Assembly: GCA_033764955.1 (NCBI GenBank)
Contig: JANRIL010000031.1
Span: 10,534-74,533 of the forward strand
Direction of reading: 5' to 3'
From: Cyanobacteriota bacterium
GTDB lineage: Bacteria > Cyanobacteriota > Cyanobacteriia > Thermostichales > Thermostichaceae
DNA: 64,000 nucleotides
Positions 1 through 64,000 of the stretch are shown one piece after another (the stretch's first letter is position 1; every line of letters begins with the position of its first letter). A model generated the notes under the pieces. That model did no database searches, was not told the DNA's origin, and was given only the letters and a program-made list of their open reading frames with translations. Position numbers and translations under genes: made by a program.

Positions 1-75
1 TTTCTTGCTCTGGTTAGGGCTTTCACCCTAGACTCGTAGCAAGTCCTTTTCATCCTGAAATGAGGATCTAAAATT

Positions 76-1014
76 TTGCTGCCTATTGAAGGATCGACCT
101 ACCCGTCTGCTGTGGATAGCCCCCTCCAGTTGGTGGGCAACACTCCCCTGATCCGACTGAGGCGAATCACCACTGGTTTGTCTGCTGGGGTGCGGCTTTA
201 TGCCAAGGCTGAGTGGTATAACCCTGGGGGATCCGTGAAAGATCGCCCAGCCTTGAACATGATTGAGCAGGGGGAGCGATCCGGTCAGCTTACCCCAGAC
301 AAAATCATTTTGGATGCCACCTCCGGCAACACGGGCATTGCCTATGCCTGGATTGGTGCTGCTAAGGGATACAAGGTCAAGCTTGCCCTACCTGCCAACG
401 CCAGCCCAGAGCGAAAGAAAATTTTGACAGCCTATGGGGTGGATCTGGTGTTGACAGATCCTGCCCTCGGCTCGGATGGAGCAATTGAGAAGGCCAGAGC
501 TATTTATCAAGGGGATCCCGACCGCTATTTTTATCCCGACCAGTACAGCAATCCGGGCAATTGGCAAGCCCACTATCAGACCACAGGTGTCGAGATTTAT
601 CAGCAAACCCAGGGAGAAATCACCCATTTTGTGGCAGGTCTAGGCACCAGTGGCACCTGTATGGGAGTGGGACGGCGGCTACGGGATTTTCGCTCCACCA
701 TTCAAATCGTGGCGATGCAGCCGGACTCTCCATTTCACGGATTGGAGGGTCTCAAGCACATGGCTACTGCCCTCAACCCAGCTATCTATGATCCCCACCT
801 ACCGGATCGCCAGTTAGAGGTATCCACCGAGGCGGCGCAAGCGATGGTGAAAAAGCTGGCCTTAGAAGAGGGATTGTTGGTGGGCATTTCCGCCGGAGCC
901 AACGTGGTGGCCGCCTTGCAGGTTGCCCAGCAGATCACCTCAGGGGTGGTCGTCACGATCTTTTGCGATAGTGCGGATAAATATCTCTCGGAAAGGTTTT
1001 GGTTGGATCCCTAG
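76..1014 (+). CDS. PLP-dependent cysteine synthase family protein (CysK/CysM type)
   Basis: VGNTPL, KAEWYNPGGSVKDR (PLP lysine), ATSGNTG and GLGTSGT motifs; exact start uncertain (TTG). Confidence 0.9.
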   Translation: MLPIEGSTYPSAVDSPLQLVGNTPLIRLRRITTGLSAGVRLYAKAEWYNPGGSVKDRPALNMIEQGERSGQLTPDKIILDATSGNTGIAYAWIGAAKGYKVKLALPANASPERKKILTAYGVDLVLTDPALGSDGAIEKARAIYQGDPDRYFYPDQYSNPGNWQAHYQTTGVEIYQQTQGEITHFVAGLGTSGTCMGVGRRLRDFRSTIQIVAMQPDSPFHGLEGLKHMATALNPAIYDPHLPDRQLEVSTEAAQAMVKKLALEEGLLVGISAGANVVAALQVAQQITSGVVVTIFCDSADKYLSERFWLDP

Positions 1015-1067
1015 GACAAACCCTACGTTTATGGCTATCATAGTTGAGCTGTCCCGTAGGGATATAC

Positions 1068-1146
1068 GCGGATGTGGCGGAATGGTATACGCGCACGTTT
1101 GAGGGGCGTGTGGGCAACCTTGCGAGTTCGAGTCTCGCCATCCGCA
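1068..1146 (+). tRNA. tRNA-Leu(GAG)
   Basis: Acceptor stem GCGGATG/CATCCGC with discriminator A; D-loop GGAATGGTA; anticodon arm CACGT-TTGAGGG-GCGTG; long variable arm; T-loop TTCGAGT; CCA not encoded. Confidence 0.95.
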
Positions 1147-1165
1147 TGACTTTCCTCAGCCTGCT

Positions 1166-1801
1166 ATGAATATCGCCTTTATTGGAATTGGACAAGTGGG
1201 TTCGGCACTGGCTGGACACTTGGTTAAGCAAGGACACACCGTCACGATTGCCGCTCGCAACCCCCAGTCAACCAGCGTGCAATCTGCCTTAGCTCGCTAC
1301 CCCGATTTGCAAGTGGCGGATCCCGTGGATGCCGTTGCGGCGGCTGAGGTCATTTTCTTAGCTACACCCTATGCCGCCAACGCAGAAGCACTCAGGGAAG
1401 CGGGTGATTTCTCTGGCAAAATTCTCGTGGACTGCACCAATCCAGTGGGAGCGAATTTGAGCCATGGACTGAACAGTGAGCGGTCTGGTGCCGAAGTGGT
1501 ACAAAGCTTGGTTCCGACAGCCAAGGTGGTGAAGGCTTTCACCATCTATGGCTTTGAAAATTTTGAAGATAACCACTATCCCAACCCAGGTAACCTCAAA
1601 CCCGCCATGCTGATTGCGGGGGACGACAGCCAGGCCAAACAAGTGGTCGCCTCTCTCTGTCAAGCATTAGGCTGGGATCCCGTCGATACAGGCCGCTTAG
1701 CCATGAGCCTACATCTGGAGCACATGACCCTCCTCTGGATTCAGATGGCACGTGTGCAGGGGCGAGGAGCCGGTTTTGTCTGGGCGATGCTAGAAAAATA
1801 A
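1166..1801 (+). CDS. NADPH-dependent F420 reductase-like dinucleotide-binding protein
   Basis: N-terminal GIGQVG Rossmann motif, LVDCTNP, VVKAF and AGDD motifs. Confidence 0.85.
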   Translation: MNIAFIGIGQVGSALAGHLVKQGHTVTIAARNPQSTSVQSALARYPDLQVADPVDAVAAAEVIFLATPYAANAEALREAGDFSGKILVDCTNPVGANLSHGLNSERSGAEVVQSLVPTAKVVKAFTIYGFENFEDNHYPNPGNLKPAMLIAGDDSQAKQVVASLCQALGWDPVDTGRLAMSLHLEHMTLLWIQMARVQGRGAGFVWAMLEK

Positions 1802-1889
1802 TCTTAAAAACAATCTTCAGCGCTTATTGGCACGTAGGGATCCAAATTTTTCTGTGGAATGTTAGACTAGTAAACTGTCAACTTAACCA

Positions 1890-1992
1890 ATCCACACGCC
1901 CAATCCATGTCGGGTGTTTTGTCCTGTCTGGGATATCTATCTGCCGATATCTTGACCGAATGAAATGCAGTGGGCGGAGGTCTAACCCGTAG
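1890..1992 (+). ncRNA. rpsB leader (t44 / S2 autoregulatory RNA)
   Basis: CACACGCCC...CGGGT (1911-1915)...GGGCGGAGGTCTAACCCG directly upstream of rpsB; CGGGT/ACCCG complementarity matches the known S2-leader pattern. Confidence 0.7.
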
Positions 1993-2001
1993 GAGAAAAG
2001 C

Positions 2002-2802
2002 ATGAGTGTTGTAACATTGCCTCAATTGTTGGAGGCAGGCGTTCACTTTGGGCACAAAGCCAGCCGCTGGAACCCCAAGATGCGTCCCTATATTTTCACC
2101 GAGCGTAACGGCATCCACATCATTGATTTAGTGCAAACTGCCCGTTATCTGAACGATGCCTATGACTATATGCGGGAGGCGGCGGATGCGGGCAAGCGCT
2201 TTTTATTTGTTGGCACCAAGCGGCAGGCGGCGGGGATCATTGCCCAAGAAGCCCTCCGCTGTGGAAGTTCTTTTATCAACCAGCGTTGGTTGGGGGGAAT
2301 GTTGACCAACTGGACAACCATCAAAACCCGTATTGATCGCCTCAAAGAAATCGAAGAAATGGATCGCAACGGTATCTTAGATCGGCTGCCCAAGCAGGAA
2401 GCCTCTGGTTTGCGCCGCGATATGGCCAAACTGGAAAAGTATCTGGGCGGGATCAAGACGATGCGACGGTTGCCGGATGTGGTGGTGGTGGTGGATCAGC
2501 GGCGGGAATCCAATGCGGTTCAGGAGTGCATCAAACTGAATATCCCGATTGTTTCGCTCCTGGACACCAACTGTGATCCCGATCTGAGTGATGTGTTTAT
2601 CCCCTCCAACGATGATGCGATTCGAGCCATCAAACTGATTGTGGGCAAGTTAGCCGATGCTATCTATGAAGGTCGCCACGGACAGCTCGATACTTCCGAA
2701 GAAGAAGAGTATGAAATGTATGAGGGAGCGATGGATTTTGAAGATGACTTGCTTGAAGATATGGACGGGGAGGAAGCGGCTGAAGAATCCGATGAGGGAT
2801 AG
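2002..2802 (+). CDS. rpsB: 30S ribosomal protein S2
   Basis: [19 protein letters not shown] and DTNCDP motifs; acidic C-terminal tail. Confidence 0.99.
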
Positions 2803-2925
2803 ATGGCTATGGCGAGGAGCGGGCTTGATCCCTGTCGGATCCCGGCGGGGGCTGCACCCCAGTTGACGATATGCTTGAGGTAGGCAATTCCTGACTGGAA
2901 TTCACACAAAATTTGAGGAAGATTC

Positions 2926-3786
2926 ATGGCAGACATAACCTCCCAGATGGTCAAAGAACTGCGTGAGAAAACTGGCGCAGGCATGATGGACTGCAAAAAA
3001 GCTCTGGTAGAAAGCAAAGGCGACATGGAGGCCGCTATCACTTGGCTGCGGCAAAAAGGTCTGGCGGGTGCCGCCAAAAAGGCGGGACGAGTCGCTGCTG
3101 AGGGATTGGTGGATAGCTATATTCATACCGGCGGACGAATTGGCATCTTGGTGGAGGTCAATTGTGAAACCGATTTCGTGGCACGGCGCAGTGAGTTTAA
3201 GGACTTAGTGCGAAGCATTGCTATGCAGATTGCCGCCTGTCCGAATGTGGAATATGTTAGTACGGCTCAAATTCCGGTAGACGTGGTGGAACGGGAAAAA
3301 ACCATTGAAATGGGCAAAGATGATCTGGGCAATAAACCCGCCAATGTGCGGGAGAAAATTGTTCAGGGTCGCATTGACAAACGCTTGCGGGAGCTATCTT
3401 TGTTGGATCAGCCCTATGTGAAAGATCAGTCTATTACCATCGAAGAGTTGGTGAAGCAGTCAGTGGCCTTGCTGGGAGAAAATATTCAGATTCGCCGCTT
3501 TACCCGCTTCGTTTTGGGCGAAGGGATTGAGAAAGAAACGGTTGATTTTGCCGCAGAAGTGGCCGCTGCTGCTCAATCGGGATCCCAACCTGCGGCCAAA
3601 ACTGCCCCTGTTGAGACCCCCTCAGCGGATGCTGTTGCTCCGATGGCAGCGGTGAGCGTTGAGGCTGTTGGTGAGCCAAAGGGAGTAGAAGCGGGGGTGG
3701 CGGAAGAAAGTGCTCCTCAAGAGGCTGCTGCCGGCGGGTTTGGCAAGTCGGGCAAGTCGGCCAAATCAAGTAAGAAGAAAAAATAA
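2926..3786 (+). CDS. tsf: Elongation factor Ts with Ala/Lys-rich C-terminal extension
   Basis: [19 protein letters not shown] and [10 protein letters not shown] motifs; follows rpsB. Confidence 0.99.
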
Positions 3787-3798
3787 CCGGATTCCCTC

Positions 3799-4629
3799 AT
3801 GCTAGAGCTACACTGCCATACCACGTGTTCAGACGGGATCCTCTCCCCAACAGAGCTTGTGGTGATGGCTGTGCAGGCGGGGGTGAAGGGGTTGGCGATC
3901 TCCGATCACGATACCTTGGCGGGCTGGGAGGAAGCCGTTGAGGCCGCTCAGCCCTACCATCTTGAAATCATTCCAGCGGTGGAATTAAGTACTGTCTGGC
4001 GAGGTCGTTCCCTTCATCTGTTGGGATTTTATCCGGATCCCCAGCTTTTGAATCCACCCTTGCAGGAACGACAACAGGGGCGGATGCGCCGTGCTGCCGC
4101 CATGCTGGATAAGTTAGCAACCTTGGGGTATCCCATAACTCTGCCATTTCGTAATCTGTCGCCTGGGCGTCCGCATATCGCGCAGGCGCTGGTGGAGGCA
4201 GGCTATGTGCGAAACAGTCGAGAAGCTTTTGATCGCTTTTTGGCAGAGGGAGGCTCCGCTTTTGTTCCCTACGAAAAATTTAGTGCGGTGGAGGGGATCG
4301 ATTTGTTGCGCCGTTGCGGAGCCGTGCCCGTCTGGGCGCATCCTCCCCTTTTTAAGGGAGACTCTGTGGAGCGTACCCTACGGGATTTGGTGGCGGCAGG
4401 ACTACTGGGGCTAGAGGTCTATCATCCCGAACACTCCCGCACCACAACCGCCACCCTCTTGGATTTAGCCAACCGCTACCACCTTTTGATCACAGGTGGA
4501 AGTGACTATCATGGTCCCAACCCTCGTGGACATAGCCTCAATATGATGAAGCTAGAGATGAAGCTATTGGATCGGCTGAAGCAGGTTCATCAAGCATTTT
4601 GTATGCTACCTGTTCAAGAGAAGAACTGA
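3799..4629 (+). CDS. PHP-domain metal-dependent phosphoesterase (TrpH/YciV family)
   Basis: LHCHTTCSDG, ISDHDT, GRPHIA, WAHP and TGGSDYHG motifs. Confidence 0.92.
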   Translation: MLELHCHTTCSDGILSPTELVVMAVQAGVKGLAISDHDTLAGWEEAVEAAQPYHLEIIPAVELSTVWRGRSLHLLGFYPDPQLLNPPLQERQQGRMRRAAAMLDKLATLGYPITLPFRNLSPGRPHIAQALVEAGYVRNSREAFDRFLAEGGSAFVPYEKFSAVEGIDLLRRCGAVPVWAHPPLFKGDSVERTLRDLVAAGLLGLEVYHPEHSRTTTATLLDLANRYHLLITGGSDYHGPNPRGHSLNMMKLEMKLLDRLKQVHQAFCMLPVQEKN

Positions 4630-4674
4630 ATACAAAAACACTGAATACTCGACAAATCATTCTCAGCAGAGGAG

Positions 4675-4977
4675 TCAATCATTTCTCAGCAGTTCATTTG
4701 AGGTGGGTTTCCTCCAGATCTCAATCTTCTGTTCATCCAAATACGCAAGTCCGTACATAATTTGATTTTGAGTACCCCGCAATTGCAGATCAAACCAGCC
4801 ATCCTGATTGCCGTTTCCTGTGAGAATTGCCCCGGCAATATTAACAGTCAATCCATAGCGAGATATCAAGGTAGAAATAACAGGTTGTTGATGATATTCT
4901 CTAGGAACTCGGATGGTAATTCGGCTTTCAGTCAAAGAGTTTGTCTCCACAGTTTTGGAGGATGAGCTGGTGATCAT
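4675..4977 (-). CDS. Stand-alone NIL-domain protein
   Basis: RITIRVPREYHQQPVIS...VNIAGAIL...GWFDLQLRG resembles cyanobacterial NIL proteins; ATG at 4977 preceded by CAGGAG. Confidence 0.8.
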   Translation of the reverse strand: MITSSSSKTVETNSLTESRITIRVPREYHQQPVISTLISRYGLTVNIAGAILTGNGNQDGWFDLQLRGTQNQIMYGLAYLDEQKIEIWRKPTSNELLRND

Positions 4978-5044
4978 AGATATCGACTCCTGAAATCTAG
5001 AAATGATTAGCCAGTGTTGAGAAGAAAGATATGTTGAGAGAAGA

Positions 5045-5812
5045 CTATGTTGGCTGATATGCAAGATGAGATGAATGGTAGAAGGCTGATTCCGGTTGAA
5101 TTAAAATACGGTTGAGAATTTGTTCTTCCAAAGCAGCAAAAGTGGCACTACCTCGTTGCCGTGGTCGTGGGAGAGTAATAGGTACATCAAGAGCGATGGA
5201 TCCCTGCTCAATCAAGATGACGCGATCGGCTAGGGCAATCGCTTCTCCTACATCATGGGTAACCAAAATAGATGTAAATTGCTGTTCCTGCCAAAGCTTT
5301 TCAATTAATCTCTGCATTTCAATCCGTGTTAGGGCATCAAGGGCACCAAGAGGTTCATCTAAGAGCAAGAGACGAGGATGATGAACCAAGGCTCTTGCTA
5401 ATGCCACTCGTTGGCGTTGACCGCCCGACAAGATAGCCGGCCAATCTTTGGCTCGATCGAGTAAGCCGACATGACTGAGTACTTCTAGCGTTTGATGTTG
5501 CCAATTTCCTGTCAAACCCAAGCTAATATTTTGCTGGACAGTTCTCCAGGGTAAAAGACGGGCATCTTGAAACATGATCCGAACGGAGGGATCCACTCCT
5601 TTAAGAGGCCGATGGTCTAACCAAATTTCTCCTTGCGTGGGTTTATCTAGCCCAGCAATCAATCGAAGAAGGGTGCTTTTGCCGCAACCACTTTTACCAA
5701 TAATAACAACAAACTCACCAGAACTAACCTGTAGCCGAATATTTTGTAGAACAGGTTTATTTCCAAAATATTTATTGAGGTTTGTGACCTCTAGATTGAT
5801 CCCATTTGACAT
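5045..5812 (-). CDS. ssuB: Aliphatic sulfonate ABC transporter ATP-binding protein
   Basis: [26 protein letters not shown] and [15 protein letters not shown]; ssu context. Confidence 0.93.
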
Positions 5813-5940
5813 AGATGATCCCTCTCAAGAAATGAGCTTTGAATAATTCACCCAAACTTCTTCCGGCTTTATTAAGCAATCCAGAATTAGATAAACTGTA
5901 TAAAGCACAAAGTTAGTTTTTAGTTGCCAACGCTTGTCTG

Positions 5941-6735
5941 TTACTTCTTGGCCAAAGAATAACTCGGATGCCATTTAAGTAGATTTTCTTCCAAAACTCT
6001 GGCAATAACATCTGCGATTTTTCCCAGCAAGGCATATAGAATAATGCTCAAAACAACTACATCTGTCTGTAGAAATTCTCGAGCATTCATAGCCATATAA
6101 CCAATTCCTGAATTCGCAGCAATAGTTTCTGCCACAATCAGTGTCAGCCACATAATTCCTAGTGCGAATCGCAGGCCAACTAAAACAGCGGGTAATGCTC
6201 CTGGTAAAATTACCTGACTGACCAATGCCCAACCTTGTAAGCCATAAACTTTGCCCATCTCAATTAGCCCTGGGTCAACGGTACGGATGCCATAGAATGT
6301 GTTGATATAAATTGGGAATAATACACCGATTGCAACTAAGAAAATTCTGGCTTCTTCTCCAATGCCAAACCACAAAATAACTAGTGGAATCATGGCCAAA
6401 TGAGGTATATTACGAATCATTTGAACGGAGGTATCTAAAAGTTGCTCAGCAGGCAAAAATAATCCATTCACCATGCCTAGAGTAAAACCAATTCCTCCCC
6501 CAATTAAAAATCCTATAGCTGCCCGCTTAAAACTAATACCAATATTAAGCCATAGTTCTCCACTTTGAGTGAGTTGAAATGCTGTCAGCAAAACATCACT
6601 TGGAGAAGGTAATATGCGTGTCGGAAGGAAGCCAAACTCAGAAAAGATTTGCCAAACAACCAGGAGAGTAATAGGCAGTAGCCAGGGAAGTAGTTTTTGT
6701 GCGTATCGTCCATTTAGTAAGGCTTGAGATTGCAT
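5941..6735 (-). CDS. ssuC: Aliphatic sulfonate ABC transporter permease
   Basis: RNIPHLAMIPLVILWFGIGE and GIGYMAMNAREFLQTD motifs. Confidence 0.95.
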   Translation of the reverse strand: MQSQALLNGRYAQKLLPWLLPITLLVVWQIFSEFGFLPTRILPSPSDVLLTAFQLTQSGELWLNIGISFKRAAIGFLIGGGIGFTLGMVNGLFLPAEQLLDTSVQMIRNIPHLAMIPLVILWFGIGEEARIFLVAIGVLFPIYINTFYGIRTVDPGLIEMGKVYGLQGWALVSQVILPGALPAVLVGLRFALGIMWLTLIVAETIAANSGIGYMAMNAREFLQTDVVVLSIILYALLGKIADVIARVLEENLLKWHPSYSLAKK

Positions 6736-6798
6736 AGAATATCACCTCGGAGGAATTAGAGAGGAATTGAGGAGATCAACAATTTCATTTTGTTGACT

Positions 6799-7401
6799 TC
6801 AGCTTGCAATGGGTTGACTATGATGATGCTTAGATTGTGTGGGATCCAAAACAGCTTGATGGATGTCACTAGTGATAGCTATGGCTAGCTCTTCCAGAGA
6901 TTCTTGTAATCGCTGCTCAATCTCAGCATCAATCTGAAAGGCTTGCCCCTCTTGCCAACGGATTTGCCGATCTACAATATAGACACCCTGCAAAATGTGA
7001 CGGGATCCTAGAGCATAAAGAACCGGTTTTAGACTGTAGTCAATGGCTAGCAAATGAGCTAGTGTTCCACCCGTTGCTATGGGCAGTACTATCTTTCCGG
7101 CTAAGCTGGCTTGAGGTAGTAAATCCAAATAGGTTTTGAGAACTCCTGTGTAGGTAGTCTTATAGATTGGGGTTGCAATAATTACCCCTTTGGCTTGAAT
7201 AACCCGCTCGTTAGCACTCAGAATGGCTGGGCTATTGTAGCGACCCAATATCAAATCTTCAGTTGGTAAATCTCGAACGGTGATCCGATCCATACTGATA
7301 TTTTTTTGTTCTAAATACTGCTGGATATAGGTGAGCAGGGCAGAAGAACGGGAGGGAGAAGAAGGACTTCCAGCAATGGCGATAATATCAGACATATTCA
7401 C
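6799..7401 (-). CDS. ssuE: NADPH-dependent FMN reductase
   Basis: AGSPSSPSRS, ATPIYK and LPIATGGTLAHLLAIDY motifs. Confidence 0.93.
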   Translation of the reverse strand: MNMSDIIAIAGSPSSPSRSSALLTYIQQYLEQKNISMDRITVRDLPTEDLILGRYNSPAILSANERVIQAKGVIIATPIYKTTYTGVLKTYLDLLPQASLAGKIVLPIATGGTLAHLLAIDYSLKPVLYALGSRHILQGVYIVDRQIRWQEGQAFQIDAEIEQRLQESLEELAIAITSDIHQAVLDPTQSKHHHSQPIAS

Positions 7402-7479
7402 AGATTGATAAAAGGGCAGATTATCTGAATGTAAGAGGGAATGGGTTTAGTCTGTTATGAGGAGAATGAAAGGTAGAGG

Positions 7480-7899
7480 TTAGGCTGAATGTACCATCCG
7501 CTGGGAAATGCAAGGAAGCGGAGACTGCACCAGGATGACCACCATTGGATCAGATCCCGTATTTCTAATCTCATGGAAGGTATCTTCAGGAATATTGACA
7601 AAAGATCCTGATTTTACACTCAAAGTTTTCTCTCCCGATGGCATCTGAATCACTACCAATCCTTCTCCTCTGAGAAAATAAAGTAATTCTGAACTGGTCG
7701 GATGCTTATGAAGACTATTGACCTGCCCTGGCTCAAAGCAATAGGTACCAAAGAGAAGTTGATCTGTTGAGAAAACAACCTGCTTGGTATATCCTTTAGC
7801 GCTGAAGTTAAGAACTTCTTCCAAGGCCTTATATAAATCTTGAGAACCTGAATCGAACAAAAGTGCTTGATTCGCTGGGATCTCTGTTGGTGTTGACAT
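7480..7899 (-). CDS. Cupin-domain protein
   Basis: Cupin motifs PGQVNSLHKHP..SELLYFLRGEG and IPEDTFHEIRNTG; ATG at 7899 preceded by TAAGGA. Confidence 0.85.
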   Translation of the reverse strand: MSTPTEIPANQALLFDSGSQDLYKALEEVLNFSAKGYTKQVVFSTDQLLFGTYCFEPGQVNSLHKHPTSSELLYFLRGEGLVVIQMPSGEKTLSVKSGSFVNIPEDTFHEIRNTGSDPMVVILVQSPLPCISQRMVHSA

Positions 7900-7909
7900 G
7901 GTAAATTCC

Positions 7910-8038
7910 TTAAAAGATAAATAAAGATGGTAGAGAAAGATGATCAGAGGATTTGGCTTTGGACAGATTTTTTTGCTTTGAATCAGATACAAAAAACTGA
8001 CTGACTGGGATCCCTGTTGGTGATGAAGAAGAAGACAT
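7910..8038 (-). CDS. 42-aa small ORF resembling the N-terminus of the downstream cupin
   Basis: MSSSSSPTGIPVSQFFVSDSKQKNLSKAKSSDHLSLPSLFIF with upstream CAGGAAG; stop overlaps the cupin RBS. Confidence 0.4.
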   Translation of the reverse strand: MSSSSSPTGIPVSQFFVSDSKQKNLSKAKSSDHLSLPSLFIF

Positions 8039-8119
8039 GGCAAACTTCCTGAAGAGTGGGTAAAAGTGCTTAAATTTGTGGGAAAACTGGACTTAAGAGG
8101 TGAATAATCTTTTATAAAA

Positions 8120-9277
8120 CTAGCTGGCAGATTCTAAAACCCGTTGACTTGGTATAAGCTGATTAGCCACGATCTCACCGAAAGGGCTAAACAATTGTGG
8201 CTGTTTTGTAACCTCTTTTAGCCCCATATTCTGTTCAAAATATGGGAAGAGCAGCTCAGCAACTCGGTAGGCTTCTTCTAAGTGGGGATAGCCAGATAAA
8301 ATGAAGGTTTCAATGCCCAAATCGATATATTCCTGCATCAAATTAGCCACGGTAGCGGGATCCCCAACTAAGGCTGTACCTGCCCCGCCTCTCACCAAAC
8401 CTACTCCTGCCCAGAGGTTAGGATAAATTTCTAGGTTGGCGCGGCTTCCGTTGTGTAACTGTGTCATTCGCCGTTGTCCTTCGGAGTCCATCCGCGCATA
8501 GACGCGCTGTGCCTGAGCAATCGCATCATCGTCCACATAGCGAATTAGGTTCTCTGCCGCTTGCCATGCTTCTCCCTGAGTTTCTCGCACAATAATGTGG
8601 AGGCGGATGCCAAATTTGAGGGTGCGCCCTTGTTCAGCGGACAATTGGCGAACGGTTTTGATCTTTTCGGCAACCTGCGCGGGTGGTTCCCCCCAGGTGA
8701 GATAGGTATCCACATGTTTGGCAGCAATCTCTTGTGCTACCGGAGAGGATCCGCCAAACCAGAGGGGGGGGTAGGGATCCTGGAGGGGGGGGAAGAGGAG
8801 GCGGGATCCCCTCACATTCAGATAATCTCCCGCAAAATCAACAGTTTCTCCGGCAAGGGTTTGTCGCCAGACAGTCAGGAATTCATCGGTTAGGGCGTAG
8901 CGGGCATCATGATCCAAATGGAGACCATCCCCTGCCAGTTCTACCGGATCTCCGCCCGTAACAATGTTAATCAATAAACGCCCCTGAGAGAGACGGTCAA
9001 AGGTCGCCGCCATACGAGCGGCTACTCCAGGGGAGACCAAACCAGGGCGAATCGCCACCAAAAACTTCATGTGGCGGGTGACAGAAGCCAAGAAAGAGGC
9101 GGCAATCCAGGCATCTTCACAAGAGCGCCCTGTGGGTAGCAACGCCCCCGTAAACCCCAAATGATCGATGGCTTGAGCCAGTTGTTTGAGATAATCACAA
9201 TCCACCGCTCTCCCTCCAACAGAGGTGCCCAGATAGCGACCATCACCATGCAGAGGAATAAACCAAAAGAGGTTCAT
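8120..9277 (-). CDS. ssuD: FMNH2-dependent alkanesulfonate monooxygenase
   Basis: [42 protein letters not shown] and SGYPHLEE motifs. Confidence 0.97.
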
Positions 9278-9402
9278 AAAGGCAGTTCCTTAGGCTTAAA
9301 AACTTGCTGAACTGAGATTGAATTGATCGAGAAAATAGGTGAAGAGTGAGAGAGTTTTATCGATTGGAAATATCGGTATAGAATCCTAATCCGATAAGTA
9401 AA

Positions 9403-10383
9403 CTAGGCTTTAGGGGTCCAGATCACATCTTGTACAACAATCGCCTCTGGGATCAGTTTTAGACCTAAAAAAACATCAGCAATCGATTGTTGATCTCGAA
9501 TCGTTTGAGCATCAATCCATTGTGCTCCATAGGCGCGACGGCGGGAAACTTTTTGCAGCACCTCCTCCGGGATCCCCAATTGTGGAGACAATAGTTTTGC
9601 CACCTGATCGGGATTGTTTTTTGCCCAATCATCGACTTTTTGAATCTCTTCAATGATGATTTTCAGACGATCAGGATAGGTCTCAGCAAAAGGTCGAGCC
9701 GCCAGATAAAACTCTCGGTTGGCGACTAATCCCTCTCCATCTGCCAAAACTCGTGCCCCCGTCGCCGCTTCGGCTGCCCCAAAGAAAGGATCCCAAATCA
9801 CCCAGGCATCTACATCTCGCTTTTCAAAAGCAGCTCTTGCATCAGCGGGAGGCAAGAAAATGACCTGCACATCTGAATATGAGATTCCAGCTTTTTCTAG
9901 AGCTTTGACCAACAGATAATGCACATTGGATCCCTTGTTGAGAACCACCTTTTTCCCTTTCAGATCTGCCACTCTTTGTAAAGGAGAATCTCCATGAATG
10001 AGAATGGCTTCACTTTTGGGGCTAGGAGGTTCATTGGCAACATACAGAAGTGGCGCACCTGCGGCTTGGGCAAAGATAGGTGGAGCTTCGCCGGTATGTC
10101 CAAAATCAATACTCCCAACATTGAGAGCTTCTAAGAGTTGTGGGCCACCCGGAAATTCAGTCCATTCAACTTTGATTGAATCCGAAGCCAGCCGCTTTTC
10201 CAAATCTCCGCGAGCTTTCACAATATTAACGGTGCCATATTTCTGAAAACCAATCCTCAACACTTGGGCATCTTGGGCATAAGCGGAATGTCTAGACCAA
10301 ATTGGTGACGCCGCTAGACTGGCGAGACCAAAAGCTAAACCGCGAATCGCATGGCGACGATGAATAGGCGTGCTGAAGATCAT
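9403..10383 (-). CDS. ssuA: Sulfonate ABC transporter substrate-binding protein (probable Tat signal)
   Basis: LRIGFQKYG, EFPGGPQLLEALNVG, GEAPPIFAQAAG and KGSNVHY; HRRHAIRG leader. Confidence 0.93.
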   Translation of the reverse strand: MIFSTPIHRRHAIRGLAFGLASLAASPIWSRHSAYAQDAQVLRIGFQKYGTVNIVKARGDLEKRLASDSIKVEWTEFPGGPQLLEALNVGSIDFGHTGEAPPIFAQAAGAPLLYVANEPPSPKSEAILIHGDSPLQRVADLKGKKVVLNKGSNVHYLLVKALEKAGISYSDVQVIFLPPADARAAFEKRDVDAWVIWDPFFGAAEAATGARVLADGEGLVANREFYLAARPFAETYPDRLKIIIEEIQKVDDWAKNNPDQVAKLLSPQLGIPEEVLQKVSRRRAYGAQWIDAQTIRDQQSIADVFLGLKLIPEAIVVQDVIWTPKA

Positions 10384-10421
10384 AGTATCGGTTAAACTCC
10401 TGATGAAATTTCTGTGAAGAC

Positions 10422-11423
10422 TTAAGATGGAATCAACTGGCTGTATTCCTGAATAGGAACTGTTACTTCCTTGATATCAATGGCTTTGGGAATGATTTTG
10501 AGCTGATAGAAGATGTCTGCCACTTCTTGTTGAGCTGCAACAACTACCTCATTAATTGGTAATAAGCCCCAATTGCGTCGTTGATTAGCTATTTCTAGAA
10601 TAGCTGGATCAATCTTCAGATCTTTGGCAAAGATCTCAGCAATTTGACGAGTGTTTTGCTGTCCCCAAACCTCATTGACTTTCGCTTCTTGAAGGATAGT
10701 TTTTACTACTTCAGGAAATTGTCTGACAAAAGTTTGAGAGGCCAGGAAGAAAGCCCGCCTTTCTCGTCCTTGCTTGAGGTTTCGCACTGTATTTGTCCCC
10801 TCAATTACCGCTAAAAAAGGATCCCAAATTGACCAAGCATCGACATTCCTTTGCTCAAATGCTGATCTAGCATCAGCAGGAGAGAGAGAGACAATCTCTA
10901 CTTCATCAATGGGGATATTTTGCTCTTGCAAAACCGCGATGAGGAGATAGTGGGCACTGGATCCCTTTTGTAGGGCAACCTTTTTCCCTTTCAAATCGGC
11001 AACGGTTTGAATCGGTGAATCTTTAGGAACCACAATATCTTGGGTAAGGGCACCACGGGGGGTAGAAGCAAGATAGTAGAACTGGGTTCCGGCTGCTTGG
11101 GCAAAGATAGGAGGAGTTTCTCCAACCCCGCCAAAATCAAGGCTACCCGCATTGAGCGCTTCCAACATGGGTGGCCCAGACTGAAAGAATACCCATTCAA
11201 CACTCCACCCCTGCTCCCCGATACGTTTCTCCAGCTCTCCCCGAAAACGCAAGAGGTCAAGCTCACTAAATCGCTGATAGCCAATTTTCTCCACTTCATT
11301 ATTCGACCGTTGAGTCTGGGCATGAACATTTTGATTGACGAGGCGAGAACTGAAAGCTAGGGTTGCTGCCACCCCCAGCCCCAAGCCACGCAAAATTTCT
11401 CGCCGCTGATAAACATTCATCAT
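10422..11423 (-). CDS. ssuA: Second SsuA-family substrate-binding protein (probable Tat signal)
   Basis: GPPMLEALNAG, GETPPIFAQAAG and QKGSSAHY; start reassigned to the ATG at 11423 after AAGGAGGA; QRREILRG leader. Confidence 0.88.
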   Translation of the reverse strand: MMNVYQRREILRGLGLGVAATLAFSSRLVNQNVHAQTQRSNNEVEKIGYQRFSELDLLRFRGELEKRIGEQGWSVEWVFFQSGPPMLEALNAGSLDFGGVGETPPIFAQAAGTQFYYLASTPRGALTQDIVVPKDSPIQTVADLKGKKVALQKGSSAHYLLIAVLQEQNIPIDEVEIVSLSPADARSAFEQRNVDAWSIWDPFLAVIEGTNTVRNLKQGRERRAFFLASQTFVRQFPEVVKTILQEAKVNEVWGQQNTRQIAEIFAKDLKIDPAILEIANQRRNWGLLPINEVVVAAQQEVADIFYQLKIIPKAIDIKEVTVPIQEYSQLIPS

Positions 11424-11533
11424 GAGTTGTTCCTCCTTATGAAGAAAATGAATGACTTCAATGGGATGGAACCCCTCAGGGTGAGGCCCAACTGCCCTTA
11501 TCTCAGCAATCCTAAACACCATCCTACAAATCT

Positions 11534-11599
11534 ACGGCAAACACATCGGAATACCGTTGTTAGTTCTCGTATCGTACTATGCTTTTTCTGGAAATGCAA
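11534..11599 (-). promoter_or_regulatory. Sigma70-type promoter and downstream inverted repeat for the ssu cluster
   Basis: TTGCAT (11599-11594)-N17-TACGAT (11576-11571); ACGG-N16-CCGT repeat at 11534-11557. Confidence 0.55.
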
Positions 11600-11647
11600 G
11601 ACAAATGAAATTCAAATGTGTTTGATTCGTGTTTTATGACAGATTTT

Positions 11648-13081
11648 CTAGGATCGTAGCGAGAGGATAGGGTTAGCCGAACGCTCCAGAAGGGTTTGAG
11701 CCAACTGTTCTGCTTGCAGCCGGATTTCAGCAATCGCTGTGGTTTCCCAAAGATTGCCTTTGCGGGGTGGGCCGAGGGTAAACAGCCAATCGGCAGGGAT
11801 CCCTGCTTGGTTTAACAACGCCCCATCCTTGGCGGTATCCAGACCTAGTTCCAGAGGATCGGGGCGAATTAGCCCTTGTTCTTGCAGATTGATAATCAGT
11901 GGATGGGACAGCTTGCGATAGCTGCACTGGGATCCCGTGCAGTTGATCACCCGTGCCACCCGCAGGTAATCAGCTTCTTGAGTTTGGCGGCGACGGATCC
12001 ACACGCTCACTCCTTCAGTATCGTCAGCAATGGCTGTGATCCGCCCTGCATAGAGGCGTAGGGATCCCGCCTTGATTTCTTGCTGAATCTGCTCGGCTAC
12101 AGGGGGGGCTGTGCGATGGCGATGAATTTCCCAATAGGGACGGACATGCCGGAGAAAGCGTTTTTGCTCAGTTATTGACCATGACTGCCAGAGGGCTTGT
12201 AAATGGGGGCGTAAGCTATCGAGCACCACGCGCCAATCCTGTCCCAGACTGGCGGCTACTTTGACCTGCCAACGCACTCGCCGCATCACCTGACGCACCG
12301 TTAGAGGAAGTTCGGTGAGAGGATCCAAAGGAGTGTAAGTCGCCTGCTTAGAGGGAATACCTAGGCTGGAGAATCGATGAACCAGCGGCAAGCGCCCTCG
12401 CCGAGATACGACTTCAATCAGACCCCGATGCCCCTGTGCCCGTAGTGCCAACACTTGGTCGATCATGGTTAGCCCTGAACCGATTAACAGCACAGTGGCT
12501 TCCGGCTCCAGGTTGGAGAGAGCCGCCGGATCCCAAGCGTAGTGGCGATAACGCTGGCTGTTGAGAAAAAAGGGATCCCCGGTTACCGGATCCCCTGGCG
12601 GAAAATGCCCCAAGGCCAAAACCACTTGATCCAGTAGCAATCGATCTCCACTATCCAACTGCAACATGGCTGTGGATCCCCAGCCTTTACCGGAGAGCGC
12701 CACTGCTTCCGCCTGCCAAACCCGAAGGGTCACCTCTGGGCTGGCTTGCTCAATAGCCTTCTGCAAAACGGATTGGAGATATTGCCCATAAAGCTGGCGA
12801 GGCAGGAAGTGATAGGGATCCCCTCCCATCAGCTTCCCGTCCGGCAAGGTTTGTAAGAACTGTAAAAAATCCATTGGTTGATCGGCAAAAGCACTGGCGG
12901 ATCCAGCCGGAATATTGAGTAAATGCGCCGATGTGGAGGTACGGTAGGCAACTCCACGCCCAATCGGGGGATGGCGCTCAATCAAATGGATAGTCAGGGG
13001 ATGGCTGGCTTTTCGTAAAAGGTGGACGACAACCAAGGTGCCACTCAACCCACCCCCGATCACGCCAATTTGCTGCCTCAT
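11648..13081 (-). CDS. FAD/NAD(P)-binding protein (YdhS / NAD_binding_9-like)
   Basis: IGGGLSG, GRGVAY..HLLN, IGSGLTMID, WEIHRHR, VINCTG and WETTAIAEIR motifs. Confidence 0.85.
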   Translation of the reverse strand: MRQQIGVIGGGLSGTLVVVHLLRKASHPLTIHLIERHPPIGRGVAYRTSTSAHLLNIPAGSASAFADQPMDFLQFLQTLPDGKLMGGDPYHFLPRQLYGQYLQSVLQKAIEQASPEVTLRVWQAEAVALSGKGWGSTAMLQLDSGDRLLLDQVVLALGHFPPGDPVTGDPFFLNSQRYRHYAWDPAALSNLEPEATVLLIGSGLTMIDQVLALRAQGHRGLIEVVSRRGRLPLVHRFSSLGIPSKQATYTPLDPLTELPLTVRQVMRRVRWQVKVAASLGQDWRVVLDSLRPHLQALWQSWSITEQKRFLRHVRPYWEIHRHRTAPPVAEQIQQEIKAGSLRLYAGRITAIADDTEGVSVWIRRRQTQEADYLRVARVINCTGSQCSYRKLSHPLIINLQEQGLIRPDPLELGLDTAKDGALLNQAGIPADWLFTLGPPRKGNLWETTAIAEIRLQAEQLAQTLLERSANPILSLRS

Positions 13082-13232
13082 TTTTGATTCCAGATTATTT
13101 GCAAGTGCATTCTAATTCACTTAAATTTCGCATGCCATGATCACGATCCCTACTGCCACAGTTGGGGGATGTCCGTTCTGTGGATAGGCATTCACAGATG
13201 ATGAAAAGGGGGGGGCTCCTGGGATCCCGACC

Positions 13233-13532
13233 TTAAAACTCCATGTCTTCCTCTGCCTGAGCCGGATCAATCGGCTGCTGTAGGGTGGGAGGTTGGGAGG
13301 CAGATTCAGGCTGCCCCGTCAGGGTTTCAATGATCAAGTCCACCTGAGCTTGTTTGGCATGCAGAAACGCTTCACAGTCTCGCAGAGTCTGGCTAGCCCG
13401 TTCAAATTGGCTGACAACTTCACCCAAATCCAGCGCTCCCGATTCAATCTGGGTGATAATCCCTTCGACTTCTTGGATGGCGGTTTCATAATGCCAAGGA
13501 GTCGGGATTGGGGATGAATTCCTTTTCGGCAT
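13233..13532 (-). CDS. xseB: Exodeoxyribonuclease VII small subunit
   Basis: YETAIQEVEGIITQIESGALDL; overlaps the end of xseA. Confidence 0.9.
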   Translation of the reverse strand: MPKRNSSPIPTPWHYETAIQEVEGIITQIESGALDLGEVVSQFERASQTLRDCEAFLHAKQAQVDLIIETLTGQPESASQPPTLQQPIDPAQAEEDMEF

Positions 13533-14793
13533 GGGCTTCGACTCTTACCCTAAGATGGCCTGATGCTAGTTCTATCACTAGCGGGGTGCCTGCTGGCAAC
13601 TGGTTACTGCGAATCCAGACTCCAGTTTCGCCGCGCACAAGGGCATAGCCACGCTGGAGAACAGCCTGCGGATCGAGAGCCAGAAGCTGCTGTCGGAGTG
13701 CCTGTTGCTGAGAGTGGGCTTGCTGCAAACGCTGATGGACTAGCTGTCGGAGGCGATGTATCCGCTCAGTTTGTTGCTGCTGGTGTTGCTGGAGGTGCTG
13801 ATCCAGAGGCCAGCGCTCAAGGCGTTGTCGGAGGGTTTGGATGTGAAGATGCGCCAACTGCAATTGATACTGAGTCTGCTGGTGCAGGTGTTGGTGCAGA
13901 CGGGTGCATTGTTGATGCAGTTGCTCAAGACTGGGCACAACCCGCTCAGCCGCCGCCGTCGGGGTGTGGGCGGCACAATCGGCGGCTAAGTCAGCTAACG
14001 TTTCATCTCGCTCATGACCGATACCTGTGAGCACTGGGATCCGACATTGGTTAATTGACCTTACCAACCGCTCATCATTAAAGCACCACAAATCCTCCGC
14101 TGCGCCCCCCCCCCTCGCCACAATCACTACCTCAGCGCGTCCGTCCTGCTCGACGGTTTGGATGGCTTGGATCAAGCTGGCTGCCGCCTGTTCACCCTGC
14201 ACCACAGCCGCCACTAATAAAACCCACAATCCGGGATAGCGGCGGCGCAAGGTCTTTTGGATATCTCCCCAAGCGGCAGATTGTGGGGACGTAACCACAG
14301 CAATGCAGCTAGGATGTCGAGGCAGTGGCCTTTTCAGGTGAGGATCAAACAATCCTTCGGCCTCAAGACGAGCTTTCATCTGTTGGTAGCGCAAAGCCAG
14401 CAGCCCCTCACCCGCCGGCAGCAGATCCCAGATTTGCAGTTGATAAGTGCTACCTTTGGCGTAGGTGCGAATTTGTCCCAAGGCCATCACCTGTTGACCC
14501 ACCTTGGGCAAAAACGTTAGGCGAGCCATCTGATTCTGCCAAGCGACTGCTTTCAGGGCATCCCCGGTTTCGGCATCGGTTAGGGTCAAAAATAGATGGC
14601 GTTGTTGGGAACAACTAGACACTTCTCCCGTCACCCATAGCTTGAGTAAATGGGGATCCTCCTGCAAAAGCGCTTGAATGTATTGAGCCACCCCGGCCAC
14701 CGACAGCACCGGGATGCCGGCGGTCAGATCAGCCAGTTGCCGTGCGTTAACCGTAGCGGGGGACAACCCGATAGAATAGATAGGCTCTGGCAT
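13486..14793 (-). CDS. xseA: Exodeoxyribonuclease VII large subunit
   Basis: WVTGEVS, ARGGG..EDLWCFNDE, GIGHERD, TPTAAAE and VLQRGYA motifs. Confidence 0.97.
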   Translation of the reverse strand: MPEPIYSIGLSPATVNARQLADLTAGIPVLSVAGVAQYIQALLQEDPHLLKLWVTGEVSSCSQQRHLFLTLTDAETGDALKAVAWQNQMARLTFLPKVGQQVMALGQIRTYAKGSTYQLQIWDLLPAGEGLLALRYQQMKARLEAEGLFDPHLKRPLPRHPSCIAVVTSPQSAAWGDIQKTLRRRYPGLWVLLVAAVVQGEQAAASLIQAIQTVEQDGRAEVVIVARGGGAAEDLWCFNDERLVRSINQCRIPVLTGIGHERDETLADLAADCAAHTPTAAAERVVPSLEQLHQQCTRLHQHLHQQTQYQLQLAHLHIQTLRQRLERWPLDQHLQQHQQQQTERIHRLRQLVHQRLQQAHSQQQALRQQLLALDPQAVLQRGYALVRGETGVWIRSNQLPAGTPLVIELASGHLRVRVEAHAEKEFIPNPDSLAL

Positions 14794-14800
14794 GAAACGA

Positions 14801-15946
14801 CTATTTCACCTTTTGGGCAATCCATTCGGCCAACTCCCCTGGGGTCATAGCTCCCACATGAGCACCCAGCGCCACTAATTTTCCGGCTAACTCATGGTTA
14901 TAAACCGGATCGGCCTGTTGATCGAGAGCTGCTAACCCCAGCAAGGTCACTCCACTTTCTAAGAGCTGTTTGGCTACCGATAACAGCCGTTGTTCCGGCG
15001 CACCTTCAAAGAAATCGCTGATCAGCACGATAATCGTTTGGCGAGGATTGATCACCAAAGACGCGGCATAGGCTAAGGCTTGTCCGATATCTGTCCCTCC
15101 GCCCAACTGCACCTTCATCAAGGTCTCCACCGGATCGGTGCAATCTTGGGTCACATCCACCACCGACGTGTCAAATAAAATTAGGTGGGTTTTCAGGGTT
15201 TTGATGCCAAAAAAGATGGCCGCTGTTACCGCCGCATGAATCACGTTGTCCAACATACTACCCGACTCGTCCACCACCACAATAATTTGCCAACGATCCA
15301 CCAAACGGCGACTACGGGAATGAAAATAGGGGGTCTGAATAAAAAGTTGGCGAGACTGAGGATCGTAATGTTTGAGGTTGCGTTTGATAGTCGTCAAGGG
15401 GTCAAAATTTTTGGCGACTTTAAGCAGGGAGCGCTTCTGTTGGTTGACGGATCCTAAAAAGGGAGACTGTACCCGACGGGCCAGTTTTTCCATCAACTCG
15501 TCAATGACTTTTTTTACCAGTTGACGAGCCATCGCCAGCACCGATTGATTCATCAAATGCTTCGTTCGCAAAACCGCTTTCAAAAGTGTGGGGCTGGGTT
15601 GAGCCCGACTCAACAGGTCAGGGTTGGTAACCATTTCCTCCAGGTTGTATCGCTCTAGAGCGTCTTTTTCTAGGCGCTCGATCGTTTTTTTGGGAAACAA
15701 TTCATGCACGCCATTGATCCAATCGGGAACGGTCAACTGGGAGGGATCCAACGAGCCGTGCTGTCCTCCACCGGGGCGCACATTCTGGGATCCCCCATAT
15801 TCCCGATCATAAAGAAAGGCCAATAGCTGATCCTGGCGCAACGTTTCCCCCTCCAGTCCACAGCCGAGGACTTGCTCGGCATTTTGTCCCAACACTAAAC
15901 GCCAACGGATTAAGCGAGGATGGGGGGGTTGCTGGCTCATAATCAA
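14801..15946 (-). CDS. VWA-domain protein (YehP/CoxE-like)
   Basis: RWRLVLG N-terminus, MIDAS DESGS, QLGGGTDIGQAL and LISDFFEG motifs. Confidence 0.88.
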   Translation of the reverse strand: MIMSQQPPHPRLIRWRLVLGQNAEQVLGCGLEGETLRQDQLLAFLYDREYGGSQNVRPGGGQHGSLDPSQLTVPDWINGVHELFPKKTIERLEKDALERYNLEEMVTNPDLLSRAQPSPTLLKAVLRTKHLMNQSVLAMARQLVKKVIDELMEKLARRVQSPFLGSVNQQKRSLLKVAKNFDPLTTIKRNLKHYDPQSRQLFIQTPYFHSRSRRLVDRWQIIVVVDESGSMLDNVIHAAVTAAIFFGIKTLKTHLILFDTSVVDVTQDCTDPVETLMKVQLGGGTDIGQALAYAASLVINPRQTIIVLISDFFEGAPEQRLLSVAKQLLESGVTLLGLAALDQQADPVYNHELAGKLVALGAHVGAMTPGELAEWIAQKVK

Positions 15947-15976
15947 CGATCGATCCTAGGCAGACGAATGGAGCCA

Positions 15977-16651
15977 TTAAGACACAGGTAATTCTGTGAG
16001 AAGTTTGTTGAGAATTTCGGCATGGCTTAGTCCGGCGTCCACCCAGGCTTCTCCTTCCTTGAGGCGGGTTTGGGTGGTGATGACAAACAAATTCTCGTTG
16101 GCTCCTAACACCTCACTACTGGTTTGGATACAAGCTAACTCTCGTCCTGTCAACTGGCTAAACCAAGTCGCCAACAGTCCTGCTTCTAAAAATCCCATCG
16201 GGCGATTGACGTTGAGGGGGGTAAGAATGTCAAAGGCAGAATTTTGAATGGTGACAATTAGGATCCCTTGCTCCTTGTGACTCCAATCAATGCTGAGCAG
16301 CCCCCAGCCGTGGGTTTTCCAGGCTTGTTGTAGGTTTTGGATAAATAGCCCCATTTCCAGTTGAGCCAGTGGCTTTTGATAAAAATCACTGAGTTCTCTG
16401 GCAAAGCGGCGAAAAAATTCTTTGCCCCACATTTGCCCGCAATGGCGTAAAACTAGGCGGGCAGCCTGTCCCGTTTCATATTCCAAACCGCTATAAATAC
16501 CTCGGATCAAAGCGGCAGGCAGAGCCAGCAGCCGTTCCCCATGACGGCTCATCAATAAGCCCGATTCCAGATCGCTTTGCACATAGATCTGGGGGGCATA
16601 ATAATTGCCGGGAATAGGGACATTGGGATCAAACAAAGAGGCGCTAGTCAT
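15977..16651 (-). CDS. V4R (4-vinyl reductase-like) domain protein
   Basis: PGNYYAP, DLESGLL, CGQMWGK, WKTHGWG and FSQLTGRELACIQT, typical of cyanobacterial V4R proteins. Confidence 0.85.
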   Translation of the reverse strand: MTSASLFDPNVPIPGNYYAPQIYVQSDLESGLLMSRHGERLLALPAALIRGIYSGLEYETGQAARLVLRHCGQMWGKEFFRRFARELSDFYQKPLAQLEMGLFIQNLQQAWKTHGWGLLSIDWSHKEQGILIVTIQNSAFDILTPLNVNRPMGFLEAGLLATWFSQLTGRELACIQTSSEVLGANENLFVITTQTRLKEGEAWVDAGLSHAEILNKLLTELPVS

Positions 16652-16738
16652 GCGTCAATCCACTCACAAAAGCTGGGACAGAGGGAAACAAGTCAGGGAT
16701 ACTAGGGATCCCGTTTGGCTGCCATCAGCACCATGCCA

Positions 16739-17203
16739 TCAGCATAATAGTGCCACCTGAGCCTGAGTCACATAAGGACGAATCAACTCTAGCTCGCCTG
16801 CGGATAGCTGCTGCTTGAGACTTTGTTGCAGGCTACGAAAGGCTTTTTCATAGAGGCTTTGTAGGTTGTAGAGGCGAACATGCTCCTCCATCCAGTCCAC
16901 GAGTCGCTCTTTAAGCATCGCCTCATTCTGCAACAACATAGCTAGAGAGGAGTGGCGCAGGATCAGCATTAGATCCCGCTGACAAAGCCCCACCACTTGA
17001 GGGGGGAGAGGCATCATCTCCTGTTGAAGTTGGGCTAGGACTTGTTTCACCAATACTTCTTCTTGATCTCGCAAGGCTCGATAGACATGCAGGCGTTCTG
17101 TCCAGCCAGTCACATAGGACTTGAGTTGAGCCAGTTCAGGGGGTTGCAAATATCGACCCTCAGCTTCAATCAACACTTGCTCAATGGGTTGTGTCATTGA
17201 CAA
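16739..17203 (-). CDS. Phycobiliprotein-like (globin-fold) protein
   Basis: EAEGRYL..EL and LCQRDLMLILRH motifs of the phycobilisome-protein fold; adjacent to the V4R gene. Confidence 0.75.
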   Translation of the reverse strand: MSMTQPIEQVLIEAEGRYLQPPELAQLKSYVTGWTERLHVYRALRDQEEVLVKQVLAQLQQEMMPLPPQVVGLCQRDLMLILRHSSLAMLLQNEAMLKERLVDWMEEHVRLYNLQSLYEKAFRSLQQSLKQQLSAGELELIRPYVTQAQVALLC

Positions 17204-17427
17204 CCGTGCTCCCTAGTTTGACCCCTGCTCTCTTTATACCGTGAGTCGGCAAGGTTCTTCTAGGCTTTGCGTTATTTATTCGTATTCATCACCTCACGGT
17301 TAGGCTATGTTTATCGATCTTGCCAACTTCATCTCACCCACTCAATCCCAGCAAATCAGCTATCCCATCCGTTGATCAACCTGCCCCGATAGCGCAAAGA
17401 TACAAAAGCAGAACCAAACCAGAGCCT

Positions 17428-19362
17428 ATGCCACTACTCAAGCTGGGGAGTCATCCCTCTCTGTTTCGCATCGGGATCCCTTTCCTCATGCTAGGGTTTC
17501 TGGCAGTGCTGGCTAGCTTGCCGATGATCGAGCAGGGCTATCCTTCCACCCATTCCACCCAATTCAACCTGATCTGGGCGTTTCAATATCATCAACAGTT
17601 TGTCGGTGGGCAATTCTATCCCCGTTGGCTGGAGTTTTCTAACTTCGGGTTTGGCAACGCTACGTTTGCTTTTTATCCACCCCTTTGTATGGTGGCGGCG
17701 TTGCCCTTTTTGTTGCTGGGCTGGGATGTGCCCACGGCGTTGGTGGGCAGTATGGGGTTAGCTATTTTCCTGTTGGGCTGGGGGTTGTATGGTTATAGCC
17801 GTTGTTTCTTCCCCACCTGGATCGCTTTGGGGATAGGCGGGGTGGGGATGCTCGCTCCCTATTTTTTGGTGGATATTTATCAACGGGGGGCGATTGGGGA
17901 AGTCTGGGCGATGGTGACGCTGCCCTGGATTGGCTGGGCGGGGGAGCGGCTGCGCCGACAGGCTCAATCAGCATGGCCGATCTTGGGGTTGGCGCTGGCC
18001 TATGGACTGTTGGTGCTTTCCCATTTACCCACGCTACTGATCTTTACGCTGCTGTGGATCCCGTGGCCCTGGATCGTGGCCTTGCCCGGACAGCGCTGGA
18101 GTCTGGTGCTGCGAACCTATGCCGGAATGGCTTTGGCCTTTTGTTGGACGGCGTTTTATCTTTGGCCTGCCACCCTCGATCAGCGCTGGATTCAAGTAGG
18201 ATCCGTCAATGCGGATCCCGAATATCAACCGCAAAACCGTCTGATGGTAAAGGGCTTAACCCAATTTCAGCCGCAATTTACCCAGCACTGGTTCGAGAAA
18301 CCCCTAGTAAATGTTTGGCTGGTGATGGGGGCGGTGACGCTGCTAGTGGGGGTGGTTTGGGTAATTATGGTCTGGTATCAACCGAAGGTGGCGCAGGAGG
18401 GCAGCGAAGAAACTCCCCCGCCTCGATCCGACCTGGGGAGAGTAAGTCTTTATTGGTGGCTAGTGGCGGTAGTGTCGCTGTTGATGATGACGGATCTGCT
18501 GAGTTGGATCTATCCCTTATTGACTCCCCTCAAACGCATCCAGTTTTCCTGGCGTTGGATGAGTCTAACCAGCGTTGTTGTGCCACTTTTGCTGGGATAT
18601 GGCCTGCATCAATCCACCTATTGGGTGCGGGGGTGGCGGCGCTTGGGAGCAGGTATTCTAGCCGTAGCCTGTTTTGGCCTGATGGCCGTCACCGTTACTC
18701 AGGGATCCCAAATCCTGGAGAAAGCCTCCTTCAACCCACGGGAGATGCAGATTTTTACGGTGTTGGCGCAAGCCAAAGCCCGTCTTTATCCGCAGGAACC
18801 TCAAGTTCCTCTGAGCGGCAAAGGGGATCCCTTTCTCTACTGGCACTGGATCTTTCCCGATGGCATGGCCTTTGTGGATGTGCCGGAGTATCGCGCCCGT
18901 GGGGTCACTTACCCCATGCCTCCCCAACAACCCACTCCCCTTTTGGCTTGGCAATCCCCCTCCCTCAACCCTGATCACCTGCAACTCCAGCAATGGCAAT
19001 TTGGGATCCGGCGGTTTCAGGCCATCAATCCTTCTCAGGAGAATGCCGTAGCTTTGGTGAGAACCTTTTATTATCCCGGCTGGTCCGTCCAAATGGATGG
19101 GCGGCGGATCCCTACCGAGAAAACCGCTGAGGGGCAACTGCAAGTGACAATTCCCACCGGAGAGCATCAGGTCAGGATCACCTATCAAGGCACCTGGGCT
19201 GATGGGTTGGGGCGTGCGGTTAGCTTCCTGACGGTTTGGGTTGTTCTGGGGATGATCCTTCGCCCCCAATGGCTGAGCCGAATCCCTCTTGAAAAAGACA
19301 GATTGTCTTCCTTCTGGCAACGTCTGTCTGGGGATCCCCGCCCCCCCACCCCAAAGCCCTAG
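17428..19362 (+). CDS. Polytopic membrane protein, PTPS-related / YfhO-like (probable GT-C glycosyltransferase)
   Basis: GQFYPRW..NFGFG..FAFYPP, APY..DIYQRGAIGE, IQFSWRW and FYYPGW motifs; many TM segments; start uncertain. Confidence 0.75.
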   Translation: MPLLKLGSHPSLFRIGIPFLMLGFLAVLASLPMIEQGYPSTHSTQFNLIWAFQYHQQFVGGQFYPRWLEFSNFGFGNATFAFYPPLCMVAALPFLLLGWDVPTALVGSMGLAIFLLGWGLYGYSRCFFPTWIALGIGGVGMLAPYFLVDIYQRGAIGEVWAMVTLPWIGWAGERLRRQAQSAWPILGLALAYGLLVLSHLPTLLIFTLLWIPWPWIVALPGQRWSLVLRTYAGMALAFCWTAFYLWPATLDQRWIQVGSVNADPEYQPQNRLMVKGLTQFQPQFTQHWFEKPLVNVWLVMGAVTLLVGVVWVIMVWYQPKVAQEGSEETPPPRSDLGRVSLYWWLVAVVSLLMMTDLLSWIYPLLTPLKRIQFSWRWMSLTSVVVPLLLGYGLHQSTYWVRGWRRLGAGILAVACFGLMAVTVTQGSQILEKASFNPREMQIFTVLAQAKARLYPQEPQVPLSGKGDPFLYWHWIFPDGMAFVDVPEYRARGVTYPMPPQQPTPLLAWQSPSLNPDHLQLQQWQFGIRRFQAINPSQENAVALVRTFYYPGWSVQMDGRRIPTEKTAEGQLQVTIPTGEHQVRITYQGTWADGLGRAVSFLTVWVVLGMILRPQWLSRIPLEKDRLSSFWQRLSGDPRPPTPKP

Positions 19363-19505
19363 CATCGGGTTGGATGTGAAAATGGAGGGGGGAAATAAAT
19401 ATAAGTACCGGATTCTCCCCTGGTGCCCTAATTGCTGGTATGACTATTTTGCTGTGGTAGCCAAGCCTGCTAGCCTGAAAAGCAGGGGTCATGGGGTGAA
19501 ATGGC

Positions 19506-20876
19506 TTGCAAATACAGGTTTTAGGGCTGGGATCCGCCGGAGAGGCTGCCGCGCAGTTGTTGGCGGCTCAGCAGCACCAGGTGATCGTACTAGATGAACA
19601 GGATTCCCCACTTTTGCAGCGGCGACTGGCCGGCCTGCAAGGAGTAAGCGGGATATTGGGAGAACCCTTTGCCCTGCTGCCGGAGACCAAACGGGTTGTG
19701 GTTAGCCCAGGCATCCGTTGGCAGCATCCGGTGCTAGAACTGGCTCGCACCCAAGGGATTGAGGTGATGGGGGAGGCCGAACTGGCTTGGCGCCACCTAG
19801 ATCATTTGCCCTGGGTGGGAATCACCGGCACCAACGGCAAAACCACCACCACGGCATTGATTGCCGCTATGTTTGCCGCGGCGGGGTGGCAGGCTCCCGC
19901 CTGTGGCAATATTGGTCTGCCCCTTTGTCGAGTAGCCAAAGAAACTCTGCAAGGTCACCGCCAGCCAGATTGGATTGTGGCCGAACTGAGTAGCTATCAA
20001 CTGGAGGCTTCCAGCCGTCTGGGGCAGAGAGAGAGGGATCCCTTAGGCATTGGAGTATGGACGACCTTTACCCCCGATCATCTGGAGCGGCACGGAACCT
20101 TGGAAAATTATGCGGCGATCAAAGCTCGTCTGCTGGATTGTGTGGGGCTACGGGTTATCAACGGCGATGATGCCTATTTACAGGGGCGATGCCGGGATTG
20201 GCCCAACACCCTCTGGACGTCCATCCATAGCGGTGATGCTCCGGTTCGTCTAGCCGGAGGGAACTTGTGGATCGAGTCCAAGTGTTTAGGTTCGATTGCT
20301 CCCTTTGCACAGAAGATGCCTGGGCAGCACAATCAACAAAATCTGCTGATGGCGGCGGCAGTGGCTCATCTGGCCAGTTTGCCGGATCAAGCCATCCAAA
20401 CAGTGATTCACGAGTTTGCGGGCGTTCCCCACCGCTTGGAAACAGTGCGCGTCCAGGCTCATATCCGCTGGATCAACGATAGCAAAGCCACCAACTATGA
20501 TGCGGCTGAAGTGGGGCTGGCGGCGGTTGCCCCACCCATCCTTCTGATTGCTGGCGGGCAGGCCAAACAGGGGGATGACCGGGCTTGGCTGGCGCTGATT
20601 CGAGAAAAAGTGGCTTTTGTTTATTTGATCGGAGAAGCTGCCCCTCGCTTTGCTCGCCGTCTAGAGGAGATCCACTATACTAGCTACCAGATTGCCCACA
20701 CACTAGATGTGGCGGTTAGCTTAGCTCATCAGCAGGCCAAAACACTTCAGGGATCCGTTTCTTCGCAACCGATCACGGTGTTGTTTTCTCCGGCCTGTGC
20801 CAGTTTCGATCAATTTTCTAACTTTGAACACCGTGGCGACGTCTTCCGTCAATGCTGTTATCAATTGGTCGAGTGA
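19506..20876 (+). CDS. murD: UDP-N-acetylmuramoyl-L-alanine--D-glutamate ligase
   Basis: ITGTNGKTTT, ELSSYQL, NDSKATN and SPACASFDQF motifs. Confidence 0.97.
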   Translation: MQIQVLGLGSAGEAAAQLLAAQQHQVIVLDEQDSPLLQRRLAGLQGVSGILGEPFALLPETKRVVVSPGIRWQHPVLELARTQGIEVMGEAELAWRHLDHLPWVGITGTNGKTTTTALIAAMFAAAGWQAPACGNIGLPLCRVAKETLQGHRQPDWIVAELSSYQLEASSRLGQRERDPLGIGVWTTFTPDHLERHGTLENYAAIKARLLDCVGLRVINGDDAYLQGRCRDWPNTLWTSIHSGDAPVRLAGGNLWIESKCLGSIAPFAQKMPGQHNQQNLLMAAAVAHLASLPDQAIQTVIHEFAGVPHRLETVRVQAHIRWINDSKATNYDAAEVGLAAVAPPILLIAGGQAKQGDDRAWLALIREKVAFVYLIGEAAPRFARRLEEIHYTSYQIAHTLDVAVSLAHQQAKTLQGSVSSQPITVLFSPACASFDQFSNFEHRGDVFRQCCYQLVE

Positions 20877-21963
20877 GGCTCGCCTGCTGCGCTGGCTGAC
20901 CATGCTGTGGGTAGCGGTGGGCTTAGTTATGCTCTTTTCGGCTTCTTATCCGATTGCCCAAGAATCCACCGGAGACGGACTGTATTTTGTCAAGCGGCAG
21001 GCACTCTGGATAGGCTTGGGAACGGGAGCCTTTAGCTTGCTGGTACGACTCCCGACCCGTGTTTGGTGGCGTCTGGCTGGACTCTTGTGTTTGATCAGTA
21101 TCCTCACCGTCTGGGCCACCCACATCCCTGCTATCGGTGTGGAACGGCTGGAGGCAACCCGCTGGTTGAGCTTAGGGCCGATTTCGGTGCAACCCTCTGA
21201 GTTTCTCAAGCCCCTCTTGGTGCTTCAGGGATCCCTCTTGTTTGGCCGTTGGTATCACCACTCCCTCCTCTACCGCTGTGGCTGGCTGGCCATCTTTGCC
21301 CTCGGCTTGTTGGGGATCCTCACCCAGCCCAATCTGGGCACCACCGCGATCTGCGGCTTAACGCTCTGGGTGATGGCTTGGACGGCGGGCTTGCCGATCG
21401 GGAGTCTTGTGGGCAGTGCCCTGTTAGGGTTACTGATGGCGGTTGCCAGCATCCTGACTAAGGACTATCAACGGCGGCGGGTGATGGCGTTTTTGGATCC
21501 CTGGGCCAGCGCGCAAGGGGATGGCTATCAACTGATTCAAAGCCTGATGGCGATTGGTTCGGGTGGGGTGTGGGGACAAGGGTTTGGCCTTTCTCAACAA
21601 AAACTCTTTTATTTGCCGATTACCTACACCGATTTCATCTTTTCTGTGTTTGCTGAGGAGTTTGGTCTGATCGGATCCCTACTCTTTTTGGCTTTGTTGA
21701 CCGCCTATACGCTACTGGGGCTACGGGTCATGTTGCTCAGCCATGAGATGACCCACCGTCTGATCGTCTGTGGATCCCTGGGCTTTCTGGTGGGGCAGTC
21801 GATTCTCAACTTAGGGGTGGTGAGTGGCGCGTTGCCTACTACCGGTGTTCCTTTGCCCCTCTTTAGTTATGGAGGCAGTTCGGTGTTATCGGGGATGATA
21901 ACGGCAGGATTATTGGTGCGGGTGGCTAGGGAAGTGGGGGGATCCAATGGCGCTAATCGGTGA
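20797..21963 (+). CDS. ftsW: SEDS family cell division protein FtsW
   Basis: EARLLRWLT, QPSEFLK, QPNLGT, GYQLIQS, TDFIFS and SYGGSS; start uncertain and inside murD. Confidence 0.92.
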   Translation: MPVSINFLTLNTVATSSVNAVINWSSEARLLRWLTMLWVAVGLVMLFSASYPIAQESTGDGLYFVKRQALWIGLGTGAFSLLVRLPTRVWWRLAGLLCLISILTVWATHIPAIGVERLEATRWLSLGPISVQPSEFLKPLLVLQGSLLFGRWYHHSLLYRCGWLAIFALGLLGILTQPNLGTTAICGLTLWVMAWTAGLPIGSLVGSALLGLLMAVASILTKDYQRRRVMAFLDPWASAQGDGYQLIQSLMAIGSGGVWGQGFGLSQQKLFYLPITYTDFIFSVFAEEFGLIGSLLFLALLTAYTLLGLRVMLLSHEMTHRLIVCGSLGFLVGQSILNLGVVSGALPTTGVPLPLFSYGGSSVLSGMITAGLLVRVAREVGGSNGANR

Positions 21964-22975
21964 CGGCGCGGGAGGAACGCTGTTGTAGGGGGTTGAGATC
22001 GCTTTCATCAAAGATGTCTCCCACCAATTCCTCCAGAAGATCTTCTAGCGTAATCAGCCCTGTTGTGCCGCCAAATTCATCTACCACAATCGCCATGTGC
22101 TGACGGGAGCGCAGCATGTCTTTGAGGAGAGGGCCAATTCGTTTAGTGGCAGGGACGAAGACAGGTGGGCGCATGACGGCATCGATTTGATCATTTCCTT
22201 TTTCCTCCAGATGGCGGAGAGCCTGCTTGAGATGAATGATCCCAACAATCTCGTCTTTAGAATCTGCCTGCACCGGGATCCGTGAATACCCCGTGGCTAA
22301 GCACAAATCCACCACATCCCGCAGGGTTTTGCTGTGGAGAGTTGTTTCCATCTTCACCCGTGGCTTGGCGACATCTTTGGCCATCACCTGATCAAGGGAG
22401 AGTGCCCCCCGAAACAGGCGGCGCTTTTGCCAATCGAGTAAGCCCCGTTGTCCTAACATATCGATCAGGGTCTCGAGATCTTGCAGCGAGGCTCCTGCGG
22501 TGAGAGGGTTGACCTGTAACCCGCGATAAATTTGGGTGAGCACCCATTCAAAAGCCAACACGACCGGATAGAGTAATCGCGACAGCCAATACACCGGTCG
22601 AATCAATAGCATAAACACCCGCAAGGGATGGCTAAAGGCCAAAGACTTAGGGGTTACTTCCCCAAACAGCAAGATAAGGATGGTTGTGGGGACGGTGGCG
22701 ATCAGCCCTCCCAACTCTTGACCCAACAACTGGATAAACAAGGTCGTGGTCAGTGCCGCCGATCCAATATTGACCAAGTTGTTTCCCAGCAACAGGGTGG
22801 TGATGAAGCGAGAGCGGTGTTGTTGCACCAAGCGATAAATCCCTTGGGGATCCCCAGTTTCGGCAATCAAGGCTTCTAGGCGCAGGTTATCTAGGGCGGT
22901 AATAGCGGTTTCGGCGGCGGAAAAGGCAGCGGAAAAAGCCAACAACACCACTAACAAAAGGGTCATGCCTATCAT
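21953..22975 (-). CDS. CNNM/CBS hemolysin-family (CorC/TlyC-like) membrane protein
   Basis: FSAAETA, LLGNNLVN, FGEVTPK, GYSRIPV and VVDEFGGTTGLITLEDLLEELVG motifs. Confidence 0.92.
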   Translation of the reverse strand: MIGMTLLLVVLLAFSAAFSAAETAITALDNLRLEALIAETGDPQGIYRLVQQHRSRFITTLLLGNNLVNIGSAALTTTLFIQLLGQELGGLIATVPTTILILLFGEVTPKSLAFSHPLRVFMLLIRPVYWLSRLLYPVVLAFEWVLTQIYRGLQVNPLTAGASLQDLETLIDMLGQRGLLDWQKRRLFRGALSLDQVMAKDVAKPRVKMETTLHSKTLRDVVDLCLATGYSRIPVQADSKDEIVGIIHLKQALRHLEEKGNDQIDAVMRPPVFVPATKRIGPLLKDMLRSRQHMAIVVDEFGGTTGLITLEDLLEELVGDIFDESDLNPLQQRSSRAVTD

Positions 22976-23082
22976 CGGGGATCCTTAGTACAGAGAATGG
23001 AGATAGCAGCGGGGGGATAGGACCTCTTTCCTCCTTGCTCTTGATATAGGGACACCCATCTCCCACGCTGGAGAAGCAAAGG

Positions 23083-23706
23083 TTAAGAGATCAGTGTTTG
23101 CCAAAACCAATCCATCATCTGCTTCAACATCTGTACACCAAACACCGCCATGAGTGCTAATAAGGCTGTAATCAGCAGGGTAAATCCGTAGCAAACCATC
23201 ATCAACAACCCATCTGCCTCCAGCATGGCAACCGACAACACCAAGATGCCTGTGGTGGGGATGGGATTGGTGGCCGGGATCGGCAGCATGAGCAGGATGG
23301 TCAACCAAACCAGGACGACCCCATTCAACTGCCAAACCCGAGGATGGTTCGCCCAGCCAGCCCAACGGGGTCGAGCTAACCGTTCCAAGATTTTGCTAAC
23401 CCAACTCATCAACTGCAAGAGGCGCACCGCCAGCGCCGAGGGGAAAGGCATCCGGGCTACTTTGGCGGGCAACCAGGGCTGTTGTCGTCCTAAAGCAATC
23501 TGACCGCTCAACAGCAGCGAGGCGGATCCCAAAATAGAGGTCAAACCGGGAATGGGGGCAGGAATTAAAAATGGCAGAGCCAAAAGAGCAATCAACAAGC
23601 TAAATCCCCGCTCAGAGGTGCGCTCTAAAATATCCCCCAGAGTGAGGGGACGCTCAGCCAGCTCATCGAGCAGAGCATGAATGTCTTGCGAAAATCGCAG
23701 TTGCAT
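23083..23706 (-). CDS. exoD: Exopolysaccharide biosynthesis protein ExoD family
   Basis: RFSQDI, ERGFSLLIALLALPF, PWLP, LPIPATNPIP and EADG motifs; ATG at 23706. Confidence 0.85.
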   Translation of the reverse strand: MQLRFSQDIHALLDELAERPLTLGDILERTSERGFSLLIALLALPFLIPAPIPGLTSILGSASLLLSGQIALGRQQPWLPAKVARMPFPSALAVRLLQLMSWVSKILERLARPRWAGWANHPRVWQLNGVVLVWLTILLMLPIPATNPIPTTGILVLSVAMLEADGLLMMVCYGFTLLITALLALMAVFGVQMLKQMMDWFWQTLIS

Positions 23707-23988
23707 AGTGTTTCCTAAGCTGTCTGAGGGATCCCGTCTTTTGATCGAGCAAGGCTCAACCTCTCTCAATCCGTGAGAGCAAAACCTTGTCGCTGTCATT
23801 TTATGCTGATCGCCACTATAGCCCTGCCACAAGATTCACAAGTCATTTCCCAGATCATACAGACTGGCATCCCCGACGCTCCCGAAGCCTAGGGCAGTCG
23901 CAGTTGCTGGGGATCCCTTTTACCCCCCTCCTCACCTCGGTTAGAGTAAAGTGACAAGATTTCTTCTCCCTCAACCTTGGTGGCTGGC

Positions 23989-26900
23989 ATGACCCATCCT
24001 TTTCTGCGCCGTTTGCAGGAACATGTGCTGGTTTTTGATGGTGCGATGGGCACGTCCATCCAGGCTCAGGGTCTGACCGCAGCAGACTTTGGGGGACCCG
24101 ATCTAGAGTATTGCAACGAATATTTGGTGATCTCAAAACCCGAGGCTATCGAAAAGGTTCATGCCTCCTTTTTGGAAGTCGGGGCAGATGTGATCGAAAC
24201 CGATACCTTTGGAGCCACCTCGATTGTCTTGGCGGAGTTTGGTATCGCCGATCAAGCCTACGGAGTGAATGTGGCGGCGGCTCAGTTGGCCAAACGGGTG
24301 GCGGCTCGCTATTCCACCCCCACTCACCCCCGATTTGTGGCGGGATCCATCGGCCCTGGCACCAAATTGCCCTCCTTGGGTCACATCACCTACGATGCCA
24401 TGAAACTCTCCTACCGCACGCAGGTGGAGGGGTTGATCGCCGGTGGAGTGGATTTGCTGATTGTGGAAACCTGCCAGGATGTGTTGCAAATAAAAGCAGC
24501 ATTGGGGGCAATTCAGGAGGTTTTTCATACCCGTAAGCTGCGCCTGCCTGTGGTGGTTTCCCTCACCTTTGAGGTGCAGGGCACGATGCTGGTGGGATCC
24601 GAAATTGGGGCGGCGCTGGCGATTTTGGAACCCTTTCCCATTGATGTGTTGGGACTTAATTGTGCGACAGGTCCCGACAAAATGACGGAGCATATCCGCT
24701 ATTTATCCAAACATTCCCCCTTTGCCATTTCCTGCATCCCCAACGCGGGTCTACCAGAAAACCTGGGCGGACAAGCCCACTACAAACTCACCCCTGAGCA
24801 AATGCGCTTCCATCTGCAACACTTTGTGCAGGATTTAGGGGTATCGATTGTCGGCGGCTGCTGTGGCACCCGCCCTGACCATATCCGTGCCCTCGTGGAG
24901 GCGGTGGGATCCCTCAAACCTAAGCCCCGCTCCCTAGAGCCAATTCCGGCGGCGGCCTCGTTATTTGCTCCCCAACCCTATCACCAAGACAACTCCTTTT
25001 TGATTGTGGGGGAGCGGGTCAACGCCAGTGGTTCCAAAAAAATGCGGGATCTCCTCAATGCCGAAAACTGGGATGGCCTGGTGGCGCTTGCCCGTGAGCA
25101 GGAGCGGGAGGGATCCCACATTTTGGATGTGAACGTGGACTATGTGGGACGGGACGGTGTGCAGGATATGCGCCAACTGGTGGCACGGTTGGTGGGGATG
25201 ATTCGCATTCCCCTAATGCTAGATTCAACGGAATGGCAAAAGATGGAGGCTGGCCTCAAATTAGCGGGCGGCAAATGTTTGCTCAATTCCACCAACTATG
25301 AAGATGGGGAAGAACGATTTTTGAAGGTACTGGAGTTAGCCAAAACCTACGGAGCCGGAGTGGTGATCGGTACCATCGACGAAGAGGGTATGGCGCGCAC
25401 AGCTCAGAAAAAACTTGCCATTGCCGAGCGAGCCTATCGTCAAGCATTGGAATATGGGATCCCGGCCTACGAACTCTTTTTTGATCCCCTAGCTCTGCCC
25501 ATTTCCACAGGCATTGAAGAGGATCGAGCCAACGGATTTGCCACCCTTCAGGCTATTCAGCAGATCCGTACCCAGATGCCCGACTGCCATATCATTTTGG
25601 GAATTTCTAATGTTTCCTTTGGCTTGAGTGCGGCGGCGCGGGTTGTCCTCAATTCGATGTTTCTGCATGAGGCGCGTGCCGCCGGATTAGACAGTGCGAT
25701 TGTCAGTGCCAGCAAGATTTTGCCCTTGAGTAAAATTGCACCCGATCATCAACGGATCTGCCAAGATTTAATTTTTGATCGCCGACAATTTGATGCTCAG
25801 GGAATTTGCACCTATGATCCCCTCACCGAATTAACCCGTCTGTTTGAAGGGGTGAGTGCCAAAACAACAGGTGGTGTGGATGAATCCTTACCTCTGGAAG
25901 CACGGCTAAAACAACACATTATTGATGGGGAACGGATTGGGTTAGAAGCCCAACTAAAAAAAGCACTGGAGTTGTATCCTCCCCTTGAAATTATCAACAC
26001 CTTTTTGCTAGATGGTATGAAGGAAGTGGGGGAATTATTTGGCTCAGGACAAATGCAACTTCCCTTTGTCTTGCAGTCGGCAGAAACTATGAAAGCCGCT
26101 GTTGCTTTTTTGCAACCCTTCATGGAAAAAACAGAGGGATCCCACAGCAAAGGAACGGTGGTGATCGCCACGGTAAAAGGAGATGTGCATGATATTGGCA
26201 AAAATTTGGTAGATATTATTCTTTCCAACAATGGCTATCGAGTGATCAATTTGGGTATCAAACAGTCGGTGGAGTCCATTATTGACGCCTATCAAGCCCA
26301 TCAAGCCGATTGTGTAGCGATGAGTGGTTTGCTGGTCAAATCCACCGCTTTTATGAAGGAAAATCTTGAGGTTTTTAATGAGCGAGGGATCCGTGTACCG
26401 GTCATTTTGGGAGGGGCTGCCCTGACCCGCCGTTTTGTGGAGGAGGACTGTCAACATACCTATCACGGACGGGTGATTTATGGGCGAGATGCCTTTGCGG
26501 ATCTGCATTTTCTTGACCAGCTTATGCCCGCCAAAGCAGCAGGGTTATGGGATGATCAACAGGGATTTTTGACATCCTCAACGGCTCCCGTCAGCGAGCC
26601 AATCGCTAGCAATGGGATCCCGAAACATGCCCTAGCTACTCCCCCCTCCCCTCTTGCCCCTCCGCCTGTGCATCCGGTGGCTGTCGATCCCGTCATCGAT
26701 ACGGGGCGTTCGCCAGCCGTGGATCCGGATATTGAGCGTCCTATCCCGCCCTTTTGGGGATCCAAACTCTTAGCCGCCGATCAGATCCCTTGGTCGGAGG
26801 TTTTTGCCTACATTGACAAACAGGCTTTGGTGGCGGGTCAATGGCAGATTCGCAAGCCCCGTGACCAATCTGCCGAGGAATTTGCCGACTTTATTCGCCA

Positions 26901-27651
26901 GCAGATCGATCCAGTTATCGAACGGTGGAAAACGCGCATTCTGGAGGAAAATCTCCTCAATCCGCAGGTGGTTTACGGCTACTTTCCCTGTCAGGCGGAG
27001 GGCAATCAAGTCATTCTTTATCAGCCCGCCAGCTTTCCCGAACTTTTTGGCTGGGATCCCTCAGAGACGATTTTTTATCAGCTTCCCACCCACCACCGCC
27101 TAGCGCCCCACCCTTCCCTGGCGGAAGCGGCTCGTTTTACTTTTCCCCGGCAAACCTCTTTGCAACGGCTATGTATCGCTGACTTTTATGCCGAGAAGCA
27201 AAGCGGCGTGATCGACGTTTTTCCCATGCAGGCGGTGACAGTAGGATCCCAGGCCACAACCTTTGCCCAACAGCTATTTGCCGATAACCAATACACCGAC
27301 TATCTCTACTTTCATGGCATGGCGGTGACGCTGGCGGAGGCGTTGGCGGAGTGGACTCATGCCCGGATTCGCCGCGAGTTGGGTTTTGCCGCCGAAGACA
27401 GCTCGGATATGCGGCGCATTTTGCACCAAGACTATCGCGGATCCCGCTATAGCTTTGGCTATCCCGCCTGCCCCCATATCCCCGATCAACGCATCCTCTT
27501 GGCTTTGTTGGGTACCGAACGGATCGGCTTGCAGATGGATGAAAGCGATCAGTTGGATCCCGAACAATCCACCACTGCCCTTGTGGCCTACCATCCGGCG
27601 GCGCGTTACTTCAGTGTGCGGACGGACAAGTCTCCAGAACAGCCGGAATAG
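23989..27651 (+). CDS. metH: Cobalamin-dependent methionine synthase
   Basis: [39 protein letters not shown] and [10 protein letters not shown] motifs. Confidence 0.98.
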
Positions 27652-27663
27652 ACCTCTTGACCG

Positions 27664-28407
27664 TTGGCAACATCCAGTTCGGACGCGACAGATTCCCCGG
27701 TAAGATACAGAGACAGGAGACCCAATCAGGGATCCCTCATATCTGGCGCAGCGAGGCTCCAACTGGTGCGAAAAGTTTGGCAAGAACCGTTTCTCTGGGT
27801 TCACCTGGCTGGTTTACTGGCCGTGCCCTTTTGGGTTGCCCTCACCCTGATCGGGTTAGCCACCTCCGATCCCTTGTTGCCGGTGGGGCTGGAGCGCCTG
27901 CTGGTAGGTTTGGCGGGAACGCTGCCCGTGGCGTGGATGCAGGCTAATCGTCCCTTCTACATTTTCAGCATCTTGGTGGTGGCTCTGGATCCCGCCCAGC
28001 TTTCTCTACAACGGCGACGCATCCTATCCGCCTTTTTGGGGTTTGAAGAGAAGCTTTTGGCTCTGCTGGTTTCCCTCCTCCTGTTACAACTCGCCGAACG
28101 GTTTTATCAGATTGCTCCCCTCTTTCAGTCCCTTAGCCCAATTCATCTGGGAGTGAGTTCGCGGTTGCTGGGGTTGCTGATCGCATCGGTTGGTTTTTGG
28201 GGACTCAATCTGTTTGTGCAAGTTCCGGTGGCTGTTTTGCGAATTTTGTTGTTGAGCGATCCCGAATTTGAGCAACTTTCCCCCTTTGCCGTCGATCAAG
28301 TGGCAAACCAGTTCACCATTATTGGACAACAGCGCACAGATTTATGGGTGACAGGGGATGATCCTGTCCCCGAACCTCCCTCTAGCGAAGCCGAATCCTC
28401 AGGTTAG
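27664..28407 (+). CDS. Conserved cyanobacterial membrane protein (low-complexity tail family)
   Basis: WQEPFLWVHLAGL, WMQ..RPFYIFS and NLFVQVPV..L motifs; start uncertain. Confidence 0.7.
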   Translation: MATSSSDATDSPVRYRDRRPNQGSLISGAARLQLVRKVWQEPFLWVHLAGLLAVPFWVALTLIGLATSDPLLPVGLERLLVGLAGTLPVAWMQANRPFYIFSILVVALDPAQLSLQRRRILSAFLGFEEKLLALLVSLLLLQLAERFYQIAPLFQSLSPIHLGVSSRLLGLLIASVGFWGLNLFVQVPVAVLRILLLSDPEFEQLSPFAVDQVANQFTIIGQQRTDLWVTGDDPVPEPPSSEAESSG

Positions 28408-28568
28408 CAGTCTCCTGAGAATTTATTTTTTGCCAACTCTTGGGCGTGAATCTTTTCGTTGATTGAGGGGTAGCCCAGGCCAAGCGGCGAGCCAGATGTT
28501 AGAGTGGGTTAACGGTCTTGCCTCACCCCCAGACCCACTCCAGCACGGGATCCCTCATCGCCACACCT

Positions 28569-29360
28569 ATGGTCAACAGCTTTTCGTCTCGCCTCAAGCT
28601 CTTTACCCAACGCCTGCGAGAAACCACCCAAATCCCTAACTTTTTTGCCGATCAATCCCCCAGCGAAAGCCAAAATTTAGCCAAAGAATTGGCGGAGGCA
28701 GGGGAATGTGTTTTGCAACTCAGTCAAGTGGTGATGGAGGTAGAAATCCTCAATCAATTGCATAGTCGACTGGTTTATGAACGGGAAGTTTTGCAGCAGG
28801 AAAAAACTGATTTAGAAACCCGTGTCTTTGAATTACAACAGGAACGCAGCGAAATTGAACCCCAGGTGATGTACCTGCGGGAGCAACTCAGTCAAGCCAG
28901 CATTCAACTGGAGCAAACCCAAAATCGTGAGCGCAACCTCAGTGATCGAGAACGGCAACTCACCGAAATTGTTGCTCAATTGGAGCGGCGGCGGGCAGTC
29001 CTTAACCAAACCATCGAAAACCTGACAAACCAAGAGGCGGATTACACCGTTCGCACCAAAGAACTCAGCCAAATCGTAACTGAAAGTGACAAAAAGGCCA
29101 AACAATATATGGAGGCGGTCAACTCCTACAAAAGCTATCTGGAAGAACTTCAGGCTCAGGTGATTGAAGAACAAAGCAAATTGAAAGCGATGGGGGTTAA
29201 CCCGTTGGAGCGATCCCTCCCCGATATCCCCACTCCCCCGCCCCCAGAAGCTCCGCCCCTGCCCCCCCGCCGTGCGGATCCTGCCCCCGCTTACCCCGCT
29301 TCGGGCAGCTATTGGGATGAACCCACCTCTTCCCCTTTCAGTGACAATCCCTGGGGTTAG
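28569..29360 (+). CDS. Hypothetical coiled-coil protein with proline-rich tail
   Basis: Long E/Q/L heptad-like region followed by PPPPEAPPLPP. Confidence 0.75.
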   Translation: MVNSFSSRLKLFTQRLRETTQIPNFFADQSPSESQNLAKELAEAGECVLQLSQVVMEVEILNQLHSRLVYEREVLQQEKTDLETRVFELQQERSEIEPQVMYLREQLSQASIQLEQTQNRERNLSDRERQLTEIVAQLERRRAVLNQTIENLTNQEADYTVRTKELSQIVTESDKKAKQYMEAVNSYKSYLEELQAQVIEEQSKLKAMGVNPLERSLPDIPTPPPPEAPPLPPRRADPAPAYPASGSYWDEPTSSPFSDNPWG

Positions 29361-29493
29361 TCCTTCTCCGTGACTGGCTAGCCATGGCTGCAAACACTAG
29401 CCATTGCTGCAAACAACAGTGGGGCTTTCTCTTGTCCCTCTATGCCGCGGGGTTGCGTTTTCCTACATTAGGATATGCGCTTCCAACGTTCTC

Positions 29494-29712
29494 ATGGCTG
29501 ACTTAGGATCCCTGACCACATCAGACCGCCAACTGGTGGATTATGTGCGGCAACAACGAATGCTGCATCCCAAGCAACTGGCGCTGGCTCTCAAAGTGCA
29601 ACGACAAAACCAAGGCCCCCTTGACATGGTGTTGTGGCAACTGGGTTTCATTGAATTGCAGCAGTTGAATCAGTTTTGGGAATTTAGAAACCAGCGGGTC
29701 GAAGCATCCTAA
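29494..29712 (+). CDS. DUF2949-like small protein
   Basis: LALALK...GPLDMVLWQLGFIELQQL motif. Confidence 0.75.
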   Translation: MADLGSLTTSDRQLVDYVRQQRMLHPKQLALALKVQRQNQGPLDMVLWQLGFIELQQLNQFWEFRNQRVEAS

Positions 29713-32546
29713 AGTTCGGCTGGATCTACTCCGTCCGGGGCAAGTGGCATCAGTAAGCGCGTAATATTTCGCCCGTCTTGGGCTTGATAAAAGGTTAACT
29801 GTCCACCCATGCGATGGATGACCCGCTGACAGAGGCTCAGTTCTTGACCGGGGCTAAGTTTCAGGATAGAAGGAGCCAACGGATCCGCATAAACTACCAT
29901 TTCGGGATCCAACTGCAACGCCTGCATCAAGGCGGGATCAAACTCCCCCCCATCCGCCAGCACTAGCTCCAAAAAGCCCGAATTATCCTGATTCCAGATC
30001 TCCAGCCGTCCTTCTTCCGGGCTACGGAGTGCTGCCGCTGTCAAGATTTCGTAAAGCACCATTTCCAGCCGCCCCGGATCCCCCAGGATCGCCACTCCGG
30101 TATCCCCATGCACCCGCGGCCAGAGCTTGCGTTTTTGTACCAAACTTTCTAGGCGGCGTAGGGTGCGGCGGATCAGGGAGGCCACCGGCACGGAAACCCG
30201 TTCGGGATCCGGTTGCCAGCTTTCTGCTTTTAACAGGTGTTGGTTAGGAATCGTTAGATCCCGCAAACTACGGGCAATATCCACAACTTTTTGCCAACGG
30301 GAGTGCTCATCCCCTGGAGTTTCCTGTACTTGGCCAAGGCGCTTCAGGTTGTCCATCAGGGAGGCTTGATAGTCGAACAGTCGCCGATGTTTGTACCAAT
30401 TCAGTTCGGTGAGAGCCTCACTTCGCTGCATGAGGGTTTGGCTCCACAGCAGGCGTTGGAGGGCGGCACTGGTGATGCTAGCTAAAAGCGCCACCGCTGC
30501 TCGTTCCTCCGGCTCCCAGACATGTCCGGCCTCTGCTCCCAAAACCAGTACCCCTTGCGAGCCAATGTTCATGCCCAACACCCGCCCCAGTCCGGCGGCA
30601 CTCAACCAACCACGGGTGGCTGAGGTCAGTTGCTCCACCCCAAAATCTTGGGGTTCCGAGGCATGGAGGCAGTGCCCAATTAAGGGATCCCGCAGCAGAT
30701 CCACCTCTGTTCCCGCCACCAGCTTAAAGTCAGCACTGGTGCTAAAGGGATCCTGCACATAGCCCTTGGGATCCCCCGGCTGCCACACCACCGCCACCCC
30801 CAAAGAGGCTCCCAACAACTGAGCCGCTCCCTGAGCAAGGGTGGCATAAAGTTCGGCGGGCGTGGTTAGGCTTTGCAGAAAGAGGGCATTTTGAATCAAA
30901 CCATCCAGGAGTTGAGCCTGCTGCTGTTGCAGTTGGGTGAGATTGGATTGACGGAGGGCTAAGCCGATTTGTTGCGCCACCGCCCGCACCAGTTGTCGCT
31001 CCTCTCGTCCCCACGCACGCAACTGTTGGTGGGTCACCAAAATAGCCCCATCAATGGGTTGACTGGTGGGCTGATCCTCCGTTCCCGTCTGAGCCAGCAG
31101 GACGGAACGCGCCCCGGTTTCGGTTAATTCCTGTCGCCACGACAGTAGCCGCAGATCTTGGTTGTAGTTCTCCGCTACCACCGCATCCATCCGCATCAAA
31201 TCCTCCCAATCCTGGGGGCTAAGAGATGCAAAGCGCTTGGGAAAGGGCTTTTTGCCTTCGTTACGGTGTTCGTGAAAGAGGCGAAAGGTTTGGGAGGTGG
31301 GATCAAACAGCAAAATGCCACAGGCGGAGGCATGTAATCGCTGGCAAATTTCCACCGCCACCTGTTGCAGGATCTGCACCAAATCCATTTGGGCATAGAT
31401 GGCTCGGTTAATCTGGGCGATCAAGGCTTGGTGACCTTGCACCTGCTGAATCTTGATCTCCAGTTGATCGAGAGGAGCGGCTAAGCTCAGCCAATTGGCA
31501 GCCCCAGCGATCATCTGCCGTTCCACATCCGGCCAAGGACGAGGCACCTCTGACTCAACACTGATAAATCCCATCAAATCTCCCGCCAGCACAATCGGAG
31601 CGGCCAAAATCGCTTGGGCACGCAATTGTTGCATCAACTTAGGAGTCACTTCAGAGCGGGTAGTCCCCATGGCTTCCGCCGCTGCCACCACCTGTCCATC
31701 CGCCAGGGTATAGTACATATCCCCCAGATCGCGGGTGGTCAAGATGTGGCTAGATTTTGCATCATTGGCGGGGGATCCCTTACCCTTTCCCAAATTGGGG
31801 GGAAGATTTACCGCCCCCTTCCCGGCTAGGGGTGAACCTCCCCAGCGCAGGACAAACTGCATATTTTCCCGTTCAAACCAATACACCCGCACCCGTCCCA
31901 CACCCATGAAGGTTTGCAACTGGTTGATCACCGCCTCCACCCGTTCATCCAAGGTGGGCAGATCCCGCATGGCAGTGCCCAACGTGATTAAGGGATCATC
32001 CACCCGCCGCTCGGTTTGCTGCTTCCACATGGTTTCCAGTTGTTGCAGGGAGGCGGACAGTTGTCCTAAGAGGATCCCCAGGAGGGCTTTTTCTTCGTCG
32101 CTGGTGGTGATCCCCCACACCTGGGATCCCAACATCAGCACCCCTTGACAGCGCCGTTGCCCCCGCATCGGATAGATCAAACAGCCTTGAATACCCCCCA
32201 GTCGCTTGGCTTCCCGTTGCCAGATGCCCATGCGGGGTTCCTGCGACATATCCGGCAGACTAATCGGTCGCTGCTCAATCACCACCTGTTCCATGATTTC
32301 CCCCGGTTGCAGGGGAAAAGCCGCCTGTAAGATGGAGCCATCCTCCAAGAGGGTAACCCCCCCTTGTCCCACAAGCTGATGGTTGGCATAGTCATAGATG
32401 GCTAACCAAATCAGGGGAGCCACAAAAATATTGCGGATGTAGTCGAGGGTTAGCTCAATCAAAATTTTGGCATCGGTTTGCTCACGCATTTGTTGCAAGA
32501 CCGTTTGCAGAGCCACCAAGGGTTTGTCAGCGATGGATTGAACCAT
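29709..32546 (-). CDS. Multi-GAF protein with degenerate histidine-kinase module
   Basis: Repeated GAF endings (RPWPDVERQ, RAWGREERQLV, HVWEPEER), WYKHRR, and HATPase-like C-terminus with eroded N/G boxes. Confidence 0.8.
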   Translation of the reverse strand: MVQSIADKPLVALQTVLQQMREQTDAKILIELTLDYIRNIFVAPLIWLAIYDYANHQLVGQGGVTLLEDGSILQAAFPLQPGEIMEQVVIEQRPISLPDMSQEPRMGIWQREAKRLGGIQGCLIYPMRGQRRCQGVLMLGSQVWGITTSDEEKALLGILLGQLSASLQQLETMWKQQTERRVDDPLITLGTAMRDLPTLDERVEAVINQLQTFMGVGRVRVYWFERENMQFVLRWGGSPLAGKGAVNLPPNLGKGKGSPANDAKSSHILTTRDLGDMYYTLADGQVVAAAEAMGTTRSEVTPKLMQQLRAQAILAAPIVLAGDLMGFISVESEVPRPWPDVERQMIAGAANWLSLAAPLDQLEIKIQQVQGHQALIAQINRAIYAQMDLVQILQQVAVEICQRLHASACGILLFDPTSQTFRLFHEHRNEGKKPFPKRFASLSPQDWEDLMRMDAVVAENYNQDLRLLSWRQELTETGARSVLLAQTGTEDQPTSQPIDGAILVTHQQLRAWGREERQLVRAVAQQIGLALRQSNLTQLQQQQAQLLDGLIQNALFLQSLTTPAELYATLAQGAAQLLGASLGVAVVWQPGDPKGYVQDPFSTSADFKLVAGTEVDLLRDPLIGHCLHASEPQDFGVEQLTSATRGWLSAAGLGRVLGMNIGSQGVLVLGAEAGHVWEPEERAAVALLASITSAALQRLLWSQTLMQRSEALTELNWYKHRRLFDYQASLMDNLKRLGQVQETPGDEHSRWQKVVDIARSLRDLTIPNQHLLKAESWQPDPERVSVPVASLIRRTLRRLESLVQKRKLWPRVHGDTGVAILGDPGRLEMVLYEILTAAALRSPEEGRLEIWNQDNSGFLELVLADGGEFDPALMQALQLDPEMVVYADPLAPSILKLSPGQELSLCQRVIHRMGGQLTFYQAQDGRNITRLLMPLAPDGVDPAEL

Positions 32547-32659
32547 AGGAAATCGAGGCGGGAGAGGGAGTGGGGGTGGGCTTCGTCGAGGCAAGGGCTG
32601 TCTCGTTTAGAAAGCCCTAAGCTTTAAGGTTAGCCTGAGTTTTTTGGGATTGCTGCCCT

Positions 32660-33319
32660 CTATTCTGTGATCGCTAACAATTCGTTGGCGAGTTCCAGAA
32701 AAAGATCCCGGTCAAGATAGGAAATATCCCCCACCCATTCCCCTAACTTGACCACATAAACTTCTGTCAAAACGGCACGGCGTTCTAAATCTCGAGAATA
32801 AGCTTTCACCAACCCAATCACCGATTGCCGCTTGACAATGCCATTGTAGCGGGGCATGTCTCTCGCCCGCACGCGGTAGGTTAAGCCTGTTTCATCCCCC
32901 ACTTCCATCTCAAATTGTCGCTCCCGCACCTCCTCGATATAAAGCTCTCCATTCTCATCCAGTTTTTCCCGTTCCTCGATGACTACATTGACCCGACGAG
33001 TTCGCATCACTTGACCAAAAAAAATGCCCGCGTAGGGGATGTCTCGGAAGGCCAGGTTGCGGCGGGAAATCACAAAAACAGGTCCCCACAAAAACGGATA
33101 GAGCAGGGAGAGGATGCCAATCAGGAAGAATACCAGGCCAAAAAAGTTGTTGTCTCCAAAAGGACGAGACACGATTAAACAGGCTACTCCCACCAGAATG
33201 GCGGTGATAATCCGTCCGGTTGAATTGAGGGCATCACTCCAATAGTTGCTGTATTGAATGCGGGTCGGCACAATCGGAATCACCGACTGGGCTTCTTCGG
33301 GGGTTAGCTCCAGCAGCAT
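32660..33319 (-). CDS. Conserved cyanobacterial hypothetical membrane protein
   Basis: IPIVPT..QY..YW, two TM helices, WGPV..SRRN and EVGDETG motifs. Confidence 0.75.
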   Translation of the reverse strand: MLLELTPEEAQSVIPIVPTRIQYSNYWSDALNSTGRIITAILVGVACLIVSRPFGDNNFFGLVFFLIGILSLLYPFLWGPVFVISRRNLAFRDIPYAGIFFGQVMRTRRVNVVIEEREKLDENGELYIEEVRERQFEMEVGDETGLTYRVRARDMPRYNGIVKRQSVIGLVKAYSRDLERRAVLTEVYVVKLGEWVGDISYLDRDLFLELANELLAITE

Positions 33320-33521
33320 AATGGGTGCTCACTTGAGGATCCATAAATTTACGCCTATACGCTCAGCCCTGCCCTTAAAATTGAGCAGGTATGCGGGGCA
33401 GACTCCACCCTCTCATCAGGGAGAGAACAGGTCAAGGGGATGCTCCCAGCCTTGATGGCTATCTCTCAAGACCCATCCCTCAAGGCTCATTGTTCAACGG
33501 CAATATCTCACAGTTTTTGGG

Positions 33522-34106
33522 GTGCTTATCGTGACAAGTCTTTCGGATCCGCCAGCTTCTGACCAACCCAGCCGCCTCTATTATGCCGTGCGGGGATCCC
33601 GGCGGACCAGCGTTTATTTTTGGGCGATCGCTCTGACGGGGGGCAGTCTGGGTTTCACGCTGGCCGGAATTTCTAGCTATCTGGGTCAAAACCTCTTGCC
33701 CTTTACTGAAACCGCCAATCTGATCTTTATTCCCCAAGGGATCACGATGCTGTTTTATGGTCTGGCGGGATCCCTAGCGGGTCTATATCAGTGGTTGAGC
33801 CTCTATTGGGATCTAGGGGGCGGCTATAACCAGTTTGATCGGGTGACGGGCAAGGTGGAAATCCTGCGGCGCGGTTTCCCCGGCAAGGATCGACAGGTGA
33901 AGCTGGTTTATGACTTTGCGGATGTGCAAAATGTGCGGGTGGAGTTGAAGGAGGGCTTAAACCCCAAACGAGCCATTTATTTGCGGGTGAAAGGTCGCGG
34001 TGATATTCCCCTTACCCCTGTGGGGCAGCCTGCTGCTTTGGCGGATATAGAGAACCAAGCCGCCGAGATTGCTCGCTTTTTGAATGTCAGTCTGGAAGGA
34101 ATTTAA
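33522..34106 (+). CDS. ycf4: Photosystem I assembly protein Ycf4
   Basis: GSRR.S.YFWA, FIPQGITMLFYG, GGYNQFD, RRGFPGKDR and AAEIARFL motifs. Confidence 0.97.
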   Translation: MLIVTSLSDPPASDQPSRLYYAVRGSRRTSVYFWAIALTGGSLGFTLAGISSYLGQNLLPFTETANLIFIPQGITMLFYGLAGSLAGLYQWLSLYWDLGGGYNQFDRVTGKVEILRRGFPGKDRQVKLVYDFADVQNVRVELKEGLNPKRAIYLRVKGRGDIPLTPVGQPAALADIENQAAEIARFLNVSLEGI

Positions 34107-34262
34107 GGTTGGGTTGCCCCAGGATCCCGAGTCTTGAGGGGGGGAGGAAGTCTGGGTTAAGAGGAGGCAAGAGTTAAGGGAGCGTTATTCTGGGAGAGGT
34201 GAGGGATCCCTCACCATATCTGAGACTATTTGAGAACACCTGAGTTTGATATCTCAGGCTGT

Positions 34263-34311
34263 ATGGACGGGATCTTTTATCCTTCACGTCCACTGCTGCG
34301 AATGGTTAGGA
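34263..34311 (-). mobile_element. Truncated second attC-like site
   Basis: Minus strand TCCTAAC-CATTCGCAGCAGTGGACG...CGTCCAT gives the R'' box, L''-like arm and inner hairpin; L'/R' arm missing. Confidence 0.55.
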
Positions 34312-34370
34312 AACGCAGACCCAGACAAGCCACCTCACTCACCTAGAACATTCTTGCCTGGGGATCCGAA

Positions 34371-34457
34371 CCCTAACGTTCGCGCTCGCCGGACGCAGAT
34401 AATATTTGCAGATCAGCCAACCATTTAGGACGTTCCGGTGCAGCGCGGTTGTTAGCC
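34371..34457 (-). mobile_element. Integron attC recombination site (87 bp)
   Basis: Minus strand GGCTAAC-AAC-CGCGCTGCACCGGAACG...CGTCCGGCGAGCGCG-AAC-GTTAGGG: R''/R' boxes and L boxes with unpaired bases, 6 bp after the ORF stop. Confidence 0.85.
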
Positions 34458-35340
34458 TGCTGATCACCGCATCCTTGCATACATACTCTCAACCTCTTTA
34501 TCATATATTTTTGACAAGACACTTTTGGGAGAAGCTAGTTCTACAAGACTACGTACATCAATAAGTAATTCTCCAGAATCTCTCAAAAAAAAACCAACAG
34601 GAATTTTTGGAAAATTCTTATCATTCACGAAGATCATAAAACGATGCCCCCAAATCATAAAGCTTTGAACAGTGAATATTTGATCGTATTTCCTAGGGGG
34701 AAATCCTATGATCATGCCTGGATGAAAAACTTTATCAAGTTCATATCTCGAAACCATAATTGGATAGTTTTTTTCGCCTGGAACATCCTCATCAAATAAC
34801 TTTTGTCTTAATTTCTCTTCATAAATACCCAAGCTATATGACTCAAAGAATGGGTCAGATGTTACAGACATCCGCCACAAAATAGATAGAATTGCTAACT
34901 TAAATTCTTTGTACCAAATACCTTCGACCTTGAAGAGGTTTTCACCTATATGGTTTATGGTTAAAAATTCACTCTTTTGATTCCCAATATCAATTAAATC
35001 TCTTTTTAGAGCTGACTCTCGTTTAGAAAATTTTTGCTCGCAACCTCCACAAAGCAATTTTTCTCGAAAACCTTTTCGAATAAATTTGAGTTCGGAATAC
35101 TCCATAGAGATAGGCACTGCTCTATGTCTTTTATCATAAACACCTTCGTAAAATGCTTCTGATATGATGTGAGATTCTCTCAAGTCATGTTTTTGTTGAC
35201 AAAGCTTACAAACCATCATTTAGCTGTTTAACTCAATAATGCAGAACAGTTTATTTGTTTTTATAGTATGGCTGAACTAAATCTGGGTACTCACTGATAA
35301 CATTTAGGGACTGTCCTTATCCTGAGACAAAGCAGGCTAA
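34377..35340 (-). mobile_element. Integron-type gene cassette (about 964 bp), no integrase in window
   Basis: Starts G|TTAGCCTGCT (35341-35331), exactly complementary to AGCAGGCTAAC at its own R''; a single low-GC ORF followed by attC. Confidence 0.8.
34464..35219 (-). CDS. Hypothetical cassette protein with HNH/His-Me-finger-like zinc motifs
   Basis: CKLC...SHII and LLCGGCEQKFS; markedly AT-rich. Confidence 0.7.
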   Translation of the reverse strand: MMVCKLCQQKHDLRESHIISEAFYEGVYDKRHRAVPISMEYSELKFIRKGFREKLLCGGCEQKFSKRESALKRDLIDIGNQKSEFLTINHIGENLFKVEGIWYKEFKLAILSILWRMSVTSDPFFESYSLGIYEEKLRQKLFDEDVPGEKNYPIMVSRYELDKVFHPGMIIGFPPRKYDQIFTVQSFMIWGHRFMIFVNDKNFPKIPVGFFLRDSGELLIDVRSLVELASPKSVLSKIYDKEVESMYARMR

Positions 35341-35430
35341 CAATTCCATAAGCTGCTACACCACTACCCCTAGTGTGAGATTTTCACTAAATTTTCATAG
35401 ATCACGAGAAAACTGGGGAGAGTCGTTTTC

Positions 35431-35665
35431 CCCAATCCCTTATTTCCCTGATCGGGATGACTCCTCTACCTGCACTTGTCCATGTCGGACATGATGCCGA
35501 GTTTCAGTGGGATCCCAGCTTGATGTCGGTAAACGGGATCCCTTTTTCGGTCAAGAGGTTGACGGCTCGCAGCCCCCAAGGACATTCATGGTCAGGCGTG
35601 GACATCCGATAAAGTTTTACCGTTGATCCAGTCGTTAAGGGGAAGGGGGTGATCAGAGTGGTCAT
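35431..35665 (-). pseudogene. Remnant of glutaredoxin-like/MauE-DoxX family gene
   Basis: MTTL...VKLYRMSTPDHECPWGLRAVNLLTEKGIPFTDIKL then GSH-stop (35504-35506) at a GGGATCCC site; AAGGAG RBS. Confidence 0.7.
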
Positions 35666-35706
35666 GAGGTCGTCTCCTTAGACATCGGCTTTTGTTGATA
35701 AACCAA

Positions 35707-35738
35707 CCCTAGACGCTGTCGTAGACTCTAGAGTCAAG
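35707..35738 (-). promoter_or_regulatory. MerR-type promoter for the glutaredoxin/MauE remnant
   Basis: TTGACT-N20-TAGGGT with an imperfect dyad (ACTCT..GT/AC..AGCGT) across the long spacer. Confidence 0.65.
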
Positions 35739-35784
35739 CGAAAAATGGCTTGAACCGCGGACAATAATTTCCTTGGCTCATGGT

Positions 35785-35816
35785 TTGACCCTCTACCCGA
35801 CTAGAGGGTTTATGCC
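35785..35816 (+). promoter_or_regulatory. MerR-type promoter, rightward
   Basis: TTGACC-N20-TATGCC with perfect dyad ACCCTCTA-N6-TAGAGGGT (35788-35809). Confidence 0.7.
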
Positions 35817-36149
35817 GGATAGACTGCGTGGAAAATTCGCCATGACGGTAACAGCCCTCTTAAGTGGCTACAGTAAACAGTTCTGAACAGTTAATTTGCC
35901 GAAACATACCCAATTGGCAGAAATTAAATCAACGATTTAGACTTGCAATAGAGCACTTTAATCTAGCTTCAGGGAAGAGCTGTTCGATACAGCATCATGG
36001 TACAACTGGTTGCAGGCATGAAGCTGATTCTGCTAGGGTTTGCTGGTCTGTTTGCCTGAATCCAAAATCGAACTGAACCCATTAATCTGAGAGAAAGTAC
36101 AGCAGTTCAGGCTCTCTCATAAACTGTAGTAACCCGTGAGAATCATCCA

Positions 36150-38186
36150 TTGCGAGATCTTTTAGCCCCGCTACTGCCACCAGAACCGATTACGGATCCG
36201 GTCGCAATTTTTCTTGTCATCATCGCAATTATGCTGGTGGCCCCGTTGCTATTCGAGCGGTTTCGATTGCCTGGTATTGTTGGTTTAATCCTGGCAGGAG
36301 TCGTGGTCGGACCGCATGGCTTTGGGGTTTTAGAGCGGGATAGCACGATTGTCCTCCTGGGGACCGTTGGACTGCTGTTTCTGATGTTTATGGCGGGGTT
36401 AGAAACCAGTCTGGATGACTTGAAATACAACGCTGATAAAGCCGTGATTTTTGGTTTGGCAACCTTTGCGGTGCCAATGGCGCTGGGTGTGGCAGCCATG
36501 ATGCTGTTGGGCTATTCCTTCCTAGCTGCTGTTTTAGTGGCTTCCTGCTTTGCCTCGCATACCTTGCTGGCATTACCGATCGTTAGCAAACTGGGAATTA
36601 TGCGATCGCAGGCTGTCACCGCTACCCTTGGTGGCACCTTAATTACGAATGTTTTAGCGTTGCTAGTACTAGCAGTTGTCGTTAGAGCACATCAAGGAAA
36701 TCTCACCCTCAGCTTTTGGCTGTTTCTAATTCCCTCTCTCAGCGTCTACACTGTGGCAACCCTCTGGGGTGTGCCTAGACTGGGGCGTTGGTTTTTCCGG
36801 CGCTTTGGGCATGACGAGGGTGCTGAGTTTACCTTTGTGGTCGCAGCGTTGTTTGTGGTGTCCTACGTTGCCAAACTGATTGAAATCGAACCCATCATCG
36901 GTGCATTTCTAGCAGGAATTGCAATTACTCAACTGATTCCCCAGATGAGTCCATTGATGAATCGAATTCAATTTATTGGTAACACGCTGTTTGTGCCATT
37001 CTTCTTGATCTCTGTGGGGATGCTGGTCAATCCCTTGATTCTGTTTCAAGAACCTCGATCGCTGCTCATCTCTGTCGTCATGGTGGGAGTAGCGCTGATT
37101 GCCAAGCTAGTCCCTGCCTGGGGTTCCAGCAAATTATTTCGCTTTGATTTCTCCAATATGATGGTCATGTTTGGGCTATCCGTTGCCCAGGCTGCGTCAA
37201 CCCTGGCAGCAATTACTGTTGCCTACAACATCAAGCTGGTGGATCAGCTCACGGTCAATGGCACGATCGCTATGATTCTGGTGACCTGTCTTGCCTCTCC
37301 CTGGATCACAGACCGCTGGGGGCAGAAAGTGAACTCTAGTCCTACCCCTAGCTATCCATTGCAATTGGCTGATCCGGCTCATGCTCCTTCTCAGTATCGA
37401 ATTTTGGTACCCATTGCAAATCCCAGTACGGAAGATAACCTGCTGCAACTTGCCTTGATTTTGGCAAAGAGTACCCATGGAATCTTGTTGCCGTTGCATG
37501 TATTGATCGACACCCATGGACCTATTTCAACTGAAGCCAAACTGCACCAAGAGCGGCTCTTGGCGGCGGCTGAAACGATTGCTCATGCTGCTGTGACTGC
37601 TGTGGAGCCGATCAGTCGGGTCGATGACTCAATTGATAAAGGTATTTTGAGAACAGCCCAAGAACGCAACGCTAACCTGATTATTTGTGGCTGGAAAGGG
37701 CATTCAAGCTATCAAGATAATTTCTTCGGCAGCGTCATCGATAACATTACTCGTCAGACTCCTGTTCCGATCCTGATTACTCGCTTTACTCACCCGATTC
37801 AGTCAACTCGGCGACTCTTTTTAACTATCTCCAATAGTGAAGCGACAATGCCCAGTTTCTGGCGAGCCCTGAGGCTTATGCAAACACTGGCTACTGAACT
37901 AAAAGCGTCTCTACAGATCTTGCAGGTTCTCCCGAATGCTCACTCAGCCAATGCAGCTCACGCCATTTCTAACTTAAGTGAGGAGGTGCCAGTTCAATAC
38001 GTGCGCGGCAACTTTGTGAATCAAGTATCCCGCATTCTAGAGATAGACGATCTGCTGGTCTTAACCCATCATTCCCGTTCAGAACCTTTCGGTATCCCCA
38101 CGGTGGGAGCACTGCCCACAGCGATCGCCCATCAGCATCCCACCATCTCGATGATCATTGCCCATTTTCCTCAGCAGCGGATTTAG
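36150..38186 (+). CDS. Cation:proton antiporter (CPA2 family) with C-terminal USP-like domains
   Basis: LPGIVGLILAG..VGP, LMFMAGLE, EPIIGAFLAG, FVPFFLISVG and RILVPIANP motifs. Confidence 0.92.
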   Translation: MRDLLAPLLPPEPITDPVAIFLVIIAIMLVAPLLFERFRLPGIVGLILAGVVVGPHGFGVLERDSTIVLLGTVGLLFLMFMAGLETSLDDLKYNADKAVIFGLATFAVPMALGVAAMMLLGYSFLAAVLVASCFASHTLLALPIVSKLGIMRSQAVTATLGGTLITNVLALLVLAVVVRAHQGNLTLSFWLFLIPSLSVYTVATLWGVPRLGRWFFRRFGHDEGAEFTFVVAALFVVSYVAKLIEIEPIIGAFLAGIAITQLIPQMSPLMNRIQFIGNTLFVPFFLISVGMLVNPLILFQEPRSLLISVVMVGVALIAKLVPAWGSSKLFRFDFSNMMVMFGLSVAQAASTLAAITVAYNIKLVDQLTVNGTIAMILVTCLASPWITDRWGQKVNSSPTPSYPLQLADPAHAPSQYRILVPIANPSTEDNLLQLALILAKSTHGILLPLHVLIDTHGPISTEAKLHQERLLAAAETIAHAAVTAVEPISRVDDSIDKGILRTAQERNANLIICGWKGHSSYQDNFFGSVIDNITRQTPVPILITRFTHPIQSTRRLFLTISNSEATMPSFWRALRLMQTLATELKASLQILQVLPNAHSANAAHAISNLSEEVPVQYVRGNFVNQVSRILEIDDLLVLTHHSRSEPFGIPTVGALPTAIAHQHPTISMIIAHFPQQRI

Positions 38187-38188
38187 CT

Positions 38189-38638
38189 ATGTTAAAGATC
38201 GGAGATATTGCCAAACAAACTGGGGTTAGCGTTGGTACGTTACCCTACTACTAGGCTCAAAAACTACTCCATGCTCCTGAACGCAGGAAAAATGGCTATC
38301 ACTACTACGGCACAGAGACTCTAGAACAGGTGCAATTTATTAAGAAAGCCCAATCTCTAGGATTTTCTTTAGAGGAAATCCGTCATATCCTTGAGGTGAA
38401 ATTTTCTGGTGAGAAACCCTGTGAACTGGTACAAGATTTGCTGGCAGAGAAGATTAACCAATTAGAAAATCAGATCCAACGGATGATCCTATTCAAGACT
38501 GAGCTAGAAGGGTATCGAGATCTGTGGGGAAAAACTCCTGCTGACCAAGAACTTTCTCGTGAAATCTGTCCCTTAGTCGCCAGTGTTCCTTTGAGAGCCA
38601 GTGTTGAATCTCTCACACCTGTATTTCAGTCTATCTAA
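38189..38638 (+). pseudogene. MerR-family heavy-metal regulator with premature TAG
   Basis: MLKIGDIAKQTGVSVGTLPYY* (TAG 38252-38254) continues in frame to FIKKAQSLGFSLEEI...PC...ICP. Confidence 0.88.
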
Positions 38639-39666
38639 CTCAGTTCTTGCCAGGTTTTACCCTGATCTTGGGAGCGATAAATTTGGTTGTTTTGGTTGAC
38701 TGCGTAATAGATGTCTGGATCCTGGGGGGAAATGGCGATGCGAAGTAAAGCTCCCTCAAAGCCAGTGCCCCACAGATCCCAGGTTTGCCCGTTGTCGGTG
38801 CTGCGATAAAGACCAGGAGTCGTTTGCAAAGCTCGATAGCCAACCATGAGCAGAGCCTCTCCTTCTCGTTGAAGAGCTAGCCCGACAACCGGAGCGTTTT
38901 GAGTGCTCGGGATCCCTGTCCACTCATCTCCACTGCTGCGACTTTCAAACAAGCCAAGGCGAGTGGTGGCAAAGACCCGTTGCGGATCCTGGGGATCCAC
39001 GGCCAGCCCAAAGGGAGCATCGGTTAGCCCTGCCATAGGCGGCTGTGTCCACGTCTTACCCCCATCTCGACTGAGAAATAATCCTCTGGCTCCTGAAGCC
39101 GCCCATCCATACAGGATCTTGGGATCGCTGGGGGCAATGGCTAGGGCATGAAAATCCACCCCAGGCATAGAAACAGACTGCCAGGTTTCCCCCTGATCAT
39201 CACTGATCTGAAAGCCCAGATTGCCGCCTGTGGCAGGATGTCCACTCCGATAGAAACGATTGGCTTGAGCAGGATCCGAGGTGAAACCCATATGATCCGC
39301 GCGATCCTCACCGACCCAAAACCATTTGCCTGCTTGGGAGCGCTGCAACAGCCCGTGGTGAGTAGCGACATAGATCACGTCGGGATCCGTAGCACTCACG
39401 CTCAGACCATGCACATGAGTTGTTTCTCGCCAGTTGGCCGGAGCAGGGAAAAGACTGACAGCAGGCTTTAGTGCAACCGTCCTGGTGGCAGAATCAACTT
39501 GTTCCGAAGCAGGAGCCGCATCACCAGAGGGACTAAGCCAGGATCCCAAGCCAATGCCTAAAGCTAGCAGCAGCATAGTGGGCGTAGCCGAGATCAAAAC
39601 CCAGGATCCCAGTTTTTGCCGTTGATCAAGCTGGCGGGGAGGGTAATGATCGTTCTGGATAGACAT
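38635..39666 (-). CDS. Membrane-anchored beta-propeller (BNR/Asp-box; F510_1955-like)
   Basis: HVHGL, ATHHGL, DHMGF, SGHP, DFHAL and repeated SxDxGxTW boxes. Confidence 0.82.
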   Translation of the reverse strand: MSIQNDHYPPRQLDQRQKLGSWVLISATPTMLLLALGIGLGSWLSPSGDAAPASEQVDSATRTVALKPAVSLFPAPANWRETTHVHGLSVSATDPDVIYVATHHGLLQRSQAGKWFWVGEDRADHMGFTSDPAQANRFYRSGHPATGGNLGFQISDDQGETWQSVSMPGVDFHALAIAPSDPKILYGWAASGARGLFLSRDGGKTWTQPPMAGLTDAPFGLAVDPQDPQRVFATTRLGLFESRSSGDEWTGIPSTQNAPVVGLALQREGEALLMVGYRALQTTPGLYRSTDNGQTWDLWGTGFEGALLRIAISPQDPDIYYAVNQNNQIYRSQDQGKTWQELS

Positions 39667-39689
39667 TGCCGTGCCTTTAAGATCTGAAA

Positions 39690-40349
39690 CTACTGGTTAT
39701 ACCAAGCTTTGCGCCATGCTTTCATCTGATCGATCTCCGCTTGCTGACTGTCGAGAATCGCCTGAGCCAGGGTTTTGATCTCCGGTCGCTGAGATTTTTG
39801 TTGGGCATCTTTGGCCATGACCAAAGCCGCTTCGTGGTGGGGGATCATGGCATCGATAAAGCGCCGATCAAACTGGTCATCCGCCGCTCCTAGCGACTGA
39901 TCCATCCGCATAGAAGCCATCATTTCAGATGACATGGCCATCATGTGCCCCATGCCGGGATCCCACATTTGGGCTTCCGCTGGGGCATCAGGATACCAAG
40001 CCTTGCGCCACGCCTGCATTTGTTGGATTTCTTTTTCTTGAGCGTCAATGATCGCTTGCGCCAGTTGCTTAATTTCAGATCGCTGGGATTTTTCTAGGGC
40101 TTCTTGAGCCATGATCACGGCTCCCTGGTGGTGGGGAATCATGCCATCGATAAAGCGCAAGTCAAAGGCAGCATCGGCAGGGCCGAGATCCATCTGCATC
40201 ATGCCCATACTGGAGTGATCCATCTGGGAGTGATCCATCATGGGCATGGAGGACTGAGCATCGGTACGGCGGCTCAGTAGCCCACCTGTCGTGAGGGCAG
40301 CACCCGTCAGCAGGGCTAGCAGGCTGAGCACAAGAGATTGGCGATTCAT
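39690..40349 (-). CDS. DUF305 copper-binding protein (CopM-like)
   Basis: Signal peptide, Met/His-rich MDHS repeats and two FID.MIPHH..A..MA units. Confidence 0.9.
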   Translation of the reverse strand: MNRQSLVLSLLALLTGAALTTGGLLSRRTDAQSSMPMMDHSQMDHSSMGMMQMDLGPADAAFDLRFIDGMIPHHQGAVIMAQEALEKSQRSEIKQLAQAIIDAQEKEIQQMQAWRKAWYPDAPAEAQMWDPGMGHMMAMSSEMMASMRMDQSLGAADDQFDRRFIDAMIPHHEAALVMAKDAQQKSQRPEIKTLAQAILDSQQAEIDQMKAWRKAWYNQ

Positions 40350-40396
40350 AGGGATCCCTCACTGGCTATCGTTGATCTCCACCCTAGAAAATAGTT

Positions 40397-40457
40397 ATGA
40401 AATCGGTATGAAATCCACCTCTGTCTACGGTTCCAAGCCGTTTCATCTCAATTTCAT
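40397..40457. promoter_or_regulatory. Two CopR-like TTTCAT-N5-TTTCAT boxes, one on each strand
   Basis: Minus strand 40413-40397 TTTCATACCGATTTCAT; plus strand 40441-40457 TTTCATCTCAATTTCAT; upstream of the DUF305 gene. Confidence 0.7.
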
Positions 40458-40602
40458 TTCTCTATGTCAGCCTGTCTTGCAAGTACTCCATCCTTCTAAT
40501 GGGGAATAAGCGGTAGGCGATGCCAGGGCGTGATATCCTTTTGCCCGTAGTGCTCTCTAGCTGTGGCTAGAGCGATGACCTATTTCCCTTTGAGGTGCAT
40601 CT

Positions 40603-41121
40603 GTGATCAATCTCTCTCAAATCCCTGCCCAACCGAAACCTGGCCTCCTCAACGTGCTGATCGAAATTCCAGGGGGTAGCAAAAATAAATATGAATTTGA
40701 TAAAGAAATGGGAGCGATGGCATTGGATCGGGTTCTCTATGCCTCTGTGCAGTATCCCTACGACTATGGGTTTATTCCCAACACGTTAGCTGGAGACGGG
40801 GATCCCTTAGATGGCATGGTCATGATGGATCAGCCCACGTTTCCCGGCTGCGTGATCACGGTACGTCCCCTCGGCATGTTGATGATGATCGATGGTGGGG
40901 ATCCCGATGAAAAGCTGTTGTGTGTGCCGGTCAAGGATCCCCGCTACAAGGATGTTTTGAAGCTAGAGGATGTTGCCCAGCATCGCCTAGATGAGATTGC
41001 CGAATTTTTTGCCACCTATAAGCGCCTAGAGAAAAAAGTAACCGAGATTCAGGGCTGGAAAGGCTTGGAAGAAACGCAAGCGGTCATTCAGGCTAGCCTG
41101 CAAGCCTACAGCCAAGCCTAG
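40603..41121 (+). CDS. ppa: Inorganic pyrophosphatase
   Basis: [29 protein letters not shown] and DEK motifs. Confidence 0.97.
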
Positions 41122-41191
41122 GCCAGGGGGGTGGCTAGTCGATCTCTCTTTAAGGATCTTCTGACGCTCATCAATTTTTTGGGGGGTAGTC

Positions 41192-41221
41192 TAGACAAGC
41201 TTAGCTCCCTCTCGCTATGAT
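41192..41221 (+). promoter_or_regulatory. Candidate promoter of the ribosomal protein cluster
   Basis: TAGACA-N18-TATGAT about 430 bp upstream of rplC. Confidence 0.5.
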
Positions 41222-41653
41222 GTATGACTGTTGCCAAGAAGGCACATTTGCACTGCTAACACGGATACTGTGGCCTTCTCAAGTAGGTTGACAAGTCCAA
41301 GCAGTCCCCTGATTGCTTTTTTAGTGTTGTGTAGATGAACCCAGGCTCTTAGTCAGTCGAGTTTTCTATCTTCTCAAAAGAAGGGAATTACTCGCTTAGA
41401 TAAAGGGCTAGCCAATGGCCGTTTATAGCGGAAATATGGCACTGAGCCGAGAAAGTTTGCTTGTCTCGCTCTTTTTCAGTCGGATAGTTTAAGGTTCTTG
41501 GGGCAAGGGATGAAACCATCTCGACTCTCAGGGGGTTCAGCATCCCAAGTGAGTTCGATTTTTGCTCAAAGAAACTAGGGATCCCTGATCCTGATCGGAA
41601 AGCCGTCCCTATTTCGGGGCAGACGCAGTTGAACCCACCGGAGATCTTGAACG

Positions 41654-42307
41654 ATGGCACTCGGTATTTTGGGCAAAAAGTTAGGCATGACCCAAATCTT
41701 CACCCCTGAAGGTTTGTCGATTCCAGTAACGGTTGTGCAGGCAGGTCCTTGCACCGTCACCCAGATCAAGACTCAATCCACCGATGGCTATGCTGCTGTG
41801 CAAGTGGGGTTTGCACCCACTGCCCCGAAACACCTCAACAAACCCGAACAGGGACATCTTGCCAAAGCTGGTGTGATGGAGTTGCTCCGCCATCTCAAAG
41901 AGTTTCGGGTGGAACAGCCGGAACAATTTCAGTTGGGACAAACCCTCACGGTTGAAATGTTCCAGGCGGGACAACAGGTGGATGTGGCAGGAACTAGCAT
42001 TGGACGGGGCTTTGCTGGTTATCAAAAGCGACACAACTTTGCTCGCGGTCCGATGTCCCACGGTTCTAAAAACCATCGTCTGCCCGGTTCAACGGGGGCG
42101 GGTACCACCCCTGGACGAGTTTTTCCAGGCAAACGCATGGCAGGGCGCTATGGGGCTAGCCGTGTCACCACTCGCAAGCTGACGATCATACGGGTGGATC
42201 AAGAACGGGGACTCCTGTTGATCAAAGGCTCTGTACCAGGAGTGGAGGGGGGGCTTTTAGAAATTACTCCCGCCAAAACTGTCGGGCGAGTGGGCAAGGG
42301 TAAGTAA
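41654..42307 (+). CDS. rplC: 50S ribosomal protein L3
   Basis: [21 protein letters not shown] and [11 protein letters not shown] motifs. Confidence 0.99.
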
Positions 42308-42452
42308 GCAAAAATGAGTGTGGGGAGCCTTCGGCTATTCCTTCTGCCATTTTTGTATTCACGAGGAACAGGGATCCTTCCTCATAAACAATAGATGTTC
42401 CGCAGATCTCCAAGATCATTAAGGTTGGGCAATAGGTCAGGGAAGTAAGGTT

Positions 42453-43166
42453 ATGGCAAACTGTGTCGTAAAAGATTGGCAGGGAGAAGTTGTCGGTAGC
42501 GCCGAGCTGAGCTTGGCGGTGGCAAGACCAGAAACCGCCACCCATCTGCTTTATTTGGCATTGCGTCGCCAACTGACCAATGCTCGTCAAGGTAATGCCC
42601 ATACCAAAACTCGCTCAGAAGTGCGGGGAGGCGGGCGCAAACCCTGGAAACAAAAAGGGACGGGACGTGCTCGCGCTGGATCCATCCGCTCTCCCCTTTG
42701 GCGCAAAGGCGGGGTAATCTTTGGTCCACGCAAGCGGGAATACCATCTCGACATGAATCGGAAAGAGCGGCAATTGGCTCTGCGAACAGCTTTGCAAAGC
42801 CGCGTCGAGGATTTGATTGTGGTGGAGGATTTTGCTCCACAGCTTGTGCAACCCAAAACAAAAGAAGTCGCCCAAGCCCTCCTGCGTTGGGGGGTTGCCC
42901 TCGATCAATCAGCTTTGGTGATCGTAGGCGACAAAAATGAACAGGTGGAGCGGGCTGTTCGCAACATTGCTCGTGTCAAATTGCTGACCATTCACAACCT
43001 AAACATTTTTGATCTACTGAATGTGGATTGGGTCATTATTACCCAACCTGCCCTGGAGAGCTTGAAATTGAACTGGTCAGCCGACAAAACGAAATCGCCT
43101 CACCCAGCCCCCTCGATTCCTGCATCCCCCGTTTTATCCGATGATTCCCAAGGAGAAGCGTCATGA
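42453..43166 (+). CDS. rplD: 50S ribosomal protein L4
   Basis: [27 protein letters not shown] motif. Confidence 0.99.
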
Positions 43167-43462
43167 GCCAAAGTCAGCGTATTCTGGCGGATGTCCTATT
43201 GCGCCCCATCATCACCGAAAAAGCGACTCGGCTGATCGAAGAGAACAAATATGTTTTTGAGGTCAAGCCAAATGCCTCGAAAACCTTGGTTCGCTATGCC
43301 GTAGAAGAGATGTTTGGGGTCAAGGTAACGGCGGTCAATACCTTCAATCCCCCCCCCAAGAAGCGGCGAGTCGGTCGATTCGTTGGCTACAAAACTCGCT
43401 CCAAGCGGGCGGTGGTCACCCTGCGAGCGGGGGATTCGATTACCCTCTTCCCCGATGTCTAG
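43163..43462 (+). CDS. rplW: 50S ribosomal protein L23
   Basis: RPIITEKA and KYVFEV motifs; operon position. Confidence 0.98.
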
Positions 43463-43531
43463 CCTTAGGGGATCCCTTTCGGTTTTTTCTGAGTTTAGGT
43501 CAGTTCACGCAAGCATTAGCGGCATTATCTT

Positions 43532-44380
43532 ATGGGCACTCGATCTTTCAGACCCTACACCCCCAGCACCCGCCACTCGATTCTTTCCGACTTTGAGGAA
43601 ATCACAACCTCCAAACCGGAGAAATCCCTCGTCAAACACATCCACCAAAAGAAGGGACGTAACAACCGTGGGGTGATCACGAGCCGGCGGCGGGGTGGTG
43701 GTCACAAGAAGCTCTATCGGATCATTGATTTCCGCCGTGATAAGGTCGGGATCCCTGCCCAAGTCCTGACCGTTGAATATGACCCCAATCGCAACACTCG
43801 CATCTCCCTAGTGCAATATGCCGACGGAGAAAAACGCTACATTCTGCATCCCCGTGCTTTGCAGGTGGGATCCACTATTCTCTCTGGCTCAGAGGCTCCT
43901 TTTGAAATTGGCAATGCGATGCCCCTCGAGCGGATCCCGTTGGGAACCATCGTCCACAACGTGGAACTGATCCCTGGTAACGGCGGCAAGATTGTTCGGG
44001 CAGCAGGGGGTGGCGCGCAGGTAATGGCGAAGGAAGGCGGCTATGTCTCCCTGAAGCTGCCCTCTGGAGAGGTGCGGATGATTCGCGCCCAATGCTTTGC
44101 CACGATTGGTCAACTGGGGAACGTGGAGGCCAGCAATCTCAAGTTGGGCAAAGCCGGACGCAAGCGCTGGTTAGGTCGTCGTCCGGAAGTGCGCGGATCC
44201 GTGATGAACCCTGTCGATCACCCCCACGGGGGTGGCGAGGGTCGCGCCCCGATTGGCCGCAGTTCTCCCGTTACCCCTTGGGGTAAACCTACCCTGGGCT
44301 ACAAAACCCGCAAGAAAAAGAAAGCCAGCAGCAAGTTGATTGTGCGGGGTCGCAAACGGGGCAATCGACGCGAAAAATAA
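43532..44380 (+). CDS. rplB: 50S ribosomal protein L2
   Basis: EYDPNR and [18 protein letters not shown] motifs. Confidence 0.99.
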
Positions 44381-44449
44381 ACCCACTTCCCTCTATCATC
44401 AGCCTCTTTTGCTTTCTTCTCTTTTTGTTGTCGTTCTCCTACGGAAACT

Positions 44450-44731
44450 ATGCCACGCTCCCTCAAAAAAGGTCCATTCATCGCCGCCAGCCTCCTGGAA
44501 AAAATTGAGAAGTTGAACGCCCGCAACGAGAAGCAAATGATCAAAACCTGGTCACGCGCTTCTACGGTCATCCCCCTAATGATTGGGCATACCATCGCTG
44601 TCCACAATGGCAAGCAGCATGTCCCCCTCTATATCACCGATCAGATGGTGGGGCATAAGTTAGGAGAATTTGTTCCTACCCGCACCTTCCGAGGTCATGC
44701 TGGCAGTGATAAGAAAGCTTCTCGCCGTTAA
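44450..44731 (+). CDS. rpsS: 30S ribosomal protein S19
   Basis: [15 protein letters not shown] and GHKLGEF motifs. Confidence 0.99.
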
Positions 44732-44770
44732 CGCTTCCCACCCGTTCATTCCGCCCAGCAAGAGGTAGTC

Positions 44771-45124
44771 ATGGCCTTTGATCCATCCGAAACCGTCGCT
44801 ATTGCCCGATATATCCGCATGTCCCCTTTTAAGGTGCGGCGTGTCCTGGATCAGATTCGTGGGCGTAGCTATCAAGAGGCATTGATTCTGCTTGAGTTCA
44901 TGCCCTACTCCGCCTGTGATCCAATTCGTAAAGTCTTGCGTTCGGCGGTGGCCAACGCGGAACATAACAACGGGTTGGATCCCCGCGATCTGGTCGTCAG
45001 CCAAGCGTTTGCGGATCAAGGCCCTACCCTCAAACGCTTCCGTGCCCGCGCCCAAGGACGGGGCTATCCCATCAAAAAGCGCACCTGTCACATTACCGTT
45101 GCAGTCAAGCCGATAGCCTCCTAA
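44771..45124 (+). CDS. rplV: 50S ribosomal protein L22
   Basis: [19 protein letters not shown] and RAQGR motifs. Confidence 0.99.
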
Positions 45125-45187
45125 TGCCTGTTCTCCAGACATCCATCCTTTCTACTCAAGTATTTCCCCAAGCAGGACTGACATTTT

Positions 45188-45943
45188 ATGGGACAGAAGA
45201 TCCATCCAAACGGGTTTCGCCTTGGCGTTATCAAAAATCATCGCAGTCGTTGGTTTGCGGATACGTCTCGTTACCCAGCGCTTCTGCAAGAAGATCATCG
45301 TATCCGTAACTACATTGTCAAGAACCTGAACAGTGCAGGGTTAGCTGATATTCAGATCGAGCGGAAAGCGGATCAAATTGATCTAGAAATTCGTGCCTCC
45401 CGCCCAGGCGTTGTGGTGGGTCGAGGGGGATCCGGCTTAGATACTCTGCGCCAAGGTCTGCAAAAGGAACTGGCCTCCCATGGACACAGTGCTGCCGATC
45501 GCACCATTCGCATCAATGTGGTGGAAGTAACTCGCGTCGATGCCGAAGCTCGTCTTTTGGCGGAAAACATTGCTCAACAACTGGAGCGGCGCATCGCTTT
45601 CCGACGCATTGTTCGTCAAGTCGTTCAACGGGCACAACGGGCAGGTGTCCAAGGAATCAAAATCCAGATTGCTGGGCGTCTGAATGGAGCGGAGATTGCC
45701 CGTACCGAATGGACACGGGAGGGACGGATCCCTCTGCACACGCTGCGCGCTGACATCGACTACGCCGAATACACCGCCAGCACTACCTTTGGCATTATCG
45801 GTGTCAAGGTCTGGATCTTTAAGGGAGAAGTCTTGCCGGGACAGGAACGGGCGGATCAAAAACCCGCTCCTCTCCAGCAGCCTAAACGACGCCAGCAGCG
45901 GCGGCGACCCACCTTTGAAGACCGCTCGGAAGCTGAAGCTTAA
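45188..45943 (+). CDS. rpsC: 30S ribosomal protein S3
   Basis: [23 protein letters not shown] and [10 protein letters not shown] motifs. Confidence 0.99.
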
Positions 45944-46000
45944 AAACTACCTTTTTCCCCACCTTCGGGATCCCCTCCATAGCCTTAAGGAAGCCCCGTT

Positions 46001-46495
46001 ATGTTAAGCCCCAAACGCACCAAATACCGCAAACAACAACGCGGTCGCATGAAAGGGAAAGCCACCCGTGGCAATGCCCTCAATTTTGGCGAATACGCTC
46101 TGGTGGCTCTAGAGCCATCCTGGATTACCGCTCGCCAGATCGAAGCCAGTCGCCGCGCCATGACCCGTTATGTCCGCCGTGGTGGGCAAATCTGGATTCG
46201 CATCTTCCCCGACAAGCCAATCACCATGCGCGCCGCAGAAACCCGTATGGGATCCGGTAAAGGCAATCCTGAGTTTTGGGTAGCTGTGGTCAAACCAGGG
46301 CGAATCATGTTTGAAATGGGCGGAGTTACCGAAGCGATTGCCCGAGAAGCCATGCGTTTGGCGGCGCAAAAGCTGCCCATCAAGGTCAAATTCATGACTG
46401 CCGCCGATTTGGCCGAAGCCAATCTGAGTCAGGGATCCCGGCCTTCAAGCGAACCCGAACTTGCTGTTCCCCATGCTGGTGAAGAAGGAGCGTAA
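46001..46495 (+). CDS. rplP: 50S ribosomal protein L16
   Basis: [15 protein letters not shown] and RMGSGKG motifs. Confidence 0.99.
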
Positions 46496-46497
46496 CC

Positions 46498-46728
46498 ATG
46501 CCAATGTCCAAGATTGCGGATGCCCGCGCCCTCTCGGATGAAGATCTTTCCGAAGAGATTATGAAAGTGAAGCGAGAACTCTTTGAGTTGCGCCTACAAA
46601 AAGCTACCCGCCAGTTGACCCAGCCCCACCTGATTCGTATGTCCAAACATCGGCTGGCTCAGCTTCTGACCGTAGAGGGAGAACGCCAGCGGGGAATCAC
46701 CTTAACTCAATCTCCTCAGGAGGACTAA
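46498..46728 (+). CDS. rpmC: 50S ribosomal protein L29
   Basis: KRELFELRLQKAT motif; operon position. Confidence 0.97.
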   Translation: MPMSKIADARALSDEDLSEEIMKVKRELFELRLQKATRQLTQPHLIRMSKHRLAQLLTVEGERQRGITLTQSPQED

Positions 46729-46980
46729 ATGGCTGTTCGAGAAAAAGTGGGCATTGTGGTCAGCAACAAGATGCAAAAGACGGTAGTGGTAGCAGTAGAG
46801 AACCGCACTGCTCATCCTAAATACGGCAAAATTGTTGTGCAAACTCGCCGCTTCAAAGCTCACGACGAAGACAATCGTTGCAAAATTGGGGATCAAGTGC
46901 GCATCTCAGAAACGCGCCCCCTTAGCAAAACCAAACGTTGGCAAGTATCGGAAATTCTGCGGGAGGTTACCAAGCTATGA
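46729..46980 (+). CDS. rpsQ: 30S ribosomal protein S17
   Basis: [18 protein letters not shown] and [11 protein letters not shown] motifs. Confidence 0.99.
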
Positions 46981-47345
46981 TTCAGCAACAAACCATGTTG
47001 ACGGTAGCCGACAATACGGGAGCGCGTCGCCTTATGTGCATCCGTGTCCTTGGCAGCAGTGGTCGTCGTTACGCCAGTCTAGGGGATGTGATTATCGGTG
47101 TTGTTAAAGATGCTTTGCCCAACATGCCGGTCAAAAAATCGGATGTTGTCAAAGCGGTTGTCATCCGCACCGTAGACACCATTCGGCGCCCTGATGGTAT
47201 GAGCATCCGCTTTGACGACAATGCCGCCGTCATTATTAACAATGAGGGCAACCCCCGTGGCACCCGCGTGTTTGGCCCGGTGGCGCGTGAGCTACGGGAG
47301 AAAAACTATACCAAAATTGTCTCACTTGCCCCGGAGGTGTTGTAA
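46977..47345 (+). CDS. rplN: 50S ribosomal protein L14
   Basis: [13 protein letters not shown] and [16 protein letters not shown] overlaps the rpsQ stop. Confidence 0.99.
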
Positions 47346-47743
47346 TGGTACGCCGCCTAAAACCCAGCCAAATTAAAGAACTCACCAAGCGCCCTGGCAT
47401 CCAAGCCCACCGCAACAGCCTTCGCTACAAGATGAAAATCAAGAAGGGGGATACGGTGCAAGTGATCTCTGGTAGCGACAAAGGACGAATCGGGGAAGTC
47501 CTGCAAACCCTCCCTGCCAAAAACATGGTGATTGTGGAAGGGGTGAATATTGTCACCCGCCACCGCAAACCCCAACGGGAAGGGGAATCTGGCACGATTG
47601 AAAAAAAGGAAGGCCCCATCCCAGTTTGCAAGGTGATGGCCTATTCCAATAAGCAAAAAGTAGCCAGCCGCATTGCCTATACCTTCACGCCCGAAGGCCG
47701 CAAGGTTCGGATGTTGAAAAAAACTGGAGAAATTCTCGATTAA
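47345..47743 (+). CDS. rplX: 50S ribosomal protein L24 (N-terminally extended)
   Basis: [15 protein letters not shown] and VEGVN motifs. Confidence 0.97.
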
Positions 47744-47795
47744 GCTTGACCGCCATTTCGCTCTGACCCAGCCCAGAGCATTAGGAGATACCACC

Positions 47796-48335
47796 ATGCC
47801 CCAGCGACTACAAACCGTTTACACAGAAACCATTGTCCCAAAGCTCAAACAAGACCTGGGATATACCAACATCCATCAGGTGCCCAAAGTAGAAAAAATT
47901 GTTATCAACCGAGGATTGGGGGATGCGGCTCAGAACGCCAAAGCTCTGGAGGCTTCCATCGCGGAAATTAGCACCATCACAGGACAAAAACCCGTGATCA
48001 CCCGTGCAAAAAAGGCGATTGCCACCTTCAAAATTCGTAAGGATATGCCTGTGGGTTTAATGGTTACCCTACGGCGGGAAAAAATGTATGCCTTTTTGGA
48101 TCGCTTGATCAATATTGCCCTGCCCCGCATCCGTGATTTTCGCGGGGTGAGTTCCAAAAGCTTTGATGGACGCGGCAACTATACCCTAGGGATCCGTGAG
48201 CAACTGATCTTCCCCGAAATTAGTTACGACTCGATTGACCAGATTCGTGGAATGGACATCTCGATTGTGACCACCGCCCGCAACGACGATGAGGGACGCG
48301 CCTTACTCAAGGCATTTGGAATGCCCTTCTCTTAA
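47796..48335 (+). CDS. rplE: 50S ribosomal protein L5
   Basis: [15 protein letters not shown] and FDGRGNY motifs. Confidence 0.99.
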
Positions 48336-48400
48336 CCCCAGGAATCCACCCCCCTTTCCGAACCCATCTCATCTCAGGAGACACAGAGGTATCCCTTAAT

Positions 48401-48805
48401 ATGGCCCACACCAACGACACCATTGCCGATATGCTGACCCGAATCCGCAATGCAACCATGGCCAGACATGAATCGGTCGCTGTCCCAGCGACCCGCATGA
48501 CTCGTAACATCGCCAAAGTGCTACGAGAAGAGGGTTTTATTGCCGATATTACCGAAACTGGAGAAGGGATCGCGGTCAACCTCGTTTTGGGGCTGAAGTA
48601 TAAAGGAAAAGGTCGCAAACCGATCATTACGGGTATTCAACGGATCAGTCGTCCGGGGTTGCGGGTTTATAAGAACCGCAAAGACCTGCCACGGGTTTTG
48701 GGGGGTATCGGTGTTGCCATTATCTCTACGTCTAGCGGCATCATGACAGATCGGGATGCGCGGCGGCAGGGTGTAGGTGGAGAGGTTCTCTGCTACGTTT
48801 ACTAA
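48401..48805 (+). CDS. rpsH: 30S ribosomal protein S8
   Basis: [21 protein letters not shown] and GGEV motifs. Confidence 0.99.
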
Positions 48806-48918
48806 CCCCCTCGGCTGATCTGAACTTGCTAGATTAATTTTTCTTTCCCCTACCTGGAATTCAGAGCCTTTGCCCTTTCGTTAATTTGTGTCCGGTCATT
48901 GTTCAGGAGTTGTCATCT

Positions 48919-49467
48919 ATGTCCCGCATCGGCAAGCGCCCTATCCCCATTCCCGCCAAGGTGGAAGTCCGTATCGACGGTCAACATGTGGCTGTCAAAG
49001 GCCCTAAGGGTCAACTGGCTCGCAGCCTACCCACCCAAGTCCTGATCAGCCAAGAATCCCAAACAGTAGTGGTAACCAGAGCCAACGAATCTCGTCCGGC
49101 TCGCCAGATGCACGGGCTTTGCCGCACCTTGATTGCCAATATGGTGGATGGGGTATCGGTGGGCTTCCAAAAGAAGCTGGAGTTACAGGGGGTCGGCTAT
49201 CGAGCTTCTATTCAAGGCAGCAAGCTAGTGCTGAACGTGGGCTACAGCAATCCGGTAGAAATTCCTTTTCCCGAAGGGATCCAAATCGCGGTGGAGGACA
49301 AAACCAATATCATCACGGTTTCCGGCATCGACAAAGAGCTGGTGGGTAATACGGCAGCCCGTATCCGAGCCGTTCGTCCCCCCGAACCCTATAAGGGCAA
49401 AGGGATCCGCTACTCCGGTGAGTATGTCCGTCGCAAAGCAGGTAAATCAGGCAAAGCCAAGAAGTAA
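48919..49467 (+). CDS. rplF: 50S ribosomal protein L6
   Basis: MSRIGKRPI and [14 protein letters not shown] at 48919 after CAGGAG. Confidence 0.99.
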
Positions 49468-49470
49468 ACC

Positions 49471-49833
49471 ATGAAAACCAACCGCAAAACCACAACCCAA
49501 CGTCGTCACCAACGCATCCGTCGCAAGGTAGCCGGAACCGCCGAGCGTCCTCGTCTGGCCATTTTTCGCTCCCATCAGCACATCTATGCTCAGGTGATTG
49601 ACGATCTGGCTCAACGCACCCTGGTGTCGGCCTCCACCGTGGATAAGGAAATTCGTGAGCAGCTCACCAGCTCCGCCACCTGCGAAGCCGCTACGATTGT
49701 GGGGCGGACCGTGGCAGAACGAGCTATGCAAGCGGGAGTGACCCAGGTTGTTTTTGACCGAGGCGGGAAGCTTTATCACGGGCGAGTGCAAGCACTGGCG
49801 GAAGCCGCCCGCGAAGCGGGGCTGGATTTCTAA
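49471..49833 (+). CDS. rplR: 50S ribosomal protein L18
   Basis: GTAERPRL and VFDRGG.LYHGRV motifs. Confidence 0.99.
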
Positions 49834-49912
49834 CGGACGGGGCAACTTTACCCACAACCCAAGCGAGCAACTACTCTCAACCATTAAACGCACACAGAAA
49901 AGGGATCCCAAC

Positions 49913-50455
49913 ATGGCTGAACAGCAGCGTGAGCGGCGCAAAGGCAAGAAAAACCGCGAAGAACGAGAAACCTCCGAATGGCAAGAGCGTGTGGTACAAA
50001 TCCGCCGCGTCACCAAGGTTGTTAAGGGGGGCAAAAAACTCAGCTTTCGGGCTGTCGTCGTGGTCGGCAACGAACGGGGGCAGGTGGGGGTTGGTGTCGG
50101 CAAGGCTAATGATGTGATCGGAGCTGTTCGCAAAGGGGTGGCTGATGGCAAAAAGAACTTGATTGATGTGCCCCTCACCACAGGACTGTCGGTTCCTCAT
50201 CCTATGAAGGGATCCGGTGGTGGAGCCACTGTTTTGGTGATGCCGGCTGCCGCCGGAACGGGGGTAAGTGCGGGTGGGGCAGTTAGGACGGTGCTGGAGT
50301 TGGCCGGAGTCAAAAACAGCCTCGCCAAACAACTGGGATCCAGTAATCCCCTCAACAATGCTCGTGCCACGATCAACGCTCTCAGCCGGATGCGTACCTT
50401 TGAGGCGGTGGCGGCGGAACGGGGCATTGAAATCAGCAAGCTGTTTAGCAAATAG
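49913..50455 (+). CDS. rpsE: 30S ribosomal protein S5
   Basis: [10 protein letters not shown] and [16 protein letters not shown] at 49913. Confidence 0.99.
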
Positions 50456-50475
50456 CGCTTTCGAGGACATGCACG

Positions 50476-50967
50476 ATGCGTATTAGTGATATTCGCCCAC
50501 AAGCTGGATCGATCCAGCGTGGCCGTCGCCTGGGACGGGGGGTGTCCGCAGGACAAGGAGCCTCCTGCGGAAAAGGAATGCGCGGCCAAAAAGCCCGCAA
50601 AGGGGGCAGCACCCGTCCCGGTTTTGAGGGTGGACAAACCCCTCTTTATCGGCGGGTTCCCAAGTTAAAGCATTTTTATCAGGTCAATCGGATCACCTAT
50701 ACCGAGATCAACCTACTATCCCTCAACAGTCTGCCTGCTAATGCCGTGGTCACCTTAGAAAGCTTACTGGAGAGCGGTATTGCCACTAGCAACGATGGCC
50801 CTCTTAAGGTTTTGGGGCGAGGGGAGTTGACCGTCAAGCTCACGGTCAAAGCCAGAGCTTTCACTGCTTCGGCTAAGGCTAAAATTGAGTCCGCCGGGGG
50901 CACAGTCGAGGTGTTAGAAGCACCTAAACGGCAACCCCGCTCCCAAAAAGTAGCAACGGCTTCCTGA
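50476..50967 (+). CDS. rplO: 50S ribosomal protein L15
   Basis: RLGRG..AGQG, RGQKAR and [12 protein letters not shown] motifs. Confidence 0.99.
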
Positions 50968-51129
50968 AGGGAGGGATCCCCATCCCACTAAATGGTTGGG
51001 CGGACTGAGAGAGAATTTCTCAGGAATTTACCCTAAGATGGTTAAGGTATGGGTAACCCAGTCCCCCGCCGCTTTTTTCCTGGCATTTTGTCATCCCATC
51101 CTCACAAGCTCGTCTAAGGATCCCCATCT

Positions 51130-52428
51130 ATGGTTGTCACGCGAGGCTCCACCCCTTCCGCTCAAGAGACCTTCATGCAAATGGCACAGGCTGCGGGTCT
51201 GCGGGGGAGAATCTTTCTGACCCTTGGCTTGTTGTTATTGGTGCGTCTCGGCATCTATATTCCGATTCCCAACATTGACCGTGTTGCCTTTGCCGCCAAT
51301 CTGCAAAACAGTCCGGTTTTGGGTCTGCTTGACATTTTCTCGGGGGGAGGTATTTCGGCGGTTGGGGTATTTGCCCTTGGTATTCTGCCTTACATCAACG
51401 CCTCCATCATTTTGCAGTTGCTCACCTCGGCTCTCCCTTCTCTAGAAAACCTCCAAAAAAATGAAGGGGAACAGGGACGGCGGCAAATTTCCCAATATAC
51501 CCGTTACGCCACCCTGGTTTGGGCAATTATTCAGGGGGTGGGCATCGCCATCTGGGTGCAAGAATATGCCATCACCACCAACACAGTTGGCTTCATTATT
51601 TCTACAACCCTGGCCTTGACGGCGGGATCCATGTTCATCATGTGGCTGGGGGAACTGATCACCGAACGTGGCGTGGGGAATGGTCCCTCCCTGCTGATCT
51701 TCATCAATATTGTTGCCACCCTGCCCCGTGCCCTCTCTCAGACCATTTCGCAGGTGCAAGCCAACAGCGCCTACTTGGGGGGAACGATTTTACTAGCGGT
51801 GGTCTTTCTGGCGATGATTGTGGGCATTGTTTTTGTGCAGGAGGGAAGCCGTCAGATTCCGATTGTTTCCGCCAAGCGGCAAGTGGGGGGTCGTCTCTAC
51901 CGCGAGCAAAAAAGCTATCTGCCGCTGCGTCTGAACCAGGGGGGGGTGATGCCGATTATTTTTGCCTCCTCGGTTTTGTTCTTGCCTGCTTCCATTGCTC
52001 AATTTGCCCAAAATGATACGTTGATCCAGATTGCTAACTTGTTGTCTCCTAGCTCCTGGTTTTACGTCCTCGCCTACTTTGTTCTAATCCTCTTCTTCAG
52101 CTACTTCTACGCCTCTCTGTTGATCAATCCCGCCGATTTAGCTCAAAATCTGAAGAAAATGGGATCCAGTATTCCCGGTATCCGTCCTGGTAAAGCGACT
52201 TCCGAATATATCGAGCGAGTCCTGAATCGTCTTACCTTTTTGGGAGCTATTTTTCTGGGCTGTGTAGCGATTATTCCAACGGCTGTAGAGCGTGCTACCG
52301 GCATCACCACCTTTCAGGGGTTGGGGGCAACTTCCCTACTGATCTTGGTGGGGGTAGCGATCGATACCTCCAAGCAGATTCAGACCTATGTGGTTTCGCA
52401 GCGTTATGAAGGAATGGTGAAGCAATAG
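51130..52428 (+). CDS. secY: Preprotein translocase subunit SecY
   Basis: [30 protein letters not shown] and IPGIRPG motifs. Confidence 0.99.
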
Positions 52429-53018
52429 TGCCACGTTTGATCTTTTTAGGCCCTCCGGGAGCGGGAAAGGGAACCCAGGCGGACAAATTGGCCGCCCTGC
52501 TGGGGATACCCAAGATATCGACAGGAGAATTGTTGCGAGCGGCGGTGCAAGCCGGATCCCCTCTAGGGCTAGAGGCCAAAACCTATATGGATCGCGGGGA
52601 TCTCGTCCCCGATGCCGTGCTGATTAGCATGGTTAAAGAGCAACTGCTATCCTCTCCACAAGGCTGGATTTTGGATGGATTTCCCCGCACCCTGCCCCAA
52701 GCACAAGCCCTCGATGAAATGCTGCGGATCTTAAACCAGCCTTATGAGCATGTGATCAACTTGGATGTGCCAGATCAGCCGATTATCGAGCGAATGCTGA
52801 AGCGGGGTAGAGCCGACGACACTGAGTCGGTTATTCAAAATCGCCTCCAGGTTTATCGAGATCTCACCCAGCCCGTCATTGAGTTTTATCGCGCCAAAAA
52901 CTGTCTGGAACGGGTAGATGGCAATCACGAACCGGAAGTAGTCCATGAGTATCTCAGGCAGGTGATCACAAAATCCAGCCCAGTCTCATCCTCTGACTAT
53001 CAAACAGCGGGACACTGA
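52428..53018 (+). CDS. adk: Adenylate kinase
   Basis: [17 protein letters not shown] and RGRADD motifs. Confidence 0.98.
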
Positions 53019-53019
53019 T

Positions 53020-53796
53020 ATGGGCTTGCAGATGATCGAGATCAAATCTCGGCGGGAGATTGAGAAAATGCGCCAAGCGGGGCGGATCGTGGCGCAAGTG
53101 TTGCAGGAAATTTCACAGCGGGTGGCCGCCGGTTGGACAACTGCCGACATTGACACCTATGCCGAAAAGCGAGTAGCTCAGTTGAATGCCCTGCCCAGCT
53201 TTAAGGGCTATAGTGGGTTTCCGGCCTGCGTATGTGTGAGTGTCAACCATGAAGTGGTTCATGGGATCCCTAGCTCCAAAAAAGTGATCCAGCCTGGGGA
53301 TGTGGTCAAAATTGATTTTGGCGCGATTTATCAGGGCTGGCATGCCGACTCCTGTTTGACCGTTGGTATCGAACCCCTCACCGCCCAAAGTCGGGATCTC
53401 ATCGAGGCGGCGGAGCAAGCCCTCATGAAGGGCATTCGCCAGGTGAAGCATGGGGTGTATCTGCAAGAGGTTTCGGGTGTGATTGAGGACTATATTCAGG
53501 CGCGTGGCTATGCCGTCGTGCGTCAGTATGTCGGACATGGGGTAGGACGCAACCTCCACGAGGAGCCACAGTTTCCCAACTATCGCACCAAAGATCTACC
53601 CAATCCCCGCCTGCGCTCTGGCATGACCGTGGCTATCGAACCGATGTTGAACGTGGGCAGTGAAGTGACGCGCGTCTTGGCGGATAACTGGACGGTCGTC
53701 ACGGTCGATAATTCTTGGTCAGCTCAGTTTGAACACACCGTTTTGATCACCCAAGAGGGCTGTGAGATACTTACCGATCGCACCCCTTTCCAATAA
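53020..53796 (+). CDS. map: Type I methionine aminopeptidase
   Basis: VVHGIP, GHGVG..LHEEP, AIEPM and SAQFEHT motifs. Confidence 0.97.
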   Translation: MGLQMIEIKSRREIEKMRQAGRIVAQVLQEISQRVAAGWTTADIDTYAEKRVAQLNALPSFKGYSGFPACVCVSVNHEVVHGIPSSKKVIQPGDVVKIDFGAIYQGWHADSCLTVGIEPLTAQSRDLIEAAEQALMKGIRQVKHGVYLQEVSGVIEDYIQARGYAVVRQYVGHGVGRNLHEEPQFPNYRTKDLPNPRLRSGMTVAIEPMLNVGSEVTRVLADNWTVVTVDNSWSAQFEHTVLITQEGCEILTDRTPFQ

Positions 53797-53808
53797 GGTT
53801 TTCCCATA

Positions 53809-53836
53809 AAACTCATAAAACTAAACTCATAAAACT
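53809..53836 (+). repeat. Perfect 14-bp tandem duplication AAACTCATAAAACT x2
   Basis: 53809-53822 is identical to 53823-53836. Confidence 0.85.
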
Positions 53837-54124
53837 TAATTGTTGGCGGTTGCTCCCTACGGCCTTCTCAAGCCCTCCAGACTGGTGTTGCAGGGGGGAG
53901 CCTCTGGAGTAACGGCTTCAGGAGCAAGACTAAGATTAAAGAACAGACCCCTGCAAGCATCAAAATTCTCAGGCTTGGGGTAGGGCTGATAATCGCTGAC
54001 CCATCTCAGCCATCCCTAGCCCTGCAAGGGCAACCCAGGCAGATTCTCTGGATCCCTATCAGCCCATTTCTTGGGATCATCCTAGAAATCCAGCTTGCGG
54101 AATTTGGTAACGCAATGTTAACCT

Positions 54125-54145
54125 AAGTCATAGTCGGTATGAGTT
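54125..54145. promoter_or_regulatory. Inverted repeat upstream of the NTRC gene (candidate operator)
   Basis: AAGTCATA-GTCGG-TATGAGTT (7/8 dyad), 20 bp before the ATG. Confidence 0.5.
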
Positions 54146-54165
54146 TGTCTTAAGTGAGGCAGGAT

Positions 54166-55635
54166 ATGGAGCAGATCGAAAATCTGGTGATTATTGGATC
54201 CGGACCAGCAGGATATACCGCTGCCATTTATGCAGGGCGAGCCAATCTCAAGCCTCTGGTGTTTGAGGGGTTTCAAGCGGGTGGGATCCCTGGCGGGCAG
54301 TTGATGACCACCACCGAGGTGGAAAACTTTCCTGGCTTTCCGCAGGGGATCACCGGCCCTGCCCTAATGGCCGACATGAAAGCCCAGGCGGTACGCTGGG
54401 GAGCTGAGCTTTATACCGAAGATGTCCTTAGTGTGGATTTGAGCCAACGTCCCTTTGTGGTCAGGTCAGAGGATCGGGAGGTGAAAACCCACAGCCTCGT
54501 CATTGCCACCGGAGCTACGGCCAAGCGGTTGCATTTACCCAGTGAAACAACCTACTGGAATCAAGGTATCTCGGCCTGTGCCGTCTGTGATGGAGCGATG
54601 CCCCTATTTAAGGCGGTGGATCTGGTTGTGATTGGCGGGGGAGACACAGCGGCGGAAGAAGCCACTTACCTGACCAAGTTTGGATCCCATGTGCATCTCC
54701 TGGTGCGGCGAGGGGAAATGCGAGCTAGTAAAGCAATGCAGGATCGTGTGCTTAGTCATCCCAAAATCACCGTGCATTGGTTTACGGAAGCTGTCGATGT
54801 ATTTGGGGATGGCCACCGCATGACGGGTGTGCGCGTCAAGGATACACGGACAGGAGAAGAGCGGGAGATCGCGGCCAAAGGGTTATTCTATGCCATCGGC
54901 CATACCCCCAATACCGCTCTATTGGCTGGACAACTGCAACTGGATGAAACGGGCTACATTGTTACGCAACCCCATTCTGTTGCCACTAGCGTAGAAGGCG
55001 TCTTTGCGGCTGGAGATGTCCAAGATCATCAATACCGGCAGGCGATCACGGCGGCTGGCTCAGGATGTATGGCGGCTATCTTAGCGGAGCGTTGGCTCTC
55101 TGAGCATGGGTTAGTCCAGGAGTTCACCGTTGCCTCGACCCATACACCTAGCCCCGCAACGGAAGCCGTCGCTGACGCTGAATTTGAAGAGGTTCCCAGC
55201 GATGCTGAGCCGTTGGCGGTGAATGGATCCGGATCCCAGTCAACAGAATCTAGTGGGCAATCGGCTAGTGAAGTAGATTCTGAATCCACGGAACCTGTCA
55301 TCGATCTCAATAACACCCGGCACATGGGCGGCTATGCGTTGCGGCGGCTCTACCATGAAACTGACAAGCTAATCATGGTTAAATTCACCGCTCCCACCTG
55401 TGGGCCTTGCCATACCCTCAAACCGATTCTCAACAAAATTGTGGATGAATTTGAGGGACAAATCTACGCGGTGGACATCGACATCGAGCAGGATCCGGAA
55501 ATTGCGGAGGCAAGTGGTGTGACGGGAACCCCAACGGTGCAGTTCTTCAAAAATAAAGAATGTGTGGCTCAGATGATGGGGGTCAAGCCCAAGAGTCAGT
55601 ACCGCGAGACCATTCAACAGTATGCATCACCCTAA
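54166..55635 (+). CDS. trxB: NADPH-thioredoxin reductase fused to a thioredoxin domain (NTRC type)
   Basis: IGSGPAG, CAVCDG, GGGDTA and QAITAAG, plus a C-terminal Trx domain with TCGPC. Confidence 0.95.
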
Positions 55636-55958
55636 TGCTTTTTTGCCCAACAGAGTGACGTCGTAGGGATCTCAGAAGTTGAAGTCATGAACTAACGGGC
55701 ACTATAGTCCTACTAAAAAAATTAGGGCTGTAGTGCTATATTCTGGCTAGCTCAGCCACTGTTGCTCACGTTACAAAACTTAATAATCAATCCAAACAAT
55801 CAACCACAGGCTATTTGAAGGTAGTTAGCTACGTTTGTCACGGATTTCTGAACGTGGCATGGGTTATAGTAGCTAAAATTTCCGTAAGGGTTTTTAGATC
55901 TATTGCACCCCTTGCGCCGATTCTGTTAGCTGGTAGTCTTTCGCCTGAGGTATTGGTT

Positions 55959-57326
55959 ATGGTTCAGCCTGCTAACCCACCATCCAGTGGTGTCTATGAT
56001 GACTTTAATGACTATCTCGATTTTCAGTCCCACAGCCGCCTGAATAAAAAGGAGATGTTTGACCCTCAGTTCTTAGACTTTATGAAGTGGTTTAAGAACG
56101 ATATCCACAGCCGTTATTCTCGAAAAGATTTTCAACGGATTGAGCTACTCAATATCGTTCAGTTGGTGATTGGGTTTGCACTTCTACTGGCTGCCTATCT
56201 TTATCTGCATCTTACTTTTCCCGCCTATGCTTGGGGATGGGGGGTTCCGTTATTTTTGTTGGCACTTTTTGTAGTCCAAAAAGGGGAAGTCATGCACATG
56301 CGTGCCCATTCCCCCAACAGTCTAACGGGTGTAGATTGGGTGGACGGTGGGATTGATAGTCTGGGATTGCCGCTGACGGGCATATCTCCCGCCCTTTTTA
56401 AGCGTCGCCATTGTGCAGCCCACTACAACGATATTGGCAATGTATCCCGCATCTTCTCTGAGGTTTGGATTACCTTTGATAAGATTCCTGTTAATTATGC
56501 GGCTCGTCCTTGGGTTCTGATTCGATTCCTACTGGATAAGGAATTTTGCAAGGAAGAGATGATCAACCGCAAACGTTTGTTGATTGAGACGATTGGTTTT
56601 TACACTTACTTAGCCGTTCTGATTTGGGAGCTTTTCCATGGCTCTTACTTTTTGCTGGTTTTTCACCTAATTCCTGCTCACATTCTGGCAAGCAGTCAAG
56701 TCCTAAGTGCCATTATTGTGCATTCAGGGGTTGATAATCGCAACAGTTTTGAAAGTAATGCCATCTTTGACTATCGCACCTATCAAGGCTTATTCAAGGT
56801 GCCCATGTGGATTTATTGTCTGGTGGGTAATGGTGGGATTATTAACCACGGGATCCATCATGCCTATCCACAGGTGCCTTTGGATATCGTCAACAAAGAA
56901 TATCAGCGGATCAATCAACACATCCTGGAAAACTATACAGGGGTTCGCTATAACAAGGTTCTGACCATGCACATTCAAAAGAATTTGCTGGAACGGTTAG
57001 GCTCTCCTAATTTCTTTGACTATATTGTGGAGGGTTTCTGTGCCTTGATAGCTTTGGGTGCTTGCATGTTTACGGTGCTGGGATTGCCTGTACCTCCAAC
57101 TATTTTTGAACTGTTGCTCGTCGATTATCGGGTCTTTTTCGTCTCGACCAAGGCAGAGCGTTATAGCAATGCTGTCGCTTTTTGGGAAGGGATCCACTTG
57201 GCAGAACGTTTTGAGCAAACGGCAGAACCGAATACTTATCTCAAGTGGGTCTATCGCCGCTATCTCAAGATGAAAGACTATCTGGCTAAGCATCCCGCTC
57301 CCGAAATGGCGGCGGTGAATGCCTGA
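55959..57326 (+). CDS. Membrane fatty-acid-desaturase-superfamily protein (His-box di-iron enzyme)
   Basis: HMRAH, HCAAHY and HGIHH boxes interleaved with TM helices; ATG at 55959 after GAGG. Confidence 0.75.
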   Translation: MVQPANPPSSGVYDDFNDYLDFQSHSRLNKKEMFDPQFLDFMKWFKNDIHSRYSRKDFQRIELLNIVQLVIGFALLLAAYLYLHLTFPAYAWGWGVPLFLLALFVVQKGEVMHMRAHSPNSLTGVDWVDGGIDSLGLPLTGISPALFKRRHCAAHYNDIGNVSRIFSEVWITFDKIPVNYAARPWVLIRFLLDKEFCKEEMINRKRLLIETIGFYTYLAVLIWELFHGSYFLLVFHLIPAHILASSQVLSAIIVHSGVDNRNSFESNAIFDYRTYQGLFKVPMWIYCLVGNGGIINHGIHHAYPQVPLDIVNKEYQRINQHILENYTGVRYNKVLTMHIQKNLLERLGSPNFFDYIVEGFCALIALGACMFTVLGLPVPPTIFELLLVDYRVFFVSTKAERYSNAVAFWEGIHLAERFEQTAEPNTYLKWVYRRYLKMKDYLAKHPAPEMAAVNA

Positions 57327-57400
57327 TCAGTTGCTCTGTTAAAGGGAAAGTATTCTCTCATCGTTTCCCTTGCCCCAGAGGGCTAAAGCATTAAACCTTC

Positions 57401-57427
57401 AACCCCGCTGTTTTGGGCGGGGTTTTT
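57401..57427 (+). terminator. Intrinsic terminator
   Basis: AACCCCGC-loop-GCGGGGTT followed by a T-run, between convergent genes. Confidence 0.75.
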
Positions 57428-57455
57428 GTCAACAGTTTTCCCCATTGATTCTGGG

Positions 57456-58799
57456 CTAATCTTGTCCCTGCCAAAACTGTTGCCACCAGTGGGCGGGCTG
57501 TTGTTTGTCCCCGTTCCATTCCGTAGCGCGACCCTGCGCCCCATCCAAAACCAGGCTCCCTACATAGTCAGCATCGTCATAAACACGGCTGATTTCTTGA
57601 TGGATCTCCTCCATATCCTGACGGGTCATCACTCCGTTGCTAGTGGCTTTGTAAAACTGAACCGTGACGCGAATTGGGAACGCGGGATCCCGTTCAATAT
57701 CTAAATTGTCAATCTCCGTGAAAGGCCCTTCCACCTCGCCATGCCCGATCACAGCGGCCTCTACGTCACTAGCGGACATCTTGGCGGCTGACTCCATAGC
57801 AGCCTGGGGAACAGCAGGGGCGGAGAGCATCTCATTCCCCCAGGGGTGCTTTTGTTTGAGGGGAACCTGGATTAACATCACCATATTCAAGCCCACCCCA
57901 TCCTGATCGCTCTGGGGATCCCCTCTTTCTCCCCCTTCCCCTTGAAAGTCGCTCATCCGTCTTCCCGTTAGGCTAGCTCGTTCGCCGTTTTGATTGAAGA
58001 AGAGGCGTTGTCCCCAAGTTGCTCCCGCCTGAAAACCATCCCGTTGATTATCGATCACCGTCACACTGCTCCCCTCACGAGTCGCCAAAATGGTCAAGAC
58101 GGCGGGATCCCCAGCACGGGATTGGTAGTTAAACAAAACGGGATTGAACTGGGCGGATCCCTGTTGAGGAATGGGCAAAAATGCCGCCTGGGCACTCACC
58201 AAAACATGACTATCCCGCCCGGCCAGCAGGGAACGGCGGGATCCCTGCCAGGATTCGGGTTGACTGAGAAAGGCAGGCAAATTCCCCAAAAAGTCCCGCA
58301 GACTGACCCGTTGTAACGGCTGGCCCTTTTGATTGCCCACCAACAGATAAAACCGATCGAGGGGTACGTCTGCGCTCAGATCAGAAAAATTAGGATGACG
58401 AATTACAGGCATCAAGCTAAGGGAATAGGCTCCTGTACGTGGATCCTGATGCTGTACCTGAATCGTCATATCGCTGATATTCGGGCCAACGGCTGAGCCA
58501 TGATATCGACCCGTATCTTCCCAGGTCACATTCATCAGATTGAGACCAAAGGCTTGCGCCCATTGCTGAGCTTGCGGATTCTCAACCATGCCACGGGTTT
58601 GTTCAATCACCCCTTGGTAAAATTCCACCTGACGGGCAAGAGTCGGGGCTGGGGTCATCGTGGGTGGACTGGGTTGAATGCCCCAACTGGGTGCCGATGG
58701 GGATCCCGACTGCATGACCGACTCTGCACTCACCTGCCCTGCCCCTCCCAGAAGGGTGAGGGTGAGACCCATTCCGATTGCTGACCGCCGTATTGACAT
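57456..58799 (-). CDS. Hypothetical secreted protein
   Basis: Signal-like IRRSAIGMGLTLTLLGGAGQVSA; long globular region with WEDTGR..VGPNISD and PIRVTVQFY. Confidence 0.8.
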   Translation of the reverse strand: MSIRRSAIGMGLTLTLLGGAGQVSAESVMQSGSPSAPSWGIQPSPPTMTPAPTLARQVEFYQGVIEQTRGMVENPQAQQWAQAFGLNLMNVTWEDTGRYHGSAVGPNISDMTIQVQHQDPRTGAYSLSLMPVIRHPNFSDLSADVPLDRFYLLVGNQKGQPLQRVSLRDFLGNLPAFLSQPESWQGSRRSLLAGRDSHVLVSAQAAFLPIPQQGSAQFNPVLFNYQSRAGDPAVLTILATREGSSVTVIDNQRDGFQAGATWGQRLFFNQNGERASLTGRRMSDFQGEGGERGDPQSDQDGVGLNMVMLIQVPLKQKHPWGNEMLSAPAVPQAAMESAAKMSASDVEAAVIGHGEVEGPFTEIDNLDIERDPAFPIRVTVQFYKATSNGVMTRQDMEEIHQEISRVYDDADYVGSLVLDGAQGRATEWNGDKQQPAHWWQQFWQGQD

Positions 58800-58964
58800 C
58801 GCTAAACCATCCCAGAGTAATTGATACCGCTTACTGCCTTCTACGGTAAAGGGATCCCTCACGCTCTCGATCAGGGTTACCAATTTTGCAACCACCACCG
58901 ACCCACTTCCTCCAACCGGACTTTTTGATGGATCCCCAAATGAGGATCCCGGGAAGCTGCTACC

Positions 58965-59303
58965 TTAGGGTGGGTTGACTGGCTTTGACGTGGCTAGAGG
59001 AGGTGGCTGGCTAACCCCGTCAGCTTTTTCGTGCAGCCAGGTTTCCCACGATCCGGTGTGGTAGCGTTGGTTAAATAAATCCCCACAGACAAATACATCC
59101 CGGCCTTTTTGATTGACAACAAAGATGGATTTCTGATCGGTGTGGGAGGTTAGCTTGTACACCCGAAATATTCCCTCTTCATAAAAATCCAAGTGTTCTT
59201 GGTCAAGGCCATGCCTGGATCGCCGGCCATAGGCGCGCAAGACAATGTTGATGAGATTGATCAGCCGCTCTTGAAAGGGAGAATGAGAAGGTAGAGGGTT
59301 CAT
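58965..59303 (-). CDS. Hypothetical protein
   Basis: 112-aa ORF filling the intergenic space; no recognised motif. Confidence 0.55.
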   Translation of the reverse strand: MNPLPSHSPFQERLINLINIVLRAYGRRSRHGLDQEHLDFYEEGIFRVYKLTSHTDQKSIFVVNQKGRDVFVCGDLFNQRYHTGSWETWLHEKADGVSQPPPLATSKPVNPP

Positions 59304-59424
59304 GCAAGGCAAACTCCTAGGCAAATGGCGACCCGATCTGAGGCGGTTCTCTGGCAAGGATTGATCTGAAGATTGATCTTAAGTTAGCTCAGTAAAGCGG
59401 GCAGCGATGTGATTGTATGAGGGT

Positions 59425-61173
59425 ATGGATTTTCGCAACACCAATAGTCTGTGGGCTTCGGTTTTGATCGAGACCCTGTATCGTTTAGGGTGCCAAACGG
59501 CTGTGATCTGTCCGGGATCCCGTTCAACCCCTTTGGCGGTAGCAGCGGCAACCCATCCCCACCTAGAGGCGATCCCCGTCCTGGATGAACGATCCGCTGC
59601 TTTTTTTGCCCTCGGCTTAGCCCAGGCTTGCGCCATCCCCACCCTGCTCATCTGCACATCGGGTACGGCGGCGGCTAATTTTTATCCGGCGGTGATCGAG
59701 AGCCACCTCAGTCGCATCCCATTGTTGGTGCTGACGGCGGATCGCCCTCCCGAACTGCGGGATTGCCAGTCTGGACAAACCATCGATCAACTGAAGCTCT
59801 ATGGACACTATCCCAATTGGCAAGCAGAATTAGCTTTGCCGAGTACGGACAGCCGATTGTTGGCTTATCTGCGGCAAACCCTGATTCATGCCTGGAATCG
59901 CTGCCTTTATCCTCAGCCGGGATCAGTGCATCTGAATGTGCCCCTGCGGGATCCCTTGGCTCCGATCGCGGATCCGCAGGTACAGCAGTTAGCCGAGAGA
60001 TTTTCTATCGCTGACTTTTTTGCGGGCATCCAGCCAGGGGTTGCCTGTCAAGGGGGAGCCGATCTGCCCTGGTCGGTTTGGCAGAACTGTCCCCGTGGGG
60101 TGATTGTGGCTGGTCCCGCACAACCGGCGGATCCCGAAGCCTATTGTCGAGCCGTGGGTCGGCTGTCTCAATATTTGGGCTGGCCTGTCTTGGCGGAAGG
60201 ATTATCTCCACTTCGCAACTACGCTGATCTCAACCCTTTTCTGATCAGCATGTATGACGCAATCCTCCAAAATCCTGGCTTTGCCGCCACCTGGCAACCG
60301 GATCAGGTGATTCGTTTGGGATCCCTGCCCACCAGCAAATCCCTCCGCCAATGGTTAGCCTCAACCCCCGCCCGCCAGTGGTTGATCGATCCCAGCCCTC
60401 AAAATGGGGATCCCCTACACACTCACCTCACTCACCTGATCCTGGCCATGACGTCGATGGGGGATCCCCCCTCTCTTCATGCTGCCCACAACCCTAGTTC
60501 TTATTTGCAAGCCTGGTGTCAAGCCGAAAAAAAGCTACGGCAGGTTGTGGATACCTGGATGGAGCAAACGGATCAGCCGTTTGAAGGGAAAATAGCCTGG
60601 TTACTATCGCGGCATTTACCTGCCCATACCCCCCTTTTTATTGCCAACAGTATGCCCGTGCGGGATGTAGAAAGTTTTTGGCAGCCTAATCATCGCTACC
60701 TCATCCCCAGCTTTAATCGCGGTGCGAACGGAATAGATGGCACGCTTTCCACGGCGATAGGAGTTGCCCATAACCAACAACCCAGCCTCTTATTGACCGG
60801 AGATCTTGCCCTTTTGCATGACACCAATGGTTTTTTGTTGCGGTCGGTTTTGCAAGGCCATCTGACCATCCTGGTCATCAACAATCGGGGAGGAGGTATT
60901 TTTGAAACCCTGCCTATTGCTCATTTCGATCCCCCTTTTGAACGTTTTTTTGCCATGCCTCAGGATGTGGACTTTCAAAAACTGGCTTACACCTACGGGA
61001 TCCCGCATCAAAAGGTGCAATCGTGGGATCATCTCCTGCAATTATTGGATCCCCTCTCCCAAGGGAAAATGCGTATTTTAGAAATAGAAACCGATCGGAA
61101 AGCAGATGCGTTGATGCGCCAAACGTTGGCACAAAGGCTAGCTGCTCTCCTAGATACACCAGAAACCGCGTAG
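59425..61173 (+). CDS. menD: SEPHCHC synthase (menaquinone/phylloquinone biosynthesis)
   Basis: [35 protein letters not shown] and [10 protein letters not shown] motifs. Confidence 0.97.
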
Positions 61174-61405
61174 CAACACGCAAAAAAGCTAAGAATTCTT
61201 GATCAAAAATGATGCTTTCAGTCAGTATTCTCAGGATTATCTCGGATGATTATCGATTTCTTGTGTAATATGTTGCTTTAAGGTTCCGTGAAATTAGTCT
61301 CAGCATTTTTAACAGGATCTGACAGGCTCTTAATGAAGCCGTTGTTAGATTGAGGGGCATCCATCCCCTTTTTGTAAGGATTGTTACCTAAGGAACCGAA
61401 TCAGT

Positions 61406-61948
61406 ATGGACAGCTCCCTGACTGTTACCCAAATTTTTGACCAGATTGAACAAGAATTGGGGGCAGGTATGGTGCCGCGCATTTTCCGCTTGCTCGAACC
61501 CTACCCCGATCTGCTCACTCATATCTGGGGACAATTTCGCACCACCGTGCTCCAGGGATCCCTACCGCGCATTCTCAAGGAAATGATGGGGCTGGTAGTA
61601 GCCACCGCTACCCACTGCGAGTATGTACGGGTTGTCCATCTGCATAGCTTGATGTTGCAGGGTGTAGAAGATCGGGTGTTGGAGGCTGTTAAACAGGGGC
61701 ACTATCAGGCGGAAGGGCTGAGTCGATTAACCCAACAGGCATTACAGGTTGCGGTTTTGGCGGTTAAAACTCGTGCTGCCTACGACTGGGAGGATGGCTG
61801 GCAAGACTGGCGAAGCAAAGTATCGGAGTCGTTAACCACTATTGATTTAGAAGCGGAAGAAAAACTAGAACTGGTGGCCACGATAGCCCTATTCGAACAG
61901 ATTTGTACGGTGGCCAACCTTTTGCAACTGGATCCCCAATATCCTTAG
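61406..61948 (+). CDS. Carboxymuconolactone decarboxylase / AhpD-like protein with a single Cys
   Basis: G.VPRIFR, L.RILKEMMGLVVA...CEYVRVVH and E..ELVATIA motifs. Confidence 0.78.
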   Translation: MDSSLTVTQIFDQIEQELGAGMVPRIFRLLEPYPDLLTHIWGQFRTTVLQGSLPRILKEMMGLVVATATHCEYVRVVHLHSLMLQGVEDRVLEAVKQGHYQAEGLSRLTQQALQVAVLAVKTRAAYDWEDGWQDWRSKVSESLTTIDLEAEEKLELVATIALFEQICTVANLLQLDPQYP

Positions 61949-62012
61949 CTAAAAACATTTTTGTGAAATCTAATTTTTTTGAATATCTAGAGATTTTTTA
62001 GAAATCAAGGCG

Positions 62013-63884
62013 ATGAAGCTTCCCAATTTAGGTCAAGCCAAAGAATTAAAAAGAGGGGATCCCTTTCCTCAGGAAACCCTATGGTTATTGGGGGAGTTGA
62101 GCAGTGAATTGTCTAGCGTAGAAGATTTGGGAGATTTGCAACGCTTACTGAGCCGCAAACTGCGCTGGCTGATTAACTTTGACTGTTGCACATTGGCGAT
62201 TCGGCTATCGGATCCGGATCCCACCTATCAGATCATGGATCTTTCCCGCCCCCATCGCTTGACTATCTTACAAAAAGCAATAGCACAATCCGGCTGGGTG
62301 GGATTGTCTCTATCAACGGGCAAACCCTATCTTATTGCGGATATTAAGCAGCTTCCCCTGGGGCTACAGGCTCCCCCAGAACTGGGAATAGGGATTGATG
62401 AAAATACTCAGTCTTTAATGATTTTTCCCCTCAGAGCCAAAGGTCGCACTATCGGATCCCTCAATTTTAGCTGGCGTTTTGCCCATGGTTATTCCCAGGC
62501 TGATCAAAATTTAACGGCTCTCTTGGCAACCCAAATATCCGGTTATTTGGCCTCATTATTAGCTAGTCAAAAAAGTCAAACTGCATTGGCTCAATTGCAT
62601 CAATCAGAAGTAACCTTAAAACGGTCTCTAGAATTTCAATATCGATTAATGGAGTCAGTGGGTAGTGCCATCTTTGTCCTTGATTTACAGGGGCAGATTA
62701 CTATTGCTAATTCGACGATGGTACAACTCACCGGATATTCACAAGCTACGTTGCTGACAAAAACTTTTTACGAGCTATTTCAAAGCTCTGATGCCACTAA
62801 AGTCAGGCAACAGTTTGAGACGGTGGCTTTACTGGGAATGTCAATTTTGGATGGATTGGCTAGCTTGTACCCTCAACGGGGAGAGCCGATTCCCATTCAC
62901 TTTCGTTTGGCTCCGCTCTACGAATCTGGCATGATCGCCTCGGTAGTTGGGATAGCCCAGGATGTTAGTCACCAGCAGCTTATCGAACAATCTCTACGCT
63001 GGCGGATGCAACAACAGGCGATTGTAGCCGATCTGGGTCAGCAAGCTTTACAAGGGATCCCTCTATTGACGTTGATGCAAAATGCTGTGGCTCTTGTGGT
63101 GGCGGGATTAGGTGTTCCTTACGGACTCATTTTGCAATTTTTGCCGGAACAGCAGCAGTTTTGTTGGCTAGCTGGAGTGGGCTGGCAAGATGATTGGCAA
63201 TATCCCTTGACGGTTCCAGTTAACCAAGATTTTGCCACCGGATTTACGTTGCTTTTCGATCAGCCGATTGTAATCAGAGATCTACGAGTGGAAACCCGTT
63301 TTCAAGGATCCCCCTGGCTTCACGAAGAGGGAATAATTAGTGGCGTGAGTTTATTGATTGGTGGTCAGGAGCACCCCTTTGGAGTGTTGGGGATATATAG
63401 CCGCGAGTTGAGAAACTTTAGTGATGATGACATTCATTTCGTTCAGGCAATTAGCAATGTATTGGCTTTAGCTATAGAACGCAGTCAATCAGAAGAAAAA
63501 CTGGATCAGAATCAGCAACATTTGAAAACTATTTTAGATAATTCCCCTGATATCATTGCTCGATTGGATCGAAGCTATCGGCATTTATATGTTAATCAAG
63601 CCGCCAAGCTTGCTTCTGGATTTGAACCCGACTTTTTCTTAGGAAAAACCCAACGGGAGCTACAGTTAGACTTAGATATGAGTGATGAAAATCTTCTGCA
63701 ATGGGAGAATCTTTTGGCAAAAGTGTTAACAAATGGGGAAGAACAGGTATACGAGTCGGACTTTTTCACACCACAAGGGATCCGACACTATCAGTCCTTT
63801 ATGGTGCCGGAGCGAGATGATCAAGATCAAATTACGTCTATTTTGGTAATTAGTCGTGATACAGCTTTTTCGTTATTTACATAG
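62013..63884 (+). pseudogene. GAF-PAS-GAF-PAS sensor protein truncated by IS insertion
   Basis: GAF (IGSLNF, FSDDDIHFVQAISNVLA) and PAS (AIFVLD..G.I, PDIIARLD) domains; last PAS ends ISRD and runs into IS-derived sequence, with no output domain. Confidence 0.75.
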
Positions 63885-64000
63885 AACATGAATGAGTTAA
63901 GGTTAGAGAGGTTGAGTTTTCCAACAGCATGAGCCGTTATTCCCTTGACCTCCGAAAGAAAGTGGTAGCAGCCTATCATCTCGGCAATACCTCCATCCGC
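63860..64000 (+). mobile_element. Left end of an IS630-family insertion sequence (partial)
   Basis: TA at 63860-63861 followed by CAGC...; transposase start 68 bp later. Confidence 0.75.
63929..64000 (+). CDS. IS630-family transposase, N-terminus (runs off window)
   Basis: MSRYSLDLRKKVVAAYHLGNTSIR matches the YSLDLR HTH start of IS630 transposases. Confidence 0.82.
   Translation, partial: MSRYSLDLRKKVVAAYHLGNTSIR

Follow-up and report, generated by a model that had tools for sequence, protein, structure and literature searches.

The window analysed here, a 64-kb stretch of cyanobacterial DNA, contains a complete integron gene cassette: a single ORF with an attC on the same strand and a G|TT 5' boundary that complements the R'' box of this attC. 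A complete cassette is what the first-pass annotation had proposed, and the proposal is borne out both by the anatomy of the element and by its scores with attC covariance models. Since the locus consists of one CDS and a single attC, with neither another att site nor an integrase nearby, it is a SALIN. The stray cassette beside the photosystem gene ycf4 is real, and its kind is already known, from single cassettes off their platforms and from cyanobacterial integrons. Its off-platform position is best read as the outcome of insertion in trans, in which an integron integrase encoded elsewhere would have used an attI-like G|TT in the chromosome, and this reading we consider likely.

Anatomy of the cassette

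The cassette extends over 34377..35340 on the minus strand (964 bp), from the TT that follows the left-junction G to the G of R', and is defined by an attC-model match together with an 11-nt own-R' complement. Its leader of 121 nt begins with TTAGCCTGCT (35331..35340, minus strand), which is the remainder of the cassette's own R' and pairs with R'' in the circular form. The leader is followed by the intact cargo ORF (34464..35219, minus strand), which encodes 251 aa with the motifs CxxC...SHII...CxxCE. A spacer of 6 nt separates the stop of this low-GC ORF, at 34464, from an imperfect palindrome of 87 nt, in agreement with the first description of the locus; this palindrome is the attC (34371..34457, minus strand). 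The GC content is 34.5% for the cassette without its attC, 56% for the attC and 51% for the window.

In the attC, the R'' box GGCTAAC is located at 34451-34457 and the R' box GTTAGGG at 34371-34377, while the arms are CGCGCTGCACCGGAACG (34431-34447) and CGTCCGGCGAGCGCG (34381-34395). The unpaired spacers are 3 nt long and the terminal region is 39 nt. Two bases on the ORF-proximal arm are unpaired, G and A in the top strand, i.e., C and T in the bottom strand, with seven pairs between them. The boxes, the L arms and the two unpaired bases had all been noticed before, and all are present on re-reading and in the bottom-strand fold. The last 6 nt of the attC, TTAGGG (34371-34376), are target DNA.

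The R'' box is part of a longer R box of 11 nt, AGCAGGCTAAC (34451..34461, minus strand), and extended boxes of similar sequence (AGCCAGCTAAC, CGCAGGCTAAC) are seen again at attCs elsewhere in the genome. On the minus strand at 35331-35341, 884 nt upstream of the attC, stands GTTAGCCTGCT, the exact complement of AGCAGGCTAAC; an exact complement of R'' about 120 bp before the ORF had been claimed, and it is found 121 nt before the ATG. The R' of another attC, at C11:180401, is the same GTTAGCCTGCT. Outside the cassette follows the left junction CAGCTTATGGAATTG (35341..35355, minus strand), an attI-like core, the final base of which is the crossover G. This G is at 35341, so that the cassette end first placed at 35343 was 2 nt too far out.

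The bases of a cassette that follow the left G|TT derive from its own R', and they are expected to complement its R''. For each attC in the genome, the 3 kb upstream were searched for the longest complement of R'', with the same search downstream as control. A complement of 8 nt or more was found upstream for 21 of the 64 genome attCs, but downstream for none of the 64. Because another attC ends exactly at the signature point in 11 of these 21 cases, the method is validated as a way of locating cassette boundaries. The 11-nt complement in the window ties with those of five other attCs as the longest. When the bottom strand is folded with the cassette's own R', the energy is -25.2 kcal/mol, as against -15.5 in the integrated form.

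An attC covariance model was among the checks that the first-pass annotation had proposed; two such models were built from attCs of the same genome, and both match 34371-34457. Model R1 was made from 18 other attCs, with the window site and its two nearest kin left out, and model R2 solely from ten attCs in the arrays that adjoin two intact integrases. With filters off over the 64 kb, R1 gives the window site 65.7 bits (E 3.9e-16), and its runner-up is the same site on the opposite strand at 11.6 bits, which means that the match is strand-specific. R2 gives 51.8 bits (E 1.8e-12) with a runner-up of 10.8 bits. Nothing else in the window exceeds 12 bits, and with both models, filters off and E up to 10, there is no second attC or attC remnant in these 64 kb.

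Integrons elsewhere and the left junction

A six-frame search for intI with TIGR02249, also suggested with the first-pass annotation, found two full-length, stop-free genes on other contigs, at C9:19-960 (463 bits) and C38:63588-64529 (451 bits); the cut-off is 265 bits, and none of 14 control genomes passes it. The same search found intI fragments or pseudogenes on C36, C4 and C30 and at C38:182.6k. Both intact genes face arrays of attCs of the same family in the classical divergent arrangement, with attI sites present. On the whole genome R1 finds at least 76 sites at E<=1 and at least 68 attCs at E<=0.01, among the best 150 of 938 candidates scored, and when these at least 68 attCs are clustered at 4 kb they form at least 43 clusters, at least 30 of them single, in 3.8 Mb. 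The contig of the window (C1, 74.5 kb) has no integrase in six-frame searches with TIGR02249 and PF00589. The latter gives 11 matches in the genome and 0 on this contig, and the earlier statement that the 64 kb hold no tyrosine recombinase therefore stands. No integrase lies within 29 kb of the cassette.

Integrons occur also among the relatives of this genome, where 19 of 40 have an intI above the cut-off. R1 finds 19 to 95 attCs in each of five relatives, i.e., the family is present in 5/5, and in a one-contig genome (G035) the sites are scattered along its length. Cyanobacteria are among the integron hosts listed by Cury 2016 (PMC4889954), and a Cyanobacteria-specific attC model was built by Ghaly 2021 (PMC8352920). 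The lineage had at first been described as one not known for integrons, a description at odds with the two intI genes with attI and arrays in this genome, with the relatives and with the published surveys. Cyanobacteria, and the genome of the window in particular, carry active-looking integrons, and this removes the premise of an exceptional finding.

The two live integrons share 86% identity between intI and TAG|TTAG but have no relatedness past it, which fixes their attI crossover at this sequence. The pattern C[AC]GN[TA]TA-N7-G|TTA[GT] fits the 15-nt ends of both true attI sites, the window's CAGCTTATGGAATTG|TTAG and five other array starts that have no preceding attC. It occurs 11 times in the genome, and 8 of the 11 occurrences, both true attI included, have a same-strand attC 100-4000 nt downstream, where it should be kept in mind that the pattern was drawn from six of the eight sites recovered and that only two (C9:1199, C13:24909) are independent. 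With other spacings the linkage is 0/41 (N4-6 and N9-11) or, for N8 outside attCs, 2/10. The motif also occurs in attC 3' halves, there with N8 in 36 of 40 carriers and with N7 in none. A candidate in which the left flank is a decayed attC 3' half was rejected: with an ungapped weight matrix it takes rank 2328 among 5127 GTTAG-preceded sites, which is about the median, and its spacing is N7 instead of N8. In five relatives the pattern occurs 39 times, which is no enrichment over a reversed-pattern control, and two of the 39 occurrences have a same-strand attC within 4 kb among the matches listed (best 150 of 220). As far as these genome sequences go, the core pattern as written does not generalise to the five relatives.

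Next to attI, the two live integrons share a longer region of 240 nt with a conservation of 77-86%; a remnant of it on C11 (C11:37532-37686), conserved to 75%, lacks intI and is followed by two cassettes. The orphan sites have no likeness to this region. Also the window junction, which adjoins no intI, fits the 15-nt core and has no similarity to the 240-nt region. The 15-nt core common to the left junction and the two true attI sites suggests that the cassette was inserted in trans, with an attI-like site as the target.

Consider how such an insertion would proceed. The IntI of the own genome, or that of a donor, would release the cassette as a circle, and the bottom strand of the circle's attC would fold to a hairpin, in which AGCAGGCTAAC and GTTAGCCTGCT make up a long R box. 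IntI would then join the hairpin to the double-stranded DNA of the chromosome 270 bp downstream of ycf4; the crossover would fall at the G|TT of CAGCTTATGGAATTG|TTAGGG, a short target similar to the attI core of this genome. Replication would resolve the junction and leave hybrid ends, G|TTAGCCTGCT to the left and AACG|TTAGGG to the right. We infer insertion in trans at exactly this site, and any date for the event, any present mobility of the cassette and any expression of its gene would be inferred in the same manner.

The flanks bear on the alternative that comes closest to this reading, namely that the cassette is a relic. It would then be the first cassette of a former integron or longer array at this locus, from which intI, the attI-proximal region and the neighbouring cassettes were lost by deletion or rearrangement. 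On one side is ycf4 (33522..34106, plus strand; PF02392, E 5.8e-74), with its stop 264 nt from the attC. The DNA between them (34107-34370) is unique in the genome except for a 63-nt stretch (34142-34203) that is found again at C30:2052-2114, with an intI fragment some 1.2 kb away, and this recurrence favours the relic. On the other side, 163 nt of unique DNA (35342-35504) lead to a truncated glutaredoxin-like gene fragment (35504..35665, minus strand; 53 codons, weak match to Pfam Glutaredoxin), which over 52 aa is 88% identical to the beginning of a full-length paralogue (281 aa) on C11, a glutaredoxin-membrane gene. Half of a merR-like gene, the divergent partner of the glutaredoxin-membrane gene, is found 2.5 kb away at 38330-38638. 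The other far-side gene identified is Na/H exchanger-Usp, and the ycf4-ppa interval first named is not borne out.

Because of the 53-codon fragment and the half merR-type partner 2.5 kb from it, the locus must be regarded as rearranged, as a relic would be, and the genome does hold decaying platforms, i.e., the intI pseudogenes (C36, C4, C30, C38:182.6k) and the attI-proximal remnant without intI on C11. An attI-like left junction would be expected for a relic as well. Insertion of the cassette inside the glutaredoxin-membrane gene was considered separately, since TTATTGAATTG|TTAG occurs at one point of the C11 paralogue, and was rejected: tblastn homology covers residues 1-52 only, and the rest is noise (E>0.5). 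In 40 relatives searched for an empty site, all of other genera, ycf4 has 67-73% identity and stands far from the far-side genes, and no uninterrupted site came to light.

Against the relic, no likeness to intI or to the 240-nt attI-proximal region is seen in either flank, and no second attC or remnant of one scores in the window with filters off. Furthermore, the five other orphan array starts keep just the 15-nt core, and each of them would require an independent deletion to the same point. The relic is in our judgement unlikely, though it deserves to be taken seriously. Insertion in trans has its own difficulties: the search of the relatives gave no empty site, the flanks are rearranged, the core pattern is partly circular and in five relatives shows no link to attCs among the matches listed, and the first unpaired base is C. 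The first-pass annotation had offered a CALIN-like cluster or a secondary-site insertion; the second of these is retained as the best reading, by virtue of the G|TT and the attI-like core, while the first is given up, as there is a single attC.

The attC family and the cargo

The hairpin might also have nothing to do with integrons. A low-GC gene acquired horizontally would then be followed by chance by an attC-like hairpin, i.e., a terminator or some other palindrome. For the 87-nt bottom strand z is -2.1, with a fold as good in 17 of 500 shuffles, and for a 111-nt stretch z is -1.0 and -0.07. The hairpin energy is thus modestly better than that of shuffles, and by itself folding energy is weak evidence for an attC. 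A scan of 33000-37000 at E<=10 places no Rfam family on the hairpin and gives only chance snoRNA and miRNA rows.

When the comparison is made with the genome's own attCs, the outcome is a different one. BLAST of the hairpin against its own genome finds copies that are 81-85% identical on C7 and C12, both of them attCs, and nhmmer finds about 25 further sites on the plan GCTAAC-AA-stem-TGCAGCGG ... CCGCTGA-stem-ACGTTA. In the R1 alignment with the attC pairing imposed, 79% of cells are paired, versus 30-45% with a slid partner, and there are 42 double-change cells versus 15-29. R1 and R2 were both built without the window site, and their scores for it, 65.7 and 51.8 bits, show that the palindrome did not arise by chance; the hairpin is a member, above chance, of the genome's own attC family. 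Two independent models with E values of 4e-16 and 2e-12, the strand specificity of the match (65.7 versus 11.6 bits), the lack of a T-run after the stem and the 11-nt cassette-start signature all speak against a chance hairpin.

The same holds for the homologues of the cargo. R1 was applied to 80 metagenome loci that encode cargo relatives, and gave 22 matches at E<0.05 in 12 loci, all 22 on the ORF strand; in 10 loci the match abuts the ORF of the cargo relative. Since ORFs of relatives abut same-strand attCs in metagenomes, the cargo family is, by this sequence context, recurrent cassette cargo. A cargo homologue in L049, 72% identical, is accompanied by a different, AT-rich attC. With all this taken together, the account without an integron is very improbable.

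There are 68 cargo homologues, all unnamed or 'hypothetical' except the most distant, with the UniRef label 'HNH endonuclease', and their spread is patchy (Nostoc, a cable bacterium, Leptospira, Asticcacaulis and many metagenomes). Conservation is complete or nearly so at C4, C7, S16, H17, C57, C60 and E61. Searches of the cargo in Pfam, NCBIfam and PADLOC return no family and no transposase family, and a profile search of PDB returns one chance row (E 0.057). The Pfam family HNH_5 is found below the cut-off in 6 of 38 homologues (best E 0.025), and the window protein itself has no match to it. The AlphaFold model of the cargo has a pLDDT of 93. Foldseek against PDB finds nothing for this model at E<=0.001 (TM about 0.14), while in VIA-align HNH domains rank first, weakly, with the EcoKMcrA HNH domain at Z 4.1 over residues 1-125, followed by IscB, ScoMcrA, Cap5 and EndoVII at Z 2.4-3.0. 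A cluster with the automatic name HNH endonuclease 5 is among the Atlas neighbours. The N-terminal domain of the cargo is on these model comparisons probably HNH-like, with a nuclease fold. A promoter scan gives four sites, where 3.5 +/- 1.6 are expected, and none is placed to drive the cargo ORF; a terminator-like hairpin (35433-35417) lies upstream of it.

A small transposon or MITE-like element with GTTAGCCTGCT and AGCAGGCTAAC as 11-bp inverted repeats, which are exact and lie on either side of the ORF, was rejected as scarcely credible, in that there is no transposase, the sole ORF matches no transposase family, the ends have no direct target duplication, the inner repeat is the R'' box of an attC, with another 76 nt of the site beyond it, and cassette boundaries within arrays follow the same repeat logic, 11 of 21 signatures coinciding with an upstream attC.

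Dispersal of cassettes and comparison with known systems

About two thirds of the attC clusters in the 3.8-Mb genome are solitary, and several orphan starts share the attI core. These observations allow a tentative proposal, on balance somewhat doubtful, in which the integron acts here as a genome-wide insertion system: scattered intergenic attI-like cores (C[AC]GN[TA]TA-N7-G|TTAG) would serve as secondary docking sites for IntI and would seed cassettes at dozens of loci beside core genes like ycf4 (at least 30 solitary attCs and at least 43 clusters), with dispersal also in relatives. If true, this would be natural evidence for off-platform spread of cassettes, for which the demonstrations to date come mainly from E. 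coli assays, and would provide a testable target-site rule for a non-proteobacterial integrase.

For canonical attC sites, Nivina 2016 (PMC5027507) gives the consensus R'' RYYYAAC and R' GTTRRRY, a first extrahelical base that is usually G, and a 6-pair stem for IntI1. In the window the circular-form R' is GTTAGCC and R'' is GGCTAAC; their AAC and GTT triplets are exact, and each fits the consensus at 6 of 7 positions. Like the canonical sites of mobile integrons and Vibrio repeats, the window attC has R and L boxes, an unpaired central spacer and a variable terminal loop. Unlike them, as that paper describes them, its first extrahelical base is C and not the usual G, there are seven pairs between the extrahelical bases instead of the 6-pair stem, and the R box extends to 11 nt. 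Top-strand G occupies the first unpaired column in 16 of the 18 family members in alignment A1.

The CALIN of Cury 2016 (PMC4889954) contains at least two attCs, and 431 single sites were set aside in that survey as uncertain. The window locus resembles a CALIN in that a cassette with an attC has no adjacent integrase while IntI is encoded elsewhere in the genome. It differs in having one attC in 64 kb, so that SALIN is the proper class in place of the earlier 'CALIN-like', and at the IntegronFinder clustering distance of 4 kb it does not amount to a complete integron. With the sedentary chromosomal integrons of Cyanobacteria, as these appear in the two surveys (PMC4889954, PMC8352920), it shares a homogeneous, lineage-typical attC family, which here is found also beside intI; unlike theirs, its cassette stands off the array, at least 29 kb from any intI and on a contig without one.

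The closest parallel is in the work of Loot et al. (10.1101/2022.09.11.507474), where the SALIN was named, for one CDS and its attC standing apart from any further att site or integrase, and where IntI1 drives insertion at genomic attG sites with a 5'-GWT-3' core. The CRGM found to the right for IntI1 in E. coli is absent in the window, which has GTTC at +6 to +9, and while attG sites are described there as unlike attI, the left side of the window site resembles the attI core of its host. The attG sites were seen in an assay in E. coli, whereas the window presents a natural cyanobacterial case, known from its integrated form alone. Like the SALINs and attG insertions of that work, it combines one CDS and one attC with a G|TT crossover that fits GWT and with an integrase encoded elsewhere.

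Complete and apparently decayed integrons in the source genome

The genome of the source cyanobacterium contains a complete integron on contig C9 (stretch L136, 1-2700) and another on contig C38 (L137, 1-3201; C38:61700-64900), each with a full-length intI, an attI-proximal region and an array of attC sites. Over 240 nt, the attI-proximal regions of the two integrons are 86% alike, the crossover is TAG|TTAG in both, and the arrays hold at least six (C9) and at least four (C38) attCs of the same family. A third attI-proximal region, with 75% identity to its C9 counterpart, is followed by two cassettes and then by an array-end motif (C11:33765-37686); there is no intI at this locus, which looks like a decayed integron.

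The array-end motif, TTATCGAATTGATGACAGACC, is 21-23 nt long and occurs in eight copies in the genome (C11:33765, C27:112523, C27:18906, C23:45245, C4:15558, C38:64781, C7:103470 and C11:52257). In six of the eight, the motif directly follows an attC, right behind its G, and within each cluster this attC is the final one. The motif may be the right half of the ancestral integration site. On C38, an attC-like site (E 9e-5) with the motif is found on the strand of the intact intI, 168 nt beyond the stop of that gene (L137 2998-3105; C38:64697-64803), and it looks as if this integrase gene was itself once within a cassette-like unit.

Flanks of the window cassette

The left junction of the window cassette, TTATGGAATTG, corresponds to the first 11 nt of the array-end motif, with 10 of 11 positions in agreement with the consensus and identity to the C7 copy.

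The neighbouring region is rearranged. It holds a partial duplicate, with 84% nucleotide identity, of the locus at C11:148851-149202, reduced to the intergenic region and the initial 53 codons of a glutaredoxin-membrane gene (window 35504-35861). The C-terminal half of the merR-type partner gene (window 38330-38638) lies 2.5 kb away, past a Na/H exchanger-Usp gene. On the other side, between ycf4 and the attC, a 63-nt stretch (window 34142-34203) matches C30:2052-2114 at 90% identity; an N-terminal fragment of intI (C30:655-831) lies about 1.2 kb from that copy.

Distribution and divergence of the attC family

Covariance-model matches to the attC family of the window number 19-95 per genome in five relatives (G035, G014, G003, G039 and G040), and in G035, a one-contig genome, they occur along the entire chromosome on both strands. 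Dispersed cassettes therefore seem to be general in the group. In a metagenome locus (L049, 1575-2419), a homologue with 72% identity to the window cargo gene is followed, 10 nt past its stop, by an AT-rich attC (41% GC, R'' GGCTAAC) that differs from that of the window cassette; related cargo genes therefore travel with lineage-specific attCs.

When 18 other attCs of the source genome are aligned, leaving out the window site and its two nearest kin, 16 of the 18 have G on the top strand as their first unpaired base (column 17; window 34431-34447), and therefore C on the recombining bottom strand. In canonical attC sites, as described by Nivina et al. 2016 (PMC5027507), the first unpaired base of the bottom strand is usually G, and in this respect the family differs from them.
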